DNA from: Chloroflexota bacterium
GTDB taxonomy: Bacteria; Chloroflexota; Limnocylindria; QHBO01
NCBI GenBank assembly: GCA_039932375.1
Contig: JBDTQD010000001.1
Location: 15,844 to 79,843, forward strand
Length of the DNA stretch: 64,000 nucleotides
Direction of reading: 5' to 3'
Shown: positions 1 to 64,000 of the stretch, piece by piece
Position numbering within the stretch: the stretch's first letter is position 1
Layout: each line of letters opens with the position of its first letter
The notes under the pieces: model-generated
Database searches by the model: none
Told to the model about the DNA's origin: nothing
What the model saw: the letters and a program-made list of their open reading frames with translations, nothing else
Position numbers and translations under genes: made by a program

Positions 1-452
1 ATCGATCGCGCCTCTCGATCGCGGCCCAGGCGGTCGGCATCGCGCAGGGAGCCATCGACTTCGCGGTCGGCTACGCAGGGCAGCGCGAGCAGTTCGGCGA
101 ACCGATCGCGGAGATGGAGGGGGTGGCCTTCATGCTGGCCGACATGGCCAGCGGGGCGGAGGCGGCACGGCAGCTGACCTACGTTGCCGCGGCCGCAGTG
201 GACGCCGACGCGCCGGACCTCGCCTACTGGACCAGCTCGGCCAAGCTCATCGCCGGGGACATGGCGATGCGGGTGACCACCGACGCGGTGCAGGTACTGG
301 GCGGGTATGGCTATGTGACCGAGTACCCTGTCGAGCGCATGATGCGAGACGCCAAGATCACCCAGCTGTACGAGGGGACGCAGCAGATCCAGCGGCTGAT
401 CGTGGCCCGCCAGTTGCTGCGCCGTGCCGGCGTGAAGCGGTCGGCCCGATGA
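1..452 (+). CDS. acyl-CoA dehydrogenase, C-terminal fragment (5' end lies outside the window; reading frame begins at nt 3)
   Basis: Frame 3 translates from the window edge: ...[33 protein letters not shown]...[38 protein letters not shown]. This is a typical ACAD C-terminal helical domain. Its stop overlaps the etfB start (ATGA at 449-452). Confidence 0.85.
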
Positions 453-1231
453 AGATCATCGTCTGCCTCAAGCAGGTCCCCGCCACCACGGCGGAGAAGC
501 GCTACACCGCCAACCTACGGCTCGACCGGGCTGCCACCGAGGCGGTGATCAACCCGCTCGACGAATACGCCATTGAGCAGGCGCTTCGGCTCCAGGAGTC
601 CGGCGCGGTCGAGGCGGTCGGCTTCCTGTCGATGGGTCCGGAACAGGCCGCCGAGGCCCTGCGCCGAGCCCTGGCGATGGGCGGCGACCATGCCACCCTG
701 GTCACCGATCCTGCACTCGCCGGCGCCGATGCCTGGGCCACGGCTCGCGTCCTGGCTGTCGCGCTCGACCGGCTCGCCCCCGACGTGACGTTGATGGGCA
801 TGGCCTCCGACGATGCGCGCGGGTCCCTTGTCCCCGGCGCAGTCGCCGCCATGCGTGGCCTCCCACTCCTTTCCTACGGGTCCGAGCTGCACCTCGAGGG
901 CTCGGTGGCGCGGGTCAGGCGCCTGACCGCGGCCGGGTTCGACATCGTCGAGGCGCCGCTACCGGTGGTTGCCAGCGTCACCGATCAGGTGGGCGAGCCG
1001 CGCTACGCGTCGCTCAAGGGGATCATGGCCGCCAAGCGCAAGCCGATGGAGACATGGAGCCTGGCCGACCTGGGGCTCTCGGCGGATGACCTGCACGGCG
1101 CAGCATTGACCCGCGTCGTCGAGGCCCGCAAGCCGGAGGGCAAGCCTCCGACCGAGCGCATCGAAAACGTGAGCCCCGACGAGGCGGTGACGCGGATCGT
1201 CGACTGGCTCGCCGCACGGAAGCTGATCTGA
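449..1231 (+). CDS. etfB: electron transfer flavoprotein beta subunit
   Basis: [19 protein letters not shown]...[14 protein letters not shown] has ETF-beta family signatures. It is 260 aa, and its stop overlaps the etfA start (TGATG). Confidence 0.9.
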
Positions 1232-2211
1232 TGAGCAACGACATCGCCTTCCTGGCCGAGTTCAGCGACGGGGCGCCATCGCGGAGCGCTCTGGAGCTGG
1301 CGGCCGGTGCTGCCGAGCTGGCAGCCGACACTGGCGGTGCTGCCGTCGCGTTGGCCTACGGGCCGGGAGCCGCCGATGCCGCCGCCCTGGGCGCCGCCGG
1401 GGCGGCGCGCGCGATCGTGCTCGGCGATGCTGCTGCACCGGCGATCACCAACGCGGCTGCCGCCGCAGCCGCGATTCAGGACGTGGCGCCGATGCTCGTG
1501 CTGGCACCGGCGACACCGAATGGGCGCGACCTGGCCGCAGCGCTGGTCGGGCTGCTCGGCGTGCCCGCCTTCGGGCCGGTTCGCGCGGTGCGGGTCGAGG
1601 ATGGCCACGTCCGCTCCGAACAGGCGACGCTGCAGGGCACTGTGATCACTGTCAGCGAGCCGATCGAGGGAGCGCCGCAACCGGCGGTCGTCCTCGTCCT
1701 GCCCAGCACCTTCAACCCGATCGAGGAGGGGAGCGGCACGGCGGCGCTATCCCCCGCGCCGGCGAGCGCGGCGGGCGCCTTTGGCACGGCAGCCATCGTC
1801 GAGTCGCATCCCGCCGAGGCCGCGGTCGCCAACCTCGAGGAGGCCAATATCATCATCGCCGGCGGGCGTGGGGTGGGGAGCGCCGATGGATTCGCCGTCC
1901 TGCAGGAGCTGGCGGCCGCGCTCGGGGGTGCCGTCGGGGCCAGTCGCGCGGCGGCTGATGCCGGCTGGGTCCCGTACCAGCTCCAGATCGGCCAGACTGG
2001 CAAGGTCGTCAAGCCGGCCCTGTACGTCGGCTGCGGCATCAGCGGCGCGATCCAGCATCGGGTCGGCATGCAGACCGCCGAGAATGTACTCGCCATCAAC
2101 AAGGACCCTGACGCGCCCATCGGCGAATTCGCCGACCTCTTCGTGGTTGGCGACCTGTTCACAATCGTGCCGAAGCTGACCGCCGAAATCCGGCGGCGAA
2201 AGGGAATCTAG
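1231..2211 (+). CDS. etfA: electron transfer flavoprotein alpha subunit
   Basis: C-terminal FAD-binding region: [11 protein letters not shown]...[45 protein letters not shown]-like ETF-alpha motif. It is 326 aa and sits directly downstream of etfB. Confidence 0.9.
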   Translation: [326 protein letters not shown]

Positions 2212-2216
2212 CACCG

Positions 2217-2789
2217 ATGCGCCACCGCCCAGCCCCCGCCCTCTCGATCGGACTGGCCCTGCTGGCGGTCTCCGCTCTGCCGGCCATTCTCGGCTCGCGT
2301 CGTCGTCGCCGGCCGCGGTCATATGGCAAGGAGCTGCAGGCCTATCGGCGCGACCTCACCGAGCGGACCACCCTGATCGACAGCCATCTGACCACGCTCG
2401 GCGACCTGGTCGACGCGCTGCGCCGCAAAGATGCCGATTCCGACGAGGCGCTCGTCAGGCTCGAGGAGGGGGAGGAGGTGCTCGACCTGGCGGCCGAGGG
2501 TCTGCGCGGGATCCTCGCCCCCGAAGAGCTGCACGCGCTCCACGCCGAGTACGAGGGCAATCTCGAGCGAGCGCTGCGCGGGATCGTCACCGCTGAGCGC
2601 GGGTGCGGGATCACGCGGCTGCCGCACCGCCCGCCCGAGGATGAGGAGCCGTTCATCTACTGGAAGCGCGGCCACCTGAACATCCTGCATGCCCGTCTGC
2701 GGATGCGGGAGCTGGTCGAAGCCCTCTTGACCTGGGAGCCGGGGATGCCGGCCGAGGCGACGGTCGCCGTCCGCTTGAACCGGACCTAG
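2217..2789 (+). CDS. hypothetical protein (no recognisable domain; start uncertain)
   Basis: 190-aa ORF lying same-strand between etfA and nrdR. No motif recognised. A 331-aa ORF lies antisense to it and to nrdR and is probably spurious. Confidence 0.35.
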   Translation: MRHRPAPALSIGLALLAVSALPAILGSRRRRRPRSYGKELQAYRRDLTERTTLIDSHLTTLGDLVDALRRKDADSDEALVRLEEGEEVLDLAAEGLRGILAPEELHALHAEYEGNLERALRGIVTAERGCGITRLPHRPPEDEEPFIYWKRGHLNILHARLRMRELVEALLTWEPGMPAEATVAVRLNRT

Positions 2790-2856
2790 CCAGCCTCGCG
2801 CCTCTTCAGCCCGGCATCGGCTGCGCGACGCATTCGCAAACGGTCGCCGAATATCG

Positions 2857-2897
2857 CACATGTTGTGGTATCGTCCCCGGCGGTACCACCAATGGTG
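2857..2897. promoter_or_regulatory. two imperfect palindromes (CACATGTTGTG at 2857-2867 and CACCAATGGTG at 2887-2897), about 30 bp centre-to-centre, upstream of nrdR; candidate tandem NrdR boxes
   Basis: The palindromes are seen directly in the sequence. Their spacing and position (20-60 bp upstream of the nrdR ATG at 2919) fit the tandem arrangement reported for NrdR operators. The match to the consensus is only partial. Confidence 0.25.
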
Positions 2898-2918
2898 TAG
2901 TCCGTAGCGGGAGACTGC

Positions 2919-3389
2919 ATGATCTGTCCACGATGCAACGAGGCCGGCACGCGGGTCATCGACTCGCGCGACCTCGAAGGGGGAGGCACCATCCGCCGCC
3001 GGCGGGAATGCGAGCAGTGCTCGTATCGCTTCACCACCTACGAACGTCCCGAAGGGGCCAGGCTGACCGTCATCAAGCGCGACGGGAGCCGACAGGAGTT
3101 CGACCGTGCCAAGCTGCAGGCGGGACTGATGCGCGCCCTGGAGAAGCGTCCGGTGACACTCGCCCGCGTCGAGCAGGCGGTCGACGACATCGAGAGTGGA
3201 CTCCGCGCGCGCGGCGAGCCCGAGGTCACCAGTAAGGAGATCGGGCGGCTGGCAACAGAGGCCTTGCGCGACATCGACCAGCTGGCCTACATCCGCTTCG
3301 CATCGGTCTATCACAGCTACGAGGACATCTCGACCCTCAAGCGCGAGGTCGACCGGCTGATGAAGCAGCGCACGCCCGCGGACGGCTAG
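2919..3389 (+). CDS. nrdR: transcriptional repressor NrdR
   Basis: [18 protein letters not shown]...[17 protein letters not shown] is the zinc-ribbon region. It is followed by an ATP-cone. 156 aa. Confidence 0.92.
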
Positions 3390-3970
3390 TGGTCCTCTCC
3401 GATCGCGACATCCGGTCCGAGATCGAGGCCGGACGGATCGTCATCGACCCGTTCATCCCTGATGCCGTACAGCCCTCCAGCGTCGACCTGCACCTGGACC
3501 GCCGCTTCCGCGTCTTCCGCAACAGCCGATACCCGTTCATCGACGTGCGGGCCGATCAGCCTGAGCTGACCGAGCTGGTCGAAATCGGCGGCGACGATCC
3601 ATTCATCCTGCATCCCGGCGAGTTCGTGCTGGGCTCGACCTTCGAGCGTGTCCAGCTGCCGAACGACCTCGTCGCCCGATTGGAAGGGAAAAGCTCCCTG
3701 GGACGCCTTGGACTCCTCATCCACTCGACCGCGGGCTACGTGGATCCCGGCTGGGAGGGGAACCTGACTCTCGAGCTGTCCAACGTGGCCAACCTGCCGA
3801 TCACCCTGTACGACGGCATGAAGATCGGGCAGATCAGCTTCCAGCGGCTCTCGAGCCCGGCCCAGGTTGCCTACGGAGAGGCGAGCATCGGGAGCAAGTA
3901 CCGCGGACAGCGGGACCCGACCGCCAGCCTGTACCATCGGGACTTCGAGCGAGGTCGCATCAAGCGCTAA
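3389..3970 (+). CDS. dcd: dCTP deaminase
   Basis: [22 protein letters not shown]...SSVDLHL...[15 protein letters not shown] is the Dcd/dUTPase-fold signature. Its GTG start overlaps the nrdR stop (TAGTG). Confidence 0.9.
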
Positions 3971-4069
3971 GCCGGCCATAGGCAGCCGCAGCCGGAGTTC
4001 GACGTAACCGAGCCACTCTTCGCAATCACGCCCGCGCGCCAGGCGCGCACCTATGCCGGCGACGTTCGC

Positions 4070-4897
4070 GTGCGAGTCGTGCGCGCCGGGTGGTTCCGCC
4101 CCGACGCCGGCAGCTTCTTCGGCGTGGTGCCCAGGCCCCTCTGGTCGCGCCTGGTCGAGGCCGATGATCGTGGCCGCATCCTGTGCCGCCTCAACCTGCT
4201 GCTGGTCGAGTCGGCCGGCAAGCGGGTCTTGGTCGAGACTGGCACCGGGGTGCGGATGACCGACAAGGACCGTGACATCAAGGGGATCGAGGGTGGCGAT
4301 CCGGCGGCCGCGCTGCGAGCAGCGGGTGTCGATCCGGCGAGCATCGACTTCGTGGTGGTCAGCCACCTCCATTACGACCATGCCGGCGGGTTGGTCGATG
4401 CCGATGGCACGCCCAACTTTCCGGCCGCGCGCTATGTCGTGCAGCGCGACGAGGCCGAGGCGGCACACGGCGACGAACTGCGTCTCGCTGGCATCATGGA
4501 GCGCGAGCAGCTTGATCTGGTGCGGGCTGCCGGCCAGCTGGCGGAGGTCCAGGGTGAGGTCGAGCTGGTGGCCGGGGTGAGCGTCCTCCCCACCGGCGGC
4601 CACACCCGCGGGTCGCAGGCCGTCATGCTCGGGACGCGCGGCGACGCCCGCGACGAGGCGACGGGCGAGCTTGCGATCTTCTGGGGCGACCTGATCCCAA
4701 CGCGATGGCAGATTCCCGTACGATGGACCAGCGCCTTCGACGACTACCCGATCCAGGCCGTCGAAGTCCGTAACGAGCTTGTCACCCGCGCCGCCGCCGA
4801 GGGGTGGTGGTGCTACTTCACCCACGATCCCGGCGACCTCCCGATCCAGATAGAGGCGACCGCAAGAGGATTCCAGGTCAGGAGCGAACCGCAATGA
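4070..4897 (+). CDS. MBL-fold metallo-hydrolase
   Basis: VVVSHLHYDHAGGL (HxHxDH motif) ... PTGGHTRGSQAV. 275 aa. Confidence 0.8.
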   Translation: MRVVRAGWFRPDAGSFFGVVPRPLWSRLVEADDRGRILCRLNLLLVESAGKRVLVETGTGVRMTDKDRDIKGIEGGDPAAALRAAGVDPASIDFVVVSHLHYDHAGGLVDADGTPNFPAARYVVQRDEAEAAHGDELRLAGIMEREQLDLVRAAGQLAEVQGEVELVAGVSVLPTGGHTRGSQAVMLGTRGDARDEATGELAIFWGDLIPTRWQIPVRWTSAFDDYPIQAVEVRNELVTRAAAEGWWCYFTHDPGDLPIQIEATARGFQVRSEPQ

Positions 4898-5310
4898 AGA
4901 CCCGATTCAGCCTGCTTCTCGCGTTCGGGCTGACGCTTACCGCGTGCGGTACCTCCTCGAGCGCATTCACCCCGCTCCCGTCAGGAGCCGAGCCGCCGGC
5001 CGACTGCGCTCGAGCCGATGCCGATCACGTGATCGCGATCTCGGCTAACAACCTCCGCTTGAGCGCCCCGTGCATGGTCGCGCCCGCCGGGGTCGCCTTC
5101 GTCGTGCGCTTCACCAACAACGAGACGATGCCCCATAACCTCACGATCTATGAGACCCCTTCCAAATCGAGGAAGATCAAGGAGGGGGAGACCTTCAGCG
5201 GCCCGGAGGTGACGAAGGATTACCCGATCGATGCCCTGACGGCCGGCGACTACTACTTCGATTGCACCATCCATCCCGCCGACATGAACGGCACGCTGTA
5301 CGTGCGCTAG
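4894..5310 (+). CDS. blue-copper (plastocyanin/amicyanin-like cupredoxin) lipoprotein
   Basis: Signal peptide with lipobox: MKTRFSLLLAFGLTLTAC. Type-1 copper ligand pattern: H (PHNLTIY) ... FDCTIHPADM (C-x2-H-x4-M). The listed ORF start at 4804 lies inside the upstream gene. The ATG at 4894 overlaps the upstream stop by 4 nt. Confidence 0.7.
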   Translation: MKTRFSLLLAFGLTLTACGTSSSAFTPLPSGAEPPADCARADADHVIAISANNLRLSAPCMVAPAGVAFVVRFTNNETMPHNLTIYETPSKSRKIKEGETFSGPEVTKDYPIDALTAGDYYFDCTIHPADMNGTLYVR

Positions 5311-5858
5311 GCAGGGCCTAGCAGCCCCTCCACGATCTGGAGCATCCGCGCCGGCGCCAACGGACCAATCACCTCGCGCACGACGGTCCCGCTCGGATCG
5401 ACGAAGTAGTGCCGCGGCAGGCCAGCGCGTGCCGACCAGCGGTAGAAGTTCTCCAGGCTGGGGTCGAGCAGGATCGGGTAGCTGATCGCGTAGCGGTCGA
5501 TGAAGTCGACGACCGATGCCTGCGACTCGCCCCAGTCCACGCCCAGCACCAGCAGGCGGCCACCGTACGCGTCGGATAGCCGCTGCATCGCCGGCATCTC
5601 GGTGCGGCATGGCTCGCAATTGGTCGCCCAGAAGTTGATCCACGTGACCTTGCCGCGGCCGTCGGCGAGCGTCCAGTGGCGTGTCGTGAGGTCGTCGGCC
5701 GAGATCGATGGGGCGGCCTTGCCGACCAGCGTCGCCTGGGTGCCGGGATCGTCGCCATGCAGGAGAGGGATCGCGGCCAGCACGCCGAGCGCGACAGCAA
5801 GGATCACGATTCCCGACAGCCAGAGGAGCGAGCCGCGTCGGGCACGGAGGAGGGTCAT
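5307..5858 (-). CDS. TlpA/ResA-family thiol-disulfide oxidoreductase, membrane-anchored thioredoxin fold
   Basis: N-terminal TM helix. WATNCEPCRTEMP is the CxxC active site, in the TlpA-like context WINFWATNC. Confidence 0.85.
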   Translation of the reverse strand: MTLLRARRGSLLWLSGIVILAVALGVLAAIPLLHGDDPGTQATLVGKAAPSISADDLTTRHWTLADGRGKVTWINFWATNCEPCRTEMPAMQRLSDAYGGRLLVLGVDWGESQASVVDFIDRYAISYPILLDPSLENFYRWSARAGLPRHYFVDPSGTVVREVIGPLAPARMLQIVEGLLGPA

Positions 5859-6109
5859 GGGCCAGCTCCGAGCTCCGAGAGGAGGGCGCGGAGGTCCGGA
5901 GCGGTGATCGGCGCCTCGAGGCGGTCGATCCCGTCCAGGCCGATCACCGGGATACGGAAGCCGTAGCGGAGGACGAGGTCGTCATCGGTCTCGATGTCGA
6001 CGCGAGCGTATCGGTGCATCCCCAGCATCTCGTCGAGCAGGACGCGCGCCTCTTCGCAAAGGTGGCATCCGTCGCGCTCGTACAGGGTCAGCCGGAACGG
6101 TTTCGCCAT
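5855..6109 (-). CDS. glutaredoxin-like small redox protein (DUF836/Glutaredoxin_2-type)
   Basis: 84 aa. LYERDGCHLCEE is the CxxC site in a glutaredoxin-like context. Its stop overlaps the TlpA start by 4 nt. Confidence 0.7.
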   Translation of the reverse strand: MAKPFRLTLYERDGCHLCEEARVLLDEMLGMHRYARVDIETDDDLVLRYGFRIPVIGLDGIDRLEAPITAPDLRALLSELGAGP

Positions 6110-6138
6110 GTGCCGATGATAGGATGCTGCCCGGCGCC

Positions 6139-6214
6139 GCCCCCGTAGCTCAGCGGATAGAGCGAGGCCGTCCTAAGGCCTGCGTCGGGGGTTCGATTCC
6201 CTCCGGGGGCGCCA
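6139..6214 (+). tRNA. tRNA-Arg (anticodon CCU)
   Basis: Cloverleaf read by hand. Acceptor gcccccg/cgggggc. D-arm gctc-agcggatag-agcg. Anticodon stem aggcc/ggcct with loop gtCCTaa. T-arm gggggttcgattccctcc. Discriminator G, then CCA. Confidence 0.85.
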
Positions 6215-6339
6215 CAACCCGTGCTCGAATGTCTCTTCAGCGGCATGGCGGACACCGGCGCTGTTAGGCTGTTGCAACCTGTGCTGCCGCATTATCGGTC
6301 GGTGCCAGGGCGGGGGCTGGCCACAGCCCTGACTGTCAA

Positions 6340-6558
6340 TTGGAGGAGAAGAAGCCCATGAGTCAGACCAATGTCACCGTCCCGGGGGACGGCTCGTCGG
6401 GGATGGGGGCAGGAATGATCGTCGGCCTCGTGCTGGCCATCGTCATCCTCGGCTTCATCGTCTGGTATTTCCTGCTGAACGGGAATGGCGGGGGAACGCC
6501 GTCGCAGAGCACCGGTCCGTTGCAGAGCATCCTGCAGAGCCTGCCTGCGTCGAGCTGA
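6340..6558 (+). CDS. small hypothetical membrane protein (72 aa, one TM helix)
   Basis: A GGAGGAG ribosome-binding site sits 8 nt upstream. Hydrophobic core MIVGLVLAIVILGFIVWYFLL. Confidence 0.4.
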   Translation: MEEKKPMSQTNVTVPGDGSSGMGAGMIVGLVLAIVILGFIVWYFLLNGNGGGTPSQSTGPLQSILQSLPASS

Positions 6559-6595
6559 CCTGCTCAGCCAGTAATCGCGCGGTGCGCCGCGGGCC

Positions 6596-6925
6596 CTAGT
6601 GGCTCGCGGCGCTCGTGCCGTTCAGCAGCACCACGCCGACGATGATCAGACCGATGCCGGCCAGCTTCATCGTGTCGAGCACCTCGCGGAAGAGGAAGTA
6701 GCCGATCACCACGATCGCCGCCGTGCCGACTCCCGACCAGATGGCATACACCACGCCGAGCGGGATGCTGCGCAGCGTCACCGACAGGGCGTAGAAGCTG
6801 ACCGCGTAGCCGAGCACCACGACGCCTGACGGGATCGGCCTGGTGAAGCCATCGGAGAGCTTGAGCGAGACGGTTGCGACGATCTCGGAGCCGATCGCCA
6901 GGGCCAGCCAGAGGGCGGGGTGCAT
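6596..6925 (-). CDS. SMR-family small multidrug efflux protein (EmrE/QacE-like)
   Basis: 109 aa with four TM segments. Conserved membrane-embedded Glu in LAIGSEIVATVSLK. ...AIWSGVGTAAIVVIGYFLF. Confidence 0.85.
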   Translation of the reverse strand: MHPALWLALAIGSEIVATVSLKLSDGFTRPIPSGVVVLGYAVSFYALSVTLRSIPLGVVYAIWSGVGTAAIVVIGYFLFREVLDTMKLAGIGLIIVGVVLLNGTSAASH

Positions 6926-6937
6926 CGGTCTCCCTCG

Positions 6938-7648
6938 TCAGATGAAGAAGGTGAAGAGCCCCGCCATGCGGGCGAAGGCGTTGGTGAGGATGAGGACGCC
7001 GATCGCCATGATGAAGAGCCCCGAGACGACCTGCACGAACCCATGGTGGCGACGCAGCGCGTCGAGGACGGGCCGCATCCGCGGCAGCGCCACGGCGGCC
7101 GCCAGGAAGGGGAGCGCCAGCCCGGCTGAGTAGGCGAGCAGTAGCAGCGCCGCCACCCAGGCGTCCCGGCTCGAGGAGCCCATGGTCAGGATCGCACCCA
7201 GGACTGGACCGATGCACGGCGTCCAGCCGATGGCCACCAGCGCTCCCAGTGCGAATGCCCGCGCCGAGCGAGCCGCGGGGAGCAGATCGGTCCGAACCCG
7301 GACGCGCAGGAACCGGTCGAGGACCGGCCCGAAGATGCCGGTCGTCAAGAGCCCGATGCCGATCACGGCCAGGCCCGCCACCTCCCGGGCGCCCCCGATC
7401 CGGAAGAGGACGCTGCCGAACAGGCCGACCGAGGTGCCGAGCACCACGAACAGCGCGGCAAACCCGCCCACGAAGAGGAGTGCCTGGCTGAAGACGGGGC
7501 CGCGCCAGGTGAGCGCGGCCGTTCCCGGACCCGCGACCGTCGCCGTCTCGCCCAGAAAGGCGAGGTAGACCGGCACCAGTGCCAGCACGCAGGGGGAGAC
7601 GAAGCTGAGGAGGCCGGCGGCGAAGGCGAGGGCGAGGCTCACGTCCAT
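6938..7648 (-). CDS. ccdA: cytochrome c-type biogenesis protein CcdA (DsbD-family thiol:disulfide transporter)
   Basis: LSFVSPCVLALVPVYLAF is the conserved first Cys motif. A second Cys is at WTPCIGPVLGAIL. 236 aa, polytopic. Confidence 0.85.
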   Translation of the reverse strand: MDVSLALAFAAGLLSFVSPCVLALVPVYLAFLGETATVAGPGTAALTWRGPVFSQALLFVGGFAALFVVLGTSVGLFGSVLFRIGGAREVAGLAVIGIGLLTTGIFGPVLDRFLRVRVRTDLLPAARSARAFALGALVAIGWTPCIGPVLGAILTMGSSSRDAWVAALLLLAYSAGLALPFLAAAVALPRMRPVLDALRRHHGFVQVVSGLFIMAIGVLILTNAFARMAGLFTFFI

Positions 7649-7708
7649 GGCTGCCCGCGATGCTAGCCCCTCGCAGGGCCGGCCGAGCTGGATCTCACGG
7701 CGAGGGGC

Positions 7709-8269
7709 TCACTCCTCGGCGAAGAACGGATCGTCCCCGAACAGATCGAGCCACCGACGACGCATCTGGCGCACCGTCGCAATCACTGCCGCCTCGGAGG
7801 TGCCTGGCGGCAGGAGGCTGGCGATGGCGCCTCGGACCGGCTCGCTCCCCTCCATGCCGAGCAGCGCCAGGTAGTCGTGCACGCGCTCGGCTCCGGTCTT
7901 GCCGTGCGCCCGGGTGCGAACCAGGACATCGGCCTCGTGCTCCATGGCCTCCGCGTAGTCGGCATCGGTCCGTTCAAGCTCGGCCATGAGGGCTGGAACG
8001 TGGTCCAGGCGGGGATCCGAGTAGGCCCACCGCACGAACGAGTCAATCGCCTGCGGCTGCCTGTCGTGGTGGCGGACGTGGAATGCCTGCAGGTAGGTCT
8101 GTCGCTCGGCTTCCGAGCGAGTGAGGGCGATCTGCGCCACCTGGCGCATCTCGGGGGTCCATCGTCGCAGCGACTCGACGAATTGGCGGAGTGTCAGGCT
8201 GCCCGCCGGCTGCGGCCGAAAGCGGTGGTCGTGAGTCGGCTGCACGGGCCCGTATACTAGCCCCCGCAT
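7709..8269 (-). CDS. hypothetical protein (start likely at the internal MRGLVYG Met, giving a 2-nt divergent overlap with the gene at 8268)
   Basis: The ORF is 205 aa if read from 8326. No domain recognised. Confidence 0.4.
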   Translation of the reverse strand: MRGLVYGPVQPTHDHRFRPQPAGSLTLRQFVESLRRWTPEMRQVAQIALTRSEAERQTYLQAFHVRHHDRQPQAIDSFVRWAYSDPRLDHVPALMAELERTDADYAEAMEHEADVLVRTRAHGKTGAERVHDYLALLGMEGSEPVRGAIASLLPPGTSEAAVIATVRQMRRRWLDLFGDDPFFAEE

Positions 8270-9842
8270 GCGCCGCCTGACCTCGCGGGGCCGGCTGCCG
8301 CGCCTCGTCGCAGGCTTCGCAGCCATCCTCCTCGCCGTCGCTTCTTCGCTGCCGGCGCGTCCCGCTGCGGCAGCCGAGCCATCGTTGCGCTACGTCGGCG
8401 GCGCGCCCGCCGCGCTCGACCCCGCCTTCATTGACAGCGCGGGCGACGTGCAGTTCCTGCTGCAGACATACGCCGGCCTCACCCGGCTCGACGAAAAGGG
8501 CCAGCCCTACGCCTCACTCGCCGAATCGTGGTCGGTGGCTGACGACGCTCGCACCTACACCTTCCACCTCCGTTCGGGGCTGACCTTCAGCGACGGCAGC
8601 CCGCTGGATGCGATCGATGTGCGCCGATCGTGGTTACGTATCCTGGATCCCGCCACGCATTCGACCGCTCCCGACGTGCTGAGCATCATCCAGGGAGCGT
8701 CCGAGCGGCTGGCAGGCGGGCCGGAGAGCGGCGTGGCGATCGATGCCCCCGACGCCCGCACGCTCACGGTCCAGCTGAAGCATCCGGCCGCCTACTTCAC
8801 CGCGATCACTGCCACGCCGACTGCATTCGTCGTGCCGCGCACCGCCAAGGGGAGCGACGACAAGTGGCAGTCGATCGATAGGTTCGTCGGCTCTGGCCCC
8901 TACGTCGCGCGGGGAATGGACGGGGTTGACCTCGTCCTACGCGCCAATGACAAGTACGTGGCGGGCGCGCCGCCGATCGGCGAAATCCGCTGGATCACCG
9001 ACCTGACCGGCGATCCCGTGACCGCATATGCCGACAACCAGGTCGACCTGACCGGGATCGGCTCGTCCGATGCCGGCTGGATCGCCTACGACCGCGGTCT
9101 AGGCCCGGCGCTGCACCAGTCCGCCGCGCTGGGGGTGCAGTACATCGGGTTCGACACGACCCGGCCCCCGTTCAACGACCCGCGCGTGCGGCGCGCCTTC
9201 GCTCTGGCGCTCGATCGCCCTCGCCTCGTCACGAATGCCGAGGGCAGCAGCGGCACGCCCGCCTCCAGCGTGGTGCCTCCGGCGCTCTGGCCGAAGGGCA
9301 TGACCGATAACCAGGCAACCGACCTGGTGGAGGCACGACGCCTCCTGGACGAGGCGGGTTACACGGATCGATCACTGCTCGGCACGATCACCGTCAACGG
9401 CTCGGGGCTCGGCGTCGATCCCGCGGCGGCCGTATGGGAGCGTGAGCTGGGCGCCCACATCGTGGTCGAGACGATGGAGTTCCGGGACTACCTGCACGAG
9501 CTGGTGGTCGACCCGCCGCAGGTGTTCACCATCAACTGGATCGCCGACTATCCGTCGCCGTACGCCCTCTACAGCCTCCTGCTACTGCCCGATGCCACCA
9601 GCAACTACGGCCATTGGAACGATGCCGAGTTCGTGCGACTCCTCGAGGTGGCCTCCGCCGCGGTGAGCGACGCCGATCAGGCAACCGCGTACCTTGCCGT
9701 GGAGGCACGGGTCGACGCCGAGGCGCCGGTGATCCCGTGGGCCTACGGCGCGGGATGGTGGCTGGCACGTCCCGGCCTGCGCGGCCTGGGCAACTTGACC
9801 ACGGGACTCCTCGACCTGGGGAGGGTGTCGTGGGACCAGTAG
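8268..9842 (+). CDS. ABC transporter substrate-binding protein, family 5 (peptide/nickel type)
   Basis: Signal peptide MRRLTSRGRLPRLVAGFAAILLAVASSLPARPAAAA. 524 aa with SBP_bac_5-like composition. Confidence 0.75.
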   Translation: MRRLTSRGRLPRLVAGFAAILLAVASSLPARPAAAAEPSLRYVGGAPAALDPAFIDSAGDVQFLLQTYAGLTRLDEKGQPYASLAESWSVADDARTYTFHLRSGLTFSDGSPLDAIDVRRSWLRILDPATHSTAPDVLSIIQGASERLAGGPESGVAIDAPDARTLTVQLKHPAAYFTAITATPTAFVVPRTAKGSDDKWQSIDRFVGSGPYVARGMDGVDLVLRANDKYVAGAPPIGEIRWITDLTGDPVTAYADNQVDLTGIGSSDAGWIAYDRGLGPALHQSAALGVQYIGFDTTRPPFNDPRVRRAFALALDRPRLVTNAEGSSGTPASSVVPPALWPKGMTDNQATDLVEARRLLDEAGYTDRSLLGTITVNGSGLGVDPAAAVWERELGAHIVVETMEFRDYLHELVVDPPQVFTINWIADYPSPYALYSLLLLPDATSNYGHWNDAEFVRLLEVASAAVSDADQATAYLAVEARVDAEAPVIPWAYGAGWWLARPGLRGLGNLTTGLLDLGRVSWDQ

Positions 9843-11137
9843 GTCGTCGCTTTCCTGCGCTTCTGCTCATGGCCCTGGCGGTTGCGATCGCCAGGCCGAT
9901 GCCGGCCGCCGCGTTCAGCGGGTTCGGCGCAGTGAGCGCCGATGCGACCTACGGATTGCAGATGCGATTCAAGGTCGCCCTGCCGGGCGGCCCTCCCGAC
10001 AAGCTCCAGCTCCTCCTCCGCTTCGCCGGGTCGGAGGACACCGTTGTCGCCCCGGTTGTCCCGGGCGCCAGCAGCGCGGAGTATCTCTGGGACGCCAAGG
10101 CGCGGCCGCTCACCCCGAATACCGCCATCGCCTATCGGTGGCGAGCGACCGCCGGCGACGTGGTGAGCCTGAGCCCAGAGAAGAACCTCCTCTATGACGA
10201 CGATCGACCAGGGCTCGACTGGCACGTCGCCCGGATCGGCGACGCGACCGTCCACTGGTATGGCGGCGCCGAGGCGCAGGCTCGCCACTTCGGCAAGATC
10301 ACGGCCGATGCCGCGGCCGCCGCCGAGACGCTGCTCGGCCACAAGCTCGCCGGCCCGGTCGACATCTTCGTCTATGCCTCGCACGACGATTTCTTCGGGG
10401 CGCTCGGGCCGGGGGCCCGTGAATGGACCGGTGCCGCCACCTTCCCGGCGCTACGAACCATCTTCATGTGGCTCCAGGGCGGATCGAGCAGCTACCTCGA
10501 AACGACGATGACGCACGAGGTGACGCACGTCGTCTTCCATGACGCGACGGCGAACGCGTTTCACGACCCTGCCACGTGGTTCAACGAGGGCCTGGCGGTC
10601 TGGTCCGAGCAGCACACCGCCGATCCGGAGGCCGCAACGGTTCGCTCGGCCACGGGCAGTGGGCTCCTCGCCTTCGACGGGATCAGTGAGTCCTTCCCGA
10701 TCGGCGATCAGGCGGCGCGCCTCGCTTACGCGGAGGGTGCCACCATGGTCTCGATGATCATCGACAGGTACGGCCGCGGCGCGATCGCGAAGATCGCGGC
10801 CGCCTGGCGTGACGGCGCGGGTGACGCGGAGGCGCTCGAGGCCGGGACCGGCGTCCCGGCCAAGAGCCTGTACGACGACTATTTCAGCTCGTTCGGCGCC
10901 AAGGCCCCGACCGCTGTCGACCCGGCGCCGATCGGGCCGTCGAACGTCAGCAAGCCGCCACAGCCGGCAGCGTCGGGGAACCAGCAGGCGAGCTCCTCGC
11001 CCGCGCCGGTCACGCAACCGAACGAAAAGGCCGCGGACATCACCTGGATCGTCGCGGTCGTGGCCGTGGGCCTGGTCGTCGGGACCGTGATCGCCCTCGT
11101 GCTGCGGCGACGGCGTCAGCCGCCGGGCCTGGCATGA
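9830..11137 (+). CDS. peptidase MA-like zincin, secreted with a C-terminal TM anchor
   Basis: HEVTHVVFHD is the HExxH motif, followed by FNEGLAVWSE (zincin third ligand Glu). A GTG at 9830 gives the signal peptide VGPVGRRFPALLLMALAVAIARPMPAAA. C-terminal helix ITWIVAVVAVGLVVGTVIALVLRRRRQ. The listed ORF start at 9614 lies inside the substrate-binding-protein gene. Confidence 0.6.
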   Translation: MGPVGRRFPALLLMALAVAIARPMPAAAFSGFGAVSADATYGLQMRFKVALPGGPPDKLQLLLRFAGSEDTVVAPVVPGASSAEYLWDAKARPLTPNTAIAYRWRATAGDVVSLSPEKNLLYDDDRPGLDWHVARIGDATVHWYGGAEAQARHFGKITADAAAAAETLLGHKLAGPVDIFVYASHDDFFGALGPGAREWTGAATFPALRTIFMWLQGGSSSYLETTMTHEVTHVVFHDATANAFHDPATWFNEGLAVWSEQHTADPEAATVRSATGSGLLAFDGISESFPIGDQAARLAYAEGATMVSMIIDRYGRGAIAKIAAAWRDGAGDAEALEAGTGVPAKSLYDDYFSSFGAKAPTAVDPAPIGPSNVSKPPQPAASGNQQASSSPAPVTQPNEKAADITWIVAVVAVGLVVGTVIALVLRRRRQPPGLA

Positions 11138-11889
11138 CCACTCGGCGACGGAGACGGTTGCCAGTCAGCCCGCAGTGGGCGGTCAGCATCGCCGGTGCCC
11201 TCGCCGTGATCGGCTTCGTCGGGTACGCCCAATGGAACGGCTCGCCGCAGCGGGCCGAGTTCGCCACGTCGGTGCAGCAGGTGCTTGCCGCGCAGGTCGG
11301 CGAGCTGGAATCGGAGCAGAAGGACCTCCGCGTACAGATTGCGGATGCCGAGGCGCGCGTGCTGGAGTTCCAGACTGCATCCACCACCTCTTCATCTGCC
11401 CTCGCCGAGGTCAATCGGCGGCTCGCGGAGGCCCGCCTGGCGACGGGACTAACGGCGCTGCGGGGTCCGGGCGTGGTCATCGAGATCGCCGACTCCAAGC
11501 GGGTCGTGCCCGACGGCGAAAACCCAGCCAACTACATCGTCCTGGTCGACGACCTGCGTGACATCGTGACCGCCCTGTGGGCATCCGGAGCCGAGGCGAT
11601 ATCGATCAACGGGGAGCGCCTGGTCGCGACCTCGTCGATCTATGCGGTCGGCGCATCGGTCCTGGTCAACACCGCATTCCTGTCTCCGCCGTTCCGGATC
11701 GAGGCGATCGGCTCCGAAGGACTCATCGATCGATTCCAGGCGAACGACGCCTTCCAGGGCCGAGTTGCCCAGCGCATCCAGGCATTCGGCCTCGAGTTCG
11801 CCACCCAGGCGGCGCCCTCGCTGGACCTGCCGGCATTCGTCGGCAACACCAGGTTCCGGTGGGCAGTGCCAGCGGCGGCGGCGCCCTAG
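11134..11889 (+). CDS. DUF881 domain protein (YlxW/YlxX-like, division-associated)
   Basis: N-terminal TM helix, then a coiled coil, then LRGPGVVIEIAD...AISINGERLVATSSI... in DUF881 arrangement. 251 aa. Confidence 0.75.
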   Translation: MTTRRRRRLPVSPQWAVSIAGALAVIGFVGYAQWNGSPQRAEFATSVQQVLAAQVGELESEQKDLRVQIADAEARVLEFQTASTTSSSALAEVNRRLAEARLATGLTALRGPGVVIEIADSKRVVPDGENPANYIVLVDDLRDIVTALWASGAEAISINGERLVATSSIYAVGASVLVNTAFLSPPFRIEAIGSEGLIDRFQANDAFQGRVAQRIQAFGLEFATQAAPSLDLPAFVGNTRFRWAVPAAAAP

Positions 11890-12561
11890 ATGAGCGGATT
11901 CGGCGCGCGCATCTCGTTCATGCTGGTGGCCATGCTGATCGGCGTGCTGGCGGTGGGACAGCTGAACGCGCACGCCCGCCCGAGCGAGGTGAGCAACCTC
12001 TCCGCCCAGGAGCTGTCGACCCTGATCGAGACACTCACCGCGCGCAACCGCGAGCTGCGTACCGGATTGGCCGATATTCGCGAGCAGCTGCGCGAATACG
12101 AGCTCTCAGGTCCGCAGAGCCAGAGCACCCTGCAGGTGAGCCGCGAGGACCTGCGCCGGATCACCGCGTTCGGCGGGTTGGCGGCGGTCGACGGACAGGG
12201 GATCGAGATGGACGTCGACGGCAGCCTGGACGCGATCGCGCTCAACGACCTCGTCAATGAGCTGCGCAATGCCGGGGCCGAGGCGATTGCGGTTGACAAT
12301 GTCCGCATCACGGCTCGCTCGGTGGCGATCCAGGGTCCAAGCTCCCTCGAGATCGACGGCGTGGCGGTCGGCCGGCGCCTCTCGCTGAAGGCGATCGGCT
12401 CGCCCGACGGACTGCTCGGCGCCATGCAGCGCCCAGGTGGGATCATCTCGCAGCTGAAGCTGGTGATTCGGGCGACCATCCAGGTTCGGCAGGTCGACGC
12501 GTTGGAGCTGCCGGCAACCAAGCTGTTGCTTATGCCGGCTGTTGGCAAACCGATCGCGTGA
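11890..12561 (+). CDS. DUF881 domain protein (second paralog)
   Basis: Same architecture as the upstream gene: TM helix, coiled coil, GIEMDVDG...AIAVDNVRITARSVAIQG. 223 aa. Confidence 0.75.
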   Translation: MSGFGARISFMLVAMLIGVLAVGQLNAHARPSEVSNLSAQELSTLIETLTARNRELRTGLADIREQLREYELSGPQSQSTLQVSREDLRRITAFGGLAAVDGQGIEMDVDGSLDAIALNDLVNELRNAGAEAIAVDNVRITARSVAIQGPSSLEIDGVAVGRRLSLKAIGSPDGLLGAMQRPGGIISQLKLVIRATIQVRQVDALELPATKLLLMPAVGKPIA

Positions 12562-12568
12562 GGAGACG

Positions 12569-14017
12569 ATGCAGGATCTGATTGACCTGGCCCTCGACGC
12601 AGCGCAGCGTGCCGGCGCGGGGTATGCCGACATTCGCATCGTGGAACGCAACACCGAGTCCCTGATGGTCAAGAACGGCGACCTGGCCGAAGCAAGCTCG
12701 GATCGCTCGGCCGGGTTCGGGGTTCGCGTCCTGGTCGATGGGGCATGGGGCTTCGCGGGCAGCTCGCGGCTCGAGCGTGCCGAGGTCGAGCGCGTCACCC
12801 GCGGCGCCGTCGCCATCGCTCGGGCCAGCGGCCTGGCCATGCGCGAGCCGATCGTCCTCGACGACTCGCCGCCGGCGGTCGCCAGCTACCGGACCCCCCT
12901 GCGCGAGGACCCATTTGCGGTGCCGCTCGACGAGAAGCTCCGGCTCCTCTTCGATGCCGACGCGACGATGGGAAAGGTGGCCGGCATCACGCTCCGAACG
13001 AGCAGCATGGAGGCGGGTCGCGAGGTAAAGACGTTCGCCTCGAGCGAGGGGGCGCACATCGAGCAGGATCTGATGGAAGTGGGAGCCGGGATCGAGGCGA
13101 CCGCCGTCAACGACAGCGAGGTGCAGCGCCGCAGCTTCCCCCAATCGGCGGGCGGACAGCACGTCACCGGCGGCTTCGAGGCGGTCCGCGACCTTGGGTT
13201 GGCCGACCACGCCCAGCAGATCGCCGAGGAGGCGGTAGCCCTGCTCGATGCGCCGCAATGCCCATCGGGCGAGATGACGCTTATCATCGACTCGTCGCAG
13301 CTGGCGCTGCAGGTGCACGAGTCGTGCGGCCACCCGATCGAGCTCGACCGGGTGCTCGGCATGGAGGCGAGTTTCGCGGGGACCAGCTTCTTGACCCTCG
13401 ACAAACTCGAGCAGCTCCAGTACGGCAGCGAGATCGTGAACATGGAGGCGGATGCCACCGCCCCCGGCGGCTTGGGGACCTTCGGCTTCGACGATGAAGG
13501 CGTTGCCGCCCAGAAGGTCCCCATCGTCACGGCCGGCCTCCTGGTCGGATACCTCACCAGTCGCGAGACCGCCCCGATCATCGGTCGCCGCAGCATGGGG
13601 AGCAGCCGTGCCTCAGGCTGGAACGTGATCCCGCTGATCCGCATGACGAACGTCAACCTGCACCCGGGCGACGCCGGGAGCCTGGAGGACCTGATCTCGG
13701 ACACGGCGGACGGGCTCCTCGTCAGCACCAATCATTCGTGGAGCATCGACGACCGACGCCTGAACTTCCAGTTCGGGACCGAGATCGGTTGGCTGATCCG
13801 CAATGGGCGCCTGACGGAGATGGTCAAGAATCCGACCTACACCGGCATCACGCCGCGCTTCTGGGGCAGCTGCGATGCGATCTGCGGCCCTGAGGAGTGG
13901 CATCTGTGGGGGCTTCCGAACTGCGGCAAGGGCGAGCCGATGCAAACGCATCGCGTCGGGCATGGCGCCGCCCCGGCGCGCTTCCGCGGGGTCCAGGTGG
14001 GGGTCGGCCAGTGGTAG
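12569..14017 (+). CDS. tldD: metalloprotease TldD
   Basis: HESCGHPIELDR is the HExxxH motif. The TldD/PmbA fold is recognisable throughout. The ATG at 12569 (MQDLIDL) is preferred over 12542. Confidence 0.85.
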   Translation: MQDLIDLALDAAQRAGAGYADIRIVERNTESLMVKNGDLAEASSDRSAGFGVRVLVDGAWGFAGSSRLERAEVERVTRGAVAIARASGLAMREPIVLDDSPPAVASYRTPLREDPFAVPLDEKLRLLFDADATMGKVAGITLRTSSMEAGREVKTFASSEGAHIEQDLMEVGAGIEATAVNDSEVQRRSFPQSAGGQHVTGGFEAVRDLGLADHAQQIAEEAVALLDAPQCPSGEMTLIIDSSQLALQVHESCGHPIELDRVLGMEASFAGTSFLTLDKLEQLQYGSEIVNMEADATAPGGLGTFGFDDEGVAAQKVPIVTAGLLVGYLTSRETAPIIGRRSMGSSRASGWNVIPLIRMTNVNLHPGDAGSLEDLISDTADGLLVSTNHSWSIDDRRLNFQFGTEIGWLIRNGRLTEMVKNPTYTGITPRFWGSCDAICGPEEWHLWGLPNCGKGEPMQTHRVGHGAAPARFRGVQVGVGQW

Positions 14018-15384
14018 CCGAACGCGCCTGGGACCGGCCGGCGCTCGAATCTATGCTGGCCAATGCATTGTCCCTGGTCACCGGTGCCGAGGCGGAGGCG
14101 CTCTTCACCGCGCGTGACGCCGCGCTGACTCGCTTCGCCAACTCGCGGATTCACCAGAACGTGGCAGACCGTGACGCCACCCTTCGCATGCGCCTGGTCC
14201 GGGACGGGCGGACCGGCGTGGCAACCACCAATCGGCTCGACGACGAGGGCCTGAACGAGGTGGTGGCACGCGCCTCCGCCACCCTCGCCATGGCCACGCC
14301 GAATCCGAACGGCGCACCGATGGCCGGCCCGCTCCCCTCCACGGCGGACCCGAAGCTCGGATACGTGGCCGCCACCGCCGGCGCCGATCCCGAGCTGCGC
14401 GCCGCCGGGGTTCGGACAGTCATCGCGGCGGGCGATGCAGCCGGCCTCGAGTCGAGCGGCGCCTATTCGACCGAGACCGCTACCCTGGCAGTCGCGAATT
14501 CGCGCGGGATGCTGAACGCACACAGCGTGACCCAGGCCAAACTCCTGACCGTGATGATGGACGGCGACGGCGCATCGGGCTATGCACAGGCGACCGGTCC
14601 CGACGTCCGGGCGCTTGACCCCGCCGCGCTCGGCGAAGAGGCCGCCGACAAGGCGGTCCGCAGCGCGGAGGCGGTCGACCTGGAGCCCGGCGACTACCCC
14701 GTCGTGCTCGAGGAGTACGCGGTCGCCACGATCCTCGAGTACCTGTCCTGGATGGGCTTCTCGGCGCTGGCCGTCGAGGAGGGGCGCTCGTTCATGGATC
14801 TCGGCCAGCAGATCATGGGGCCGAACGTCACGATCTGGGACGATGGGCTCGACCCCCTCGGACTGCCGACTGCCATTGACTACGAGGGGGTGCCGAAGCG
14901 GCGCGTCGACCTGATCACCGATGGCGTGGCCAGGGCAGTGGTGCACGACACCGCCACTGCGACGCGCGCCGGCACGGTCTCGACCGGGCATGGCCTTCCG
15001 GCCCCGAACGCCTTCGGACCAATCGCGATGAACCTGTTCATGGCGCCGGGCTCGAGCGCGAAGGAGCTGATGGTGTCGGGTATCGAACGCGGCGTGTGGG
15101 TGACCCGCTTCCACTACGTGAACGTTATCCACGCGCGACGCGGCATCCTGACCGGCATGACCAAGGACGGCACCTTCCTGATCGAGGATGGCGAGATCAC
15201 CCGGCCGATCCGCAACATGCGCTTCACCCAGTCGATCCCCGAGGCATTCAGCTCGATCGAGGCGATCGGCTCGGATACGCGCCTGGTTGCTGCCGAGTAC
15301 TCGGGCATTAACGCCCGGGTGCCCGCGCTGCGGATTGGGAAATTCGCGTTCACGGGGGCCACCTCCGCCGAGGCCGGTACGTAG
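14011..15384 (+). CDS. pmbA: metalloprotease PmbA/TldE (TldD partner)
   Basis: TldD/PmbA family. Paired with tldD. The GTG at 14011 overlaps the tldD stop. The listed ORF start at 13897 lies inside tldD. Confidence 0.75.
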   Translation: MVAERAWDRPALESMLANALSLVTGAEAEALFTARDAALTRFANSRIHQNVADRDATLRMRLVRDGRTGVATTNRLDDEGLNEVVARASATLAMATPNPNGAPMAGPLPSTADPKLGYVAATAGADPELRAAGVRTVIAAGDAAGLESSGAYSTETATLAVANSRGMLNAHSVTQAKLLTVMMDGDGASGYAQATGPDVRALDPAALGEEAADKAVRSAEAVDLEPGDYPVVLEEYAVATILEYLSWMGFSALAVEEGRSFMDLGQQIMGPNVTIWDDGLDPLGLPTAIDYEGVPKRRVDLITDGVARAVVHDTATATRAGTVSTGHGLPAPNAFGPIAMNLFMAPGSSAKELMVSGIERGVWVTRFHYVNVIHARRGILTGMTKDGTFLIEDGEITRPIRNMRFTQSIPEAFSSIEAIGSDTRLVAAEYSGINARVPALRIGKFAFTGATSAEAGT

Positions 15385-15386
15385 TC

Positions 15387-15593
15387 GTGGTGGCCGTCGA
15401 CCTGCGGATTGGCGACCGAATCGGGTTGCGTAAATCGCACCCCTGCGGCAGCCGTGAATGGCGCGTGTCGCGCCTCGGAGCGGACATCGGCCTGGTCTGC
15501 GAAGGCTGCGGCCATCGAATCCTGATGGACCGCCTTGACGTCGAGCGCCGCTTCACCAGCCACCTCGAACGCGGCCCACAGACGGCGGACTAG
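15387..15593 (+). CDS. DUF951 family small protein
   Basis: KSHPCGSREWRVSRLGADIGLVCEGCGHRIL matches the DUF951 pattern (K-PHPCG..W.I.R.G.DI...C.GC.H). 68 aa. Confidence 0.8.
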   Translation: MVAVDLRIGDRIGLRKSHPCGSREWRVSRLGADIGLVCEGCGHRILMDRLDVERRFTSHLERGPQTAD

Positions 15594-15597
15594 ACCG

Positions 15598-16986
15598 ATG
15601 GCCCACATTGAGCTCCCGTCGGGGACCGTCTTCCGCAACCGCTCGTTCCTCCTGCTGTGGGGCGCCCAGGTACTGAGCCAGCTGGCCAGCAACATGGTGC
15701 TGGCCGGTCTCATGGCGACGGTGGTGTTGGCGACCGGTTCGAACACGGCCAACGCCGTCCTGATCCTGACCTTCTTGGTCCCGGCGGTCGCCTTCAGCGC
15801 GGTCGCCGGCGTGCTGGTCGAGCGGAGTGACGCGCGCCTGATCATGCTTGGCTCGAACCTGCTGCGCGCAGGCGGGATCGTGCTGTTCCTGCTGGTCGGC
15901 ACCAACGTCGCGCTCATCTTCGTCATCAACCTGCTGGTCGCGACAGTCACCGCCTTCTTCGTGCCGGCGGAGCTGACCGCCATCCCGCGGCTGGTCGACC
16001 GGCGTCAGCTGATGGCCGCCAACTCGACCTTCGTGCTGACCATCAATGCCACCTTCGCCATTGGCTTCGGCTTCCTCGGCCCGCTTCTCCTGACGACCGC
16101 CGGGGTGAACGCGGTCTTCGTGGTGGTGGCTGTCATGTTCGGGCTCGCGGCGCTCGCCATCGTGCCGCTGCCGGCGGTGAAGCCGGAGGCGCACGCTGAG
16201 ATCCACGGCAAGGAGGCCGTCGGTGCATTGACGGTGATCTTCGACCAGCTGCGGGAGGGGATCTCCTTCGTCCGCGCGAACCACCAGATCGCTTGGTCGC
16301 TCGCCTACCTCGGGATCGCCGCCAGCCTGATCGCAGTGATGGGAGCCATCGGGCCGGGATTCGCGACCGACATCCTCCGCCTGCGACCGCAGGACTTCTT
16401 CTTCGTGGTCGGTCCGGCGGGGATCGGCGCCGTGATCGGGATCCTCTTCCTGAACGCATACGGACGCGGCTTTCCGCGTCGCCTTCTGATCGACGGCGGG
16501 CTCGTGGCGATGGGGATCACCCTCATTGCGCTGGCGCTGGTAAAGCCGATCACCGTCTTCCTGTCACCGGCCTTCCAGCCGATCGAGCACACTCTGCCGG
16601 AGGCCCTCAGCCCCATCATCTCGCTGATCGCCCTGGTCGTGGTGATCGGCATGGCCGCCGGGGTCGAATACGCGTTCGTCGCGATCCCCGCGCAGACCGC
16701 GCTGCAGGAGGACCTGCCGGTCGAAGTCCGCGGCCGGATCTTCGGGATCCTGAACACGTTGCTGTCGGTCGCTTCGTTCCTGCCGGTGATCGCCGCGCCG
16801 GTCGCCGCCGACGTCCTAAACATTGCGTTCCCCGGCGCCGGGATTCCGGTGGTGATGGCCATCCTTGGCCTTATCACCCTCTGGCTTGGGGTCGCCTCCT
16901 GGCGACGCAACGCGACCGCCGGGCTGCACCGCAACGCGGCGAAGGTACTCGCCGACGAGCAGAGATCGCCAGCGAATGACGAGTAG
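15598..16986 (+). CDS. MFS transporter
   Basis: 12 predicted TM helices. Begins MAHIELPSGTVFRNRSFLLLWGAQVLSQL. The listed ORF start at 15535 lies inside DUF951. Confidence 0.8.
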   Translation: MAHIELPSGTVFRNRSFLLLWGAQVLSQLASNMVLAGLMATVVLATGSNTANAVLILTFLVPAVAFSAVAGVLVERSDARLIMLGSNLLRAGGIVLFLLVGTNVALIFVINLLVATVTAFFVPAELTAIPRLVDRRQLMAANSTFVLTINATFAIGFGFLGPLLLTTAGVNAVFVVVAVMFGLAALAIVPLPAVKPEAHAEIHGKEAVGALTVIFDQLREGISFVRANHQIAWSLAYLGIAASLIAVMGAIGPGFATDILRLRPQDFFFVVGPAGIGAVIGILFLNAYGRGFPRRLLIDGGLVAMGITLIALALVKPITVFLSPAFQPIEHTLPEALSPIISLIALVVVIGMAAGVEYAFVAIPAQTALQEDLPVEVRGRIFGILNTLLSVASFLPVIAAPVAADVLNIAFPGAGIPVVMAILGLITLWLGVASWRRNATAGLHRNAAKVLADEQRSPANDE

Positions 16987-18298
16987 GATCCTCGCCGCCG
17001 GGATCCTCGTCGCGGCATCGCTGATCGCCTGGCTGGCGATCGCGTTCACGCTCGTTGCGCGCCTCCTGCAGGGCGCCATCAGCCTCTCGCTGGTCTACGT
17101 CGCCTATCTCGCCCTGCGCGGCTTCCAGTCGATGCGTGACGGCCGCAGGGCCGCCGGCGCGGGCTCGGATGGCGTCGCGCGTCGACCCTGGGTGACGCTC
17201 ATGGTTGCGGCCCGCAACGAGGCTCCGGTGATCGGGCCAACAGTCGCGGCCCTGGCCGGCCAGGAGTACGCGGACGGCACGACCGCCCGATTCGACGTGC
17301 TGGTGATCGACGACGGCTCGAGCGATGGCACCGGTGAGCTGGCGGCCGAGATGGCGGCGCCTCACGGCAACCTGGTACGGGTCGTGCGACGAGAGGTGGG
17401 AGATGGTCCCCAGACGAAGGCCGGGGCGTTGAACTTCGCGCATCCCCTGGTGCGCGGGGAGGTGATCGGCGTGCTCGACGCCGACGCCTCGCTGGCCTCG
17501 GACTTCCTGGCGAGCGTCATGGCGGCCTGGCAAGCCGATCCCGGCGCAGGCGCGATCCAGGCGCAGCGCCGCGTGCACAACCTGGCCGATGGCTGGCTGG
17601 CCGCGGCGCAGGACGAGGAGCTGCTGATGGACGGCGCAAGCCAGTGCGGTCGCCGCGCAACCGACGGCACCGCAGAGCTGCGCGGCAACGGGATGTTCGT
17701 GCGGCGCGAGGTGCTCGAACGGGTGGGTGGCTGGAACGCTGGGGCCTTGACCGAGGACCTGGACCTCTCGACGCGACTGGTCGCCGCGGGCGAGCGGATC
17801 GCGCTGGCGCATGGGGCAGAGGTCGGAGAGGAAGCGGTGGTAACCATGCCGGCCCTCTGGCGGCAGCGGCTGCGCTGGGCGGAGGGGAGCATGCGGCGCC
17901 TGATGGAGGTCGGTCCGGGCCTGCTCCGAGCACCGGAGGTTCGCCTCGGCACCAAGCTCGACTTCCTGGCGTTCATCGGGGAGTTCGTGATACCGCCGAT
18001 CTTCGTGACCACCGTCATCGCCAGCCTGCTGACGATCCCATTGCCACGCCCCGCCGATTGGACCGTGCCCGCCTCGCTCTTCATCGGCTACGGCCTGGGC
18101 TCGTTCCTGCTGGCGGTGGCCGGGATCGCCGCCAGCGGCGAGCGTGGCACCCGGCTCATCGGGCGCGCCACACGCGGATCGCTGTTCCTGTCGCACTGGC
18201 TGGTCGTGGTCCCTGCGGCGCTGGTCAAGATTGCCATCGGTCGCCCGACGACCTCCTTCGTCCAGACGCGGCGAATCGGACACCTGACGGATCGTTGA
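16976..18298 (+). CDS. glycosyltransferase family 2 (membrane-integrated, cellulose-synthase-like fold)
   Basis: VLVIDDGSSDGT ... VLDADA (DxD motif) ... QRLRWAEG (the QxxRW motif). N- and C-terminal TM helices. Confidence 0.8.
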   Translation: MTSRILAAGILVAASLIAWLAIAFTLVARLLQGAISLSLVYVAYLALRGFQSMRDGRRAAGAGSDGVARRPWVTLMVAARNEAPVIGPTVAALAGQEYADGTTARFDVLVIDDGSSDGTGELAAEMAAPHGNLVRVVRREVGDGPQTKAGALNFAHPLVRGEVIGVLDADASLASDFLASVMAAWQADPGAGAIQAQRRVHNLADGWLAAAQDEELLMDGASQCGRRATDGTAELRGNGMFVRREVLERVGGWNAGALTEDLDLSTRLVAAGERIALAHGAEVGEEAVVTMPALWRQRLRWAEGSMRRLMEVGPGLLRAPEVRLGTKLDFLAFIGEFVIPPIFVTTVIASLLTIPLPRPADWTVPASLFIGYGLGSFLLAVAGIAASGERGTRLIGRATRGSLFLSHWLVVVPAALVKIAIGRPTTSFVQTRRIGHLTDR

Positions 18299-18415
18299 GC
18301 CTGTCGTTCGTGTCGCCGGAACGGGGCCGGCGTCATACGCCGCGCGTGAACCGCTGGCGGGATGCATGGGTGAAGCGTAGGATCGCGGTCATGCGGGCCG
18401 TAGGGCATCGGCCCA

Positions 18416-18703
18416 GTGGAGGCGAGCGGATTGGCAGACCATCCCGACGAGCGTCAGCCATTTCACATCGAGGAGGATCAGCGCGACCCGGTCGGGCCCG
18501 GCAAGGACGCGCCACTGACCGCCTCCTTCGATCCGACCCGCCTCGATTTCGGCCACTACGCGGGGAGCACCATCGAGGAGCTTGCCACGATCGACCCCGA
18601 TTACCTGCACTGGCTCGAGCGCCATCCGTCCGGGTCGCGATACCGGAAGGAGATCCACCGCGTCCTCGGGAGCGTGCCGCTCTCGACTGACTGGAACCGC
18701 TGA
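18416..18703 (+). CDS. DUF3820-like small protein (of the type annotated as putative quorum-sensing-regulated virulence factor)
   Basis: LDFGHYAGSTIEELATIDPDYLHWLERHP resembles the F-G-KYKG-TL-E-----YL-WL signature. Confidence 0.4.
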   Translation: MEASGLADHPDERQPFHIEEDQRDPVGPGKDAPLTASFDPTRLDFGHYAGSTIEELATIDPDYLHWLERHPSGSRYRKEIHRVLGSVPLSTDWNR

Positions 18704-18720
18704 GGCGCCCGGAGCCGGGC

Positions 18721-19053
18721 ATGGCAGCTATCGAACGACGCAGCTTCGACAAGCCGGACGAGGTCTTCTCCGACGATGACGGCACCCGGACCGATCTGGT
18801 CGCGGTCGGCGACAACATGGTCACGCGCTCGGTCATGCAGCCAGGCTGGAGCTGGGAGCAGTACGTCAAGCCGCAGGCGGGGACCGATTCCTGCCCCATC
18901 GACCATCGCGAAGTCATCCTCTCGGGGCGTATCCGCTACCTGATGGACGACGGCACCGAGCTGATCGGGAAGGCGGGCGACTACCTCGAGATCTCGCCCG
19001 GGCATCTCGCCTGGGTGCTCGGCGACGAGCCCTGCGTCACCATCGACTGGTAG
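18721..19053 (+). CDS. cupin domain protein
   Basis: 110 aa. HREVILSGRIRYLMDDGTELIGKAGDYLEISPGHLAW is a cupin beta-barrel motif. Confidence 0.6.
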   Translation: MAAIERRSFDKPDEVFSDDDGTRTDLVAVGDNMVTRSVMQPGWSWEQYVKPQAGTDSCPIDHREVILSGRIRYLMDDGTELIGKAGDYLEISPGHLAWVLGDEPCVTIDW

Positions 19054-19059
19054 CGCGGC

Positions 19060-19266
19060 ATGATCTGGACCATCCGCTCGGCGATCGCACTGGTGCTCTG
19101 GGTGGTGGCCGGCCTGCTGACCCTCTTTCTGATCTTCTCCGGATGGTGGATCTACGTGCTCTTTGCCTTCGCCGCCGGCGGTGGTGAAGGGTTCCTGGTC
19201 CTGATCCTATCCATTGTCGGGCTGGCCACGGCGGCGCACCTGATCGGCCGGCGCGCTCCGCAGTAA
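19060..19266 (+). CDS. small hypothetical membrane protein (two TM helices)
   Basis: IALVLWVVAGLLTLFLIF...VLFAFAAGGGEGFLVLILSIVGLATAAHLI. Confidence 0.4.
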   Translation: MIWTIRSAIALVLWVVAGLLTLFLIFSGWWIYVLFAFAAGGGEGFLVLILSIVGLATAAHLIGRRAPQ

Positions 19267-19374
19267 GCGGCAGCGTGCCGGTGCGGCATCGCACCAGCAT
19301 CTGGCCTCATGCAAGCCATACGGCAAGGTTGGGAGCGTAGGATGTGGGCCAACCTACACACTGAGGCGACCTGC

Positions 19375-19854
19375 ATGAACCGTGTACCCAGGCTCGGGCT
19401 TGCTGTGATTGCGCTCGTCCTTGTGCTCGCGGGATCGGCTCTGGCGATCCAGGCTCCCCATGACAAGGCGCAGGTCAACCCGCTGGCAGGCAGCCATGAG
19501 CCCGAGTCGAGCGAGGCCCCGGAAGCGCCACCCACCGCGGATGTACTGGCCCGCGCTGTCGAGCGCTTGGCTGCATCCGGAATAACGACCACCAATACGG
19601 AGCTCGCCACGCTCGCGAAGGACTACGGCCTGGGTGGCGCGATTCGGCTGCTTGCCTGGTCAAAGGCCGCTGGTAAGTCTCTCGCCGACCTGCGCGCCAT
19701 GCGCGACGCCGGGAAGGGCTGGGGGGTGCTCGCACACGAGCTTGGGGTCAGCCCGGGGATCGGCTCGATCATGGGTGGAGGCGGAGGCGCCAAGGACAAA
19801 GGAGCCAAGGACGCGTCCGAAAAGGCGGAACCCAGCGAGAGCGAAACTCCGTAG
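19375..19854 (+). CDS. hypothetical secreted protein
   Basis: Signal peptide MNRVPRLGLAVIALVLVLAGSALAIQA. The C-terminus is Gly/Lys-rich. Confidence 0.45.
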   Translation: MNRVPRLGLAVIALVLVLAGSALAIQAPHDKAQVNPLAGSHEPESSEAPEAPPTADVLARAVERLAASGITTTNTELATLAKDYGLGGAIRLLAWSKAAGKSLADLRAMRDAGKGWGVLAHELGVSPGIGSIMGGGGGAKDKGAKDASEKAEPSESETP

Positions 19855-19941
19855 GTACGGAAACGTCGACTCCGCGCCGGAGCCATCGCCCGCCGTCTGA
19901 TCTGCTGCGGGGCACTCGATCGGACGCGCTAGCCTGTCGGC

Positions 19942-21120
19942 ATGCCGAGGCACGCTAAGCCAGCCGCCAACAACGTCGCTCTGCCCCCAGCACTTCAGGC
20001 GCTCGATGCCGCCGTTCGGGGGATCAGCGGCGTCCTCGAGGTTGAGCAGGTTCTGCAGCTGATCGTCGACCGCGTTCGGGACTTGGTTGGCGCACAGTAC
20101 GCGGCGCTCGGCATCGTCGATGAGGCAGGCCTCATCACCCAGTTCATCACGAGTGGGATCGACGCCGAGGAGCGTCGATCGATCGGTGACCTCCCGCGTG
20201 GCCTCGGCCTCCTTGGCCTGATCATCCGCGAGAACCGCTCATACCGGATCGCGAACATCGCATCCCATCCAGAGAGCTATGGCTTTCCGCCCAATCACCC
20301 GCCCATGGGCTCGTTCCTGGGAGTACCGATCACGGTCAAGGGCGAGGTCGTCGGGCGGCTGTATCTCACCAACAAGCGCGGTGGGGGCGAGTTCAGCGCC
20401 GGTGACCAGGCCCTGGTCGAGATGTTCGCGCTGCACGCCGGAATCGCGATCGACAACGCGCACCTTCATGAGCAGGTCCAGCGCCTCGCGGTAGTGGACG
20501 AGCGCGACCGGATCAGCCGCGACCTGCACGACAGCGTGATCCAGAGCATCTACGCCGTGACGCTCTCCCTCGACGACGTGCCTGAGCTGGTCGACAAGGC
20601 GCCCGCGGAGGCCGGCCGAAGAGTCGATGAGGCGATCGACGCGCTCCACGGAGTGATCCGCGACATCCGCAACTTCATCTTCGGACTGCGCCCGTTGTTG
20701 CTCGGTTCGGGCAGCCTGACGGACGGGTTGCGCCTTCTGGCCGATGAGCTTGATCACAACACGACCACCTCGGTTGACGTGACGGGCGACGAGCCACGCG
20801 AAGTCTCGGTGGAGGTGGTTGTCGAGCTTCTCTCAATCGCGCGCGAGGCACTCGCGAACGTGGCCCGCCATTCCGGCGCGGCGCAAGCCTCGATGCAGCT
20901 CACCACCGTCGACGAGAATGTCCGGCTGGAGATCGCTGATGACGGGCGTGGCTTCAACCCGGCCGAGGACGGTGGCCGGGGCCACCATGGCCTCGAGAAT
21001 ATGCGTGCCCGAGCCGAGGCGCTCGGCGGGACCTTCGACCTTCAGAGCCGACAGAACGGCGGCACCCGTATCATCGTTGTCATCCCGCGCTCTGGAACTC
21101 GGCGAGGAGCTGTCCCATGA
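19942..21120 (+). CDS. GAF-domain sensor histidine kinase (HisKA_3/NarX-DesK type), DevS-like
   Basis: N-terminal GAF domain (...GSFLGVPITVKGEVVGRLYLTNK...). ERDRISRDLHDSVIQSIYAV is the HisKA_3 H-box. HATPase region: HSGAAQASMQL...DDGRGF...GHHGLENMRARAEALGG. The downstream response regulator overlaps it by 4 nt. Confidence 0.85.
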   Translation: MPRHAKPAANNVALPPALQALDAAVRGISGVLEVEQVLQLIVDRVRDLVGAQYAALGIVDEAGLITQFITSGIDAEERRSIGDLPRGLGLLGLIIRENRSYRIANIASHPESYGFPPNHPPMGSFLGVPITVKGEVVGRLYLTNKRGGGEFSAGDQALVEMFALHAGIAIDNAHLHEQVQRLAVVDERDRISRDLHDSVIQSIYAVTLSLDDVPELVDKAPAEAGRRVDEAIDALHGVIRDIRNFIFGLRPLLLGSGSLTDGLRLLADELDHNTTTSVDVTGDEPREVSVEVVVELLSIAREALANVARHSGAAQASMQLTTVDENVRLEIADDGRGFNPAEDGGRGHHGLENMRARAEALGGTFDLQSRQNGGTRIIVVIPRSGTRRGAVP

Positions 21121-21794
21121 CAACCGATCATTCCCCACGGCGCCATCGGCTGCTGGTCGTCGATGACCATGAGGTCGTCCGCCAGGGCCTCGTCGCGCTC
21201 CTCGACCGCCGATCCGGGTTCGAGGTCGTGGCGCAGGCGGGATCGGTTGCCGAGGCGGTCGCCCTGGCGGCGCGCCACGAGCCGGACCTGGTGATCATGG
21301 ACGTGCGGCTGCCGGACGGCTCGGGAGTCGAGGCCTGCCGCGAGATCCGCGCCGCGCGGCCGGAAACGCGGGTCGTAATGCTCACGAGCTATCCGGACGA
21401 GGAAGCAGTGCTGTCCGCCATCATCGCCGGGGCCAGCGGCTACCTGCTCAAGCAGATCCGCGGCCGCGATCTGGTGAGCGCCCTCGAGTCGGTCTCCCGC
21501 GGTGAGTCACTGCTCGATCCGGCGGTCACCGAGAAAGTGCTCGAGCGTGTACGGCGAATGGCCAGCGGCTCCGCCACCGACGACCTGGCCGAGCTGACCG
21601 CCCAGGAGCGCAGGATCCTGCTGCTCGTCGCCGAGGGGAAGACCAACAAGGAGATCGCCGCCGAGGTGTTCCTCTCCGACAAGACGGTCAAGAACTACGT
21701 CAGCAGCATCCTCTCCAAGCTCAACCTCCAGCGGCGCACCCAGGCAGCTGCGTTTGTCGCAAAACGCCACCTGATCTCGCCGGACGAACACTAG
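21117..21794 (+). CDS. NarL/LuxR-family response regulator, DevR(DosR)-like
   Basis: RLLVVDDHEVVRQGLVALL ... DLVIMDVRLPDGSG ... LTAQERRILLLVAEGKTNKEIAAEVFLSDKTVKNYVSSILSKLNLQRRTQAA. The high similarity to mycobacterial DosR is judged from memory of that sequence. Confidence 0.85.
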   Translation: MTTDHSPRRHRLLVVDDHEVVRQGLVALLDRRSGFEVVAQAGSVAEAVALAARHEPDLVIMDVRLPDGSGVEACREIRAARPETRVVMLTSYPDEEAVLSAIIAGASGYLLKQIRGRDLVSALESVSRGESLLDPAVTEKVLERVRRMASGSATDDLAELTAQERRILLLVAEGKTNKEIAAEVFLSDKTVKNYVSSILSKLNLQRRTQAAAFVAKRHLISPDEH

Positions 21795-21926
21795 CCCCGC
21801 CGCTCTCTGGGCGCCTCTCCACTGCAGGGCCGCTTGGCGGCCGAAACAGTCCGGATGGCACATCCCGATGTGTGGTCAATCCGTGACATTGATGACAGTG
21901 GAAACGACTAACGCCCAACAACAGAG

Positions 21927-22619
21927 GTGGATCCCATGATCAGACGCTTGCGAGGGCTCGGCATCGTGCTTGGGCTCATCGGCTTCGCGTTCATCGCGAT
22001 TGGCACGTTTACATTCATGAAGACCCAGGAGGGCTACAAGTCCCTGAACGCATTTAGCGCCGCCCAGGACGTCCAGCTCACCTATAACGACAAGGGCCAG
22101 CTCACCGATAGCGGCAAGGTCGACGAGGCCCAGGGCATCATGAAGCTGCTGACCGACGACTGGGGCTATCCGGTCGTGGCAGCGGAGCTCAACCCGCATG
22201 ACCCGGTCGTCAACACGGCCAGTGAGTACATGTACCAGATGGCCACGGTCGCCTACCACACCCTGACGGGTGTCCAGACGGTCGTGCTGACGGCGGACGT
22301 CACCTACAAGGGCCAGACGTTCAAGGCCGGCTCGTACCAGGTCCCGGTCGATGGCCGCTACTTCAGCCAGTTTGATCGGTCTCATCCCCTCGACGGCCCG
22401 GCACGCGCACAGGCGTGGAGCCCGCTGGCGCACGCCCTGATCGGCGAGCTTGGTGTCGGCACCGTGACGGCATCGGCCCTTCAGCTGGGGCTGGGATTGG
22501 CCGCTCTGTTCGCAGGCGTGGGCGCCACGTTCCTGCTCACAGGGTTTGGCCTGGTTTGGGCGATCCGCCCGGAGACCGCGCGGGTCCCCGTGCTTCGTCC
22601 GGCCGTGGCGATCGCCTGA
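21927..22619 (+). CDS. hypothetical membrane protein (N- and C-terminal TM helices, large extracytoplasmic domain)
   Basis: GLGIVLGLIGFAFIAIGTFTFM ... LGLAALFAGVGATFLLTGFGLVWAI. Confidence 0.5.
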   Translation: MDPMIRRLRGLGIVLGLIGFAFIAIGTFTFMKTQEGYKSLNAFSAAQDVQLTYNDKGQLTDSGKVDEAQGIMKLLTDDWGYPVVAAELNPHDPVVNTASEYMYQMATVAYHTLTGVQTVVLTADVTYKGQTFKAGSYQVPVDGRYFSQFDRSHPLDGPARAQAWSPLAHALIGELGVGTVTASALQLGLGLAALFAGVGATFLLTGFGLVWAIRPETARVPVLRPAVAIA

Positions 22620-22721
22620 TCGCCCAGGAACAAGTGATCCACCGCTTGCCGGCGGACAGGCTCCGCCTGGACATCGAACCGCCGGCAAGCCCCAACATTT
22701 CCCCACGACAGGAGGCAGCCG

Positions 22722-23369
22722 ATGATCAGGACCACCAGATTCGAGGCCGATGAAGTCGCCGGCCTCGCCGCACGCCTGGGGGTGGTCGAAGCGGTCGACC
22801 TCGAGGAGCTGCGTCGTGGGATGCATGTCGAGCTGGAGCACGGTCGCCGCGACCCGCTCACCAACGTGACTGATGACGATCCGCTGCTGACGGCCAAGAT
22901 CGCGCTGGCGCATCTGCGCGAGCTGCCGGACTACTACACCCGGCTGGCAGCCATGGAAGCCGGCGCCGAGGGCGGCCAACCGCGCGTCCGGGACCTGATG
23001 ACGCTCGAACCGCTGACGGTTCGCGACAACAGCCCGCTGATCAGGGCGGAGCGCGTGATGCGCGAGAGCAGCGTCAGCGGCCTGCCGGTCGTCGATGGCG
23101 AGGGCCGGCTTGTCGGCGTCGTGAGCCAGACCGACCTGATGCGGGTCGCGAGCGGCCCCGACGACCAGGCGTGGCACGGGAACTCGGTTGCCAGCACGAT
23201 GACCGCGCCGGGCCTCACGGTTGAAGCCGATGCCTCCCTCGCCGCGGCCGCGGCCATGATGGTGCAGCATCACGTTCACCGGCTCGTCGTGGTGGAGGCG
23301 AATGGCGGCCGTCCAATCGGGATCCTGTCGACAACGGACCTGGTCCGCGCGGTGGCCGACGGGGCGTGA
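22722..23369 (+). CDS. CBS-pair domain protein with an N-terminal ~85-aa domain of unknown function
   Basis: Two CBS motifs: VRDLMTLEPLTVRDN...GLPVVDGEGRLVGVVSQTDL and ...HRLVVVEANGGRPIGILSTTDLV. N-terminal region GMHVELEHGRRDPLTNVTDDDPLLTAKIALAHLRELPDYY. Confidence 0.7.
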   Translation: MIRTTRFEADEVAGLAARLGVVEAVDLEELRRGMHVELEHGRRDPLTNVTDDDPLLTAKIALAHLRELPDYYTRLAAMEAGAEGGQPRVRDLMTLEPLTVRDNSPLIRAERVMRESSVSGLPVVDGEGRLVGVVSQTDLMRVASGPDDQAWHGNSVASTMTAPGLTVEADASLAAAAAMMVQHHVHRLVVVEANGGRPIGILSTTDLVRAVADGA

Positions 23370-23418
23370 CGGGTGAGTTGACCCGCTCTCGACGGCTCGG
23401 GCACAATGCGGACCCCGA

Positions 23419-23495
23419 GGGCGGCTAGCTCAGTTGGTTAGAGCACTTGCTTGACATGCAAGAGGTCACTGGTTCGAGTCCAGTGTCGCCCACCA
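23419..23495 (+). tRNA. tRNA-Val (anticodon GAC)
   Basis: Acceptor gggcggc/gtcgccc (one G-U pair). D-arm gctc-agttggtta-gagc. Anticodon stem cttgc/gcaag with loop ttGACat. T-arm actgg-ttcgagt-ccagt. Discriminator A, then CCA. Confidence 0.85.
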
Positions 23496-23509
23496 AACAC
23501 TGTCTTTAG
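23487..23509. repeat. direct repeat, copy 1: last 9 nt of tRNA-Val plus 14 nt downstream (CGCCCACCAAACACTGTCTTTAG)
   Basis: Copy 2 is at 23911-23933 (CGCCCACCAAACACCGTCTTCAG), 21 of 23 identical. This looks like att-style duplication of a tRNA 3' end. Confidence 0.7.
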
Positions 23510-23681
23510 CGCGAACTGACCGTCCTAATGGACGGCATCATGCAGATGCTCCGTCGCCGCGAGGTCAGCAATGACGTTGACAGCGCGACGAGGTCTCGCT
23601 GCGACGGCCGTGGCGATCAGTAGCTTGCAGGCGACCCGGTCCCGCCGGCCCGCGCGCAACATTCGCCGTACCCTGTGACCA

Positions 23682-23852
23682 ATGGACTTGCGCCCGGGCA
23701 TCATTCTCACGGTCACCGGAATCGTTGCTCTAGCTCACTACTTCCTGAACCTGCCTGGGCACCTGCCGCGCGGGGCCGAGCTCATCATCGCAGTCGCGCT
23801 GGTCGTGCTGGGAGTACCGCTACTCATCGTCGCGATCGCCCATCCGCGGTGA
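23682..23852 (+). CDS. 56-aa two-TM membrane ORF inside the repeat-bracketed segment (below the 60-aa cutoff of the ORF track)
   Basis: MDLRPGIILTVTGIVALAHYFLNLPGHLPRGAELIIAVALVVLGVPLLIVAIAHPR. Two clean hydrophobic helices. Confidence 0.3.
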   Translation: MDLRPGIILTVTGIVALAHYFLNLPGHLPRGAELIIAVALVVLGVPLLIVAIAHPR

Positions 23853-23910
23853 GTGAGCAAGTGCAGGGCTGATCCCGACGCGTGGCTTATCTGCTGCGAC
23901 AGCGTTCGGG

Positions 23911-23933
23911 CGCCCACCAAACACCGTCTTCAG
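23911..23933. repeat. direct repeat, copy 2 of the tRNA-Val 3' end (putative attR-like scar)
   Basis: See the repeat at 23487-23509. It lies 68 bp upstream of tatA. Confidence 0.7.
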
Positions 23934-24001
23934 TGCCGGTGGACGGGATGTCGAGCGAGGAATAGTCTTCGGCGGACAACCGCTGAGTCCGGAGGCAACC
24001 C

Positions 24002-24238
24002 ATGGGCGCAATCTCACCCCTACACCTCGTCCTCCTCCTGGTAGTCGTGTTGATCATCTTTGGTCCGGGCAAGCTGCCAGAGGTGGGTGGCGCCATCGGC
24101 CGTGGCCTACGCGAGTTCCGCAAGGCGGCCGAGGGGCTCGAGGACACGATCCGCAGCGAAGCTACCGCCGCAGAGAGCCCGGCGCCCGCGTCACCAAGCC
24201 AGCCACCCACCGACGACACCGCCAGCACCCCAGGGTGA
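24002..24238 (+). CDS. tatA: twin-arginine translocase subunit TatA/E
   Basis: LHLVLLLVVVLIIFGPGKLPEVGGAIGRGLREFRKA is the classic TatA TM helix plus amphipathic helix (FGP...G..G...FK). Confidence 0.9.
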   Translation: MGAISPLHLVLLLVVVLIIFGPGKLPEVGGAIGRGLREFRKAAEGLEDTIRSEATAAESPAPASPSQPPTDDTASTPG

Positions 24239-24466
24239 CGCTCGACGGCCCCCTCGATGGCATGGGTGCCGGCTGAGGCTGCGCGGCCGTTCGGTTGGTA
24301 AGTTGTCGGCGTCTGGCCGATCAGGAGAACCCGGGAATGACAAGCCAGGGCCATGGGCCCAGGCGGGTCAACGGAGATTGAGGTCGGGCATGGCGGCTTG
24401 GCCGGCCTCACGCTCGGGGCTCAAGCTCGTTCGTCGTCATGCGAGCCGTGCCACGTGATCCAGACC

Positions 24467-26929
24467 CTAGCCTGCAACCACGGCCACGTGGATGTTGTGT
24501 CCTTCCCAACGATCGGCCCCGGGCCAATAAAACGTCGCCTCGATCGCCTCCCCGGCGGCAAGCCCCTCCGACCTCGGAATGTCCGCCACCCAAACCCCGA
24601 GGCCGGTGTCCGAGGCATCCAGGTCGAGGGTGGTGCGCCACGCGTCCATCGACCAGCGGACACGACAGGGCGCGAGCAGTTCGAAGCGGAGCGTGCGGCC
24701 GGTCACCATCGTTGGCCGCGGCGCGGTGAAGCGCCAGGTTGCCCTCGTCGCGACAGGACGGATCCCGTGGTATCGATCCCATGCCGCCTCCGGGCGGTCG
24801 ATGGCATGGCCGAGCGCGATGGACCGGACGAGCTTGACGTACTCTGCGTGGGCCCAGGCGAGGGGCATCGCAGAGCCACTTGGCCGCCCGTAGACGAGGC
24901 CGCGGTCGAGGATGTCGGGCGCGTCCCAGACTTGCTCCGGAAGCATGCCCCCCTGCGACCCGAGGCCGCGCATCGCCTGGAGGTACGGCCGCGCGTCGCG
25001 CCCAGCGTCCAGCTCGTAGTGACCGCGCTCTCCGACCAAGAGCGGCCATCCGCGCCCGATTCCCGTCCCGTCGAACGGTCCGCCGTCCGCGTGCTCGCCG
25101 TATCCGTCGCCAGAGTACCTGTGCCACAGCGGCCCGTTCGGCGTCTCCATGCGCAGGAGGGCGTCGGTCACCACCAGAGTCGAGAGGATCCGTGGGTCGT
25201 CGGCACGTCGCAGCCCGAAGCGCACGAGGGCGAGAAAGTCGGTCCCCACCATCTCGTCACCCCGGATCATGGATTCTGTGGGCAGGCGGTTGTGAATGGG
25301 CACCGGCGTCGCCATCGAAGCCCCTGCCAGAACATCCGACGAGGCGATGCGGATGTAGTGGCCGTCCACGCCATGCTCTCGGGCCAGCCGGGAGCCAACC
25401 GCGTACGTCCATTCCTCGATCGAGGCGTTCCAATCGTCAGCAACCTCTCGGCAGTACGCTGCCGCGGGGCCGGGCAGGTAGTCAGCGGCGACCACGAGCG
25501 CCGCGACGACCGGGGCAAGCGTCGACGGGGTCAGGCCGCCATTCTCCTCCCAGCGGTCCTGCTGGGTCGCCGGCCCCGTTCGCGCGATGAAGCTGACGGC
25601 CGCTTCGATCATTCGACTGAGCGAGTCCTCGGCGACCAGATGCTCGAAGGCCGCTGCCTCCTCGCTGCGACCATGCATACGGGTCGCCCCTCCCCGCCGC
25701 AGTTCCCCGGCCAGCAGGATTGGGTAGGCGGCTTCGTCGAGTTGGGTACCGCTCCAATATGGAACGCCGTCCACCCACTGGTTCTGGGCCCAGTGCCCAT
25801 CGGGCTCCTGCGTGGCGATGAGATACGCGAGCGTGTGCCGTGCAGCCGTGCGCGCCCCGAGCGCGACGAGGGCACCCGCGCACTCGACGAGATCCCGTGA
25901 CCAGACCAGGTGGTAGCCACCGAGGTCATTCCGCGTATTGCCCCACGGGATGGAGAGGCTCGCCACAGTGGCTCCCGGCGAGGTGCGGTCCTGGTGCGTG
26001 CGCAAGACGGCCGCAGAGTCCAGGTACAGCGCCTGGAGATCCTCATCGAGGTCAGCCGGTGGAGGGCTGCAGGTGCCCAGAAAGCCCTCCCAGTTGGCGA
26101 CGTACTCGTCCCAGGCCACCTGGAAGTGGCCAACAAGCGCGGCGGAGGCCTGAAGCGCGGCCTCCTCGGGGCGGCCGCCGAAGCCGAGCGCGACCTGGAT
26201 GGGCTCGTCCCCCGGGGCGAGCTCGATCATGCCCGCGACGTTCCCCTTGTCGGTGGACGAATAGGTCCATGCCATTCGACCATTCGTTGCGAAGTCTTGC
26301 CACCCGTCAGATGCGCCAACGTAGCCCACGCTCTGCTGTAGCGGGGGCGAGTCGCTGACCAGGGCGAGTGAGGCCGAGTCGTTCTGCGCGAACAACGTCG
26401 GGTGACCTTTGTATGTTCCAATCCACGCGCGGTTGTGCAAGCCGTTAAAACCGAGGTGGGGCGCAAGCAGCGGATAGAGCCGCAACGGATGGAGTGTGCG
26501 CGCTTGGTCTGATGAGCTCCGCAGATCCTCGAGCGTGGCCTCAATGCGCACGACGTCAGCGTGGTCATCGGCGCAGATGCGCAGCACAAGCACGTACCGG
26601 GAGTGGCGATGCACGGCCACCACCGCGGGTATGCCGGGCCGGACGAACCCCACCTCGACCTCGGCGTCCCGCTTCACTTCGCTCCAGAACCCCGATCCGT
26701 CCGCGACGATGAATCCGAGGTCCCGCACCTGCGGGGCATCGACACGGGGCCAGTAGATCTCGTTGAGGATGCCGTGCCCGACGGTGAACCAGACGCGGCT
26801 GGCGTATTGTGAGGTGCCGACGGCGTCCTTGGCGCTGCTCGACCAGGTGGGAGCGATGCCCGGAGCGCCGGGGGCCGGACCCGAGACGAGCTGGTCGGGC
26901 GCCGTGGCGGAGGATGCATCGCCGGTCAT
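24467..26929 (-). CDS. glycoside hydrolase family 15 (glucoamylase/glucodextranase/trehalase-like), three-domain bacterial type
   Basis: 820 aa: N-terminal beta-sandwich, (alpha/alpha)6 barrel, C-terminal beta domain. The GH15 barrel is recognised from composition (WSRDLVECAGAL..., WEENGGLTPSTLA..., LPEQVWD). Family assignment is from memory. Confidence 0.7.
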   Translation of the reverse strand: MTGDASSATAPDQLVSGPAPGAPGIAPTWSSSAKDAVGTSQYASRVWFTVGHGILNEIYWPRVDAPQVRDLGFIVADGSGFWSEVKRDAEVEVGFVRPGIPAVVAVHRHSRYVLVLRICADDHADVVRIEATLEDLRSSSDQARTLHPLRLYPLLAPHLGFNGLHNRAWIGTYKGHPTLFAQNDSASLALVSDSPPLQQSVGYVGASDGWQDFATNGRMAWTYSSTDKGNVAGMIELAPGDEPIQVALGFGGRPEEAALQASAALVGHFQVAWDEYVANWEGFLGTCSPPPADLDEDLQALYLDSAAVLRTHQDRTSPGATVASLSIPWGNTRNDLGGYHLVWSRDLVECAGALVALGARTAARHTLAYLIATQEPDGHWAQNQWVDGVPYWSGTQLDEAAYPILLAGELRRGGATRMHGRSEEAAAFEHLVAEDSLSRMIEAAVSFIARTGPATQQDRWEENGGLTPSTLAPVVAALVVAADYLPGPAAAYCREVADDWNASIEEWTYAVGSRLAREHGVDGHYIRIASSDVLAGASMATPVPIHNRLPTESMIRGDEMVGTDFLALVRFGLRRADDPRILSTLVVTDALLRMETPNGPLWHRYSGDGYGEHADGGPFDGTGIGRGWPLLVGERGHYELDAGRDARPYLQAMRGLGSQGGMLPEQVWDAPDILDRGLVYGRPSGSAMPLAWAHAEYVKLVRSIALGHAIDRPEAAWDRYHGIRPVATRATWRFTAPRPTMVTGRTLRFELLAPCRVRWSMDAWRTTLDLDASDTGLGVWVADIPRSEGLAAGEAIEATFYWPGADRWEGHNIHVAVVAG

Positions 26930-27007
26930 CAGCGGGGAGGGTAGCGCGAATCGAGTCAGGTGGCAGGGGCGTCACCCCGTTGATCCACTGCAGACGAGGA
27001 GCCCCAG

Positions 27008-27736
27008 ATGATGGAAGATGCCCTCGGGGACAGACAGCCCATCGCAATCCTGTTCGATGTGGACGGTTGCCTGATCTCGACCGGCGGGGCGGGGACCAGG
27101 GCATGGCGGTACGCGTTTGATCGGCTGTACCACATCCCGGCCGACATTGGCGAGTTCACCGAGGGTGGCATGACCGACCCAACGGTCGGCCGGCTGACCT
27201 TCATCCGCGTGCTCGGCCGGGAGCCCACCGATCGTGACATGGCCCGGCTCCTGGCGGCCTACCTCGAACGACTGGGCGCTGAGGTCGAGCAATCGCCCGG
27301 TTACCGGGTGATGCCCGGCGTCGCAGCGTTGCTGCCACGCCTGACGAATGCCGGTGTTCTCCTCGGTATCGTCAGCGGCGCGCTGGAGGCGGCAGCTCAC
27401 ATCAAGCTCGGCCGCGCTGGCCTGAACCGGTTCTTTTCATTCGGTGGCTACGGCTCCGACTCCAGCGACCGCGCTGAACTCACCCGCCTGGCGATCGACC
27501 GCGCCGGTCGCGTCCACGGCCATCCGCTCGACGCCACGCGTGTGTTGGTCGTCGGCGATACGCCGCGCGACATCGCTGCGGCGCATGCCGCAGGAGCGAT
27601 CGCGGTCGGCGTGGCCACCGGCAAGTACACGGTCGATGCGCTGCTGGCCGCGGGAGCGGACCACGCACTCGCAAACCTCGAGGAGCCGCTGCCCAGCGTG
27701 CCCGACCCGCCGGGTCGCGGGGGGCTGACGGGGTGA
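27008..27736 (+). CDS. HAD-family hydrolase (subfamily IA)
   Basis: ILFDVDGCLIST (motif I, DxDG) ... VVGDTPRDIAAAHAAG (motif IV). Confidence 0.75.
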   Translation: MMEDALGDRQPIAILFDVDGCLISTGGAGTRAWRYAFDRLYHIPADIGEFTEGGMTDPTVGRLTFIRVLGREPTDRDMARLLAAYLERLGAEVEQSPGYRVMPGVAALLPRLTNAGVLLGIVSGALEAAAHIKLGRAGLNRFFSFGGYGSDSSDRAELTRLAIDRAGRVHGHPLDATRVLVVGDTPRDIAAAHAAGAIAVGVATGKYTVDALLAAGADHALANLEEPLPSVPDPPGRGGLTG

Positions 27737-27769
27737 CCGCGGGTGGACCCGAGCTGAAGGTCAGCAACG

Positions 27770-29197
27770 TCATGTCGGGCGCGGACTCCCCGCCGGAGTC
27801 GGCGCCGGCGCGTGCCAGTGCCCTCCGCGCGGAATGAGCGCATCGGCAGGTTTCGGCCCCCATGTCCCGCGCCGATACGGCAGGGGCGAGTTCGTGAGGT
27901 CGAGCACAGGATCAACGATCCGCCAGGCCGCCTCCACTGTGTCCTCCCGTGCGAAGAGCGTCTGATCGCCTGCGGCCGCATCACCGATGAGCCGCTGGTA
28001 TGGAGGCAGCTCGGTGCCGCCCTGATGGCTGGCGTATAGCTCGACCTCCTCGCCGATCATCCGTTCGCCGGGCTTCTTGGCCCGAGCGCCCAGCGAGATT
28101 GACATATCCGGTGTCAGCCGAAAGCGCAGGTAGTTGGCGTCAGCCGGCTCTCCCTCGGCGAAGACATTGAATGGCGGCCGCTTCAATTCGACGAGCACCT
28201 CGGTGGCCGTTACCGGCAGGCACTTGCCGGTCCGGATAAGGAAGGGCACGCCGCCCCAGCGCCAGGTTTCAATGTGCAGCCGCAACGCAGCGTACGTCTC
28301 AGTTCTCGAGTCGGCGGCCACCCCGGCGACCTTCCGGTAGCCCTGGTACTGGCCACGCACCACGTCCTCGGGGCGGAGTGGCCGGATGGAGTCGAGGACC
28401 TTGAACTTCTCGTTGCGCACCGCGTCGGCGGTGTGCCCCGACGGAGGCTCCATGGCCAAAATGCTCACGGTCTGGAGGATGTGGTTCTGGACCACATCGC
28501 GGATTGCACCAGCTTTGTCATAGAAGCCGCCCCGGTCGGCGACGTCGAAGTCTTCGGCCATGGTGATCTGCACTGAGGCCAGGTGGTTCGCGTTCCATAT
28601 CGGCTCGAGGAAGCGGTTGGCGAAACGGAAGTAGAGCAGGTTCTGGACGGGCTCCTTGCCCAAGTAGTGGTCGATGCGGAAGATCTGGTCCTCATCAAAG
28701 ACGGTGTGCAGAGCCGCGTTGAGTCTCCGCGCGCCGGCGAGGTTCCGCCCGAACGGCTTCTCGAGGATGACCCGGGCTCCCTGCGCGCAACCCGATTGAC
28801 CGAGCAGTTTGACGACCTGGTCAAACAGCGCCGGTGGGATGGCCAGATAGTGGAGCGGGTGCCGAGCCGTGCCGAGCTCGACCCGCAGTCGGCGGAAGGT
28901 ATCCGGATCATCGTCCGAGCCATTGATGAAGCGCAGTTGCTTCTGAAGCGGACCGAGCACCGCGCGATCCGTGATCCCCGCGGCCTTCAAACTCTCGGTC
29001 GCCCGGGCGCGCAAGCTGTCTACGTCGCCGTGGCGAGCAACCCCGATGATCGGAATCGACCAGTCGCTGTCGCGGACGAGGCCGGCCAGGGCAGGAAAGA
29101 TCTGCTTGAAAGCCAGGTCGCCGGTGGCGCCGAAGAAGATGAATGCGTCTGACCGAGGCATTCTCGATCCATTCCGGCCGGCGCTGGTTGTGGACAT
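27770..29197 (-). CDS. zwf: glucose-6-phosphate 1-dehydrogenase
   Basis: FIFFGATGDLAFKQIFPAL (NADP-binding site), EKPFGRNL and RIDHYLGKE (G6PD active-site signature). The Met at 29197 (MSTTSAG...) or 29161 is more plausible than the listed 29359. Confidence 0.88.
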   Translation of the reverse strand: MSTTSAGRNGSRMPRSDAFIFFGATGDLAFKQIFPALAGLVRDSDWSIPIIGVARHGDVDSLRARATESLKAAGITDRAVLGPLQKQLRFINGSDDDPDTFRRLRVELGTARHPLHYLAIPPALFDQVVKLLGQSGCAQGARVILEKPFGRNLAGARRLNAALHTVFDEDQIFRIDHYLGKEPVQNLLYFRFANRFLEPIWNANHLASVQITMAEDFDVADRGGFYDKAGAIRDVVQNHILQTVSILAMEPPSGHTADAVRNEKFKVLDSIRPLRPEDVVRGQYQGYRKVAGVAADSRTETYAALRLHIETWRWGGVPFLIRTGKCLPVTATEVLVELKRPPFNVFAEGEPADANYLRFRLTPDMSISLGARAKKPGERMIGEEVELYASHQGGTELPPYQRLIGDAAAGDQTLFAREDTVEAAWRIVDPVLDLTNSPLPYRRGTWGPKPADALIPRGGHWHAPAPTPAGSPRPT

Positions 29198-29333
29198 CGC
29201 TGGACTCCTCATTGCGGAAGCCGAACATCGTCTCGATCGCTCGTCGAATGTCCTCCCTCCGATGCGCGTCATACCATGGGCAGAGATGAAGGCATGTTGC
29301 GCGACATTCGGCCGCGCCGCCCGATGGGCACGG

Positions 29334-30347
29334 ATGTCGTTGGCGGCGTTGGCCACCATCCTGGCGATCTCCGCGTGTGGCCCGACGGCGTCAGATCACG
29401 CCTCGACCAGCCCGACACAGGTTGCGCTGCCTGTATCTGCGGCGCCAAGCCCACAATCGACCCAATCCGTTGGGGCGATCGGCTCGCCGATCCCGGCCGC
29501 GATCCGGGCAGCGGTGCTCGCTGCCGAGCTGCCCGTGCCGCGCAGCCGGGCCGTTGCCATCGTGCTTGGCCGCGACATCCTGGTCTGCGGAGGCCTCGTT
29601 GCCGGCGGCGCTACGACCGGATCGATTGTCTCCCTGGACACGCAGGCCTCGCAGATCACGTCGTCGGGGGCGCTCGCAGCTCCCGTGCACGACGCTGGAG
29701 CGGCATCCACCAGCGCCCTGGCGTTGATCTTCGGCGGCGGGAATGCTGCCCCCAGCGGCGTCGTCCAGCTCGTCGATGGAATCTCTGGTTCAACGATCGT
29801 CGGACACCTGCCGATGCCGCGCGCGGACCTCTCAGCCGTTGCAATTGGCGACCAGCTGGTGGTCGCCGGGGGCGGGACGCCGGCGACGCGCGATCGACGC
29901 GTGCTCACCACAACAGACGGGATCCATTTCCAGACCGTCGCGACCCTGTCGATCGGCGTCAGGTATGCGGCCGTGGTTGCCGTCGCCGGGCTGGTCTACG
30001 TGATCGGCGGCAGCACGCCAGGCGGTGACGAGGCCGCCATCCAAACGGTCGATCCGCGATCGGGAGTCGTGCGAGTCATCGGCCAGTTGCCGCACGGGTT
30101 GTCTCATGCGTCCGCGCTTGAGCTAGGAGGTCAACTACTCATCCTGGGTGGCCGGACCGCCGGCCAGCTTCAGGATGAGCTGTGGCGCCTCGATCCGGCG
30201 ACTGGCGCAGTGGTGGCGCTTGACCCGCTTCCATACGCCGTGTCCGACGCTGCATCAGCCGTGGTCGACGGGGTCGGCTACCTATTCGGCGGCGAGGGGA
30301 GCGGCGGCTTGCTCAGCTCGATCATCTCCTTGACGGAGGCTGTTTAA
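29334..30347 (+). CDS. Kelch-repeat (six-bladed beta-propeller) lipoprotein
   Basis: Lipoprotein signal MSLAALATILAISAC. Six repeats carry the Kelch GG signature: VCGGLVAGG, LIFGGGNA, LVVAGGGT, VYVIGGSTPGG, LLILGGRTAG, YLFGGEGSGG. Confidence 0.65.
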   Translation: MSLAALATILAISACGPTASDHASTSPTQVALPVSAAPSPQSTQSVGAIGSPIPAAIRAAVLAAELPVPRSRAVAIVLGRDILVCGGLVAGGATTGSIVSLDTQASQITSSGALAAPVHDAGAASTSALALIFGGGNAAPSGVVQLVDGISGSTIVGHLPMPRADLSAVAIGDQLVVAGGGTPATRDRRVLTTTDGIHFQTVATLSIGVRYAAVVAVAGLVYVIGGSTPGGDEAAIQTVDPRSGVVRVIGQLPHGLSHASALELGGQLLILGGRTAGQLQDELWRLDPATGAVVALDPLPYAVSDAASAVVDGVGYLFGGEGSGGLLSSIISLTEAV

Positions 30348-30532
30348 TGGCGGCCAAGGGTCATATTCGGGAGGGTCATATGCGCTTCACGCCCGGCACC
30401 ATCCTTCTCCTGGTCGCTGTCGTGCTGTTCCTGCTCGCGGCGTTCTCGATCCAGCTTGGATCGCTCGACCTCGTGACGCTCGGTCTCGCCGCCTTCGCGG
30501 GCTCATTCCTGCTCGAGCGCGCGATGAAGTAG
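30347..30532 (+). CDS. small hypothetical membrane protein (61 aa)
   Basis: ILLLVAVVLFLLAAFSIQL ... LGLAAFAGSFLL. Starts at the Kelch gene stop. Confidence 0.35.
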   Translation: MAAKGHIREGHMRFTPGTILLLVAVVLFLLAAFSIQLGSLDLVTLGLAAFAGSFLLERAMK

Positions 30533-30708
30533 CTCGGGGCCTCGAACACCGCTTCGCCAAGCTGAATGCCGAGGCCCTCCAGCACGAACGAATATTCACC
30601 CTCGTTTCGATGGGTATGCAGCGGGGCGCCGAGCCTCCGCGCAGGAAGCGGATGTTCGACGAGGCTGAACCTGCCGCCGGTCGCCGCAGCGTTCAGCATG
30701 AAGCGCAC
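30525..30708 (-). pseudogene. truncated cupin-2 fragment (core motif only; both flanks missing)
   Basis: TGGRFSLVEHPLPARRLGAPLHTHRNEGEYSFVLEGLGIQLGE is the G(x)5HxH(x)3-4E(x)6G cupin motif 1. The reading frame then runs antisense into the small membrane ORF with low-complexity sequence. Confidence 0.3.
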
Positions 30709-30758
30709 GCTGAGGGCCTGCAGCCCCTCACCGTTTCGCCCTCGCCGCCGCGCAGCAG

Positions 30759-31487
30759 ATGGTCCGTCTGATGTGGCACGTCATCACCTTTCGATTGGCG
30801 AACTCCCTGCACGTCGATTCCGGTTTTGGATACGCTACGGGCTCCTTCCGTCATGCAGCGAGGTACATCGTGGGTTTCTGGTCGCGAGGTCGGCGTGGCG
30901 GGGAACCTGGGCCTGAGCCCCAGCCGGCATCCCCGGCGCAGTCCAACCCGACGACGATCCGCCTCTCCGTCGTCGAATTCTGGACCCCCGAACAGCGTCT
31001 CATCGTCGGCATGGATCTGAGTGTTGGACGCCTGACCGATCTGCTCAACCGCAACGACATGGTGCGTGTCGCCATGCTCGACATACGGCCCGAGGACCCA
31101 TCCCTGCCGATCGAGGTCGGCCTCGAGACGAATTGGATCGAGCTGCCCGTTGAACAGGCGCTCCTGGTCTTCCCGCCTCCGCAGGAGACCGACCCGCACC
31201 GGCGTCTGCATCGGCCCAGGCAGCCGATCGACATCGTCATCGGTTCATTCGAGGTCTCGGGGTCGGCCCACATCCCGCCAGGCGCGCAGGCCGCCGGGTT
31301 CCTGCTGCGGCAGGCGAGCCGCTTCATCCCCGTCACGCGGGCCGTCGTGCGCGACACGCAGCTGGCCGGCTTCGAGCAGCATGCCAATGTGCTGCTGGTG
31401 AACCTTCGACGAGTCGAGTCGATCAAGGACGTCGGCCTTCGTGAGGAGGAGCCGCCCGACGCTCCGGAGACGGCGCCAGCGATCTAG
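30759..31487 (+). CDS. hypothetical protein (start uncertain)
   Basis: 242-aa ORF. No domain recognised. The conserved-looking core begins around IRLSVVEFWTPEQRLIVGMDL. Confidence 0.4.
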   Translation: MVRLMWHVITFRLANSLHVDSGFGYATGSFRHAARYIVGFWSRGRRGGEPGPEPQPASPAQSNPTTIRLSVVEFWTPEQRLIVGMDLSVGRLTDLLNRNDMVRVAMLDIRPEDPSLPIEVGLETNWIELPVEQALLVFPPPQETDPHRRLHRPRQPIDIVIGSFEVSGSAHIPPGAQAAGFLLRQASRFIPVTRAVVRDTQLAGFEQHANVLLVNLRRVESIKDVGLREEEPPDAPETAPAI

Positions 31488-31494
31488 GGTCTGA

Positions 31495-32241
31495 TCAGAC
31501 CGCTCCGGCGAGGCCGAGCGCGTTCTTGACTCGCTCGGCGTCCTCGTCGTCTGCGAGCCGCACCAGCCAGCTTGGCTCGAGGTCGAGGGTGGCCGATGCC
31601 AGGTCGTCGACATCCAGCTCCTGCAGCAGTCCGTTGGAGCAGAGCGCGACCAGGACCGATGCGATCTCGGGGTCATACCAGATGCCGGAGCGGGCATGCA
31701 TCGTCGTCACCGCCGCCTGTTTGCCCTCGCGGTTGGCCACGAGGTCGAGGCAGTCGGCGACCGCCACGATCCGGGCAAAGAGGGGGATGGCCTCACCGGA
31801 CAGCCCCATCGGCAGGCCGTTGCCGTCCCAGCGCTCATGGAGCGCCAGCACCGTCACCGCAACCTCGGGGCCCAACCCGGCACGCGTCGCGAACTGGGCG
31901 CCGCGCCGCACGCGCAGGTGCTCGGCGGCACGCCGCTCCTCCTCGACGTCACGCGCAAGCGGCATCAGGCGGTGCATCATCGGCGGCCGAGACGAGGTCG
32001 GATCCGCATCTGACAGGCTGCCCACATCGTGCAGGAGGGCGGCATAGAAGAGGGCGAGCCGATCGCGATCGCCGATGCTCATCGCCTCGGCTAGGCGCAT
32101 CGCCAGGTAGCAGGTGCGCATCGCGTGGCCGGCGGGATGGCCGGCCAGGCTGTCGAGTGTGGGAGCCATGTCCAGCAGGAGATCGGCCATGCGTGTGGCA
32201 TGCCCGGGATATGCGTGGCGGGCAGTCGCTCCGGCCTTCAT
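31495..32241 (-). CDS. HD-GYP domain phosphohydrolase (candidate c-di-GMP phosphodiesterase)
   Basis: HAMRTCYLAMRLAE ... AALLHDVGS ... HERWDGNGLPMGL (HD and GYP motifs). The N-terminal extension to 32457 is low-complexity and would collide with the downstream gene. A Met at 32241 or 32190 is preferred. Confidence 0.75.
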   Translation of the reverse strand: MKAGATARHAYPGHATRMADLLLDMAPTLDSLAGHPAGHAMRTCYLAMRLAEAMSIGDRDRLALFYAALLHDVGSLSDADPTSSRPPMMHRLMPLARDVEEERRAAEHLRVRRGAQFATRAGLGPEVAVTVLALHERWDGNGLPMGLSGEAIPLFARIVAVADCLDLVANREGKQAAVTTMHARSGIWYDPEIASVLVALCSNGLLQELDVDDLASATLDLEPSWLVRLADDEDAERVKNALGLAGAV

Positions 32242-32374
32242 CGCGACAGTCTCCGCGGCGCGCGGAGCCGCGGGTATCACCCCAAGGTACCCCCGGGTAC
32301 CCCTCAGCCCGTGAGCGCGGCCTCGATCTCGGCGAGGCTCGGCATGCCCCCGCGCGCTCCCGCCCTGGTTACGC

Positions 32375-33589
32375 TCAGGCCGCCGCAGCGGCCTGCGCTG
32401 CGGGTAGCTCGGTCGCCAGCCGCTCGAACTGCGCCAGCTCGTTGTATGCGGCCGCACTGATTCGCACCAACCGTCGCCATGCGCCGCGATCGGGGCGCTG
32501 CGGCCAGGGGGTCACCATCACCTGCATGCCAAGCTGCGCCAGGTGGTCGTGCACCGGATCGCCGTACAGCTCGACCCCCTGCACCCGACCCGGGCGCCGC
32601 TCGATCGCCAGGGGCACCGACGCCATGCTTCCCAGCATCTCGTCCGGCGCAGGTGGCTCGATTCCCAGGGCCGCGCACAACGCGTCGCGGCCGCTCAGCG
32701 CCAGCGCGTGGTTCCGCTCACGCAGCGCTGCCCAGCCGCCGGGCAGGAGCTCCTCGCCGAAGCTGATCGCGTCGGGGACTGCCAGGTAGGCGGATTGGTC
32801 GGCCGTGCCGGTCCAATCGAATTCGCCGCGGAAGCGACTGCGATCCGTCCGCGGCGAGTTGGCGCCGTGGCTGATGGCGAGCGGGCGAATCTCCGGCTGC
32901 CGGTCGCGGCGCACCCAGAGGAAGCCGGAGCCCTTCGGCGCGCAGACCCACTTGTGCAGATTGGCGGCGTAGTACCTGGCGCCGATGCCCGGCACATCGA
33001 GCGCGACCTGACCCGGCGCATGTGCCCCGTCGATCAGTGTCTCGATGCCGCGTGCGGTGAGTTCGGCCACCAGCGCCTCGATCGGGAAGATCAGCGCGGT
33101 TGCCGAGGTGATGTGGTCGAGCACCGCCAGCCTGGTGCGCGGCGTGACGGCAGCGAGCACCGCCTCGGCGACTTCGCCCTGACCGGAGCTCGGAAAGGGG
33201 ACCGATGCGATCACCACCTGCGCCCGGTCACGCTCTGCCACGAACTCCATTGCGTTCTTGGCCGCGTTATAGGCGTGATCGGTGGTCAGCAGCTCCTCGC
33301 CGGGCGCGAAGCGCAGCGAGCGGAGCACGGTGTTGGTTCCGGCGGTCGCATTCGGCACGAAAGCCAGGTCGTCCGGATCGGCCCCGACGAACGCACCGAG
33401 AGCGGCTCGCGCGGCGTCCAGGGCCGGCTCCAGATCGTGCGAGAAGAAGCGGACCGGCTCCGCCTCCATCCGGTCGCGCCAGGCCTGCTGCGCTGCCAGC
33501 ACCGGCCGCGGGGTGGCTCCGTACGAGCCGTGGTTCAGGAAGTCGATCGCCGGGTCCAGGGTCCAGTGCCGGGCGAACTCGGAGGGCAT
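32375..33589 (-). CDS. class-V PLP-dependent aminotransferase (isopenicillin-N-epimerase/cysteine-desulfurase-like)
   Basis: 404 aa. ANLHKWVCAPKGSGFLWV contains the PLP-binding Lys. The fold is AAT_V throughout. Confidence 0.8.
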   Translation of the reverse strand: MPSEFARHWTLDPAIDFLNHGSYGATPRPVLAAQQAWRDRMEAEPVRFFSHDLEPALDAARAALGAFVGADPDDLAFVPNATAGTNTVLRSLRFAPGEELLTTDHAYNAAKNAMEFVAERDRAQVVIASVPFPSSGQGEVAEAVLAAVTPRTRLAVLDHITSATALIFPIEALVAELTARGIETLIDGAHAPGQVALDVPGIGARYYAANLHKWVCAPKGSGFLWVRRDRQPEIRPLAISHGANSPRTDRSRFRGEFDWTGTADQSAYLAVPDAISFGEELLPGGWAALRERNHALALSGRDALCAALGIEPPAPDEMLGSMASVPLAIERRPGRVQGVELYGDPVHDHLAQLGMQVMVTPWPQRPDRGAWRRLVRISAAAYNELAQFERLATELPAAQAAAAA

Positions 33590-33608
33590 CGCGGGCTATC
33601 GTAGACCG

Positions 33609-34274
33609 ATGTCCGAGACCCGAGCCGATCTGCCATCGCCCGTCGCGGTCATCTTCGACCTGGATGGCACGCTGGTCGACACGGTCGCGTTGAGGATCCA
33701 GGCGTGGCTCGCCGTCTTCTCCGAGGAGGGCATCCCAGCCGAGCGGCAGCAGCTCGCCGTGCTGATCGGATCAGACGGTCGCCGCCTCGCCCGCCAGGTG
33801 GCCAGCGCAGCGGGCGTGACGCTGACCCCGGAGCGCGAGGAGGCGATCGACGCGAGGTGCGGGGAGATCTTCGAGTCGCTTAACCGCCAGCCGAAGCCGC
33901 TGCCAGGCGTCGCCCCCCTGCTCGCGCAGCTGGACGCGGCCGGCGTGCCATGGGCGATCGCCACCTCCAGCCGTCGCGAGCAGGTCGCCACCATGGTCGA
34001 GGCGTTACACGTCGCCCGGCCGCCGCTCATCGTCGACGGCACGCACGTGGCGCACGCCAAGCCGGCTCCCGACCTCCTTCTGCTGGCAGCCCGCGAGCTG
34101 AAAGTTGATCCCGCTGCCTGCTGGTACGTCGGCGACTCGACATGGGACATGGTGGCCGCTGTCGCGGCCGGGATGGTGCCGATCGGCGTCACCAGCGGCG
34201 CGGCGGATGCCTCGACGCTGCGCGCAGCGGGGGCGCGACATGTCGTCGCGTCGCTGACCGACCTCCGGGCCTGA
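33609..34274 (+). CDS. HAD-family hydrolase (beta-phosphoglucomutase-like subfamily IA)
   Basis: VIFDLDGTLVDT (motif I) ... WAIATSS ... YVGDSTWDMVAAVAAG. Real start is the ATG at 33609. It is divergent from the aminotransferase with a 19-bp gap. Confidence 0.75.
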   Translation: MSETRADLPSPVAVIFDLDGTLVDTVALRIQAWLAVFSEEGIPAERQQLAVLIGSDGRRLARQVASAAGVTLTPEREEAIDARCGEIFESLNRQPKPLPGVAPLLAQLDAAGVPWAIATSSRREQVATMVEALHVARPPLIVDGTHVAHAKPAPDLLLLAARELKVDPAACWYVGDSTWDMVAAVAAGMVPIGVTSGAADASTLRAAGARHVVASLTDLRA

Positions 34275-34278
34275 CCCG

Positions 34279-36942
34279 ATGCCGCTCGAGACGTATCGGT
34301 CCAAGCGGGACTTCACGCGCACTCCCGAGCCTGAGCCGGGGCCGGTGGAGGAGGGGAGTGGCCGCTTCGTGGTGCAGCGCCATCGGGCCAGCCGCCTGCA
34401 CTACGACCTGCGGCTGGAGATCGGCGGCGTGCTCATCAGCTGGGCAGTGCCGCGCGGCCCGACCCTCGACCCGGGCGAGCGCCGGATGGCGATGCGCACC
34501 GAGGACCACCCGATCGAGTACCTCGACTTCGAGGGGACGATCCCGAAGGGCGAGTACGGCGCGGGGGACATGATCGTGTGGGACTGGGGCACCTTCACCC
34601 CGGAGGAGAACGATGATCCGGCCGCCGCCCTGCGCGCCGGCGAGCTGAAGTTCCGCCTGGACGGTCAGCGGCTGCGGGGCCGCTACACGATCGTCCAGAC
34701 CGGCGGGAAGCGCGATGCCTTCGGGCGCATGTCGGAGCCAGCGCAATGGCTGCTGATCCACAAGCGCGACGACGAGGCGGTCGACGGCTGGGATCCAGAG
34801 GAGCAGGCCACCAGCGTCAAGACCGGTCGCACCAACGACGAGGTGGCCGCGGGCGACGAGCCGCGATTCGTGACCGCCCCGCCGAGCTTGGAGCCAGAGC
34901 CGGACCTCTCCGCCGCCCGCCCCGCTGCGTTGCCCGACTTCATTCCACCGATGCTGGCCATCCTGACCGAGGGCGCCTTCGACGACCCCGACTGGCTGTT
35001 CGAGATCAAGCTGGACGGCTACCGGGTCGAGTCAGTCGTGCGCGACGGGCACGTGCGCCTCTGGACGCGCAACCGGATCGACGCCGCGACCTATTTCCCG
35101 GACCTGGCAGGCGCCCCGGATTGGATCGCGGCGCGCGAGGCGGTCGTCGACGGGGAGGTGGTGGCGCTCGATCCGGACGGCCGCCCCGACTTTTCGTTGC
35201 TGCAGGACCGCACCGGCCTGCGGGGCCTCGAGGCGGCCACCGGTCGCCGCTCCCGGGACGCAGCGCCCCTCTCTGCCGACGAGCGCCGCGCCATCCCGCT
35301 CGCCTACATGGTCTTTGACCTGCTCCACCTTGACGGCAGCTCGCTCCTGGACGTGCCGCTCGAGGAGCGCAAGCGGCTGCTGCATCGGATCATCCGGCCG
35401 CACCCAACCGTGCGCTATGCCTCCCACGTGGTGGGCGACGGCGAAGCGTTCGTGCGGGCAGCCGCGGAAAAGGGCCTGGAGGGGGTCGTCGCCAAGCGAC
35501 GGACCAGCCGCTACGAGCCGGGCAAGCGTTCGCACGACTGGCTGAAGATCAAGCTGCGTCGCGAGCAGGAGCTGGTGGTCGCCGGTTGGCTGCCTGGCAA
35601 GGGGAGCCACAAGGACCTCGGCTCGCTGATCGTCGCCGTGAACTCCGACGGTCGACTGCGCCACGCCGGCCAGGTCGGCAGCGGCATCTCCGCAGCGATG
35701 CGCCGCCAGCTTCTCGAGGCGCTTGAGCCAATCCGACGTGACGCATCGCCGCTCGATCCGGTGCCGCGCCTGACGGAGGCGCAATGGACCGAGCCACGCA
35801 TCGTGATCCGCGCCGAGTTTGCAGAATGGACGTCGGATGGACTCTTGCGCCAGGCAGCATTCAAGGGGATCGAGGTCAGCAAGGATCCTGCTGACGTGGT
35901 TCGCGAGGAGGCGATGCCCATGGCGCGGATCGTGAGCCGCGCACGCGCGACCAAGCCTGCCAAGCCGACGAAGCGATCCGATCCACCGAAGGACGAGGTG
36001 CAAGCAGCGACGGCTGCCGAGCTGGCCGCCCTCGATGCCATGGGCCGCGAGGGGCTATGGCAGGTGGCCGGACACGAGCTGCGCCTGACGAACCTGGAGA
36101 AGGACCTCTTTCCGGCCGACGGCGAGCATCCGCCGCTCACGAAGCGCGACCTGATCCGCCACTACGTTTCGATCGGGCCGATCCTGGTGCCGTATCTCGC
36201 CGGCAGAGGCCTGAACCTGCAGCGCTTCCCCGATGGCATCGGCCACAAGGGCTTCTGGCAGAAGGACCTGCCGGGCCACGCGCCGAGCTGGATTGCCCGC
36301 TGGACATACACCGGAAGCGAGGGAGCGAAGGACTACGTGGTGGTCGACCGCGTCGCGACACTCGCCTGGCTGGCGCAAGAGGCAGCGATCGAGCTGCATC
36401 CGTGGACCTCCCGCACCGATGCTCCCGATCGCCCGACCTACGCGCTGATCGACATCGATCCGGGGACCGATACGACATTCGAGGAGATCCTCGTTCTGGC
36501 GCGGCTGTTTCGAACGGCGCTCGAGCACCTGGGGGTGATCGGGCTGCCGAAGGTAAGCGGCAAGCGCGGCGTCCAGATCTGGGTGCCGGTCAAGCCGAAA
36601 TACGCTTTCGATGCGACCCGCGACTGGGTCGAATCGCTCTCGCGCGCCGTGGGGCAGATGGTGCCCGAGCTGGTCAGCTGGGAGTGGTCCAAGCGCGATC
36701 GGGAAGGGAAGGCGCGGCTCGACTTCACCCAGAACGCGATCAACCGGACGCTGGTCGCCCCATATTCGGCGCGACCCTCGCCGGGGGCGCCGGTCTCAGT
36801 CCCGATTCGTTGGGAGGAGCTCGACGATCCGGAGCTCGGGCCCGATCGATGGACGATCCAAACGCTGCCCGCGCGGCTGTCCGAGGTTGGCGAGCTGTTC
36901 GCGCCGGCGCTCACGCTGGCCCAGGAGCTGCCGCCGCTGTGA
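34279..36942 (+). CDS. ligD: multidomain ATP-dependent DNA ligase LigD (3'-phosphoesterase, ligase, polymerase/primase, in that order)
   Basis: N-terminus GRFVVQRHRASRLHYDLRLE (phosphoesterase domain). FEIKLDGYR (ligase motif I, KxDG). C-terminal polymerase domain (...VIGLPKVSGKRGVQIWVPV...). 887 aa. Confidence 0.9.
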   Translation: MPLETYRSKRDFTRTPEPEPGPVEEGSGRFVVQRHRASRLHYDLRLEIGGVLISWAVPRGPTLDPGERRMAMRTEDHPIEYLDFEGTIPKGEYGAGDMIVWDWGTFTPEENDDPAAALRAGELKFRLDGQRLRGRYTIVQTGGKRDAFGRMSEPAQWLLIHKRDDEAVDGWDPEEQATSVKTGRTNDEVAAGDEPRFVTAPPSLEPEPDLSAARPAALPDFIPPMLAILTEGAFDDPDWLFEIKLDGYRVESVVRDGHVRLWTRNRIDAATYFPDLAGAPDWIAAREAVVDGEVVALDPDGRPDFSLLQDRTGLRGLEAATGRRSRDAAPLSADERRAIPLAYMVFDLLHLDGSSLLDVPLEERKRLLHRIIRPHPTVRYASHVVGDGEAFVRAAAEKGLEGVVAKRRTSRYEPGKRSHDWLKIKLRREQELVVAGWLPGKGSHKDLGSLIVAVNSDGRLRHAGQVGSGISAAMRRQLLEALEPIRRDASPLDPVPRLTEAQWTEPRIVIRAEFAEWTSDGLLRQAAFKGIEVSKDPADVVREEAMPMARIVSRARATKPAKPTKRSDPPKDEVQAATAAELAALDAMGREGLWQVAGHELRLTNLEKDLFPADGEHPPLTKRDLIRHYVSIGPILVPYLAGRGLNLQRFPDGIGHKGFWQKDLPGHAPSWIARWTYTGSEGAKDYVVVDRVATLAWLAQEAAIELHPWTSRTDAPDRPTYALIDIDPGTDTTFEEILVLARLFRTALEHLGVIGLPKVSGKRGVQIWVPVKPKYAFDATRDWVESLSRAVGQMVPELVSWEWSKRDREGKARLDFTQNAINRTLVAPYSARPSPGAPVSVPIRWEELDDPELGPDRWTIQTLPARLSEVGELFAPALTLAQELPPL

Positions 36943-37255
36943 GGCGCACACACAATGGAGCCGCGGGCCGGTCACCGCTCCTGGGAGTCTCAGGATTGGG
37001 TGCCGCCCGCGGCTGATTAAGAACGTTGGAAGCGGGGGAGTGGCCTAGCTGGGCCAGCCGCCGCCGGTGTGTGCGTTGCACATATGCGTCTCCCTCGTTC
37101 AGCCGCCCCGCATGGGACGTGACTGCAGGGAGAAGGTCGTACGGGGAGGTCGCCCCTTCAATGGCCCATCAGTACCGGCACACTTGGAGCCGCCCAGTAC
37201 TTCCGTGGCATGGGTCGGTCAAATGGGGCTTGCCTAGATGGTTATACTCCCGTCA

Positions 37256-38554
37256 ATGCCGCGCACCCGCTTGGCCGCCAAGAGCGCCGAACATGACAGG
37301 GCGCTCGCCCATCAGATTGGCGCACGCCTCCGAGAGGCGCGCAAGCGGAGCGGTCTCACCCAGCAGCAGCTTGCCGGCGACCGATATACCAAGGCCTACG
37401 TGAGCGCCCTCGAGACGGGGATCGCGCGACCCTCGATGGTCGCCCTCAGCTACCTCGCCGAGCGCCTGTCGCTGCCGCCGAGCCACTTCCTTGATGAGCA
37501 GAACCCGACCTGGAGCCGGCTGGCGGTCGACATGACCCTTGCCGCCGGCGACTGGCAGGCCGCGGCCGACGGGTATGCCTCGCTGCTCGACGCCCCGCTC
37601 GACGAGCAGACACGCGCGGAGGTGCTCCGCGGCCAGGCCGAGGCAATGGCGCGCCTGGACAATGGCAAGGACGCGGTCACCGCTGCGGCGGAGGCGGCGC
37701 GCATCTTCGGAGCGCTCGGGCGCATCTCGGACGAAGCGCTGGCGCGTTACTGGCTGGCCTACGGCCTCTACCTCTCCGACCAGGAGGCCGATGCGCAGAG
37801 CCTCCTCTCCTCGCTCCTGGAGCGCGTCCGGGCCGGCTTGAAGGTCGATCCCGACTTCGAGATGCGCCTGCTGATGGCGCTCGCCGCGGTCGCCTCGCGG
37901 AGCGGCGACTACGCGCGTTCGCTCACCTTCCTGGAGACCGCCCGCGGCCTGGCCGACGATCTCGACGATCGGCGGCGGGCGATGTTCCTCTTCAACCTGG
38001 CGATCAGCTACCAGGAGACCGGCGACCTGGAGGCCGCCATTCGGACGGGGACGCAGGGCCTCGCGCTGCTCCGCTCGGCTGGGGCTGTATTCGAATCGGC
38101 CCAGATCGAGAACACGCTGGCGATGGCGTATCTGGCGACCGGCGACACCGAGCGCGCCGCCGAGCTGGCCGACGAGGCGCGTGCCGCATTCGAAGAGGTC
38201 GGTGACGACCGATTCCTGTGCGCCGTGCTCGACACCGATGCACAGGTTGCCCTGGCCCAGGGTCGTGTGCAGGACGCCGCGACCATTGCGCGACGGGCCG
38301 TCGACATGGCGCGCGCCACCGGCAACCGCGGCGTGGAGCTGACCGCCATGTTGACCGAGGCGCGTGCCCTGCGGGCACAGGACGACACGGGCAGCGCCGA
38401 GGCGCGCTACGCCGATGCCGCTGACCTGGCTCGCAGAGGCCACTCGGCGGGGCGCATGCGCGAGGTGCTGCGCGAGTGGGCGGAGCTGCGCGCCACGCTG
38501 GATGATCATCAGGGCGCCTACGAGCTGACCAGGGAGGCACTGGCAGTCAAGTAA
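37256..38554 (+). CDS. XRE-family HTH regulator with C-terminal TPR repeats
   Basis: LREARKRSGLTQQQLAGDRYTKAYVSALETG (helix-turn-helix), followed by about 8 TPR-like repeats. Confidence 0.75.
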   Translation: MPRTRLAAKSAEHDRALAHQIGARLREARKRSGLTQQQLAGDRYTKAYVSALETGIARPSMVALSYLAERLSLPPSHFLDEQNPTWSRLAVDMTLAAGDWQAAADGYASLLDAPLDEQTRAEVLRGQAEAMARLDNGKDAVTAAAEAARIFGALGRISDEALARYWLAYGLYLSDQEADAQSLLSSLLERVRAGLKVDPDFEMRLLMALAAVASRSGDYARSLTFLETARGLADDLDDRRRAMFLFNLAISYQETGDLEAAIRTGTQGLALLRSAGAVFESAQIENTLAMAYLATGDTERAAELADEARAAFEEVGDDRFLCAVLDTDAQVALAQGRVQDAATIARRAVDMARATGNRGVELTAMLTEARALRAQDDTGSAEARYADAADLARRGHSAGRMREVLREWAELRATLDDHQGAYELTREALAVK

Positions 38555-38662
38555 GTGTTGACATGTGCGGTCCGGTGCAGTTAGGCTGGGTCGCAGAGAG
38601 TTGGTCTGGGCACCCGCTCAGGCGCAAAGCCGGACGGGACCAACTCGGACGCCGGGGGAATA

Positions 38663-38693
38663 GGGATCGGAGATCGGGCACAGCTCCGATCCC
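38663..38693. terminator. perfect 10-bp stem / 11-nt loop hairpin between convergent genes
   Basis: gggatcggag-atcgggcacag-ctccgatccc. There is no T-tract, as is common in high-GC genomes. Confidence 0.3.
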
Positions 38694-38707
38694 CATGCCC
38701 GGCCACC

Positions 38708-39298
38708 TCAGGACGCCACCGGTGTTTCGACAAGCGTGAAGCGTCCCATCGCGAACGGAGCAGTCGTGCCCGACAGGTACATGCGCATCGCATAGTCGCC
38801 GGCGCCCCACGCCTTCAGGAGATCAGTGGCCTGCACCTGGTAGGCAATCAGCGGCGAGGTGGCCACGATCCCCTGCCGCGACGGCCGTTGGGCGACCGTC
38901 TCGGCCTCGCCCTCCAGCCGGATGATCTCGACCAGGATGCTGTCGCCTCCAGGCGGGGCCGCCAGCCGCACCGAGTAGGCAAACCGGTCGCCGGCGCGGA
39001 ACCGATCGGTCAGCTGGATCGCCTCGCCGGTCACCGTATCGAGTGCGGTTCCGAAGCGGATCGACAGGGGAGCGGCGCTCGGCAACGGGGTCGGCGTGGC
39101 GATGACCACCTCTGATCCGGCGCGACCCACCAGGAACGCCACCACCGCGACGCCTGCCGCCGCGGCGGCCCAGCCGATCCATCGCGCTGGTGGTCGTGAT
39201 CGTCGGCGCCGCTCACCGGCCAGCGGCATCGCCTGCCTCGGGCGCCCGGTGCGCCACCCCCGACGTGAGCTGCGCAAGCGGTCCATGTCGCGCTTCAC
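38708..39298 (-). CDS. hypothetical membrane-anchored protein
   Basis: Arg-rich N-terminus, TM helix WIGWAAAAAGVAVVAFLVG, then an extracytoplasmic domain. Confidence 0.5.
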   Translation of the reverse strand: MKRDMDRLRSSRRGWRTGRPRQAMPLAGERRRRSRPPARWIGWAAAAAGVAVVAFLVGRAGSEVVIATPTPLPSAAPLSIRFGTALDTVTGEAIQLTDRFRAGDRFAYSVRLAAPPGGDSILVEIIRLEGEAETVAQRPSRQGIVATSPLIAYQVQATDLLKAWGAGDYAMRMYLSGTTAPFAMGRFTLVETPVAS

Positions 39299-39330
39299 TC
39301 TACCGACGCGATTCCAGATACGATGGCGCC

Positions 39331-39864
39331 ATGTCGCGCCGCGTCTTCGATTTCGATACTCCTGACCGATTCGTGGCGGGCGCCCTCGGCGATCCGGGAG
39401 CGAGGAGCTTCTACCTGCAGGCTCGCCAGGGCGGTGCCGTGGTCAGCGTCGGCCTGGAGAAGACGCAGATGGCTGCACTCGCCGGCCGCCTCTCCGAGCT
39501 GCTCGACGCGGTGGAGGGGCTGGCCGAGGAGCTGCCGATCCAGGTCACGCGCGACGACCGCCCGCTCGACGAGCCGACCGTCGAGCTGTTCCGGGTGGGG
39601 GCGATGGCCCTGGCGTGGGATGCGACCACAGCGCGGGTGGTGATCGAAGCGCAGCCGCTCACCGATGACGGAGGATTTGCCGAGGTTTCCGACCAGGCGC
39701 TCGAGGGGCCCGATCTCCTGCGCGTGCGCCTTGAGGCGGCCCATGCCCGTGACTTCATCCGCCGCGCTGCCTCGCTCGTGGCGGCCGGGCGTCCTGCCTG
39801 CCCATTCTGCGGACAGCCGCTCGAGCCGACCGGCCACTTCTGCCCCAAGACGAATCTCAACTGA
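39331..39864 (+). CDS. DUF3090 family protein
   Basis: MSRRVFDFDTPDRFVAGALGDPGARSFYLQARQG...CPFCGQPLEPTGHFCPKTN. C-terminal CxxC...C zinc-ribbon typical of DUF3090. Start is at 39331, not 39190. Confidence 0.75.
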   Translation: MSRRVFDFDTPDRFVAGALGDPGARSFYLQARQGGAVVSVGLEKTQMAALAGRLSELLDAVEGLAEELPIQVTRDDRPLDEPTVELFRVGAMALAWDATTARVVIEAQPLTDDGGFAEVSDQALEGPDLLRVRLEAAHARDFIRRAASLVAAGRPACPFCGQPLEPTGHFCPKTNLN

Positions 39865-40466
39865 TGGGTGGTGCGGCCGGTGAGAACGCCGACCACGCCG
39901 GCTTCGACCCGGCGCTCCGCATCGACTGGCTCGAATCGGCTCAGCTGGGGGATGACCTGCCTGGCCGGCTGGGCCTGACGATCCTGCCTGGCAAGCACGG
40001 CGTCTCGTTTCGCTATCCCGGCCGCGTCTACGACCGCGACGTCACAGAGGATTTCCGCCATCTGCGGGCGGCCGGCGTGGAGCGACTCGTCCTGCTCGTC
40101 GAGGACGCCGAGCTGCGCAGGTGGGGCGACCCGCAGATCGTCGAGCGCGGGGCTGCCGCGGGGGTGACGGTGCTGCGTCACCCGATGGCGGATGGGCGTC
40201 CCCCCGCCTCGATGGGCGAGATGGAGGCGATCCTGGCTGAGATCCGCGAAGGGCGTCGTATACGAAACGTTGCGGTCGCATGCATGGGCGGCGTGGGGAG
40301 GAGCGGGACGGTGGCAGCCTGCGCCCTGGTCCAGGCCGGCATGAGCCCCGAGGACGCGATCGCGACGGTTCGCGCGGTGCGCCATCCGACTGCGGTCGAG
40401 ACGGCCGAGCAGGAGCGCTTCGTTCGCTCGTTCGCCGCCGCGAATCAGGCGGCAGAGCGCCGGTAG
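39864..40466 (+). CDS. Cys-based protein phosphatase (dual-specificity/CDKN3-like, CX5R)
   Basis: VAVACMGGVGRSGTVAACAL is the P-loop C(X)5R with the typical downstream G. The start overlaps the DUF3090 stop (TGATG). Confidence 0.7.
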   Translation: MGGAAGENADHAGFDPALRIDWLESAQLGDDLPGRLGLTILPGKHGVSFRYPGRVYDRDVTEDFRHLRAAGVERLVLLVEDAELRRWGDPQIVERGAAAGVTVLRHPMADGRPPASMGEMEAILAEIREGRRIRNVAVACMGGVGRSGTVAACALVQAGMSPEDAIATVRAVRHPTAVETAEQERFVRSFAAANQAAERR

Positions 40467-41110
40467 AGGGCTACACGCCAAACCCGGCCATTGCGGGCAT
40501 AAGCTGCCGCGAAGCCCCCCGCGCGCATGAGTTGGTCGATCTGCGCCGTGCGATGCACGTAAAAGCTATGGTGCCGGCCCATGAGCCGGCTAAATGTGTT
40601 GAAGATCGACATGGGCGCCCGCATCCACCAGCCGTCGTTCGGGTGCACGAGCCCGATGATCTGCGCGCCAGGAACCATCGCCGCGTGCAGCATGGCGGAC
40701 AGGTGGGGGTAGCAGCAGATCACCCGGTCGAGCGTCACCACGTCGGCGGGAGGCAGCTCAGCGGCAAGCTCGACCACGTCTCCGAAGCGATGCTCGACTC
40801 GATCGGCCAGTCCACGCCGCTCGGCCTCGGCTCGCGCCGCGGCCAGGAATGCCGCCGACGCGTCGACGTCGACCGCGCTGGCGGCTCCGACCTCGAGCAG
40901 CTCGAGGTGGACCATGCCAACTCCGGCGCCGATATCGAGCAGCCGCTTGCCCTCTACGCCTTCTTCGATCAAGGCGTCGAGGAGCTCCTGTGTCGCGCCA
41001 CGCGGGCCATGGCGGCGCCAGTCCTCGAGATCGTGCTCCGCCTCGCGTTTGTCAAAGAGCCGCTCGAAATCCTGGTCGCAGCAAAAGCGGCGTGATGGGT
41101 CGGTCGGCAC
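40445..41110 (-). CDS. class I SAM-dependent methyltransferase (small-molecule type)
   Basis: LLDIGAGVGMVHLELLE is methyltransferase motif I. No DPPY/NPPY DNA-methyltransferase motif is present. Confidence 0.7.
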   Translation of the reverse strand: MPTDPSRRFCCDQDFERLFDKREAEHDLEDWRRHGPRGATQELLDALIEEGVEGKRLLDIGAGVGMVHLELLEVGAASAVDVDASAAFLAAARAEAERRGLADRVEHRFGDVVELAAELPPADVVTLDRVICCYPHLSAMLHAAMVPGAQIIGLVHPNDGWWMRAPMSIFNTFSRLMGRHHSFYVHRTAQIDQLMRAGGFAAAYARNGRVWRVALYRRSAA

Positions 41111-41131
41111 GAGCGGATCATGCCCGTTCCG

Positions 41132-44100
41132 TCAAGCGCGCGTGGCCTGCTCGGCGGCAACCTCGACGAAGCGGCACAACGCATTGGCCAGGCGCATCTG
41201 GAGCGGCGTGTGGACGCGCACCTTCAGCAGGTTGGGCGAGGCGACCACGATCGCCAGGCAGCGACCCCGCGACGTGGCGACGTTCAGCCGATTCAGGGAG
41301 TAGAGGAACTCGATCGAGCGTGGCATCTCGTCCTGCGACGATGTCGCCATCGAGTAGATCGCGACCGCTCCCTGCTGGCCCTGGATCTTGTCGACAGTAG
41401 CAACCCACGGCGCGCGTGGCGCGACGGGGGCGTTGCTGGCGACGCTCCCCAGGCGCTCGACGAGGAGCTCCACCTGGGCGTTGTACGGGGCGATTACCAG
41501 TAGGTCCTCCGGCGTGATCAGGCAGACCTTCCCTTCGTCATTCGTCCACCTCCCGGCCAGCAGGTTCTGGTAGATGTCGACGACCGCCCCGGCCTCCTCC
41601 TCTGACGAGTTGTGGTTGCTGGCGTGGGGGATCGGCACCCATCGGACTCCCGTGCCGGTTATCGGCCCAGCCGCGTTCAATGACTGTCGCGCGGCGCTCG
41701 GCGCCGATTTCAGCTCACCCTTGTAGAAGGCCGCCGAGGTGAAAGCATTGACGTCAGGATGCAGGCGCCAGGTCTGGGCCAGGAAGAGGCCGCGGGCCGG
41801 ATCGATCACCGGCTCGCCGGCGAGCACGTGCTCGAGCGACGAGGCGTCGGCGCCTTCTGGATGAGCGCCCTTCCTTACCTGTGAGAGCTGCTGCGGGTCG
41901 CCCAGCAGGACGAGATTCTTAGCCGCACCGGAGATAGCAAGCACGTTGGCCAGCGACATCTGCCCTGCCTCGTCCACGAACAGCACGTCGACCGCGCCCG
42001 CCATCTCCGGCCGGGCCCAGAGCCACGCCGTCCCCGCCGCGACCTGCGCCTGGCCCGAGAAGAGTGCAGACGCAACCACGCCGTTGTTGTCCGTCCATTC
42101 GTAGCCGGAGTCCTTGGGCGGCTCCTCATCTTTGTCGACCTTGCGGATGGCGGAGACCCGCTGGCCTGTCCTCGCCGCGTGGGCAATCACCTCGTCGAGC
42201 AAGGTCTCGATGGCCCGATGCGTGAAGGCCACGATGCCGACCCGACGACCAGCGCGGACCAGCTCCAGGATCATCTCGGCCCCAGTGAAGGTCTTGCCCG
42301 ATCCAGGCGGTCCCTGGACCGGGAGCACAGTCTCGTCGAGGAGCATCACGAGGCGCTGCGCCGCGTCGCCGCTGGCCTCGCCCGGCAGCGTGAGTGGCGC
42401 ACCCGGTGCCTGCCCGGCGCGCGGGGGCAGCCGCAGGAGGAACTCGCGCGCCGCTCGCCACGGGCCTGGCACGCGCAGCCCGTTCGCCGCGACCCATTCA
42501 CCAAACCGTTCGAGAGCGGCCTTCTGCTCGTCAGCGGTGATCGGCCCCTTGGGAATGAGCGAGGTCGGGTGGGGCCGTGGATTCCTCAGGCCCCACTGCA
42601 GGTCCAGGGTCCCGTGAAGGGCGTCGAGCGCCATGATCTTTCCCGCCCCATGCGTCGTCGCGGGATCGACCGGATGGTCGCCCACCTTGAGCCGATACGG
42701 CTGTTCGGGGTCGAAGCGATATCGATGCCGTACCGACTGTCTCGGCCGATCGATCTCGACCATCCACTCGAGCTGCCCGATCGCCTCGTCATCCTCGGCC
42801 AGCTGCTCGTCGGACTGGCGGCAGCGCGAATAGAAAGACCACCAGTCGACATTTTCCTCGCGACGGTGCCACTCCAGCAGGTCGGCAAGCACGCGAAGGA
42901 CAGGGGCATCCGGATCCGATGGATCCGAGGCGCGCAGACGATCCGCAAGGTCGCGCCGTCGCCGGTCCTCGACGGTGAGCTCTCGCTCGAGCTCCTCTAC
43001 CTTGGCAACCGGCCGTGGGACCGCCTCACCGGTCTTTGCCGCGAGCTCGTTGCGCCGCTCCTCGAGCCAGGTCCGCAGCTCGGCGTTCGAACGGCAATCG
43101 TCCCGGTTGTAGTCGTGGATCTCATCGAGAATGGATTGGTTGGGCGCCCCCTCGCTGACCGACTGGATGTAGGCCTCGTACGCCACCACCGACGAGCCTG
43201 CGTCCTTGAGCGGCACGTCGCGGACGAGCCGGTACAGCACCTCGAGACTCTTGATCGAGTAGTTCGAAATGCCGATGCGGAGGGCCTGCCGAACGACGGA
43301 GAAAAGGTCGATGAACACCTCGCCGCGAAGGATCCGATCGACCTCCACCTCGCGCGTGGAGTGGCGGGTGGCGAGCATTCCGATGCGGCCACGCTCGTAC
43401 GAGGCGTAGTGGTAAACGTGCATCGTCGGGTCGACGCGCCATCGGTTCATGACGAAGTCGATGAAGCCCTCGAAGGCGACCTTCTCCTCGGCCCGGCTGT
43501 GTCCCCACCAGGTGTGGAAGGTCGGTGTGCCCGCGTCGATCAGTACCATGGGGTCCCAGACGCCGAACAGGTACTCGAGCCCGTCATCCTCGGCGAACGG
43601 GTCACCCTCCATGTCGAAGAAGAGGTCGCCCGCCGCCGGCTCTGGCAGCGCGCCGAGACCACGGTTCTCTTCGACTCCCAGGAACTCGTAGCGGGGCTGA
43701 GCCAATCCCCGGGACTCGTGCTGCAGGCGCGCCTGCTGATGCAGGTTGCCGAGCACCACGTCGCTCAGATTCGGAACGACCGGCAGCATCGGACCGAGGG
43801 TGGCCAGGGCAGTGAAGGTCCCGATCCCGGCATCGGTCAGGCGGCGGGCGGCATCTGAGCGCATGCCGGCCACCAGGCTCAGATGGTCAGCCTCGGTGCG
43901 CAGGTTGGAGCAGTACGCACTCCAGCGACAGACGCCGCAGTGGCCCACCGGCGGCGGCGTGACGGCGAGCGGGTAGATGAGAGGCTCGTCGGCGGCAACC
44001 GCGGTCATGAAGCGAGCCTTGACGCTGCGGAAGTAGGCCAGGTAGTCGTCCAGCCGATGCGAATCGACGCGGTGGCCGCTGCCGCCGAGCGCCACATGCA

Positions 44101-44683
44101 TCTTCTCCGGCATGCGCCCCTGCTCGCGGGCAAGCAGATCGGAATAGACGCACATCTGCAGCAGCGCGCCGCCCTTGACGTGGCGCGCCAGCTTGGTGTC
44201 CGCGACCTCGTAGTGATAGTCGCCAAGGTCGCTCCCCGCGCCTGGCCCGTCAATTCGGAGAAGGAAGTCGGCATATCCGAGCCATGCACCGTCGAAGAGT
44301 GTTGCCTGGTAGATAACATCGGCGCCGTCGTGCATCCGTTCGCGCGTCAGCGCCGCGTCAAGCTCGACCTCCGCAAGCGTGCTGCGGCCTGGATCCGGCC
44401 ATCGGTCGATCCGACCGTCGACCACGGTCCGCCCCTCTTCCCGGAGGTAGGCAAGGTATCGCTCCTCGTGCTCCAGGCCGCGACGCTGCAGGACATCGAG
44501 CTCGGGATCGACGCGATCCGGCCTCTCGAGGTCTGTGACGAACACGGCGCGCTCGAGAGTGGTCAGGTGCTCGCATTCGAGGTAGCCGACGAGGTCGCTG
44601 GCGCTATAGACCCTGGTGCCGTCGAGGTCCTGCATGCTGCCTCGAAGCCTAGCCCGCTCGGCTGGGCGACGAGCGAAATGCAC
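41132..44683 (-). CDS. 1183-aa fusion protein: Cas4/RecB-like PD-(D/E)xK nuclease with Fe-S Cys cluster (TM0106-family N-terminus), RNase H-like 3'-5' exonuclease-like domain, and Upf1/Dna2-type SF1B helicase
   Basis: Nuclease domain: Cys37 (YLECEH) plus HCGVCRWSAYC (C-x2-C-x5-C, aa 249-259), EVADTK, LQMCVY (QxxxY). Exonuclease-like domain: LFFDMEGDP, YHYASYE. Helicase motifs: GPPGSGKT (aa 791-798, nt 42290-42313), VLFVDEAGQ, LLGDPQQL, TVDKIQGQQ, NRLNVATSRGR. Confidence 0.85.
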   Translation of the reverse strand: MHFARRPAERARLRGSMQDLDGTRVYSASDLVGYLECEHLTTLERAVFVTDLERPDRVDPELDVLQRRGLEHEERYLAYLREEGRTVVDGRIDRWPDPGRSTLAEVELDAALTRERMHDGADVIYQATLFDGAWLGYADFLLRIDGPGAGSDLGDYHYEVADTKLARHVKGGALLQMCVYSDLLAREQGRMPEKMHVALGGSGHRVDSHRLDDYLAYFRSVKARFMTAVAADEPLIYPLAVTPPPVGHCGVCRWSAYCSNLRTEADHLSLVAGMRSDAARRLTDAGIGTFTALATLGPMLPVVPNLSDVVLGNLHQQARLQHESRGLAQPRYEFLGVEENRGLGALPEPAAGDLFFDMEGDPFAEDDGLEYLFGVWDPMVLIDAGTPTFHTWWGHSRAEEKVAFEGFIDFVMNRWRVDPTMHVYHYASYERGRIGMLATRHSTREVEVDRILRGEVFIDLFSVVRQALRIGISNYSIKSLEVLYRLVRDVPLKDAGSSVVAYEAYIQSVSEGAPNQSILDEIHDYNRDDCRSNAELRTWLEERRNELAAKTGEAVPRPVAKVEELERELTVEDRRRRDLADRLRASDPSDPDAPVLRVLADLLEWHRREENVDWWSFYSRCRQSDEQLAEDDEAIGQLEWMVEIDRPRQSVRHRYRFDPEQPYRLKVGDHPVDPATTHGAGKIMALDALHGTLDLQWGLRNPRPHPTSLIPKGPITADEQKAALERFGEWVAANGLRVPGPWRAAREFLLRLPPRAGQAPGAPLTLPGEASGDAAQRLVMLLDETVLPVQGPPGSGKTFTGAEMILELVRAGRRVGIVAFTHRAIETLLDEVIAHAARTGQRVSAIRKVDKDEEPPKDSGYEWTDNNGVVASALFSGQAQVAAGTAWLWARPEMAGAVDVLFVDEAGQMSLANVLAISGAAKNLVLLGDPQQLSQVRKGAHPEGADASSLEHVLAGEPVIDPARGLFLAQTWRLHPDVNAFTSAAFYKGELKSAPSAARQSLNAAGPITGTGVRWVPIPHASNHNSSEEEAGAVVDIYQNLLAGRWTNDEGKVCLITPEDLLVIAPYNAQVELLVERLGSVASNAPVAPRAPWVATVDKIQGQQGAVAIYSMATSSQDEMPRSIEFLYSLNRLNVATSRGRCLAIVVASPNLLKVRVHTPLQMRLANALCRFVEVAAEQATRA

Positions 44684-44927
44684 AAGGACCGGTGGCGTTC
44701 ATGTGGGTATCGTCGGGCGAGCATGTGACACCTCTCCTGTCGCAAGCGTTTTCCCTTCCCGTATCACTGGCACCGATAGCTCGGCGCAATAGGTCGACGC
44801 TGCGGGGTCTGTCATCGGTCAGGGCGATGCCGCGTTGCCCAACAACCCTATCGGTGCTGATGTATCGGCCCCAGCGATACGTGGCTGATCGCGGTGCGGC
44901 CACGCGCCTACTCGGCCTTGTGCGGCC

Positions 44928-45704
44928 CTAGGCCGGAATGGTCGCCGTGCGCACGAAGGTGAGGGCCCAGCTGCAGTCCGAGGTGACACGCACGAAGATG
45001 TCGCCCTTCAGCTCGGGGTGCGAGGCAAAGAAGTCGCCGTACAGGTTCCCCGGGGCCGGCGCGGTGCCGAGGGTGGCGCGGATCGCCGGCACGGCGGTGC
45101 CACTGCCGGGCACCAGGTCGACCGAGAACGAGCAGCCGCCGCCGCCCGGCAGCACGGAGGCAGCCCAACGCACGGCGTAGTTGGCATCCTCGATCCGCAC
45201 GGGGCCATTCTCCGCGTTCCCCTCGTGCGAGAAGCCGGCCACGATCGGATTGAAGGGGAGCACGAAGTCGGCCGGGGCCAGGAACGGACTGGGCATGAAG
45301 CCCGCCGCGACCCAGCCCTCCTCGAACTTCGGCGCTCTGGCATCCGCGTCGCGCACCAGGTACCAGCCGTAGCCGTCGGTGCGCACCGGGCCGAGCTCGA
45401 CCACCAGGTTGCTCCCCGTCGGCAGCAGGGCCACCACTCCCTGCTTGGTGCCCGGTCCGGATCGGACGCGCAGGCCAGCCGCGCCGGTCGCGACCTTGGC
45501 GCCGGCAGTGAAGGTTGGGATCTTGTCCGGTCCGGGAGTGGGCGCCACGGTGGCCGTGGGGGGTGGAAGCGATCCCGATGGCGCAACGCTGGCCGGTCGC
45601 GACGCGCTGGCACTCGCGGAAGGCGATGGGCTCGGCGCGCCGAATAGGCAGCCGTTCAGCAGCAGCGCGCAGAGCGCCAGCGCGATCGGGGCGAGTCGTC
45701 GCAT
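44928..45704 (-). CDS. lipoprotein with bacterial SH3-like domain
   Basis: Lipobox LLLNGC, then a Pro/Ser/Ala linker. GLRVRSGPGTKQGVVALLPTGSNLVVELGPVRTDGYGWYLV is SH3b-like. Confidence 0.55.
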   Translation of the reverse strand: MRRLAPIALALCALLLNGCLFGAPSPSPSASASASRPASVAPSGSLPPPTATVAPTPGPDKIPTFTAGAKVATGAAGLRVRSGPGTKQGVVALLPTGSNLVVELGPVRTDGYGWYLVRDADARAPKFEEGWVAAGFMPSPFLAPADFVLPFNPIVAGFSHEGNAENGPVRIEDANYAVRWAASVLPGGGGCSFSVDLVPGSGTAVPAIRATLGTAPAPGNLYGDFFASHPELKGDIFVRVTSDCSWALTFVRTATIPA

Positions 45705-45729
45705 GCGCGCAGCCTAACGCAACGGTACG

Positions 45730-46143
45730 ATGCTGGGCATGAGCACCAAGATCACCAAGACCGATGCTGACTGGGCCCGCGAGCTGACCCCCGAGCAATT
45801 CCACATCCTCCGCGAGCAGGGAACCGAGCGAGCCTTCACGGGGGCCTATTGGGACGAGCACCGACCCGGCGTGTACCGATGTGCCGCCTGCCATGCCGAG
45901 CTGTTCACCTCGGACACCAAGTTTGACTCAGGCACGGGCTGGCCGAGCTTCTTCGCCCCGGCGGATGACGCCGCGGTGGAGGTCGAGTCCGATCGGGCCT
46001 TCTTCATGGTCCGTAACGAGGTTCACTGCTCGAACTGCGGTGGCCACCTGGGCCACGTCTTCGACGATGGGCCGAACCCGACCGGCCTGCGCTATTGCAT
46101 CAACTCGGCCTCGCTGCAGCTCGAGCCAAAGGCCGAGGAGTAG
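45730..46143 (+). CDS. msrB: peptide-methionine (R)-S-oxide reductase
   Basis: [11 protein letters not shown]...GWPSF...[13 protein letters not shown] are the MsrB zinc Cys motifs. RYCINSASL carries the catalytic Cys. Confidence 0.9.
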
Positions 46144-46156
46144 CAGGGCCGGCGGC

Positions 46157-47722
46157 TCAGTGGACCTTATCGGTCACGTCGATCAGATCGTAGATGTGTG
46201 ACTGATCCGGCCAGATGTAGTTGCGATCCGGCAAGAGCGGCAGGTCCAGGCCGAAGTAGGAGTTGAACAGGACCCGGAACTGGTTGACCGGAGTGATGCC
46301 CGAGTACAAGCCGGCCTGTTCGCCGGTCCGATCGGGCAGGTACACGGCGTTGAGGATCCCGAACTTCTGCTTCAGCACATCGGGCGAAGCGGTGGTCCAG
46401 TCGAAGCCCTTCTCGTTGCTGCGATATCCCTTCGGCCACGGCCCTTCGTCGGCGAGCAGCATGATGATCGGGCGCTGCTTGGCCGGCACCGCCAGCAGCT
46501 GATCGACCCACGCCAGCAGCTGAGTGTTGGTGTACTTGAGCTGCGCGACGTATTGCTGTTCGTGCGTCATCGCCTTTGCCTGGGCGTCGGTGATGAAGCT
46601 GCCATCTGGATTGAAGACGTACGGCTCGTGGTCGAGCGCGAGCTGGGTGTGGATGAACTTCGGCCCTGCAAGGCTGGATGCGTGCTCCAGGGAACGCAGC
46701 TCGTAGAGGGTCTGGTTCCATCGGTTGCGGCGCCAATCGTACGGACCCTCCGGATTGACCTCGTCGATGGCGCGCAGCATGGTGGAGCGCTGGAGCGCCT
46801 CCGTGAACTCCGATGTCAGCCGGTCGTAGACGTAGTTGATCTCGGCGGAGGGGTGCTGGGCCATCGGCTGCCAGAAGGTGCCGGCGTAGATGAAGCGGTA
46901 GCCGAGGTTGTCGAGGAACTGCTGCACCTCGAATGGCGAGCGCAACGCACGGTAGATCGGTCCCCAGTCGTCGTCCGTCTTGGCCTGGTCGCGAAGCTCC
47001 GTGACGTCGAGGTATTCAAGGTCGCGCGCCGACATGATCGAGGGTGCGGTCTTCAAATAGTTGGCGGTGGAATCGGCGGCGATATAGAAGCCGCGCTTCC
47101 GCAGCGCGTCCAGGAACGGCGTGTTGTCGTAGTTGAAGTCGTCGCGCAGGACCTGCTCGGAGCCGTACTCCTCCAGCACGATCCAGTAGATGTCGGGACG
47201 CGCCGCCGTGTTGGTCGGCTGGCCGCTGGCGGTGACCCCCGACCCGGTCTTCGCGGCGACCGGACGAAGGTTGAGGACGAATGAGCCGATGATGACCAGG
47301 TTGAAGGCCACCGCAATGGCCACGAGGACGTTCAACGGCAGCGTCGCGCGCCATGCGTGGGATTTGAAGCGCCAGATCAACGCCATGCCGTTGACGGCCA
47401 GCAGCAACCAGCAGGTCAGCAAGACCCACTGGCCGTTGAGGAAGGTGCCGATCCAGTCCCACGTCATCCCGTAGCTGAAGAAGAGGACCACCAGCAGGAG
47501 GCTGCCGAGCGCCGCGGCCGCCCAATCGCGCGTCAGCGCCCGAAAGAGAACCACAGTGGCGATCGTCACCGCCAGCGCGAAGGCAATCGGGATCAGGACC
47601 TCGGCGGGATCGATCGCCTCCTTCACGTTGTGCGCGTACAGGAAGACGACCGGGTACGCGGCAGCCAGGAGCGGGTACAGGGGGAAGGACGCCGAGCGGC
47701 GCAGCCAGCCGGGAATGCTCAT
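46157..47722 (-). CDS. sulfatase-like (alkaline-phosphatase superfamily) membrane hydrolase/transferase, LtaS/EptA-like architecture
   Basis: About five N-terminal TM helices, then an extracytoplasmic domain (PDIYWIVLEEYGSE...NTPFLDAL...). Start at the Met at 47722 (MSIPGW). Confidence 0.55.
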   Translation of the reverse strand: MSIPGWLRRSASFPLYPLLAAAYPVVFLYAHNVKEAIDPAEVLIPIAFALAVTIATVVLFRALTRDWAAAALGSLLLVVLFFSYGMTWDWIGTFLNGQWVLLTCWLLLAVNGMALIWRFKSHAWRATLPLNVLVAIAVAFNLVIIGSFVLNLRPVAAKTGSGVTASGQPTNTAARPDIYWIVLEEYGSEQVLRDDFNYDNTPFLDALRKRGFYIAADSTANYLKTAPSIMSARDLEYLDVTELRDQAKTDDDWGPIYRALRSPFEVQQFLDNLGYRFIYAGTFWQPMAQHPSAEINYVYDRLTSEFTEALQRSTMLRAIDEVNPEGPYDWRRNRWNQTLYELRSLEHASSLAGPKFIHTQLALDHEPYVFNPDGSFITDAQAKAMTHEQQYVAQLKYTNTQLLAWVDQLLAVPAKQRPIIMLLADEGPWPKGYRSNEKGFDWTTASPDVLKQKFGILNAVYLPDRTGEQAGLYSGITPVNQFRVLFNSYFGLDLPLLPDRNYIWPDQSHIYDLIDVTDKVH

Positions 47723-47759
47723 GCGCGCGGATTCTCGCACAGGCGTTGACCGGCGCCCA

Positions 47760-48665
47760 ATGATGGGCGATCCTGCCCCCATGGTCGTGCCCACCATGCA
47801 GCTCCAGCGCCCCGACGGACGGTCGCTCGACGTCTTCCTGGCGGGCCCGGAGTCGGGCACGCCCCTCGTCTATCACTTCGGCACGCCCGTGGCGGGCATC
47901 CCGTTTGCGACGGCCGTCGACGCCCTGGAGGAGCGAGGCCTGCGATTCGTGAGCTTCTCGCGTCCCGGCTACGGATCATCGACCCGGCAGGAGGGGCGAT
48001 CCGTAGTTGACGTGGTTGAGGACACGGTGGCGGTCCTTGACGAGATCGGAGCCGAACGATTCCACCAGATCGGTTGGTCCGGCGGGGGACCGCATGCCCT
48101 CGCCTGCGCAGCGCGTCTGCCCCAGCGCGTGATTGCCACCGCCACGATTGGGGGCGTGGCGCCGTACCCCGCCGACGGGCTCGACTGGACCGCGGGCATG
48201 GGCGAGGAGAACATCGAGGAGTTCGGAGCGGCGCTGGCCGGGCCGGATGCGCTGATCGGGTTCAAGGAGCGTGCTGCCCCAGGGCTCCGGGTTGTTACGG
48301 CGGAGGGGGTGGCGGACGCGTTCGGCGACCTGATCGACGACGTGGATCGGGGATCGCTGACCGGTCCTTTCGCAACGTACTTTGCCGAGACCGTTCGGGA
48401 GGCACTCCGCCTCGGCTATTGGGGCTGGTTCGACGACGACATGGCATTCACCAAGCCATGGGGCTTTGAGCTGGATGAGATCCGCACGCCGGTCTTCGTC
48501 TGGCAGGGCGGACACGACCGGATGGTCCCAATCGCCCACGGTGAGTGGCTCGCTGCCCACATTGCCGCGGCACGCCCGCGGCTATTGCCTGAGCACGGGC
48601 ACCTGACCCTGGCGGTCGACTCGATTCCGCGGATCGTCGACGAGCTGGTCGCCCTCGACCGATGA
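47760..48665 (+). CDS. alpha/beta hydrolase
   Basis: HQIGWSGGG is the GxSxG nucleophile elbow. Start at the MMGDPAP Met (47760). The listed 47556 start overlaps the divergent gene. Confidence 0.7.
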   Translation: MMGDPAPMVVPTMQLQRPDGRSLDVFLAGPESGTPLVYHFGTPVAGIPFATAVDALEERGLRFVSFSRPGYGSSTRQEGRSVVDVVEDTVAVLDEIGAERFHQIGWSGGGPHALACAARLPQRVIATATIGGVAPYPADGLDWTAGMGEENIEEFGAALAGPDALIGFKERAAPGLRVVTAEGVADAFGDLIDDVDRGSLTGPFATYFAETVREALRLGYWGWFDDDMAFTKPWGFELDEIRTPVFVWQGGHDRMVPIAHGEWLAAHIAAARPRLLPEHGHLTLAVDSIPRIVDELVALDR

Positions 48666-49546
48666 AGGAGTCCCGGCAGATACGGGCGCGCATGGCGTTC
48701 GGTGCGGTTGGCGTGGTCATGCTCATGCTCGCCTCCCTGGTCCTGGTGACGGTGACCGCGGCGGCACAAGGTGCACGGCTGACCAAGGGGCGGGTGGCAC
48801 CGGCATCGGGGACGACGGCGACCGTGTTCACCTTTTTCGTAGACTTCCAGGGCAGCGGCGAGACGGCGATCGCCGTGACGGCGGTCGTGGCTGGCCGCGT
48901 GGTCCCGCTCACGGGCTTCTCGGGCACCGCCATGCGAGGAAGCTGGCGCGGTTCCTCGAAGCTGCCGGCCGGTACCTGGCAGGTCACGTTCCGGGCGATC
49001 AGCAGCGGGGCAACGAATCCGACCCTCCCCGGCCCGGCGGTGGTCGTGCGCGGATCCACGTCGCCACCCACCCCGACGCCAACCCCGACGCCGCGGCCGA
49101 CCGCCAGGCCCACCCCGACGCCATCTGTCGTGCCGACCCGAACTCCTTTGATCGCGTCGCTGGTGCCCGGGACGACCTCCACGCCCGAACCCACGGTGGC
49201 ATCGTTCGGCACGATAATCGAGGATGCCAGCGACCCGGGCAGTAGCAGCAGCTCGGGGGGACAGTCGGCTTCGCCGGCGGGTTCGTCAAGCTCGAAGGGA
49301 CCGATCCGAGTGCCGACTGAGGGGTTCGTGGCGATCGGGCTGCTGGCCACGGTCGCGGTTGCCGCGGCCTCCGCCGAGCGTCGCCGTCGACGGGCTCCGC
49401 CCGCCGCGAGCGCCGTCCCTGCCGAGGCGGAGGAGTCGCCGCTCGATGAGGATACGATCGGGACGATCGAGTACGTCGCCCCGAGCGAGCACGCGGAAGG
49501 GCACGTTGACGAGTTGCCCGCTGACGAGCATCCCCCGACGAGGTGA
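48662..49546 (+). CDS. hypothetical secreted protein: N-terminal TM/signal, beta-rich domain, Pro/Thr linker, C-terminal TM anchor
   Basis: MAFGAVGVVMLMLASLVLVTVTAAA ... PPTPTPTPTPRPTARPTPTPS ... GFVAIGLLATVAVAAASAERRRRR. Confidence 0.5.
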   Translation: MKESRQIRARMAFGAVGVVMLMLASLVLVTVTAAAQGARLTKGRVAPASGTTATVFTFFVDFQGSGETAIAVTAVVAGRVVPLTGFSGTAMRGSWRGSSKLPAGTWQVTFRAISSGATNPTLPGPAVVVRGSTSPPTPTPTPTPRPTARPTPTPSVVPTRTPLIASLVPGTTSTPEPTVASFGTIIEDASDPGSSSSSGGQSASPAGSSSSKGPIRVPTEGFVAIGLLATVAVAAASAERRRRRAPPAASAVPAEAEESPLDEDTIGTIEYVAPSEHAEGHVDELPADEHPPTR

Positions 49547-49802
49547 GCTGAACGCCGCCCGTCCGGGGAGTTCCATCCGTTCCATCGAGCGCAAAGAGCG
49601 CCCGGGCCACGAGCGTCCGCCGCGGCTTCTCCAGCTCCGGCGCTGATCTGATCGGCCTTGTGGCGGACGAGCCGTTGTGGTGACGCCTCCGTCGGTCGTG
49701 GTGCTGGCGTAGTCGGCCGAGTGACGGCCGAGACCGCGTTCAACCGTCGTAAGGCCAGTCTGGCCAGCATCCCGCAACCGGCGCGACGCGCACGGGAGGT
49801 AG

Positions 49803-50876
49803 CTACCCCGCGAGGCGCCCACCGGGCAGCTGGCGCCGATACGCCACCACGCCGAACAGCAGCAGCCCGTGGAAGAGGGCGATCTCCAGCGTGGCGAACT
49901 GGCGCAGGTAAAACGACGCGAGATCGGCCAGGGAGAGGGAGACCAGCAGGCCGTATTCGGCGAGGCCGGCGCCAAGCCGATCCCGCCCGGTGACGGCCAT
50001 CAGCAGGGACCCCGCCAGCAGCAGGGCGCCGGCGACCCCTTCGACAAGCAGGTGCAGCATCTCGAGGCTGAAGAGCCGGGTTGTCTTGGCCGGATCGACG
50101 GCACCGATCTGCGTCAGCGCCACGCCCAGGTCGATCACCGCGTGCACGCCGGAGATGAAGAGGAGCACGACCAGCGCCGCCCGCACGCCGCGTCCGCCGA
50201 GCCATCGGTTGCGCCGAGCATTCCACCAGTCGAAGACCGGCTGCAGGCGGCTAAAGGTGTCCGGCGCAACGGCGAGGTCACGCGATTCGACGAACGCCAG
50301 CATGGCCGCCGCCAGCCGGCGTTGCTCTGCCTCTGGCGCGCGCTCCGTTGCCGCCTTGAGACGGCGGCGCAGCACGTCCCGCTCGTTCGCCTGCAGGTCG
50401 CCGTCGACCGCCTCCTCGACCAGCTGGAGCGAGGTGAGGAGCAGGCTCCGGGCATCGGGCTGGACCCTGCGTCGCACGCGAAGGTAGATGAGCACCGCCA
50501 GCAGAAACGTGGCGTAGATGAGCGGAGCCGCGGCGGGATAGAAGTAGTCGTTCTGGGCCGTGATGAACTTCCCGACCTCGTCGATGAAGAGGCCGATGCC
50601 GACTCCCCCCAGCACGGCCGAGGCGCGATAGATCGTTCGACCGGCCAGGATGATCGGTAACAGGGCGGCGATGAACAGGAAGACGCCGCCGAACAGGGCG
50701 TGGGCGATATGCAGCTCGCCGCCGCCGATGCGCGGGAAGCCGGTCAGCTCCAGGACGGCCCGGGTGGCGAGCACGGTGCTGGCGAACGAGACGAGCGTCA
50801 GGAACAGATAGCGGTCAGCGCCTTCGCGGCGCACCGGCTGGCGGAATCGCGGCCGCCGCGACGCCTGGCTCTCCAT
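49803..50876 (-). CDS. hypothetical polytopic membrane protein (357 aa)
   Basis: At least 8 hydrophobic helices. No motif recognised. Confidence 0.5.
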   Translation of the reverse strand: MESQASRRPRFRQPVRREGADRYLFLTLVSFASTVLATRAVLELTGFPRIGGGELHIAHALFGGVFLFIAALLPIILAGRTIYRASAVLGGVGIGLFIDEVGKFITAQNDYFYPAAAPLIYATFLLAVLIYLRVRRRVQPDARSLLLTSLQLVEEAVDGDLQANERDVLRRRLKAATERAPEAEQRRLAAAMLAFVESRDLAVAPDTFSRLQPVFDWWNARRNRWLGGRGVRAALVVLLFISGVHAVIDLGVALTQIGAVDPAKTTRLFSLEMLHLLVEGVAGALLLAGSLLMAVTGRDRLGAGLAEYGLLVSLSLADLASFYLRQFATLEIALFHGLLLFGVVAYRRQLPGGRLAG

Positions 50877-50885
50877 CGCCGCAGC

Positions 50886-51497
50886 CTAGAGGATCTTGGC
50901 CAGGCTCTTGTCGATGAGGTCGCGTGTCATCGGCCCGAAATAGCGGTCCCGGATGGTCCCGTTTGCGTCGATGAAATAATGGGTCGGGGCGCCCCAGATG
51001 CCGTAGGCATCCGCCACGGCCGAGGTCGGGGCGACGGCGATCGGGAAGGCGACCGGATGGTCGGCGGCGTAGTCGTGGACCGCCGCACCCGTGTCCCACA
51101 CGTCGACCCCCAGGACGACGAGCCCATTTGCATGATGCGCGGCGTACGCCGCAGCAACGTCGGCGGCCTCGTCCTCGCAGGGCTGACAGGCTGTTTTCCA
51201 GAAGACGATCCAGAGCGGCGATCCGCCATAGCCGGCGAGCACCAGGGGCTTGCCATCGAGGTCGGTCAGCGCCAGGCGCTGCGCGCTGGGATCCTGCGCC
51301 GTGCCGGGCGCGATCTGGCCCACCTGCACCCCCGGCCGGGCGCTGCCGATGACGAAGAAGGACGCCTGCGGATCGCCGCCGAGCGGCCGGGTCGTCACGT
51401 AGAGCAAGGCCGCGACGGCCGCAAAGGCCGCCGGGAGGACGATCCATCGGAACATCGGCTGCCTGCGAGGCGAGGGTGGGGGAGACTCCTGCACCAT
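50886..51497 (-). CDS. TlpA/ResA-family thiol-disulfide oxidoreductase (second copy)
   Basis: N-terminal TM helix. WKTACQPCEDEA is the CxxC site. Confidence 0.85.
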   Translation of the reverse strand: MVQESPPPSPRRQPMFRWIVLPAAFAAVAALLYVTTRPLGGDPQASFFVIGSARPGVQVGQIAPGTAQDPSAQRLALTDLDGKPLVLAGYGGSPLWIVFWKTACQPCEDEAADVAAAYAAHHANGLVVLGVDVWDTGAAVHDYAADHPVAFPIAVAPTSAVADAYGIWGAPTHYFIDANGTIRDRYFGPMTRDLIDKSLAKIL

Positions 51498-51543
51498 GGC
51501 CGCCGCAGTCTAGCGGAGGCGCCGATCCGGTCCGGCGAGGTGC

Positions 51544-52185
51544 CTAGGTCTCGTCCAGTACGAGGTGGTTCTCGAGGGCGTAGCGCGTCAGCGCGACACG
51601 CCCGTGGACGCCAGCCTTGTCGGTCACGTTGGCGATGTGCCGGCGAACGGTGTGGGCGCTGATGCCGAGCGCCACGCCGGTCTCGACCGCTGTGCGCCCC
51701 GCCGTCAACAGCCGCAGGACCTCGATCTCGCGCGGGCTGAGCCGATCCGCGTGGCGGAGCCAGCGCAGCGAGTCGACCACGACCACCGATGCCACCACCG
51801 GATGGACGTAGTGCTGGTTCCTGGCAACCGCGCGGACCGCGGCGATGAAGTCACTGCTGGGTGCTCCCTTGACCACGTACCCCGCCGCACCGGCAAGGAA
51901 CGCCTGGCGCACCGTCTCCTCGTGCTCGTGCATCGTCACCGTCACGAGGCGAATGCGTGGGTGACGGGCCGTCAGGTCACGCAGCAGGGCGATCCCATCG
52001 GACTCGCCCAGGGTCAGGTCCACCACCATGACGTGCGGCTTCCGTGTCGCTGCCAGGACGAACGCGCCGGCGGCATCAGCCGCATCGCCGACGACCTCCA
52101 CATCGGGCTCCAGCTCCAGGATCAGGCGCAGCCCTTCACGAACCAGGGCGTGATCGTCGACGATGCCGACCCGGATGGTCTGCAT
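51544..52185 (-). CDS. NarL/LuxR-family response regulator
   Basis: VGIVDDHALVREGLRLIL ... VMVVDLTLGESDG ... LSPREIEVLRLLTAGRTAVETGVALGISAHTVRRHI. Confidence 0.85.
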   Translation of the reverse strand: MQTIRVGIVDDHALVREGLRLILELEPDVEVVGDAADAAGAFVLAATRKPHVMVVDLTLGESDGIALLRDLTARHPRIRLVTVTMHEHEETVRQAFLAGAAGYVVKGAPSSDFIAAVRAVARNQHYVHPVVASVVVVDSLRWLRHADRLSPREIEVLRLLTAGRTAVETGVALGISAHTVRRHIANVTDKAGVHGRVALTRYALENHLVLDET

Positions 52186-53360
52186 CAGTGCCCCGTCGCT
52201 CGAACCGGCAGATCGAGCGTCACCCGCGTGCCGCGGCCGACCGCCGACTGGATCGAGAGACGCGCGCCGAGCAGCTCCGCCCGCTCGTACATGCCGGCCA
52301 GCCCAATCCCCGGGTCCACCGCTGTGGCTGGGTCAAAGCCGCACCCCTCGTCCGTCACCACGACAGTCAGGAATTCATTGCGGGCGCTGATCCAGGTGTG
52401 GGCCACAGCTGCGCCGCTGTGACGCGCGGCGTTGGCCAGCGCCTCCTGCACGATCCGATACACCCCCACCGTCACAGTCGGCTCGAGGAGAGGCGGCGGG
52501 TCGAGCGAGGGGTCAACGTGCACCCGCACGGGGAAGCCCGACTGGCCGGCCAGGTCGCGGATCGCCGCGATCAGCCCGCGTTCCTCGAGGCGTGCCGGGC
52601 GCATGCGATGCGCCAGGTGGCGGACCTCGGCGAGCGCCGTCTCCGCCAGCTTTCGGGCCGAGCGCACGTTTCGCGCCTTCACCTCGGGCGCGGCCGCGCC
52701 GCCGGCGGCGTCCAGCGTCAGCGTCATGGCGGTCAGCACCTGGCCCACGCCGTCGTGCAGCTCCAGGGCAATCCGACGTCGCTCGTCCTCCTCCACGGTG
52801 AGGAGCCGTTCGCTCGCCTGCCGGAAGAGGCTGGCATAGCGCCGCGCAGTGGTGTCGACGCGGTCGGCCATCCACGCCACAAGGACAGCGATGACGAACA
52901 TGAGGGGCCACTCCGCCAAGTCGAACTCCGGCTCGTCAAACCCGAGGAGCGTGGCATTCGCGTAGACCAGCAGCGGGATGGAGACGATCCCGATCCGCAG
53001 CAGCGTTGGCCGAAGGCCGAACAGGAAGGCCTGCACGGTCAGCAGCACGAACACGACGTGGAACATCACATCGGCCGGCAGGATCGGGTAGGAGAAAGTC
53101 AGGACGATGGTGACGATCGAAGCCACGTCCAGCACCGCCTGTGCGGCACGACGGTTCAAATGCAGCCATGAGGTCCAGCGCTCCGCTCGCGTGGCGGGCG
53201 CGGGGCCAATCCCCGGAACATCAGCAGGGCGCTGACCGGGATATGGAACGGCGTTTGGAACGGCCGGTGTGGTGTAGGGCGGGATGGCCAATATGCGACT
53301 CCAGAATGGCTGCTTCCGAGTATAGAAGTGCGCGCAACCGGTGGCGATGCTACGCGTCAA
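52185..53360 (-). CDS. membrane sensor histidine kinase (HisKA_3 type)
   Basis: Four TM helices N-terminal. RRIALELHDGVGQVLTAM is the H-box. HATPase region: RHSGAAVAHTWISARNEFLTVVVTDEGCGF...GIGLAGMYERAELLG. Its stop overlaps the response-regulator start. The 5' start is uncertain. Confidence 0.8.
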   Translation of the reverse strand: MTRSIATGCAHFYTRKQPFWSRILAIPPYTTPAVPNAVPYPGQRPADVPGIGPAPATRAERWTSWLHLNRRAAQAVLDVASIVTIVLTFSYPILPADVMFHVVFVLLTVQAFLFGLRPTLLRIGIVSIPLLVYANATLLGFDEPEFDLAEWPLMFVIAVLVAWMADRVDTTARRYASLFRQASERLLTVEEDERRRIALELHDGVGQVLTAMTLTLDAAGGAAAPEVKARNVRSARKLAETALAEVRHLAHRMRPARLEERGLIAAIRDLAGQSGFPVRVHVDPSLDPPPLLEPTVTVGVYRIVQEALANAARHSGAAVAHTWISARNEFLTVVVTDEGCGFDPATAVDPGIGLAGMYERAELLGARLSIQSAVGRGTRVTLDLPVRATGH

Positions 53361-53421
53361 CGCGGCCCATGGCTGTGTTCATGGCCATGCCATGTGGCCC
53401 ATCGGACGCCGAGGAGGCGAG

Positions 53422-53868
53422 ATGACCGGGACACTTCGTCGAGGGTTGGCGCTCATCTCGATCGCCAGCCTGCTTGTGGCCTGCTCAGGCAACGCGGCCT
53501 CGAGCGGACCGATCGCGGCCACCGAGAAGGAGTGGCAGATCAGCCTCAGCTCGACCAATCTCAAGGCGGGTGCGCTCACCTTCAACGTCACGAACAACGG
53601 CGACAAGGAGCACGAGTTCATCATCCGCAAGACGGACCTGAAATCCGACAAGCTGCCCACGAAGGCCGACGGCACGGTCATCGAGGATTCGCCCCAGCTG
53701 AGCACTGTCGGTGACCCGAGCGAGCTCGGGGAGATCAAGTCGGGCAGCAGCGACCGCACCATCACGGTGACGCTCCAGCCGGGCCACTATGTCATCTTCT
53801 GCAACCTGCACGTCGGAGATCTCCTTCACTACGACAGGGGCATGCACGTCGACTTCACGGTTACCTGA
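53422..53868 (+). CDS. cupredoxin-like lipoprotein directly upstream of ctaC
   Basis: Lipobox LLVACS. HEFII ... FCNLHVGDLLHYDRGM gives possible copper ligands Cys/His/His/Met. An RBS (GAGGAGG) precedes the ATG at 53422. Confidence 0.6.
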   Translation: MTGTLRRGLALISIASLLVACSGNAASSGPIAATEKEWQISLSSTNLKAGALTFNVTNNGDKEHEFIIRKTDLKSDKLPTKADGTVIEDSPQLSTVGDPSELGEIKSGSSDRTITVTLQPGHYVIFCNLHVGDLLHYDRGMHVDFTVT

Positions 53869-53907
53869 GCCACACCAGCCCAAGCATCAGCCCCAAGCAT
53901 CCCAAGC

Positions 53908-54684
53908 GTGACAAGTCCTCGGCGCCATCTCCTGATCGCCGCCGCGATCTGGGCGGTCCTCTCCGTCCTCGGGATCGCCCTGGTCGCGGGCGTCCAGATC
54001 ATTCCGGTGATCGCCTCGCGCGAGGCGAAGATCGAGGACTCGGCGTTCGTCCTGCTCACCGTGCTGTCGGTTCCGGTCCTGCTATTCGTGGTGGTGGGAC
54101 TGGTCTACTCGGCCTTCCGCTTCCGGGCAAATGGTGACCAGGAGGACGGCCCCCCGATCCACGGCAACCGCGGCTTTCAGGGTGTCTGGCTCGGCATCAG
54201 CTTCGCGCTTGTGCTCGGCCTCTTCGGCTACGGCGCGGTGGGGCTGATCGAGATCCGCGGGGCGCAGCGTGCCGACTTCGAGGTGAACGTCCGCGCCGAG
54301 CAGTGGGCCTGGCATTTCGAGTACACGACGGCCGGCGTCGTCTCGAAGGAGCTCCACATCCCGGTCGGCGAGCGGGTGCACCTGGTGATCAACTCGGACG
54401 ACGTGATCCACTCCTTCTGGGTCCCGGCCTTCGGCATCAAGCAGGACGCCGTCCCCGGACGCGCCACCCAGATCTATCTGACCGCGACCGTGGCAGGCAC
54501 CTATCCTGGCCTCTGCGCCGAGCTGTGCGGCTTTGGCCACACTGACATGCATCTCAGCGCGGTCGTGAGCACGCGAGCCGATCTCGAGTCGTGGCTGAGC
54601 CAGCAGCCCAAGCCGCCACCCAGCGGATCAGGTTCGCCACCCAGCGGATCAGGTTCGCCGGACCAGAGCGCGGCGCCGCAATGA
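53908..54684 (+). CDS. ctaC: cytochrome c oxidase subunit II (CuA; no fused cytochrome c domain)
   Basis: Two TM helices. HSFWVPAFGIKQDAVPG ... CAELCGFGHTDMHL is the CuA site (H...CxxxCxxxH..M). Confidence 0.9.
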   Translation: MTSPRRHLLIAAAIWAVLSVLGIALVAGVQIIPVIASREAKIEDSAFVLLTVLSVPVLLFVVVGLVYSAFRFRANGDQEDGPPIHGNRGFQGVWLGISFALVLGLFGYGAVGLIEIRGAQRADFEVNVRAEQWAWHFEYTTAGVVSKELHIPVGERVHLVINSDDVIHSFWVPAFGIKQDAVPGRATQIYLTATVAGTYPGLCAELCGFGHTDMHLSAVVSTRADLESWLSQQPKPPPSGSGSPPSGSGSPDQSAAPQ

Positions 54685-56522
54685 GGCTCCTCAAGCCCGG
54701 CCTCCTGCGCGCGGTCCTGGGCGCCGCCATCGGGATCGGGATCGGTGTCGGGTCGCTCCAGCTCGCCAGCAGCGCAGGTCTGATCATCGATCCGGGCCAG
54801 ATCCTTGGGCTCGCCTACCTGCTGGCATGGCTTGGCTTCCTGTTCGGCATCGGCGCCTTCCGCTTCTGGCTGGCCTGGGCTCGCGGGCGCGAGATCGACC
54901 CGGCCGAGGAGCATGCCGCCCACGGCAAAGCGGGGGACTGGGGGCGCTATTTCCGCTTCACCACCGACCACAAGGTGATCGGCGTCCAGTACCTCGTCTC
55001 GGCCTTCCTCCTGTTCATGACGGCGGGCACGTTCGCCATGCTCATGCGCCTCGAGCTGGCGCAGCCGGGGCTCCTGCTCGGGAAGGAGGCCTACAACGAG
55101 ATCATGAGCACCCACGGGGCGATGATGATCACGGTCGCCCTGATCTCGATCATCGGTGGCCTCGGCAACTTCCTGGTGCCGATCATGATCGGCGCGCGCG
55201 ACATGGCTTTCCCCAAGACCAACGCGCTCAGTTACTGGATGCTGCCGCTGGCGATCCTGCTGGTCGCCATCAACCCGCTGCTCGGCGGTTTCGACAGCGG
55301 CTGGACCGCCTATCCGCCCCTCAGCCAGCAGGCGAACCTGGGCCAGCAGGCCTACCTGATGGCCTTCGTGACGGTCGGCATCAGCTCGATCCTGAGTTCC
55401 ATCAACTTCCTGGTCACCGTCTTCCGTATGCGAGCCCCGGGAATGTCGCTGATGCGGATGCCGATCTTCGTGTGGGCGCTTACGGTGACCGCCACGCTCG
55501 GCCTGGTGGCCACTTCGGTGGTGGCGGCGGCGTTCACGATGCTCCTCTTCGACCGCGTGCTGGGGACCTCGTTCTATCGTCCCAGCCGCGGCGGCGACGT
55601 GCTCCTGTTCGAGCACCTTTTCTGGTTCTACTCGCACCCCGCCGTCTACATCATGGGATTGCCCGGCCTCGGCGCGATCCTGGAGGTGGTGCCGGTCTTT
55701 GCCCGCAAGCCGCTCTTCGCCTATCCGCTGGCGGTCCTGTCGTTCATCTCCATCGGCGTCCTCTCCTTCATGGTCTGGGCGCACCACATGTTCGTCAGCG
55801 GCATGGCCGAGTTCTTCCACATCCCGATCATGCTCACCACCGAGCTGATCTCGGTGCCGACCGGGATCGTCTTCCTGGCCGCGCTCGGCACCATCTGGAT
55901 GGGCAAGATTCACTTCAAGGTGCCAATGCTGTGGGTCTTCGGCTTCATCTGGGCCTTCCTCATCGGCGGCATCACGGGCGTCTACCTGGCCGATGTGCCG
56001 ACCGATATCACCCTGTCGGACACGTACTTCGTGGTCGCCCATTTCCACTACACGATTGTGGGCGGCACGATCTTCGGCCTCTTCGCGGGGACCTACTACT
56101 GGTTCCCCAAGATCACCGGGAGGATGTACAACGAGCGCCTCGGCCAGCTCCACTTCTGGTGGTTCACGCTCGCCTTCAACGCGACCTTCCTGCCGATGTT
56201 CTGGCTGGGGATCGAGGGGATGCGGCGCCGCGTGGCGGACTACCCGTCCCAGTACGGCGGGCTGAACCTGTTCATCAGCATTGCTGCCTTCAACATCTTC
56301 CTGTCGGTGGCGGTCTTCGCCTTCAACATGATCCAATCGTGGCGCCGCGGCCCGAAGGCGGCGGCCAATCCCTGGCGCGCAAACACGCTTGAATGGCAGG
56401 TCGCCTCGCCTCCGCCGATCGAGAACTTTGAGCACATCCCGACCGTGAGCGCGGGACCCTACGAGTACGGATCCGGCCCCGCGTCTGGCGCTGCCCCGGT
56501 CCCTGGGCACCCGGCGCCATGA
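54681..56522 (+). CDS. ctaD: cytochrome c oxidase subunit I
   Basis: Canonical haem-copper oxidase subunit I: FFGHPEVY-like FWFYSHPAVYI, WAHHMF, HFHYT. The ATG at 54681 overlaps the ctaC stop (ATGA). The listed start at 54591 lies inside ctaC. Confidence 0.92.
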   Translation: MRLLKPGLLRAVLGAAIGIGIGVGSLQLASSAGLIIDPGQILGLAYLLAWLGFLFGIGAFRFWLAWARGREIDPAEEHAAHGKAGDWGRYFRFTTDHKVIGVQYLVSAFLLFMTAGTFAMLMRLELAQPGLLLGKEAYNEIMSTHGAMMITVALISIIGGLGNFLVPIMIGARDMAFPKTNALSYWMLPLAILLVAINPLLGGFDSGWTAYPPLSQQANLGQQAYLMAFVTVGISSILSSINFLVTVFRMRAPGMSLMRMPIFVWALTVTATLGLVATSVVAAAFTMLLFDRVLGTSFYRPSRGGDVLLFEHLFWFYSHPAVYIMGLPGLGAILEVVPVFARKPLFAYPLAVLSFISIGVLSFMVWAHHMFVSGMAEFFHIPIMLTTELISVPTGIVFLAALGTIWMGKIHFKVPMLWVFGFIWAFLIGGITGVYLADVPTDITLSDTYFVVAHFHYTIVGGTIFGLFAGTYYWFPKITGRMYNERLGQLHFWWFTLAFNATFLPMFWLGIEGMRRRVADYPSQYGGLNLFISIAAFNIFLSVAVFAFNMIQSWRRGPKAAANPWRANTLEWQVASPPPIENFEHIPTVSAGPYEYGSGPASGAAPVPGHPAP

Positions 56523-57133
56523 CCACGCATGCCGGTTCGGTGGGCGGCCCGCACGAAGACCACATGGGATTCGGCGAAGAGGATCCCGTAGCAGCGCGCA
56601 GCAACATGCTGCTCGGCGTCAAGCTCGGCATCCTGTCGGAAGTGATGCTCTTCGGCGCGCTCTTCACCGCCTACTTCGTGATCCGCTCAGAGAGCGGCGG
56701 CTGGCCACCGGCCGGCCACGCGCGGCCGGAGCTGCTGCTCCCGGGGATCAACACCCTCCTCCTGGTATCGAGCAGCTTCACGATGCAGTGGGCGGTGCGC
56801 GCGATCAGTCGCGGACAGGTGGCGACCATGCGGCTTGGGCTCCGCCTGACCCTCCTGCTGGGCGGCATCTTCATCCTGGTGCAGGGTTACGAGTTCGCAA
56901 ACAACGGCTTCGGACTGGACGCTGGAGTCTTCGGCTCGACCTTCTACACGCTCACCGGGTTCCATGGCGCGCATGTACTGGCGGGGCTCGCATTCATCGC
57001 GATCGTCGCGACTCGCGCGCGCCGAGGACTCATTTCGCAGGAACATCACACCGCGGTCGAGGCGGCCAGCTACTACTGGCACTTCGTCGACGTGGTCTGG
57101 ATCTTCCTCTTTTCGACCCTGTACGTCCTCTAG
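56519..57133 (+). CDS. ctaE: cytochrome c oxidase subunit III
   Basis: 204 aa with five TM helices. GFHGAHVLAGL is the subunit III signature. It overlaps the ctaD stop by 4 nt. Confidence 0.85.
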   Translation: MTTHAGSVGGPHEDHMGFGEEDPVAARSNMLLGVKLGILSEVMLFGALFTAYFVIRSESGGWPPAGHARPELLLPGINTLLLVSSSFTMQWAVRAISRGQVATMRLGLRLTLLLGGIFILVQGYEFANNGFGLDAGVFGSTFYTLTGFHGAHVLAGLAFIAIVATRARRGLISQEHHTAVEAASYYWHFVDVVWIFLFSTLYVL

Positions 57134-57143
57134 GCGTCGATCG

Positions 57144-58106
57144 TCAGCGCAGGATGGCGTCCAGGGCGGCCGTCAGTTCGTCGGGGTAGGCCATCCCCTC
57201 GAACTTTGCGGCAACCTTGCCGTTAGCGTCGACCACGAACACGTACGGCTCGGTGGGGAGACCCCACTCGGCCACGGCCTTGATCGGCTGCGGGTAGCCG
57301 TCCGCCCCAAGCTTCGGCTGGGTCCGGCCATCGGCGACCTGCAGGATGTACGGCTCGAGATGGATGAAGTTGACCCGACCGATGTAGTCGGGCGCGACCT
57401 GCTTGACGAGGTCGAGCGCGGGTCCGCACGTGCCGCTTGTGCAGAACGCCGGCGTGGCGAAGACGAGGACGAACGGCTTGTGAGCTGCGATCGCCTGCTT
57501 CACCGAGAAGGCGTAGAAAGCCGGATCCGGCTTTGAGTCCGTGGAGATCGCGGCGATCGCCGCAGGGTCGCTGGCACTGAGTGTCTCCGACGGAGGCGCA
57601 TCGGCGCCGATTGCCGGCGTGCTTGTCTTGTCGCGCACCGAGAAGGTGACTCTGGCCGTCTGATCCGGCTTGCCTGGAAGGTGTCCGGTGACCTCCAGGC
57701 CCCAGTCGCCTGGATGCGCGAAGTCGGCGTAGGAGGTGTAGATCGCCTTCGAGTCGGGGATCAGCCAACGGAACGTGCCGGCAGCCTCGCCCGCGGGCGT
57801 GTCGGTGCTGGTGGCGAGCTCGTAGAAGCGCTCGTCGACTGTCACATCCTGCGCGGCGAGGGTTCGTCCGACGCCATCCTGGATGGTGATCATCACGCGG
57901 TTGCGGCCGGTCCCCAGTTCCGAGGAGACGATGATCGGGACGAATTGGGTGTTGGCCACCACCGATCCGCTGCCCGGCCAGCCGGGGTACTGCCCGCCGG
58001 AGGCGGAAGGCGATGAGCTCCCGCCGCTTGAGCCGTTCGAGCAGGCGACCAGCGCAAGGCCGATGACGATCGTCGCGGCCAGGCCGCGTCCGCTACTGGC
58101 TCTCAA
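57144..58106 (-). CDS. thioredoxin-fold lipoprotein with N-terminal beta-domain (cytochrome-oxidase-associated redox accessory protein)
   Basis: Lipobox LALVACS. KPFVLVFATPAFCTSGTCGP is the thiol motif C-x4-C in a thioredoxin-like context. Confidence 0.55.
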   Translation of the reverse strand: MRASSGRGLAATIVIGLALVACSNGSSGGSSSPSASGGQYPGWPGSGSVVANTQFVPIIVSSELGTGRNRVMITIQDGVGRTLAAQDVTVDERFYELATSTDTPAGEAAGTFRWLIPDSKAIYTSYADFAHPGDWGLEVTGHLPGKPDQTARVTFSVRDKTSTPAIGADAPPSETLSASDPAAIAAISTDSKPDPAFYAFSVKQAIAAHKPFVLVFATPAFCTSGTCGPALDLVKQVAPDYIGRVNFIHLEPYILQVADGRTQPKLGADGYPQPIKAVAEWGLPTEPYVFVVDANGKVAAKFEGMAYPDELTAALDAILR

Positions 58107-58986
58107 CCGTCGCTCCTTCGACTCTCCGTGCGGCGCGCTCGTCGGCCCGATGAGTGCGCCGCACGTCGGCTCGCTGCCATGCCGCGATGGCCAGGGTCAT
58201 GGCTCCGAGCAGGATGACATCGCCGGCGCCCCACATCACGATCCCGGCGAACTGCTGGTCTGTGAAAGGATCCGGGCCCCAGGTCCGATCGAGGGTCGCA
58301 TAGTGGGCGTACAGGACCGTTGGCGCGAAGTAGAGGACGAGGCCGACGGCCGTATTGAACGGCATCTGCGCGGTGAGGTAGACCATCCGCGCGACGGGGC
58401 CCAGGCGCCAGCGGATCGGGTCGGCGCCGATGACAGGCCACCAGAAGAGGAGCCCAGTCGCCAGGTAGAGCAGGTGTTCGAGGGAGTGGAGAGCTTCGTT
58501 CTCGAGTGCGGCGTTAAAGAGGGGGCTGAAATGGGTGGCCCACATGACGACCGCGAAGAGGGTCCAGCCGACCGGCGGCCACGAGATAACCTGCACGACG
58601 CTGGAGCGGAGGATCGGGAGGAGGAACGAGCGCCGAATCCTCGGCGAGGCCACGCGTAGGGCGAGCGTGGTCGGTGCGCCCAGGGCCAGGAGCGGCGGAG
58701 CCACCATGGCCAGCAACAGGTGCTGGACCATGTGCACGCTGAAGATGCTATCGGCGTAGACGTCGACCGCCGAGACGAGCGCGACGCCGATCACCGCCAC
58801 CCCTGCCAGCCAGGCTGCCACGCGGAAGCGAGGCACCGGACTCGCCGGGTGCGCTCGATTGACGAGCCGCACCGCAAACAGGTACGCAGCGGTCGCCGCC
58901 ACGATCCCGACCCACGGCAGCGGCTCGCCCGACCAGGCGGTGAAGATGGTTGCGAGGTTTGGTTCCGGACGCATAGCCCGCATCAT
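58093..58986 (-). CDS. ctaG: cytochrome c oxidase assembly factor CtaG (Bacillus Caa3_CtaG/COG3336 type)
   Basis: Polytopic. SVHMVQHLLLAMVAPPLLALGAP is the HMxQH motif. WPPVGWTLFAVVMWATH. Confidence 0.7.
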   Translation of the reverse strand: MMRAMRPEPNLATIFTAWSGEPLPWVGIVAATAAYLFAVRLVNRAHPASPVPRFRVAAWLAGVAVIGVALVSAVDVYADSIFSVHMVQHLLLAMVAPPLLALGAPTTLALRVASPRIRRSFLLPILRSSVVQVISWPPVGWTLFAVVMWATHFSPLFNAALENEALHSLEHLLYLATGLLFWWPVIGADPIRWRLGPVARMVYLTAQMPFNTAVGLVLYFAPTVLYAHYATLDRTWGPDPFTDQQFAGIVMWGAGDVILLGAMTLAIAAWQRADVRRTHRADERAARRVEGATVESQ

Positions 58987-59025
58987 ACGGCCAGCCCAGC
59001 GCAGTGCCGTTGGGCGAGGGGGTTG

Positions 59026-59187
59026 GTGAACGATCAGCGTTCACAACGGCCAACTTCAGCCAGGATCGGAGCAATCGGGGCCGGATGTCAGGTCCAACAT
59101 GGCGCTGGTGAACGCCTCGCGTTCGCGGCGGCCAAGATCCATTCATCGGCCTTGCCAACTTGGCAGTTATGAACGCTCAGCGTTCAT
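59026..59187. repeat. ~160-bp inverted-repeat element, copy A, bounded by GTGAACGATCAGCGTTCAC and ATGAACGCTCAGCGTTCAT, with inner GGCCAACTTC, GGCGCTGGTGAACGC and GGCCAAGATCC blocks
   Basis: Seen directly in the sequence. Related copies are at 61899-62066 and 63045-63192. It lies between divergent ctaG and the ArsR-SRPBCC gene. Confidence 0.75.
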
Positions 59188-59249
59188 GGGAGAGCGCGAA
59201 CTTCTAACGGCGTCGTTGGGCTTGACAAGTAACTGAATGGTTACCTATC

Positions 59250-60038
59250 ATGCCGCCGATGGATGACGTGTTCAGAGCCCTCGCCGACCCGACCCGCCGC
59301 AGCCTGCTGGACCAGCTGTTCAAGGAGGACGGGCAGTCGCTCAGCGCATTGGGGAAGCGGCTTCCAATGACCCGCATCGGGGTCATGAAGCACCTCCGCG
59401 TGCTCGAGGATGCGGGCCTCCTGACCACGAAGCGGCGTGGGCGCGAGAAGCTCCACTTCCTGAACCCCCTGCCGATCCGGCTCGTCCACGACCGATGGGT
59501 GAGCAAATACGCGGAGCCCTGGGCCGTCGGGCTGATCGGGCTGAAGAAAGAGATCGAGGAGGAACGCGTGGAAAAGGTGTTCGAGATCTACATCAAGACG
59601 ACGCCGGAGCGCCTCTGGCAGGCGATCACCGACCGCGAGATGCGCAGCAAGTACAGCTTCGGGGTCGGCATCGAGTCGGACTGGACGGAGGGTTCGCACT
59701 ACCGGGCCGGCCACGTCGCAGCGGGCGTTTCGATCTCAGCGGGCGACAATCTCGTGGTCGACCCTCCCAGAAAGCTGGTCCAGAGCTTCCACGCCCTGTG
59801 GGGCGAGGACGTCGTGGCCGAGGGGACCTCGCGCGTCACCTGGGAGATCGAGCCGGTCGGCGACTCCTGCCGCCTGATCGTTACCCACGATCAGCTCCGC
59901 GAAGGCGCGAACGAGCAGCTATACGGGGGATGGCCCATGATCCTGTCCGGTCTGAAGACGCTCCTCGAGACCGGCGAGCTGCTCACCACGCCCGGCTCGC
60001 TGATGTACGCGCAGATGACGCCGGAAACGGTGGCCTGA
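59250..60038 (+). CDS. ArsR-family HTH regulator fused to an SRPBCC (AHSA1/START-like) ligand-binding domain
   Basis: N-terminus FRALADPTRRSLLDQLFKEDGQSLSALGKRLPMTRIGVMKHLRVLEDAGLL (ArsR wHTH). C-terminal ~150 aa are paralogous to the standalone SRPBCC protein at 62211-62666 (VFEIYIKTTPERLWQAITD...). Confidence 0.8.
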   Translation: MPPMDDVFRALADPTRRSLLDQLFKEDGQSLSALGKRLPMTRIGVMKHLRVLEDAGLLTTKRRGREKLHFLNPLPIRLVHDRWVSKYAEPWAVGLIGLKKEIEEERVEKVFEIYIKTTPERLWQAITDREMRSKYSFGVGIESDWTEGSHYRAGHVAAGVSISAGDNLVVDPPRKLVQSFHALWGEDVVAEGTSRVTWEIEPVGDSCRLIVTHDQLREGANEQLYGGWPMILSGLKTLLETGELLTTPGSLMYAQMTPETVA

Positions 60039-60110
60039 GATGACAGAGTCAACAACCCCACCGCGTCTCCGGTAGACTCGGCCACCCCCGATCAGGAGAA
60101 CCCTTTCCCC

Positions 60111-61790
60111 ATGACTTCCGCCACGCCCACCGCCGCCACCACGACGCCCGACTGGGATCGCGCACCCCTCGAACTGCCGCCTCGGACGCGGATCGAGATC
60201 TTCATCGTCGTGCTCCTGGGAATCCTGCTGGCCGCACTCGACCAGACGATTGTCGGCACCGCCCTGCCGGTCATCGTCACCGACCTGAAGGGCAATGACG
60301 TCTACACGTGGGCGTTCACCTCCTACCTGCTCACCGCCACCATCAGCGGCCCGATCTACGGAAAGCTCTCCGACCTCTTCGGCCGTCGAATCATCATCAT
60401 GATCGGCGTCAGCATCTTCCTGATCGGCTCGCTGCTGTGCGCCACCTCAGGTCAGATGTGGCAGTTCATCGCCTTCCGCGGCCTCCAGGGCCTGGGCGCC
60501 GGCGCCCTCTTCCCGGTGTCGCTGGCGATCATCGCGGACATCTTTGCGCCGTCGGAGCGCGGCAAGTACCAGGGCTTCTTCGGCGCGGTATTCGGCCTCG
60601 CGTCGCTCATCGGCCCGGCCATCGGTGGGATCCTGACCGATACCGTCGGCTGGCACTGGATCTTCCTCGTCAATATCCCCCTGGGCCTGGTGGTGCTGTT
60701 CGTCATCTGGCGCACCCTGCCCACGCGCATCGAGAGCGGCCTCAAGCGCACCGTCGACTACCTCGGCGCGGCAGCCTTCGTCGCGGCCCTGGTGCCGATC
60801 CTGATCGGCCTCACCAATAAGCAGTTCGGCGAATGGACCGATCCCGACGTTGGCGGCCTCATCGCGCTGGGCCTTGGCCTGGCCGCGGTCTTCGTGTGGG
60901 TCGAGTCGCGCGCAGAGGAGCCGATCCTGCCGCTGGGCCTCTTCCGTATCCGCGCCTTCAGCGCCAGCGTCTTCGCGATGTTCTTTGCGATGATGGGTTT
61001 CTTCGCGGCCATCGTCTTCATGCCGCGCTGGTACCAGGTGGTGCAGGGTTCGTCCGCGACCGAGGCGGGGTACCAGATCCTGCCACTGCTTGGCGGGTTG
61101 ATCGTGTCGGCCATCGTGTCGGGGCAGATCGTTGCTCGCACCGGGCGCTACAAGGAGCTGATCCTGGGAGCGTTGCTCATCCTGGCGGCTGGCCTCTTCC
61201 TGCTCACCAATCTGCGCACCGATTCGAACCCGCAGCTCGTCTGGCTGTGGATGGGGGTGACCGGCCTGGGGATCGGCCCGGCCTTCGCGGTCTTCACGCT
61301 GGCGGTGCAGAACAATGTGCCGGTGAACGAGCTGGGCACGGCGACCAGCAGCGTGACGCTCTTCCAGCAGGTGGGCGGCACGGTTGGCCTGGCGATCACC
61401 GGCACGATCTTCGGCACCAAGCTGCTCGAGGAGATGGGGCCGCAGATCGTTAAGGCAGGTGTGCCGCAGGAGGTTGCCACTGGGTTCGCCACCGGCGGCA
61501 GCAACACGCTGAACAACCTGTCGGGCGTGGGGGACCTTGGTGCCCGCATTCTCGCCTCGCTGTCACCAGACGCGCAGGCGCAGCTCAAGCCCTTCATCCC
61601 CGGCATCGTGCAGGGCATCCACAACGCGTTCTCGATCGCGACCGCCACGACCTTCTTCCTCGGGATCGGGGCTGCGCTGGTCGCAGCGTTGCTCGTCTTG
61701 TTTGGCCTTCCCGGCGGGCGGATGGGGGCGACCGCGGAGGCTGGTGCCCCTGTTGGAGCTTCGGCCGCGGAGGCGGCCGCGGAGGCGTAG
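60111..61790 (+). CDS. MFS transporter, 14-TM drug:H+ antiporter (DHA2-like)
   Basis: 559 aa. LDQTIVGTALP, GKLSDLFGRR (motif A-like), 14 hydrophobic segments. Confidence 0.85.
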   Translation: MTSATPTAATTTPDWDRAPLELPPRTRIEIFIVVLLGILLAALDQTIVGTALPVIVTDLKGNDVYTWAFTSYLLTATISGPIYGKLSDLFGRRIIIMIGVSIFLIGSLLCATSGQMWQFIAFRGLQGLGAGALFPVSLAIIADIFAPSERGKYQGFFGAVFGLASLIGPAIGGILTDTVGWHWIFLVNIPLGLVVLFVIWRTLPTRIESGLKRTVDYLGAAAFVAALVPILIGLTNKQFGEWTDPDVGGLIALGLGLAAVFVWVESRAEEPILPLGLFRIRAFSASVFAMFFAMMGFFAAIVFMPRWYQVVQGSSATEAGYQILPLLGGLIVSAIVSGQIVARTGRYKELILGALLILAAGLFLLTNLRTDSNPQLVWLWMGVTGLGIGPAFAVFTLAVQNNVPVNELGTATSSVTLFQQVGGTVGLAITGTIFGTKLLEEMGPQIVKAGVPQEVATGFATGGSNTLNNLSGVGDLGARILASLSPDAQAQLKPFIPGIVQGIHNAFSIATATTFFLGIGAALVAALLVLFGLPGGRMGATAEAGAPVGASAAEAAAEA

Positions 61791-61898
61791 GTTCGCGCAC
61801 CGGTTCGAAATGCTGACCAGATTGGCCTTGTGACGGAGGAACAGCCCGTCCGAGGAGCTGCCCCGTCGTTAGGCCGACCTGCTCAGCCTCGGACCGAC

Positions 61899-62066
61899 GC
61901 GGACCGGCGAACGCTGAGCGTTCAGATCGGCCAACTTCATGCCTGATCGTCGTTTCCACGCCCAATTCGGACGCCAACTGGGCGCTGGCGAACGCTGGGC
62001 GAGCACGGCGGCCAAGATCCGGTTGTCCGCGTGGCGACCGTGGCCGTTACGAACGCTGAGCGTTCA
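61899..62066. repeat. ~160-bp inverted-repeat element, copy B
   Basis: GAACGCTGAGCGTTCA at both ends (61899-61914 and 62051-62066), with inner GGCCAACTTC, GGCGCTGGCGAACGC and GGCCAAGATCC blocks. It lies between the convergent 3' ends of the MFS and SRPBCC genes. Confidence 0.75.
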
Positions 62067-62210
62067 CGGGCCTAACCCGGACGGTTGACGCGGAACCGGG
62101 CCGATCGCCGCGAGCGAGAAGCCGCAGGACCCCTCGGTCGCGGCAACCAGGGGCCCAAGGCCCGGCGCCATACCGGCCTCTCTTCTTGCCTGGTGCCGTT
62201 TGGCCTCAGC

Positions 62211-62666
62211 TCAGGCGGAAGCGAGCTTCTCCAACAGGCGATCCACGCGGTCGTACCCAGCGTTCATGAACTTCTCGCCGCCGTAGGCGATGAGCTGGTC
62301 GCGCTCCTCGGTCGTGTCGTACCGCATCGTGACCGTGAAGTGGGTCTGCTCGCCGCGATCCTCAAAGGTGAAGGTCTCGGTATGGACCTTGCCCCAGATC
62401 TCGAAGGTCTGGACGATCCGCTCGGGCGGGGTGACCTCGAGGTACTCGCCCTGCGAGACCGACTCGTTGCCTCCGGCCTTGGTGACGAAGCGCCAGCTGC
62501 CACCAGTTCGGACGTCCATTGTCTCGACCTCGGTGCCGGGGCCCCACCACTCGGGGATCAGGGTTGGGTCGGTGAAGGCCTTCCAGACCCGATCGCGTGG
62601 CGCGTCGAAGATGCGCTCGGCGTGGATCTCGCGCTCGGTGGGGGTAGTGATGGTGACGGCGGTCAT
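62211..62666 (-). CDS. SRPBCC-superfamily protein (AHSA1/activator-of-Hsp90-ATPase-like fold), standalone
   Basis: HAERIFDAPRDRVWKAFTDPTLIPEWWGP... The start Met is MTAVTITT (62666), overlapping the ArsR stop (ATGA). Confidence 0.75.
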   Translation of the reverse strand: MTAVTITTPTEREIHAERIFDAPRDRVWKAFTDPTLIPEWWGPGTEVETMDVRTGGSWRFVTKAGGNESVSQGEYLEVTPPERIVQTFEIWGKVHTETFTFEDRGEQTHFTVTMRYDTTEERDQLIAYGGEKFMNAGYDRVDRLLEKLASA

Positions 62667-63001
62667 TGGTCTTGTCCTTTCGTGTGTTCCAAGAGCTGTC
62701 CGAATCGGTCGAGTCGTTCGTCGCGCTGGCGCTGATAGGTCTCGATCCATGCCTCAACATCCTCGAGGCGTCGGGACCCGAGGCTGCATCGGCGCATCCG
62801 GCCCACCTTTTGGGTCGCCACCAGTCCGGCCTGCTCGAGCACGCGGACGTGCTTCTTCATGCCGGTGAGGGAGATGCCGAACGGCGTTGCGAGCTCCGTG
62901 ATGCTCGCGCTGCCCCTGCCGAGGCGTTCGAGCACGGCCCTGCGGGTGGGGTCGGCCAGTGCGGCGAAGGTCCGGTCGACCGATGGATACTGAACCATGG
63001 A
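62663..63001 (-). CDS. ArsR-family HTH transcriptional regulator, standalone
   Basis: MVQYPSVDRTFAALADPTRRAVLERLGRGSASITELATPFGISLTGMKKHVRVLEQAGLV. The Met at 63001 is preferred over the listed 63343, which would run through repeat copy C. Confidence 0.8.
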   Translation of the reverse strand, partial: SMVQYPSVDRTFAALADPTRRAVLERLGRGSASITELATPFGISLTGMKKHVRVLEQAGLVATQKVGRMRRCSLGSRRLEDVEAWIETYQRQRDERLDRFGQLLEHTKGQDQ

Positions 63002-63044
63002 GTTCAGTATTGCACATCCATCCTTGCGTTGCAACGTCTCCCGC

Positions 63045-63192
63045 GAACGCTGAGCGTTCATATCGGCCAACTTCGCAGGCCCATGAGGCGATATCGGCGC
63101 AATATTGGCCGGTGTGAACGCTGAGCGAGCAAGGCGCCCAACATCAGGGCATTTCGCAGGACAACTTGGCCGATGTGAACGTTGAGCGTTCA
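63045..63192. repeat. ~150-bp inverted-repeat element, copy C
   Basis: GAACGCTGAGCGTTCA (63045-63060), inner GTGAACGCTGAGCGAGC, terminal GTGAACGTTGAGCGTTCA (63175-63192), and the GGCCAACTTC / CAACTTGGCC pair. It lies between divergent ArsR and the alpha/beta-hydrolase gene. Confidence 0.75.
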
Positions 63193-63236
63193 AGCCAGGG
63201 TGGCGGTGGGACCCGGGCAGCCTGAAAGGAGATTCC

Positions 63237-64000
63237 ATGGGCGACGTGACCTCCAAGGACGGGACAACCATCGTCTTCGACGAGCTCGGCGACGGGCCGC
63301 CGGTCGTCCTTGTCAGCGGCGGCTCCGTGGATCGCTCATCCAACGCCCCCCTGGCTGATCAACTGGCCAAGGACTTCACCGTCTTCAACTACGACCGACG
63401 CGGCCGCGGACCCAGCGGGGACACCCAGCCGTACGCGGTCCAGCGCGAGGTCGAGGACATCGAGGCGGTCATCGGTGCCGCAGGCGGATCCGCCGCGCTC
63501 TATGGGAGCTCCTCGGGAGCCGCACTGGCGTTGGAGGCTGCCATCGCCGGCGCCCCCATCACCAAGCTGGCGCTCTGGGAGCCGCCGTACATCCTGTCCG
63601 GGCGCCCGCACCCGCCCACCGACACCGCCAAGATCTACCGCGACTTCGTGGCGGCGGGTCGTCGCGGCGACGCAGTCGAGTTCTTCATGTCGAAGGTGGT
63701 CGGCCTGCCCGATGAATTCGTCGCCGGCGCTCGCAGCTCACCGTGGTGGCCGGCCCAGGAGGCCCTCGCCCACACCCTCGCTTTCGATGCCGAGATCATG
63801 GCCGACTACTCCCTGCCAACCAAGCGGGCGGCAAAAGTCACCATCCCCACACTGATCGTCGACGGCGCCGCCAGCTTCGGCTTCATGGCCGAAACCGCCG
63901 ATGCGATGGCGCACGCCATGCCGAATGCAGAACGCCGCACCCTTGAGGGCCAGAGCCACGACGTGTCGGCCGAAGTGCTGGGTCCGGTGCTGAAGGAGTT
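63237..64000 (+). CDS. alpha/beta hydrolase, 3' end outside the window
   Basis: MGDVTSKDGTTIVFDELGDGPPVVLVSGG ... LYGSSSGAALALEAA (GxSxG). The open frame runs to the window end, so it is absent from the ORF track. Confidence 0.7.
   Translation, partial: MGDVTSKDGTTIVFDELGDGPPVVLVSGGSVDRSSNAPLADQLAKDFTVFNYDRRGRGPSGDTQPYAVQREVEDIEAVIGAAGGSAALYGSSSGAALALEAAIAGAPITKLALWEPPYILSGRPHPPTDTAKIYRDFVAAGRRGDAVEFFMSKVVGLPDEFVAGARSSPWWPAQEALAHTLAFDAEIMADYSLPTKRAAKVTIPTLIVDGAASFGFMAETADAMAHAMPNAERRTLEGQSHDVSAEVLGPVLKE

Follow-up and report, generated by a model that had tools for sequence, protein, structure and literature searches.

A 26-nt direct repeat at the 3' end of tRNA-Val(GAC) in a Limnocylindria-related Chloroflexota genome: a possible integration remnant around a small membrane-protein gene

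At the ends of genomic islands integrated into tRNA genes (tDNAs), a regenerated target gene together with a displaced fragment is the mark of integration (PMC4383910), and a crossover at the asymmetric 3' end of the tDNA is an established sublocation for some integrase subfamilies (10.1101/2020.11.02.365908, summarising earlier work). Such islands, as described by Islander, measure kilobases to tens of kilobases and encode an integrase. CIMEs, which have kept attL and attR and lost the genes for integration, are also a recognised class (PMC5704250). The locus described here lies in a 64-kb window (the whole stretch of DNA that was analysed) of a high-GC Chloroflexota MAG, whose nearest relatives, by tRNA and by protein, bear the labels Limnocylindria or Limnocylindrales. 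It shares with tDNA-integrated islands an intact tRNA gene at one end and a 3'-end direct repeat at the other end of foreign DNA, as well as sharp repeat edges and a target tRNA that is used repeatedly in the clade. In contrast to these islands, it measures 0.4 kb, lacks an integrase and has a repeat composed of 9 nt of tRNA and 17 nt of trailer. Examined by the Islander criteria, the locus has a regenerated tRNA and a displaced fragment, the latter with just 9 nt of tRNA, whereas an integrase inside the element, a foreign composition and mobile-element genes are all missing.

Like CIMEs, the locus is bordered by att-like repeats at the 3' end of a tRNA gene and lacks genes for recombination and transfer, such that an integrase would have to act in trans. 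Unlike them, the locus is far smaller and resides in Chloroflexota, whereas the CIMEs of the cited review are tied to streptococcal elements (PMC5704250); furthermore, no related autonomous element or cognate integrase with the same core was found, and the units present in relatives use a different, longer core. MITEs and other small non-autonomous transposons are likewise small, devoid of a transposase and flanked by direct repeats. Unlike MITEs or IS-derived elements, the locus has no terminal inverted repeats and is single-copy in the window and among all fetched loci, and its 26-bp repeat far exceeds known target-site duplications. On these comparisons, the locus appears to resemble most closely the scar of a tDNA-integrated island or a CIME, and it should be called an att-like remnant, neither island nor CIME, because the repeat is in place while the integrase and the foreign composition are absent. 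It most likely represents a new, very small example of a common genomic scar and not a new mechanism.

The intact tRNA-Val(GAC) gene, with an encoded CCA, is located at positions 23419-23495 of the forward strand (ARAGORN; Rfam RF00005, 70.1 bits). Its last 9 nt (CGCCCACCA) and the following 17 nt of trailer constitute repeat copy 1 (23487-23512, forward strand), and an attR-like copy 2 (CGCCCACCAAACACCGTCTTCAGTGC) is found at 23911-23936 on the same strand. The two copies form an ungapped direct repeat of 26 nt with 23 of 26 positions identical, a spacing of 424 nt and an exact block of 14 nt. The earlier note had reported a 23-nt repeat with 21 identical bases, and this identity is reproduced within a slightly greater true length. 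In a pattern search, the 23-mer at 23487-23509 recurs with two mismatches at 23911-23933 (two matches; 0.00 expected from 100 shuffles) and has no third occurrence in the 64-kb window. Copy 2 ends 66 nt before the ATG of tatA (24002-24238, forward strand; TIGR01411, 65.1 bits against a cutoff of 53.9), in agreement with its previous placement just upstream of this gene. The tatA gene is preceded by a GGAGG ribosome-binding site at 23991-23995, and for the identical tatA gene in locus L005 the Pfam family TatA_B_E is recorded.

A screen of the whole 64-kb window for direct-repeat pairs that lie within 1 kb and agree at 21 or more of 23 positions identified two only, the one at tRNA-Val and another at 63105/63166, while each of 10 Markov-1 randomisations of the window yielded zero. 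Chance is excluded as the origin of the tRNA-Val pair. All independent contigs that span the locus, drawn from several samples and with a second NCBI MAG among them, show the arrangement at 97.8-100% identity, which excludes an assembly artefact. The pair at 63105/63166 is an operator-like repeat unrelated to that at tRNA-Val.

The homology between the two copies ends abruptly on both sides. Beyond the copies, neither the 40 nt on the left (p=0.57) nor the 60 nt on the right (p=0.73) aligns better than random segments of the window, and in this comparison no recognisable tRNA body was detected upstream of copy 2. Two candidate extensions were considered and rejected at chance level: a leftward one into the T-arm (GTTCGGG vs GGTTCGAG), which looks T-loop-like by eye (p=0.57), and a rightward one across a 13-nt indel (TGGACGGCAT vs TGGACGGGAT, with TGGACGG after the gap; p=0.73). 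Judged from these alignments, the sharp edges are the pattern of a recombination junction and not that of an eroding longer duplication, and the step-like boundary argues against both a decayed second tRNA gene and an eroded long duplication. The attL/attR-like geometry recognised in the earlier note is real, with a repeat that starts within the 3' end of an intact tRNA, has sharp edges and brackets an insert devoid of a recombinase.

The bracketed insert comprises 398 bp (23513-23910), close to the approximately 400 bp given previously, and, as stated then, encodes no recombinase. Neither a recombinase motif nor a phmmer hit to one was found anywhere in the 64-kb window, and none is listed in the precomputed Pfam annotation from -7.5 to +6 kb around L005. 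Furthermore, the insert contains no mobile-element genes and no Rfam match, its ends carry no terminal inverted repeats, and no second copy of it exists in the window or in any fetched locus. Its GC content (0.59-0.67) is near that of the surroundings, without compositional anomaly. Outside the open reading frame (ORF) described below, which forms part of a more widely shared module, the insert has no similarity to any fetched locus.

The 56-amino-acid (aa) two-helix membrane ORF that had been noticed in the insert (23682-23852, forward strand) is present as described and, moreover, represents a conserved small-protein gene of an unnamed family. Ten homologues share 66-100% identity with it, among them homologues at 66-82%, and the identical one is recorded under the name 'MAG: hypothetical protein ABI978_00635 [Chloroflexota bacterium]'. 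Across 1.84 billion representatives, a profile search recovered 54 clusters at 50% identity (E<=1e-3), nearly all of 50-90 aa, and the family has 18 invariant columns (GIILTVTG...LAHY...EL...VLG); no Pfam or NCBIfam family matches the protein. Against distant homologues, dN/dS is 0.27-0.45 and indels are in-frame only, which indicates that the ORF is a genuine gene under purifying selection. The synonymous divergence from the copies in L009 and L216 is low (dS 0.13-0.23), although the flanks cannot be aligned. The DNA shared with these two loci extends from about 10 nt before the ORF start to about 25 nt past its stop and no further. This shared module ends well inside the repeats; the recurring unit is therefore the gene and not a repeat-bounded cassette.

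The genomic contexts of the homologues are diverse: near a MazE-like antitoxin gene, between an MFS transporter and a GNAT acetyltransferase, and adjoining an M23 peptidase, a DUF6815 protein or a PadR regulator. No tRNA-Val was identified near the homologues in these unrelated contexts, and a search around them in six other contexts yielded no convincing direct repeats of a comparable kind. Because members of the ORF family are found in other Chloroflexota in no fewer than six unrelated contexts, the insert, as judged from its gene content, carries DNA that cannot be of local origin.

The trailer of the tRNA gene is of a type common in the clade. The sequence directly after copy 1, GAACTGACCG, agrees at 10 of 10 positions with the consensus built from the trailers of 13 other tRNA-Val copies in Limnocylindria, and the best match of the profile of these 13 trailers in the window is located at 23508-23533 (E=0.19 for 64 kb). 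As read from the sequence, a hairpin (CCGTCC-TAAT-GGACGG; 23520-23535, forward strand) is formed in the trailer; the segment 23480-23545, which holds it, folds with z=-2.2, and an equivalent hairpin (GACCGCC...GGCGGTC) is found at the same offset in L040, L047 and L068. By the same profile, the clade-typical trailer is absent after copy 2, where unrelated sequence follows. Copy 2 shows no notable structure (z=+0.87) and the fold of the region as a whole is not better than that of its shuffles (z=-0.98); when the region and the two copies were folded as RNA and as DNA, the trailer hairpin was all that emerged, and the tRNA is the sole Rfam match in the region. An integron gene cassette was also considered and rejected, copy 2 having no attC-like structure (z=+0.87) and an integrase being absent. 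A promoter-like site (TTGACC-18-CACAAT; 23378-23407, forward strand), assigned by consensus match alone, is located just upstream of the tRNA and is the sole sigma-70-like match within 23300-24300. Between tRNA-Val and tatA, neither a promoter-like nor a terminator-like site was identified, and 23300-24300 as a whole has no terminator-like site.

All near-identical strains and contigs carry the insert, with no presence/absence variation among the strains sampled; the low-coverage contigs L008 and L215, whose differences lie mainly at error-prone ends, were left out as evidence of variation. The earlier note had envisaged empty sites or larger islands at the tRNA-Val/tatA junction of related genomes. 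Among the strains and relatives retrieved, neither was found, the near-identical strains all being filled and the others non-syntenic. In relatives at 70-90% protein identity, synteny is lost exactly at this junction. To its left, the metagenomic loci L132-L134 conserve a block of genes encoding a histidine kinase, a response regulator and a 230-aa membrane protein (58-90% identity to those of the window) and a CBS/DUF5661 protein (~70%). After the CBS gene, other genes follow, such as that for an alcohol dehydrogenase in L133, and tRNA-Val is absent. The search for an empty site via this left-flank gene in a metagenome scan was abandoned, since L132-L134 are syntenic and lack tRNA-Val at that place. 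To the right, the gene pair G6PD-GH15 is kept in L212-L214 at ~80% identity with neither tatA nor tRNA-Val adjacent, and the corresponding search via GH15 ended with these three orthologous loci. The tRNA-Val 3' half is identical in more than 100 Chloroflexota/Limnocylindria genomes, and a genome scan with it returned 120 loci; none of the ~115 other loci of this kind has tatA, the small ORF or the flanking genes of the window nearby. As far as these gene orders indicate, the 0.9-kb segment of tRNA-Val, small ORF and tatA is situated at a synteny breakpoint. Viral contigs (IMG/VR) contained no match to the 26-bp core, nor did the tRNA-Val 3' half match viral contigs.

Displaced 3' fragments of tRNA-Val(GAC) were identified in at least eight other Limnocylindria species genomes. 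The 3' half without the 5' half is found in L012, L032, L045, L056 (two), L070, L080, L110, L117 (two) and L127, where the fragments extend from the anticodon stem to the CCA (~48 nt of tRNA) and are preceded by conserved non-tRNA DNA. Five genomes (L045, L056, L070, L117 and L127) contain a repeated unit of ~270 nt that consists of a conserved upstream arm (~180 nt), the tRNA 3' half and a trailer (~45 nt), with a 14-nt motif (TGACCGCATAACTG) that flanks the tRNA part on either side at a constant distance. Genes near the fragments are of a kind usual for the cargo or debris of islands and encode TerC, a P-type ATPase, a multicopper oxidase and an IS3-family transposase, and a tyrosine-recombinase-like fragment was also detected (phmmer E=3e-8). 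In L127, an integrase fragment and an IS3 transposase lie ~3 kb from the tRNA-Val fragment, and in L056 a single gene (TerC) is found between two tRNA-Val-fragment units. No integrase is adjacent to intact or partial tRNA-Val in the relatives. These units are best read as putative attR-type or attP-type junctions of integrative elements, some of them in tandem. Because displaced fragments occur in at least eight species genomes, several beside metal-resistance genes and IS or integrase debris, we regard tRNA-Val(GAC) as a genuine integration hotspot in Limnocylindria.

The locus in the window shares with the ~270-nt units of these five genomes the tRNA species and the trailer type (…CTGACCG…TAA…). 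In contrast to these units, which comprise a 48-nt tRNA 3' half from the anticodon stem and an arm of ~180 nt, it has neither, its core consisting of 9 nt of tRNA and trailer. A short duplicate of the 3' end and trailer, as seen in the window, was not found at any other tRNA-Val locus. The idea that copy 2 is an attR with an internal deletion was raised by a resemblance of the upstream sequence GCGACAGCGTTCGGGCG to the element end GCACAGCGTTCAGGCGG, which precedes the fragments in L045 and L127. It was dropped when the element-end 17-mer, with up to 3 mismatches, had no match in the window, and an nhmmer profile of seven element arms likewise detected nothing near copy 2 (E>10).

We hypothesize that a Campbell-type integration at the 3' end of tRNA-Val left the locus behind as a decayed, non-autonomous remnant, a reading to which we give about an even chance. 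In its favour are the repeat, which exceeds chance by far, begins within the tRNA 3' end and has sharp edges, the non-local DNA in the insert, the synteny breakpoint, the use of tRNA-Val(GAC) as a target elsewhere in the class and the literature cited above. A circular DNA would have inserted at the extreme 3' end of tRNA-Val(GAC), the most probable catalyst being a tyrosine integrase specific for the asymmetric 3'-end sublocation in tRNA genes. The crossover in a shared core of ~26 bp would have regenerated the tRNA on the left and displaced a core copy to the right, beside the original downstream DNA that now leads to tatA. The element, once larger, would later have shrunk to 398 bp, leaving a tRNA-trailer-like stretch, the selected small membrane-protein gene and two core copies; these may have drifted apart by 3 of 26 bases and, without a recombinase of its own, the element would have become fixed and non-autonomous. 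In canonical Campbell integration, it is the element that supplies the DNA behind the tRNA-proximal copy, and here the element would have had to carry a captured tRNA end together with a clade-type trailer. This added assumption is a weakness of the proposed scheme, albeit a plausible one, as units of the L056 type do carry such a trailer.

Several observations count against the remnant reading. On sequence comparison, the clade-typical trailer follows copy 1 and not copy 2, the fragments of relatives begin as far back as the anticodon stem instead of 9 nt before the tRNA end, and the ends of the insert appear to have no significant similarity to the element arm of relatives. In addition, no recombinase, empty site, polymorphism, compositional anomaly or viral-contig core was found in the sequences surveyed. 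The earlier note had offered two interpretations, a decayed remnant and a miniature cassette mobilised in trans. The former fits better, whereas the latter is unsupported by polymorphism, by an empty site or by repeats flanking the homologues.

The second of these interpretations would make the insert an active, CIME-like mini-cassette of ~0.4 kb whose 26-bp sites are recognised by an integrase encoded elsewhere and which excises as a circle with its cargo gene. Both sites are kept at 88% identity with their 14-nt exact block, the ORF family is spread over many unrelated contexts with the low dS values (0.13-0.23) to L009 and L216 despite unalignable flanks, CIMEs mobilised in trans are documented (PMC5704250), and TerC in L056 stands alone between two tRNA-Val-fragment units. 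Against this, the 64-kb window yielded no cognate integrase, the ORF homologues elsewhere are accompanied by neither comparable direct repeats nor tRNA fragments, the shared module, with ~10 nt before and ~25 nt after the ORF, falls well short of the repeats, and the 3 differing bases out of 26 suggest that the copies have drifted since they last exchanged. An active cassette therefore seems quite unlikely to us, and the more specific proposal of a functional 0.4-kb single-gene micro-cassette with a 26-bp att core, moved in trans by a 3'-end-type integrase of Limnocylindria, would be less probable still. The absence of a recombinase, element-like sequence, compositional signal and polymorphism is also what would be expected if no integrase was ever involved and the 26 bp were duplicated during a non-mobile insertion, by illegitimate or short-homology recombination or by break repair with template switching. 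The repeat takes in just 9 nt of the tRNA and is otherwise trailer, such that the overlap could be incidental to an insertion into the spacer, and the lineage shows extensive rearrangement of gene order overall. Yet 26-bp duplications made by repair around a foreign 398-bp segment would be unusual, the left edge falls on the tRNA 3' end, the one place where integrase-made repeats are expected, and tRNA-Val is recurrently targeted in Limnocylindria; we consider this origin unlikely, while still giving it some weight.

Two further explanations were considered. The 26 nt might be kept twice as a functional cis-element, either a processing or termination signal reused before tatA or the site of a regulator or small RNA. 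Copy 2 does lie within the 5' region of tatA, and with no promoter-like or terminator-like site separating tRNA, ORF and tatA, co-transcription followed by processing is conceivable. Nevertheless, neither copy 2 (z=+0.87) nor the region (z=-0.98) is structured, Rfam gives no match, the sequence is found nowhere else in the window, the conserved hairpin-forming part of the trailer in relatives lies past the repeat and is missing from copy 2, and 9 nt of acceptor strand cannot mimic a tRNA, leaving little probability for such a role. Alternatively, copy 2 could be the last piece of a second tRNA-Val gene that arose by tandem duplication and decayed. Tandem duplication of tRNA genes does occur and the copy retains the 3' end with CCA and trailer, but decay predicts a gradient, whereas 26 nt at 88% identity adjoin 40 nt at random level (p=0.57). 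The intervening DNA furthermore duplicates nothing local, and ARAGORN and Rfam find nothing at copy 2. We regard this last explanation as extremely improbable.

The direct value of the finding is modest. If the remnant reading holds, the locus shows how small an insertion at a tRNA gene can become while selection on a small cargo gene persists, and should the repeats be functional sites, the locus would offer a minimal substrate for work on integrases that act at tRNA 3' ends. If the micro-cassette proposal were true, the unit would be much smaller than any att-flanked mobilisable unit described so far and would have no precedent in Chloroflexota, with the small membrane protein as travelling cargo, which would explain the unrelated contexts of this gene in the phylum. 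Although not surprising, the unnamed small-protein family and the tRNA-Val hotspot of Limnocylindria are useful annotations. The former flags a conserved, unannotated family of membrane proteins of 50-60 aa, a size class that is missed by ORF-length cutoffs, and the latter now marks tRNA-Val(GAC) as a hotspot in a poorly studied, uncultivated class of soil and freshwater Chloroflexota.

The products of a past or present excision can be predicted from the two repeat copies. The empty-site junction would read tRNA...CGCCCACCAAACAC[C/T]GTCTT[C/T]AGTGCCGGTGGACGG, or in its longer form GAGTCCAGTGTCGCCCACCAAACAC[C/T]GTCTT[C/T]AGTGCCGGTGGACGGGATG. The junction of the excised circle would be ...GCGTTCGGG-core-GAACTGACCG..., with the longer form GACAGCGTTCGGGCGCCCACCAAACAC[C/T]GTCTT[C/T]AG[C/T]GCGAACTGACCGTCC.

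The segment of the window carrying tRNA-Val, the small ORF and tatA (23369-24467) fills exactly the gap between two gene blocks, both of which relatives conserve: HK-RR-TM230-CBS on the left, kept by the metagenomic relatives L132-L134, and GH15-G6PD on the right, kept by L212-L214. Across all relatives retrieved, these two blocks never adjoin each other, tRNA-Val or tatA, and gene order is highly fluid in the lineage of the window. Logan contigs from different samples that match this region terminate at two places within the segment. Three of them (L002, L006 and L007) end at 23464-23469, inside the tRNA, which is an expected place for contigs to break since the tRNA is common to many genomes. 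A fourth (L001) ends at 23904, 7 nt before the second copy of the repeated tRNA-Val end. Strain variation at the junction, producing a branch in the assembly graph, could explain this contig end, as could low coverage alone.

Several Limnocylindria species genomes share a recurrent unit of ~270 nt, in which a conserved arm of ~180 nt is joined to the 3' half of tRNA-Val(GAC), lacking the 5' half, and to a trailer of ~45 nt. The motif TGACCGCATAACTG flanks the tRNA part of this unit on both sides at fixed offsets. Among the loci with a tRNA-Val 3' half found in the genome scan, single copies of the unit occur in L045 (5413-5586), L127 (4656-4820) and, on the minus strand, L070 (6305-6520). Two copies each are present in L056 (505-774 and 2945-3214) and L117 (2067-2213 and 6304-6522, minus strand), and a second type of tRNA-Val-fragment unit was identified in L012 and L080. 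Neighbouring genes encode TerC, a P-type ATPase, a multicopper oxidase, an IS3 transposase and an integrase fragment, whereas the 8-kb blocks containing the units showed no complete integrase gene. A family of integrative elements probably left these units as attR-type or attP-type junctions, with some arranged in tandem.

L056 additionally contains a third, rearranged fragment of the ~270-nt unit (828-1000), in which a piece spanning the T-arm to the CCA end runs into the arm sequence, with the reverse complement of the arm coming next. The resulting long, near-perfect palindrome is centred on the anticodon-loop sequence (z=-6.2 when folded as DNA), and one possibility is that it arose as an aberrant recombination product.

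Many Limnocylindria also encode a conserved element directly 3' of tRNA-Val, a candidate T-box leader matching RF00230. Such an element, located at 4251-4466 in L077, accompanies 30 of 125 tRNA-Val copies (including those of L013, L026, L036, L049 and L066), where it lies in the initial ~200 nt of downstream sequence, and is absent from the window. The match scores only 38.8 bits (E=2e-7) compared with a gathering score of 93, and the element is thus missed at the default Rfam threshold.

Besides the tRNA-Val end pair, the only close direct repeat in the window lies in an intergenic region (63040-63190) upstream of an ORF starting at 63238, where three copies of a TGAACGCTGAGCGTTCA-like palindromic motif (~63047, ~63115 and ~63176) look like a repeated operator for a dimeric regulator. 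Furthermore, L068, from an uncultured Chloroflexia MAG, harbours a tandem repeat array (6159-6660) ~3 kb downstream of its tRNA-Val, with a period of ~57 nt and copies that are 88-94% identical.

Follow-up and report, generated by a model that had tools for sequence, protein, structure and literature searches.

A DUF3090 gene coupled to a KAP/CDKN3-like phosphatase gene in Ca. Limnocylindria, a lineage-specific variant of an actinobacterial three-gene cassette

Introduction

DUF3090, SCO1664 and an MSMEG_4193-type histidine phosphatase make up a conserved 'signature' cassette of Actinobacteria, represented in Mycobacterium tuberculosis by the genes Rv2135c-Rv2134c-Rv2133c. In the canonical order, DUF3090 is preceded by the gene for the histidine phosphatase and followed by that for SCO1664, a PI3/4-kinase-like protein. 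The trio was confirmed in Tsukamurella, in Nonomuraea, in seven out-group representatives (two of them on cut contigs) and in 43 of 80 metagenome loci, and the three-gene cassette named in an earlier sequence-only reading of the DNA described here is thus real. The cassette is located close to mshC in Streptomyces and relatives (PMC4255298), and its histidine-phosphatase member in M. tuberculosis, Rv2135c, the one member to have been assayed, is an acid phosphatase that is active on pNPP and is not a mutase (PMC3866925). The CxxC...HxC metal-binding motif of DUF3090 has already been remarked on (PMC9425974). In the literature that we searched, DUF3090 was mentioned in only two lists, and a search for a functional paper on Rv2134c, Rv2133c or SCO1664 found none.

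Composition of the cassette varies among the loci that we compared. Among the 54 SCO1664-linked loci with enough upstream sequence, 11 lack the histidine phosphatase and have an Oxidored_molyb gene in its place, with no other phosphatase replacing it, indicating that a neighbouring phosphatase is not obligatory. DUF3090 lineages elsewhere that are without the trio are followed by unrelated genes (GNAT, peptidase C26, subtilase), and at one metagenome locus (L119) an ADP-ribosylglycohydrolase-phosphatase fusion adjoins the canonical trio.

Results

The window, by which we mean the whole 64-kb stretch of DNA that was analysed, had been taken to be actinobacterial, and DUF3090 to be restricted to high-GC Gram-positives. 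Both assumptions were wrong, as the source belongs to the Chloroflexota, class Ca. Limnocylindria, and this class carries DUF3090. Identical proteins were also found in public MAGs labelled Chloroflexota (P0001, P0121). The features of the locus are collected in Table 1.

Table 1. Features of the DUF3090-phosphatase locus, with positions in the window
Feature	Position	Strand	Remarks
Basic hypothetical protein (pI 11.3)	38708-39298	-	divergent to DUF3090; hydrophobic, probably membrane-spanning stretch near N-terminus
DUF3090/TIGR03847 gene	39331-39864	+	177 aa; PF11290 and TIGR03847 matches
CCHC metal-binding motif C157-x2-C160 ... H169-x-C171 (CPFCGQPLEPTGHFC)	39799-39843	+	invariant residues
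TGATG stop/start overlap	39862-39866	+	DUF3090 TGA and phosphatase ATG (39864) have one base in common
KAP/CDKN3-like Cys-based phosphatase gene	39864-40466	+	200 aa; Pfam PTP-SAK, CDKN3, Tc-R-P; PDB 1fpz, 2i6i
Putative general-acid Asp110 in HPMADG	40191-40193	+	aligned to HPIADGGTP of KAP; DG conserved across orthologues
Catalytic P-loop C140-MGGVG-R146-S	40281-40304	+	ACMGG[VI]GR[ST] in 75 of 77 orthologues
Q-loop AVETAEQ	40392-40412	+	aligned to AIQTIKQ (KAP) and AVQTYEQ (SsoPTP); AVET..Q at least 95% conserved in orthologues

The assignment of the upstream gene of the pair to DUF3090 was upheld by PF11290, which matched along its whole profile (positions 1-170 of 170) at E 3.9e-58 and 196.5 bits (cutoff 27), and by TIGR03847 (209.3 bits against a curated cutoff of 117.25). 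The C-terminal sequence of the protein is ACPFCGQPLEPTGHFCPKTNLN, and the four metal-binding residues (C157, C160, H169 and C171) showed no variation in an alignment of 78 diverse homologues. At 50 positions, conservation reaches at least 90% both in the phosphatase-linked and in the SCO1664-linked set, and the core of DUF3090 is thus the same in both contexts. The C-terminal tail reads NG[QH]LN or TNLN in Limnocylindria and NGYRR in the canonical form. The Tyr of NGYRR was considered as a phospho-site common to SCO1664 and the phosphatases and was ruled out, because there are trio-linked DUF3090s without it, their C-termini being NGHLT (P0242), NGHVN (P0250) and CPRMN (P0303).

When the diverse 78-sequence alignment was used as input, AlphaFold returned a model of DUF3090 with a pLDDT of 91; this diversity was needed, as an alignment of 18 sequences at 76-87% identity gave a pLDDT of 41. 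The protein is predicted to fold as a PUR-alpha/PC4-like double beta-beta-beta-beta-alpha repeat followed by a C-terminal CCHC zinc knuckle, and the model was assigned to the PC4-like/PUR fold in the fold test, with TM-scores of 0.37-0.55 to PUR-alpha. By sequence, the internal repeat is weak (hhalign probability 8.7%), although the strand and helix that were aligned do match in structural register; sequence similarity of DUF3090 to PUR-alpha or to the PC4-like proteins (Whirly, MRP1/2) was undetectable. The family is acidic (median pI 4.8), mostly in the linker and a loop, which argues against generic nucleic-acid binding without excluding it.

The second gene encodes a protein whose sequence includes NVAVACMGGVGRSGT. 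This protein scored above the Pfam gathering thresholds for PTP-SAK (43.2 bits; threshold 27), CDKN3 (42.7; 20.7) and Tc-R-P (42.4; 27), and below the cutoffs for DSPc (21.4; 33.5) and Y_phosphatase (19.0; 20.9); an NCBIfam search gave no match. The earlier label of a Cys-based (dual-specificity/CDKN3-like) phosphatase holds, and the protein belongs to the CDKN3/KAP-like branch. Among proteins of solved structure, the best match is human KAP/CDKN3 (1fpz; E 1.8e-13, residues 19-191 against 28-193), and SsoPTP (2i6i) also matches (E 4.6e-12). The database holds 1389 homologues, of which the best 120 have 72-100% identity. As judged from these alignments, the catalytic set of Cys, Arg, Asp and Gln is intact, and conservation among the orthologues shows clear purifying selection on the catalytic motif.

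Direct reading of the sequence at 39859-39868 (...AAC TGA TGG...) bore out the translational coupling of the two genes. DUF3090 was found at 80 species-level Limnocylindria loci (54-85% identity), and the phosphatase lies immediately downstream in 77 of the 79 species-level genomes in which this was testable; the two remaining species (L022 and L037) retain DUF3090 and have lost the phosphatase. At the related loci, phosphatase homology starts no more than about 110 nt past the DUF3090 stop, and at most of them an in-frame phosphatase start overlaps this stop or is at most 5 nt away, an estimate that is biased towards small values because the in-frame start codon closest to the stop was chosen. 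The overlap or gap of at most 5 nt, on the same strand, persists down to 54% protein identity. Occurrence of the phosphatase beside unrelated genes had been proposed as a sign of chance adjacency, and this is indeed the case for distant homologues (27-40% identity), which are found in unrelated and often mobile contexts, but orthologues of at least 54% identity always adjoin DUF3090.

The genes beyond the phosphatase vary, with a methyltransferase present in the closest relatives only and a RecB-like nuclease/SF1 helicase, encoded on the other strand, missing in many loci, and the phosphatase stays. On the upstream side, a block of LigD, an HTH-TPR protein and the hypothetical protein shows synteny as strong as that of the phosphatase; LigD lies two genes from DUF3090, and the gene between them is in opposite orientation. 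Most Limnocylindria loci have the hypothetical protein upstream, with 34-70% identity, and it has no Pfam match. It is a conserved neighbour rather than an established member of the unit. On other contigs, gene callers gave it a length of 173-196 aa. No promoter or terminator was found in a consensus scan of 38500-41300, and an Rfam scan of the whole window gave nothing but two tRNAs. Neither DUF3090 nor the phosphatase matched the PADLOC defence-system library. In the same search, MkoA was matched solely by a helicase domain, that of the 1183-aa protein encoded downstream.

In tblastn searches (E<=0.01), both the Tsukamurella histidine phosphatase and SCO1664 were absent from the 64-kb window and from the 8 kb on either side in 80 Limnocylindria loci. 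It is the slot downstream of DUF3090, which is that of SCO1664, that is filled by the Cys phosphatase, and the upstream gene encodes the divergent hypothetical protein. In a neighbour-joining tree, the phosphatase-linked DUF3090s formed one clade with both phosphatase-less members nested within it, and the branch sister to this clade carries the trio. SCO1664 of the sister branch has 69-79% identity to proteins of Mycobacteriales and Frankiales MAGs; when used in a protein search, it gave more than 8000 matches, the best 120 of which had 69-100% identity, and all organism names given for these were actinobacterial. On this tree, the pairing of DUF3090 with the phosphatase has a single origin.

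Discussion

The pair is a genuine variant, lineage-specific and organised as an operon, of a known, uncharacterised cassette, and its function we can only infer. On balance we lean towards a two-gene Limnocylindria operon in which DUF3090 left its cassette partners and paired once with a KAP-like phosphatase, the two proteins acting together. The ancestor of the Limnocylindria DUF3090 clade, whose nearest placeable out-group is actinobacterial, would have carried the cassette with the histidine-phosphatase gene first, DUF3090 second and SCO1664 third. DUF3090 would then have parted from both partners at the base of the clade and formed a bicistron with the KAP/CDKN3-like Cys-based phosphatase, and the pair would have been retained since then. 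The two proteins would be produced together and work together, with DUF3090 as a putative PUR/PC4-like binding module with a zinc knuckle, which may target or regulate the phosphatase as its subunit or else be its phospho-substrate, and with the Cys phosphatase possibly carrying out a dephosphorylation step on a DUF3090-bound ligand.

The sequence-only reading had proposed that the cassette tolerates a swap of phosphatase class. In the corresponding explanation, which we consider rather unlikely, the cassette has a single phosphorylated substrate, and the role of the histidine phosphatase passed to the Cys phosphatase. Both enzymes are phosphatases tightly linked to DUF3090, Rv2135c acts on pNPP as a phosphatase and not as a mutase (PMC3866925), the DUF3090 core is the same in both contexts, and the fusion beside the trio at L119 is in line with such a takeover. 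However, although a chemically different phosphatase is indeed the tight partner here, the slot that it fills is that of SCO1664 and not that of the histidine phosphatase. SCO1664, from which the phospho-substrate presumably comes, is also missing locally, so that the cassette was dismantled and not kept with a single part exchanged. In addition, the histidine phosphatase goes unreplaced in 11 of the 54 SCO1664-linked loci, and the single origin of the pairing leaves no independent recurrence by which tolerance of swaps could be demonstrated.

A further explanation, that the two genes became fixed neighbours a single time in the ancestor of the Limnocylindria and have since shown plain synteny, with products that work independently, we regard as unlikely, although several observations fit it and count against joint action. 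With a single origin, the wide distribution of the pair could be due to inheritance alone, the LigD, HTH-TPR and hypothetical neighbours are conserved equally well, two species lost the phosphatase and kept DUF3090 intact, distant phosphatase homologues occur in unrelated and often mobile contexts, and DUF3090 genes without the trio elsewhere have assorted neighbours. Against this stand the same-strand arrangement, with its overlap or gap of at most 5 nt even at 54% protein identity, the persistence of the phosphatase as downstream genes turn over, and the clear purifying selection on its catalytic motif. A very improbable explanation is an end-processing module with DUF3090 as a binder of single-stranded nucleic acid and the phosphatase taking off a terminal phosphate or ADP-ribose-phosphate, possibly together with LigD and the nuclease-helicase, as suggested by the upstream LigD, the downstream RecB-like nuclease/SF1 helicase and the fusion of the nearest non-orthologous phosphatase-domain relatives to ADP-ribosylglycohydrolase, but opposed by a median pI unlike that of typical ssDNA or RNA binders, by TM-scores to PUR-alpha of only 0.37-0.55, by the position of LigD two genes off with an opposite gene between, by the frequent absence and opposite strand of the helicase and by the lack of a PADLOC match for either protein.

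What is new here is a variant, in a soil Chloroflexota class, that retains DUF3090 alone of the trio, paired with a phosphatase that belongs to another catalytic class. It corrects the range of taxa that had been assumed for the family, and it shows that DUF3090 can persist with an unaltered core when neither SCO1664 nor the histidine phosphatase is nearby. The two-gene operon that we favour is a simpler, two-protein system for biochemistry, and, combined with the predicted PUR/PC4-like fold, it reduces the worthwhile experiments to binding assays and to dephosphorylation assays in which DUF3090 is present or left out. It is quite improbable, in our estimate, that DUF3090 is a PUR/PC4-like zinc-knuckle module presenting a substrate, that phosphate removal is the essential partner activity and that the Limnocylindria pair, having no kinase, is the minimal natural form. 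If this were true, the pair would indicate what the entire Rv2133c-Rv2135c cassette acts on, namely a phospho-ligand bound by DUF3090. Candidates would include a nucleic-acid end, ADP-ribose-phosphate and an inositol-phosphate derivative with a link to mycothiol/phosphoinositide metabolism. Overall, the gain is a modest lead on a cassette that is also present in M. tuberculosis, and not a mechanism.

Comparison with known systems

With the actinobacterial cassette (MSMEG_4193-type, TIGR03847, SCO1664 TIGR03843) the locus has in common a clearly orthologous DUF3090, whose identity to the Tsukamurella protein is about 50%, and a phosphatase gene tightly linked to it. It differs in its chloroflexotal host, in the local absence of the histidine phosphatase and SCO1664, and in its partner, a Cys-based phosphatase encoded downstream. 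The predicted fold of DUF3090 resembles PUR-alpha and the PC4-like proteins, from which DUF3090 differs in being acidic overall and in having an additional CCHC zinc knuckle.

Among non-orthologous proteins, those closest to the phosphatase domain (34-40% identity) are bacterial and of two kinds, ADP-ribosylglycohydrolase-phosphatase fusions and stand-alone 'CDKN3 family' proteins, which match the same Pfam models (PTP-SAK / Tc-R-P). Their neighbours are unrelated genes, e.g., transposases, nucleases, WYL or AAA proteins, and they are never coupled to DUF3090, with the exception of one divergent neighbour in L119. The archaeal small PTPs (SsoPTP 2i6i; Thermococcus PTP 5z59) have the catalytic core in common with the window protein, with a C-x5-R-[ST]-G-T P-loop and AV(Q/E)T..Q, whereas the window protein is about 60 residues longer at the N-terminus, which is of the KAP type and contains a conserved LPGK.G.S.RYPGR. 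Homology to human KAP/CDKN3 (1fpz) extends over the full length, and Cys140, Asp110, the P-loop arginine and the Q-loop of the window protein all align. KAP has a His before the catalytic Cys where the window protein has Ala and, unlike KAP, the window phosphatase is bacterial, without a CDK substrate and translationally coupled to DUF3090.

Results

Two overlapping genes encode a DUF3090 protein and a Cys-based phosphatase

We examined a pair of genes that overlap by one nucleotide, the last base of the DUF3090 stop codon TGA being also the first of the ATG at 39864. The product of the upstream gene was matched end to end by Pfam DUF3090 (E = 3.9e-58) and scored 209 bits against the NCBIfam model TIGR03847 (cutoff 117). 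It ends in ACPFCGQPLEPTGHFCPKTNLN, and C157, C160, H169 and C171 of its putative zinc motif were invariant in an alignment of 78 DUF3090 homologues reaching down to 32% identity. The downstream product scored above the gathering cutoffs of PTP-SAK, CDKN3 and Tc-R-P, all related Pfam models for Cys-based phosphatases, and below those of DSPc and Y_phosphatase. The best solved-structure match was human KAP/CDKN3 (1fpz; E = 1.8e-13, nearly full length), followed by small archaeal PTPs, and the catalytic elements of KAP and the archaeal PTPs align with C140-MGGVG-R146-S, D110 (HPMADG) and the Q-loop AVETAEQ of the window phosphatase. The junction, the Pfam searches and the KAP alignment thus agree with the sequence-only reading, whose observation of both genes, the zinc-motif C-terminus, the overlap and the Cys-based P-loop held in every detail.

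Features of the window and of comparison loci (L096, L097, L119 and L171 are loci around DUF3090 in other records, each with its own numbering)
Feature	Position	Strand	Remarks
tRNA-Arg(CCT)	6139-6214	+	Rfam or ARAGORN
tRNA-Val(GAC)	23419-23495	+	Rfam or ARAGORN
LigD, full-length	34279-36942	+	phosphoesterase, ligase and primase-polymerase domains
HTH_31+TPR regulator	37238-38554	+	upstream of DUF3090
Basic hypothetical protein	38708-39298	-	divergent; pI 11.3; hydrophobic stretch near N-terminus
DUF3090 ORF	39331-39864	+	177 aa; Pfam DUF3090 and TIGR03847 matches
Phosphatase ORF	39864-40466	+	200 aa; opens at ATG of TGATG
SAM-dependent methyltransferase	40445-41110	-	converges on phosphatase gene; 3' ends overlap by 22 nt
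Nuclease-helicase	41132-44683	-	1183 aa; RNase_H_2-superfamily (RecB-like) nuclease and SF1 helicase (AAA_11, AAA_12, AAA_30)
GNAT acetyltransferase	L096:831-1313		after trio-less DUF3090
Peptidase C26/GATase	L097:947-1726		after trio-less DUF3090; 9-nt gap
Subtilase	L171:1970-3205		after trio-less DUF3090
ADP-ribosylglycohydrolase + PTP-SAK/Tc-R-P fusion	L119:1110-2708	-	532 aa; phosphatase domain 40% identical to window phosphatase

The helicase part of the nuclease-helicase matches the PADLOC model MkoA (3e-37), with no other Mokosh components seen, and its region is called as two genes in the related contig L001. The methyltransferase was found in loci L001-L015 only and is absent from more distant Limnocylindria loci. 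Scanning the 64-kb window with Rfam and ARAGORN returned nothing beyond the two tRNA genes.

The pair is conserved in Limnocylindria

Proteins identical to both products have been deposited from MAGs labelled Chloroflexota, and close relatives are labelled Candidatus Limnocylindria, a class of that phylum. When the DUF3090 protein was scanned against one genome per GTDB species, we obtained 80 loci (54-85% identity to the window protein), nearly all labelled Limnocylindria, Chloroflexota or Chloroflexia. The earlier claims that DUF3090 is restricted to high-GC Gram-positives and that the window is actinobacterial were therefore not upheld. Loci L014, L018, L038, L041, L053, L060, L079 and L081, deposited as Methylomirabilota, Angelobacter, Binatia or Steroidobacteraceae MAGs, have Limnocylindria-like identities and the Limnocylindria-type gene order (HTH-TPR, hypothetical protein, DUF3090, phosphatase), and are probably mis-binned contigs.

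In 77 of the 80 loci, DUF3090 is followed directly, and on its own strand, by a phosphatase homologue (54-81% identity); other genes take its place in L022 and L037, and the contig of L056 stops just past DUF3090. Homology to the phosphatase always starts within ~110 nt of the DUF3090 stop, and at most loci an in-frame start overlaps this stop (TGATG) or follows it by at most 5 nt (TAGGTG, TGAGTG), spacings that represent the best case since the start codon nearest the stop was chosen. The P-loop ACMGG[VI]GR[ST] was found in 75 of the 77 orthologues, DG and AVET..Q are conserved as well, and the phosphatase is under purifying selection. On balance, the reading with the best support, which we think more likely than not, is a lineage-specific bicistronic operon whose products act together. 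Catalysis would fall to the KAP-like enzyme, and DUF3090 would be its partner for binding or targeting, or its substrate.

The canonical cassette and the origin of the pairing

The cassette of histidine phosphatase, DUF3090 and SCO1664, which the sequence-only reading had described, does exist: Tsukamurella tyrosinosolvens is annotated with these genes in this order, abutting or overlapping, between uppP upstream and mshC downstream, and Nonomuraea has the same three in the same order. SCO1664 proteins gave weak PI3_PI4_kinase matches. Only two "plasmid" records carried DUF3090, and both are pieces of actinobacterial chromosome mislabelled as plasmids, since L086 (Tsukamurella NZ_LR134462.1) is a 33.5-kb piece with the core chromosomal genes uppP, dapA and mshC, and L087 (Nonomuraea NZ_LT559118.1) is an 11.85-Mb replicon.

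We read the contigs of nine representatives of other DUF3090 clusters, leaving P0241, from the phosphatase-linked clade, out of the count. The full trio was found in P0242, P0250, P0312 and P0422, and in P0243, where the end of the contig truncates SCO1664; P0303 has both partners, each cut by a contig end, and P0248 has the histidine phosphatase on a contig truncated downstream. P0254 and P0249 have no histidine phosphatase upstream, and GNAT and peptidase C26/GATase genes downstream, respectively. A metagenome scan added 80 loci: both partners were present in 43, SCO1664 with no histidine phosphatase despite >700 nt upstream in 11, SCO1664 with upstream sequence too short to judge in 9, histidine phosphatase with downstream sequence too short to judge in 6, and neither partner, on contigs cut on at least one side, in 9; L159 is Limnocylindria-type with the Cys phosphatase, and L171 has a subtilase downstream. 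The cassette is thus real, with DUF3090-SCO1664 as its most constant link and a histidine phosphatase that is frequent, not obligatory. The neighbours in L096, L097 and L171 show that DUF3090 has several non-canonical contexts.

In the 11 loci lacking the histidine phosphatase (L105, L106, L108, L110, L115, L124, L125, L127, L130, L166 and L169), a molybdopterin oxidoreductase of ~520-555 aa (PF00174, checked in L108), hydrophobic in its N-terminal region, stands upstream on the same strand instead, and this DUF3090 lineage ends in CPRRNGHYVN or similar.

It had been proposed that the Cys phosphatase was swapped into the histidine-phosphatase slot of a kept cassette. Such a swap is a special case of the bicistronic operon, and we regard the swap as possible but doubtful. 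A chemically different phosphatase is indeed coupled to DUF3090, but it occupies the downstream slot of SCO1664, not the upstream one. When the histidine phosphatase and SCO1664 of Tsukamurella served as tblastn queries, no match at E <= 0.01 was found, either in the 64-kb window or in the 8 kb on each side of DUF3090 in the 80 genomes, so that the kinase-like partner is also missing locally. Moreover, a fifth of SCO1664-linked loci dispense with the histidine phosphatase, and independent recurrence of the DUF3090-Cys phosphatase pairing was not seen. On these four grounds the swap is weaker than the operon.

We built a neighbour-joining tree from 172 DUF3090 sequences, in which every phosphatase-linked protein fell in one clade of 82 tips; the two phosphatase-less loci and the truncated locus nest within it, and its sister is the trio-bearing P0242. 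The pairing thus arose once, from a trio-bearing ancestor. The SCO1664 beside P0242 shares 69-79% identity with Mycobacteriales and Frankiales MAG proteins, and the ancestor was probably actinobacterial-type; any direction of transfer is tentative, since this is a distance tree with midpoint rooting and no resampling support. The DUF3090 core is unchanged, with 50 positions conserved to at least 90% in phosphatase-linked and SCO1664-linked sets alike, the few consistent differences lying mainly in the C-terminal tail (NG[QH]LN or TNLN in phosphatase-linked proteins versus NGYRR).

A single origin would also suit plain inherited synteny without functional coupling, which we judge unlikely. The block of LigD, HTH-TPR and divergent hypothetical genes is as syntenic as the pair, being kept in almost all 80 Limnocylindria loci, the phosphatase has been lost in two species, and elsewhere the neighbours of trio-less DUF3090 genes vary. 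However, the stop/start overlap is preserved, and genes beyond the phosphatase turn over, the convergent methyltransferase being confined to the closest relatives and many loci lacking the nuclease-helicase.

Relatives of the phosphatase and the predicted DUF3090 fold

Among the best 120 of 1389 database homologues of the phosphatase (72-100% identical), every organism name given was Limnocylindria or Chloroflexota. The nearest plasmid homologues (27-40% identical; hosts Proteobacteria, Deinococcus and Cyanobacteria) adjoin transposases, nucleases, WYL or AAA genes, and three form the C-terminal part of ADP-ribosylglycohydrolase fusion proteins. Outside its own orthologous group, the family has no tie to DUF3090. 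Unrelated neighbours, named beforehand as a sign of chance adjacency, thus occur with the distant homologues, and the Limnocylindria orthologues were always beside DUF3090. In one of the 80 metagenome loci (L119), a fusion gene in divergent orientation lies ~0.6 kb upstream of a canonical trio, measured to its histidine phosphatase gene; this may be coincidence, or DUF3090 and a phosphatase may have become associated independently a second time.

A search against solved structures found none related to DUF3090 by sequence. The AlphaFold model, made from a diverse alignment, is confident (pLDDT 91.4, pTM 0.83). Four strands followed by a helix are joined through an acidic linker to a second set of three to four strands, again with a helix after them, and the CCHC knuckle comes last. 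This arrangement is that of the PC4-like fold class, and we take it as a lead; the internal-repeat signal is weak at the sequence level. That class binds single-stranded nucleic acids, and its review does not list DUF3090 (PMC7549692). Judging from the model, the most likely function of DUF3090 is that of a binding module and not of an enzyme. The predicted fold, the fusions to ADP-ribosylglycohydrolase and the nearby LigD and helicase genes suggest a role linked to nucleic acids or ADP-ribose, which is speculative and improbable. The DUF3090 family is acidic (median pI 4.8), which speaks against a nucleic-acid role, although most of the charge lies in the linker and one loop. The readings considered here overlap and are not exclusive.

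Comparison with known systems

None of the families is new, and family databases already record the cassette. Its only assayed member, Rv2135c, acts on pNPP as an acid phosphatase and has no mutase activity (PMC3866925), and SCO1664 has been noted in the literature only for its linkage to mshC (PMC4255298). No fold assignment for DUF3090 was found in the searched literature. What is new is the cassette variant in a new phylum, together with the predicted fold of DUF3090, and the pair is of value as a lead for experiments, not as a surprising mechanism.

What the first reader, a model, noticed from the sequence alone, without database searches (positions are those of the whole stretch)
59026..63192. 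Three copies of a ~160-bp inverted-repeat element (core TGAACGCTGAGCGTTCA) punctuating a duplicated ArsR/SRPBCC/MFS locus
Copies A (59026-59187), B (61899-62066) and C (63045-63192) share the same layout. Each starts and ends with the 16-17-bp near-perfect palindrome GAACGCTGAGCGTTCA. Inside, an inverted pair GGCCAACTTC ... AAGTTGGCC flanks a central GGCGCTGG(T/C)GAACGC block. Overall identity between copies is roughly 65-75%.

All three copies are intergenic. A and C sit 45-65 bp upstream of ArsR-family genes and are divergent from their neighbours, which is promoter/operator position. B sits between two convergent 3' ends, so a simple operator explanation cannot cover all three.

Two readings are possible. 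One is a locus-specific MITE-like or structured-RNA element that has been duplicated together with the ArsR-SRPBCC module. The other is multi-palindrome operator arrays for the ArsR-type regulators. The 12-2-12-style palindrome fits ArsR/SmtB operator geometry, which is established knowledge for that family.
Basis: seen in the sequence. Interest (0 to 1): 0.65.

Follow-up and report, generated by a model that had tools for sequence, protein, structure and literature searches.

The report
Triple-palindrome intergenic repeat, not operator
Three old, diverged copies of a ~165-bp non-coding palindromic repeat (a REP/MITE-like element that also sits next to unrelated genes in other Chloroflexota) lie between the genes of an ArsR-regulator locus, and they are not the regulators' operators, which sit inside the core promoters.

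Summary
Copies A (59021-59194), B (61902-62073) and C (63039-63199) each hold three GAACG-N5-CGTTC palindromes. All 7 exact matches in 64 kb fall inside them (0.05 expected).

The element is not specific to this locus or to ArsR. Homologous copies lie beside a nitroreductase/ECF-sigma pair, an XRE gene (two flanking copies) and an AbiE toxin-antitoxin pair in other Chloroflexota contigs.

Both ArsR-type genes have their own promoter-embedded palindromes outside the elements. These are conserved in orthologues that lack the element. Close relatives have ctaG and the MFS gene 114 bp apart, with neither copy A nor the fusion gene.

Among copies, the palindromes and their TTGGCCG/CGGCCAA flanks stay 74-83% identical while the spacers are saturated (34-40%). 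No change in the arms is compensated, and the three copies fold differently.

Other Chloroflexia MAGs carry unrelated 140-165-bp intergenic elements built from the same palindrome, some with the GTAG tag of classical REPs.

Best reading: a REP/BIME- or MITE-like repeat family, new but of a known kind. The enzyme that moves it and its genome-wide copy number remain untested. Interest is modest.

The parts
59021..59194 (+). Copy A of the repeat. P1 is at 59027-59043, P2 at 59109-59125 and P3 at 59170-59186. It lies between divergent ctaG and the ArsR-AHSA1 fusion gene.
61902..62073 (+). Copy B. P1 is at 61908-61924, P2 at 61989-62005 (right half decayed to GCGAGC) and P3 at 62050-62066. It lies between the convergent 3' ends of the MFS and AHSA1 genes.
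63039..63199 (+). Copy C. P1 is at 63044-63060, P2 at 63115-63131 (right half decayed) and P3 at 63176-63192. It lies between the divergent ArsR and alpha/beta-hydrolase genes. P1 ends 9 nt from the ArsR -35 box.
59222..59251 (+). Not part of the repeat. This is the core promoter of the fusion gene: TTGACA, 18 nt, TATCAT. It has an embedded palindrome GTAAC-N6-GTTAC at 59229-59244, which is the likely real operator. The ATG at 59259 lies 7 nt after the -10 box, which suggests a leaderless mRNA.
   Evidence: One search found the promoter (11 of 12 positions). Searches show the same architecture in orthologues L143-L146, and GGTGACC-N4-GGTCACC in the L148 paralogue.
62987..63034 (-). Not part of the repeat. 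This is the core promoter of the stand-alone ArsR gene: -35 TTGCAA at 63029-63034 and -10 AATACT at 63006-63011. The palindrome ATACTGAAC-N6-GTTCAGTAT at 62987-63010 spans the -10 box and the start codon (62996-62998). It is the likely real operator.
   Evidence: Read from the sequence. Conserved in orthologues L147, L148 and L150.
59259..60038 (+). ArsR(HTH_20)-AHSA1/SRPBCC fusion regulator gene. Public annotation gives a 259-aa product that starts at 59259.
60111..61790 (+). MFS transporter gene. It is the orthologue (85% aa identity) of the gene that sits directly beside ctaG in relatives.
62211..62998 (-). Two-gene operon: ArsR (62663-62998) followed by AHSA1/SRPBCC (62211-62669).
59009..60051 (.). 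A segment of about 1.04 kb (copy A, the promoter and the fusion gene). It is present here and replaced by about 11 nt in relatives L152 and L154, which keep ctaG and the MFS gene 114 bp apart.

Best explanation
**What it is.** The three copies belong to a family of non-coding, quasi-palindromic intergenic repeats of uncultured Chloroflexota. The source is probably related to Limnocylindria. The kind is that of REP/BIME/REPIN clusters or MITEs.

**Anatomy (shown).**
- The building block is a tagged hairpin unit, TTGGCCG-(G-W-T-N)-YGAACGC-NNN-GCGTTCR.
- One element consists of two head-to-head doublets of this unit that share a central, doubly tagged palindrome. P1 carries its tag on the inner side, P2 on both sides, and P3 on the inner side.

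**How it spreads and persists (inferred).** A trans-acting enzyme that reads the palindrome plus its tag moves the element. This could be a RAYT-like HUH single-strand transposase acting on hairpins, as for REPs. Alternatively it could be a DDE transposase reading a 27-30-bp terminal inverted repeat. Only those boxes are kept, while the spacers drift to saturation.

**In this window (shown).** The copies are old. They occupy intergenic DNA of a variable region that begins at ctaG, directly upstream of core promoters or between convergent 3' ends.

**What it is not (shown).** The copies are not the operators of the ArsR-type regulators. Those operators are separate palindromes inside the promoters.

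**Effects on neighbouring genes.** Hairpin 3' ends, insulation or outward promoters are possible, but none was shown.
For: 1. **Foreign copies.** Homologous copies with the same three-box layout occur beside unrelated genes in other Chloroflexota contigs. The nhmmer E-values below use the 7-copy profile, which was built from these sequences; the independent 3-copy window profile gave 4e-10, 5e-15 and 1e-12 (the two L126 copies) and 1e-18.
   - L036 lies between a nitroreductase and a hypothetical/ECF-sigma pair (2e-33).
   - L126 has two copies flanking an XRE gene (8e-36 and 2e-33).
   - L139 lies upstream of a DUF6088/AbiEii pair (1e-42).
2. **Box conservation.** Among 7 copies, P1 and P3 are 81-83% identical, the inner flanks 74-77%, and the spacers 34-40%. 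Only the boxes are constrained.
3. **Unit orientation.** All 11 tagged units in the window sit in the layout P1(-), P2(+ and -), P3(+). This is a REP 'head-to-head dimer' layout.
4. **Related elements elsewhere.**
   - 31 of the 118 loci hit by the two-palindrome pattern come from Chloroflexota MAGs.
   - They hold 140-165-bp, mostly intergenic elements with unrelated spacers but the same palindrome at both ends. Many also have it in the middle, which the pattern did not require.
   - Several loci per genome were hit: 3 in OTE_51_metabat_464 and 4 in MFD04580.bin.1.38.
   - In 7 loci the palindrome carries the classical REP tag GTAG. That is 10 of 168 flanks against about 0.7 expected. REP properties are taken from PMC3733652.
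5. **Presence/absence.** Relatives L152 and L154 (CtaG 79% and MFS 85% aa identity, cox synteny kept) have ctaG and MFS 114 bp apart, without copy A or the fusion gene.
6. **Decay in one lineage.** L147 (ArsR 84% identical) has a copy at the position of C whose palindromes have decayed, while the promoter palindrome 40 bp away is intact.
7. **Operators elsewhere.** The real operator candidates lie outside the element and are conserved without it.
Against: - No transposase, RAYT or integrase was found among about 62 ORFs of the window. A tblastn with a recalled RAYT probe found none in the held loci.
- The tag is G-W-T-N-Y, not GTAG.
- Target-site duplications are ambiguous. Three of 7 copies have identical 3-bp YGG flanks, but C-S-G also reads as an extension of the inverted repeat.
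- Copy number looks low. There are 3 copies in 4.2 kb and none in the other 60 kb. Only one homologue appeared in the (truncated) species-genome scan, and three further contexts in JGI metagenomes.
- Box conservation in the foreign copies is partly imposed by the search patterns used to find them.
- Strong conservation of the boxes in old copies would fit a host binding function equally well.
Confidence: 0.55

Rival explanations
1. The element is a binding-site array for a host DNA-binding protein that is not encoded next to it, such as a nucleoid-associated protein or a global regulator of this Chloroflexota lineage. Three 17-bp dyad sites with TTGGCCG/CGGCCAA side boxes would recruit a dimeric or oligomeric protein that insulates or modulates neighbouring promoters.
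For: - Conservation is at the level of sequence, not pairing. There are 0 compensatory pairs, and every change in an arm is one-sided or breaks the pair.
- The boxes are kept while the spacers are saturated.
- P2 to P3 is exactly 61 bp in A, B and C.
- Several copies abut core promoters of small HTH genes. C is 9 nt from the ArsR -35 box, L139 about 15 nt from a TTGACA box, and A 36 nt from the fusion gene's -35 box. A's other end lies within about 20 nt of the ctaG promoter region that is shared with L152.
Against: - Copy B, L036 and L126a lie at 3' ends of genes.
- The boxes have decayed in L147 although the neighbouring gene and its promoter are intact.
- Spacing between palindromes varies from 41 to 82 bp across related element families, with no helical phasing.
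- Classical REPs also bind host proteins, so this reading overlaps with the best explanation rather than excluding it.
Confidence: 0.2
2. The palindromes are auxiliary operators for the adjacent ArsR-type regulators (the fusion protein, the stand-alone ArsR, or both). They would form multi-site arrays upstream of their promoters.
For: - A and C lie upstream of the two ArsR-type genes, and L147 has a copy upstream of the ArsR orthologue.
- The site ATA-TGAAC-N7-GTTCA-TAT resembles the ArsR promoter palindrome ATAC-TGAAC-N6-GTTCA-GTAT. By recollection it also resembles the TGAA...TTCA 12-2-12 style of ArsR/SmtB operators.
- The gene-proximal arms of A and C are the most similar pair of arms: 78% over 49 nt, including the outer flank TCTCCC.
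Against: - Orthologues of both regulators keep their promoter palindromes but have only 45-86 bp upstream and no element (L143-L146, L148, L150).
- The half-site spacing differs by 1 bp from the promoter palindrome.
- The elements lie upstream of the -35 box, not over the promoter.
- B, L036, L126 and L139 have no ArsR gene nearby.
- The palindromes have decayed in L147 while the operator is intact.
Confidence: 0.07
3. The elements are boundaries of small mobile gene cassettes. They would be recombination sites (in the manner of pdif modules or integron attC sites) or MITE pairs acting as a composite transposon that moves the genes between them.
For: - Copies bracket self-contained cassettes: A-[fusion gene + MFS]-B-[AHSA1-ArsR]-C in the window, and a-[XRE]-b in L126.
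- Copy A plus the fusion gene is a clean indel of about 1.04 kb relative to L152 and L154.
- L147 has the element and ArsR-AHSA1 with a different neighbour, PhdYeFM.
- The neighbours are typical accessory cargo: toxin-antitoxin genes and small regulators.
- The site can be read as 9-nt arms around a 7-nt centre, a geometry seen in tyrosine-recombinase core sites (recollection).
Against: - The same cassettes occur in other genomes without any element.
- The indel has an element at one edge only.
- No recombinase or transposase gene is present in the window.
- The attC core motifs RYYYAAC and GTTRRRY are absent from the sequence.
- Cassette orientations are mixed, and each cassette has its own promoter.
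Confidence: 0.08
4. The element is a structured RNA (an sRNA, a riboregulator or a U-less bidirectional terminator) transcribed from the element.
For: - As single strands the copies fold better than shuffled versions (z = -2.6 to -3.8).
- B and L036 lie between convergent genes, where a terminator would be useful.
Against: - No Rfam family matches at E <= 1.
- The three copies give three different minimum-energy topologies.
- There are 0 pairs with changes on both sides, both for the local-hairpin model and for the P1:P3 model. The paired fraction is no higher than in column shuffles.
- No T-run follows any hairpin, and the scan found no terminator in the elements.
- The element is equally conserved on both strands because it is a DNA palindrome.
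Confidence: 0.05

Closest known systems
REP / BIME / REPIN elements (repetitive extragenic palindromes and their doublets or clusters; GTAG-tagged superfamily of Di Nocera et al. 2013, PMC3733652)
   Same: - A short GC-rich hairpin unit with a conserved unpaired tag on one side.
- Units are paired head-to-head and clustered.
- Location is strictly extragenic, often between convergent or unidirectional genes.
- Spacers are variable.
- Sibling elements in other Chloroflexia MAGs carry GTAG directly before the same palindrome.
- PMC3733652 reports that the REPs of the Chloroflexi species T. roseum are clustered at few loci, as seen here.
   Different: - The tag is G-W-T-N-Y preceded by TTGGCCG, not GTAG.
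- The stem is only 6-7 bp with a 3-nt loop.
- The unit of repetition is a 150-175-bp triple-palindrome composite.
- No RAYT gene was found.
- Copy number appears low.
- The GTAG-23 family described for Chloroflexi is a different sequence.
MITEs with long imperfect inverted repeats (for example Correia/NEMIS of Neisseria, ERIC/IRU of enterobacteria)
   Same: - Size of 100-200 bp.
- Whole-element dyad symmetry.
- Terminal inverted repeats of 27-30 bp that begin 5'-TG and end CA-3' in most ends.
- Intergenic location close to promoters.
- Presence/absence between related genomes.
   Different: - No unambiguous target-site duplication.
- No parent IS with the same ends was found.
- The terminal repeat is itself a perfect hairpin and is repeated internally (P2).
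- The element is GC-rich.
ArsR/SmtB-family operators (12-2-12-type inverted repeats over the promoter)
   Same: The dyad has TGAAC/GTTCA half-sites flanked by ATA/TAT. Two copies lie upstream of ArsR-family genes.
   Different: - The element lies upstream of the -35 box rather than over the promoter.
- It is absent from orthologous loci.
- It is present at loci without ArsR genes.
- The real promoter-embedded dyads are GTAAC-N6-GTTAC and ATACTGAAC-N6-GTTCAGTAT.
Cassette-boundary recombination sites (integron attC sites; pdif modules of Acinetobacter plasmids)
   Same: Imperfect palindromes of 60-170 bp lie between small accessory-gene cassettes, and cassette content varies between relatives.
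   Different: - The attC core motifs are absent.
- No integrase or Xer-type gene is nearby.
- Cassettes carry their own promoters and have mixed orientations.
- The same cassettes exist elsewhere without the element.

Membership tests
GTAG-tagged REP superfamily | Short (20-40 bp) extragenic stem-loop unit | tested here: met
   The unit is a 15-17-bp palindrome (6-7-bp stem, 3-nt loop) plus a tag. It occurs 11 times, always intergenic.
GTAG-tagged REP superfamily | Unpaired GTAG (GTRG) tetranucleotide directly 5' of the stem | tested here: not met
   The tags are GTTAT, GTTAC, GATGT, GATAT, GATCT and GTTGT (G-W-T-N-Y). GTAG is found only in sibling families of other MAGs.
GTAG-tagged REP superfamily | Units organised as inverted (head-to-head or tail-to-tail) dimers or clusters | tested here: met
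   The orientation is P1(-), P2(+ and -), P3(+) in all three copies.
GTAG-tagged REP superfamily | A RAYT (Y1 HUH transposase) gene flanked by the same units somewhere in the genome | tested here: inconclusive
   None was found in the 64-kb window or in the held loci with a recalled probe. The rest of the genome could not be read.
GTAG-tagged REP superfamily | Tens to thousands of copies dispersed in the genome | not testable with these tools
   Only 64 kb of the source genome is available. It holds three clustered copies and none in the other 60 kb.
MITE | Size of 50-500 bp, non-coding, with terminal inverted repeats | tested here: met
   The copies are 161-174 bp. The outer arms of 27-46 nt are 83-89% complementary between ends (pairs I2-I6).
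MITE | Target-site duplication flanking each copy | tested here: inconclusive
   A (TGG), B (CGG) and L126a (CGG) have identical 3-bp flanks, and 4 other copies do not. C-S-G flanks also fit an extension of the inverted repeat.
MITE | An autonomous IS with the same ends | tested here: inconclusive
   No second, inverted match within the held flanks of the single-arm metagenome hits. Those hits are chance matches (one checked lies in coding DNA). The collection scans were capped.
MITE | Presence/absence at orthologous sites | tested here: met
   The ctaG-MFS intergenic region is 114 bp without the element in L152 and L154. In the window it holds copy A plus the fusion gene. The indel includes a gene, so it is not a clean element-only empty site.
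ArsR/SmtB operator | The dyad overlaps the promoter or transcription start of the regulated (usually own) gene | tested here: not met
   The elements end 9-36 nt upstream of the -35 boxes. Other dyads occupy the promoters.
ArsR/SmtB operator | The site is conserved upstream of orthologous regulator genes | tested here: not met
   It is absent in L143-L146, L148 and L150, and decayed in L147.
ArsR/SmtB operator | The regulator binds the site | not testable with these tools
   This needs EMSA or footprinting.
Integron attC | R''/R' core sites (RYYYAAC ... GTTRRRY) and an intI gene with attI nearby | tested here: not met
   The motifs are not present at the element ends. No tyrosine recombinase is encoded in the window.
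Described RNA family (Rfam 15) | A match to a covariance model | tested here: not met
   There was no match in the elements at E <= 1.

The most novel reading that the evidence does not exclude
The triple-palindrome elements could be functional boundaries of small accessory-gene cassettes in Chloroflexota chromosomes. They would be sites where a still unidentified recombinase or hairpin-nicking enzyme inserts, excises or inverts promoter-bearing cassettes (regulator pairs, toxin-antitoxin pairs). This would be a chromosomal counterpart of pdif modules or integron cassettes that uses REP-like hairpins.

This reading would explain three things:
- why copies bracket cassettes;
- why copy A plus the fusion gene is a clean indel next to ctaG;
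- why only the palindromes and their tags are conserved.
Probability: 0.08. Interest if true: 0.7.

Novelty: new member of a known kind. Interest (0 to 1): 0.3.

Why it matters
- **For annotation.** A conspicuous palindrome next to a regulator gene is not necessarily its operator. Here the true operator candidates are smaller dyads inside leaderless-type promoters. They can be used directly for binding tests of two very widespread ArsR-AHSA1 regulator families, whose orthologues are 76-85% identical in Chloroflexota and Actinomycetota.
- **For genome biology.** The finding adds an undescribed repeat family to a phylum for which the held literature names only the GTAG-23 REP family. The GAACG-N5-CGTTC hairpin appears to be a shared module of many different intergenic elements in uncultured Chloroflexia, some with the canonical GTAG tag. 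A RAYT/REP-type system may therefore be common there.
- **For genome comparison.** The elements mark a synteny break next to the cytochrome oxidase cluster.

Tried and rejected
- **Rfam** on 58000-64000 at E <= 1 gave only a chance ASdes match inside the ArsR coding region.
Most hits were unrelated repeats, tandem repeats or coding repeats. Only L036 was a true homologue. L102 and L114, first taken for Chloroflexia, are Pseudomonadales.
- **The single-arm pattern on metagenomes** returned 18 stretches. Six hold true copies (four contexts, one of them this locus), and the other 12 are single matches with no full-length profile hit; the one checked (L130) lies in coding DNA.
- **Other collections** gave nothing. 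The viral contig scan returned one coding chance match, and plasmid and phage BLAST returned none.
- **RAYT search** by tblastn, with an E. coli sequence recalled from memory, found nothing. Its sensitivity is low.
- **Pfam** on about 62 window ORFs found no mobile-element genes.
- **Population variants** L001-L006 are more than 98% identical. The elements carry three variable positions in all, in C's spacers, which is too few to read selection.
- **Other identities considered and dropped from the sequence alone:** LexA/SOS box (wrong spacing and wrong genes), parS, dif, and CRISPR (repeat too short, and the 'spacers' are conserved between copies).
- **GTAG-23 of T. roseum** was checked in the paper's supplement. 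It is a different sequence.
- **Searching downstream of the hydrolase gene (on contig L002) for the genes that follow MFS in relative L152** found no matches.

Full report
**Observation**

The last 5 kb of the window has this gene order:
- ctaG (-, 58093-58986)
- copy A
- ArsR(HTH_20)-AHSA1 fusion gene (+, 59259-60038)
- MFS transporter (+, 60111-61790)
- copy B
- AHSA1 (-, 62211-62669) and ArsR (-, 62663-62998)
- copy C
- alpha/beta hydrolase (+, from 63237)

The three copies align over 161-174 bp at 59021-59194, 61902-62073 and 63039-63199. Pairwise identity is 63-70%.

Each copy holds three copies of the palindrome (Y)GAACG-N5-CGTTC(R):
- P1 and P3 form the ends.
- P2 is in the middle. It is perfect in A, and its right half has decayed to GCGAGC in B and C.
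- P2 to P3 is 61 bp in all three copies. P1 to P2 is 82, 81 and 71 bp.

This is far beyond chance:
- There are 7 exact matches to GAACGNNNNNCGTTC in 64 kb, all inside the copies, against 0.05 expected.
- The 26-nt unit TTGGCCG-NNN-YGAACG-N5-CGTTC has 11 matches with up to 3 mismatches, against 0.24 expected.
- No other real repeat family exists in the window.

- The right-arm motif is AACTTGGCC, not the exact complement AAGTTGGCC.
- The two ArsR/AHSA1 modules are distant paralogues, 37% and 31% identical. They are not a recent duplication.

**Anatomy**

The hits show a consistent orientation. P1 carries the TTGGCCG-NNN tag on its inner side, P2 on both sides, and P3 on its inner side. One element is therefore two head-to-head doublets of a tagged hairpin unit that share the central palindrome. 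The three or four nucleotides between TTGGCCG and the stem read G-W-T-N(-Y) in 13 of 14 outer units of all family members.

**Not specific to this locus or to ArsR**

A profile of the three copies finds homologues with the same three-box layout elsewhere. Their neighbours were checked with Pfam.

| Locus | Source | Neighbours |
|---|---|---|
| L036 | Chloroflexota MAG | between a nitroreductase gene and a hypothetical/ECF-sigma pair |
| L126 (two copies; L133 and L142 are the same locus) | metagenome contig | the copies flank an XRE-type HTH gene, next to another ECF-sigma operon |
| L139 | metagenome contig | about 47 bp upstream of a DUF6088/AbiEii toxin-antitoxin pair |

None of these loci encodes an ArsR protein. 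A fifth locus, L147, encodes an ArsR that is 84% identical to the one in the window. It has a copy at the position of C (E = 6e-11) beside a different neighbour, a PhdYeFM antitoxin gene. All three of its palindromes have decayed (for example GAGCGCTGAGCGCGC), although the promoter palindrome 40 bp away is intact.

**The real operators**

- **Fusion gene.**
  - It has a near-consensus promoter, TTGACA-18-TATCAT, at 59222-59251.
  - The dyad GTAAC-N6-GTTAC lies between the two hexamers.
  - The annotated ATG (59259) lies 7 nt after the -10 box.
  - Orthologues that are 84-85% identical (L143-L146) sit 45-50 bp behind a peptidase M3 gene. They have no element but the same promoter-dyad architecture.
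  - A paralogue in L148 has TTGACA-GGTGACC-N4-GGTCACC-TATGAT. Both half-sites have changed symmetrically, as expected for a dimer-binding site.
- **Stand-alone ArsR.**
  - It has -35 TTGCAA (63029-63034), a 17-nt spacer and -10 AATACT.
  - The dyad ATACTGAAC-N6-GTTCAGTAT (62987-63010) covers the -10 box and the start codon.
  - The same dyad is present in L147, L148 and L150. L148 and L150 have only 86 and 59 bp upstream and no element.
- **Conclusion.** The operator-array reading is not supported. The resemblance between TGAAC-N7-GTTCA (element) and TGAAC-N6-GTTCA (operator) keeps it from being excluded outright.

**Presence and absence**

- CtaG orthologues (78-79% identical) on long contigs keep the whole cytochrome-oxidase neighbourhood.
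- In L152 and L154 the MFS orthologue (85% identical) lies divergent from ctaG, with only 114 bp between them.
- Alignment places the breakpoints at about 59009 and 60051. About 1.04 kb (copy A, the promoter and the fusion gene) replaces about 11 nt.
- In L153, ctaG instead has a DUF8173-family gene (weak Pfam match) 16 bp upstream of it and no MFS gene.
- The region beyond ctaG is therefore a variable region, and copy A is not part of the ancestral ctaG or MFS control regions.

**Constraint**

- Among seven copies, mean pairwise identity varies by region:

| Region | Identity |
|---|---|
| P1 | 0.81 |
| P3 | 0.83 |
| Inner flanks | 0.74-0.77 |
| P2 | 0.66 |
| Spacers | 0.34-0.40 |

- Part of this contrast is imposed by the search patterns that found the foreign copies. 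It nevertheless holds among A, B and C, and for the boxes that the patterns did not require.
- The constraint acts on sequence, not on pairing. There are no pairs with changes on both sides, either for three local hairpins or for a P1:P3 long-range stem. The paired fraction is no higher than in column shuffles.
- Single-strand folds are more stable than shuffles (z = -2.6 to -3.8), but they give three different topologies.
- Rfam has no match, and no hairpin is followed by a T-run.
- A conserved structured RNA is therefore unlikely.

**A wider class**

- Of the 118 loci returned by the two-palindrome pattern, 31 come from Chloroflexota MAGs.
- They carry 140-165-bp elements whose spacers are unrelated to ours. 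These elements have the same palindrome at both ends. Many also have it in the middle, which the pattern did not require.
- By a crude gene call, most are intergenic.
- Several loci per genome were hit.
- In seven loci the palindrome is directly preceded by GTAG. That is 10 of 168 flanks. GTAG is the hallmark tag of classical REPs, and here the units form head-to-head dimers (REP properties from PMC3733652).
- That paper lists only the GTAG-23 family for Chloroflexi. It is clustered at few loci in T. roseum and is a different sequence.
- Literature searches found no description of the present element or its palindrome.

**Interpretation**

- The best-supported reading is a REP/BIME- or MITE-like, non-autonomous intergenic repeat family.
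- Shown:
  - the anatomy;
  - the occurrence in unrelated contexts;
  - the box-only conservation;
  - the absence from orthologous sites;
  - the separate operators.
- Inferred: that a trans-acting enzyme moves it (RAYT-like HUH or DDE type).
- Points against that inference:
  - No such gene is in the window or was detected in the held loci.
  - The tag is not GTAG.
  - Target-site duplications are ambiguous.
  - Copy number could not be measured.
- Why a host-factor role stays open:
  - The three copies cluster within 4.2 kb.
  - The boxes are sharply conserved in old copies.
  - Several copies sit next to promoters.
- Why a cassette-boundary role stays open: the bracketing of self-contained cassettes supports it weakly.

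**Limits**

The rest of the source genome could not be examined.

Noticed in passing
window 59222-59259; 62987-63034; 58972-58987: The fusion gene, the stand-alone ArsR gene and probably ctaG each have a -10-like hexamer ending 7 nt before the ATG and no Shine-Dalgarno sequence. This suggests leaderless mRNAs. The ctaG -10 box (TATGAT on the minus strand) is conserved as TATCAT in L152.
   Followed up: partly
L148 2915-3000, compared with window 59222-59251: The promoter dyad of the ArsR-AHSA1 fusion family changes symmetrically between paralogues (GGTAACC..GGTTACC versus GGTGACC..GGTCACC). In L148 the fusion gene and the ArsR-AHSA1 pair are divergent neighbours only 86 bp apart. The two regulator modules are therefore linked in other genomes too.
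   Followed up: partly
window 59259-60038 and 62663-62998 (proteins): Both regulator types have thousands of relatives. The top 120 listed hits for each are 76-85% identical, and some are named as Actinomycetota (Gaiellaceae, Thermoleophilaceae, Solirubrobacteraceae, Conexibacter). This is unusually high conservation across phyla, or it reflects frequent transfer.
   Followed up: no
L029, L030, L033, L039, L062, L083, L092 (coordinates): There is a family of GTAG-tagged REPs, GTAG-GAACGCCNGGCGTTC-AGCG, in uncultured Chloroflexia MAGs and in one MAG labelled Verrucomicrobiia. The units are arranged as triple arrays or 72-bp tandem units. It does not appear in the REP survey that was read.
   Followed up: partly
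L060 3011-5228: An Acidobacteriota MAG has five copies of a different ~150-bp element, with GAACGTTGTACGTTC / GAACGTRAAACGTTC ends, packed into 2.2 kb.
   Followed up: no
window palindrome loops (59033-59037, 59176-59180 versus 61914-61918, 62056-62060, 63050-63054): The asymmetric loop reads CTGAG in P1 of B, P3 of B, P1 of C and P2 of C, but CTCAG or ATCAG in the palindromes of A. The flanks of A nevertheless align in the same orientation as B and C. This looks like loop 'flip-flop', as produced by template switching in quasi-palindromes.
   Followed up: no
window 59187-59193 and 63037-63043; L147 656-666: The gene-proximal outer flanks of the copies next to ArsR-type genes share a YGGGAGA-like motif just outside the palindrome: TGGGAGA in A, CGGGAGA in C (on the gene strand) and TGGAGGG in L147. 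It could be an element end or part of the promoter's upstream region. With only three cases, this cannot be decided.
   Followed up: partly
window 58987-60110 compared with L152 7887-8000: Synteny with relatives breaks exactly at ctaG. The cox cluster side is conserved, while the other side differs between L152/L154, L153 and the window. This marks a variable region that collects small regulator and hydrolase genes.
   Followed up: yes
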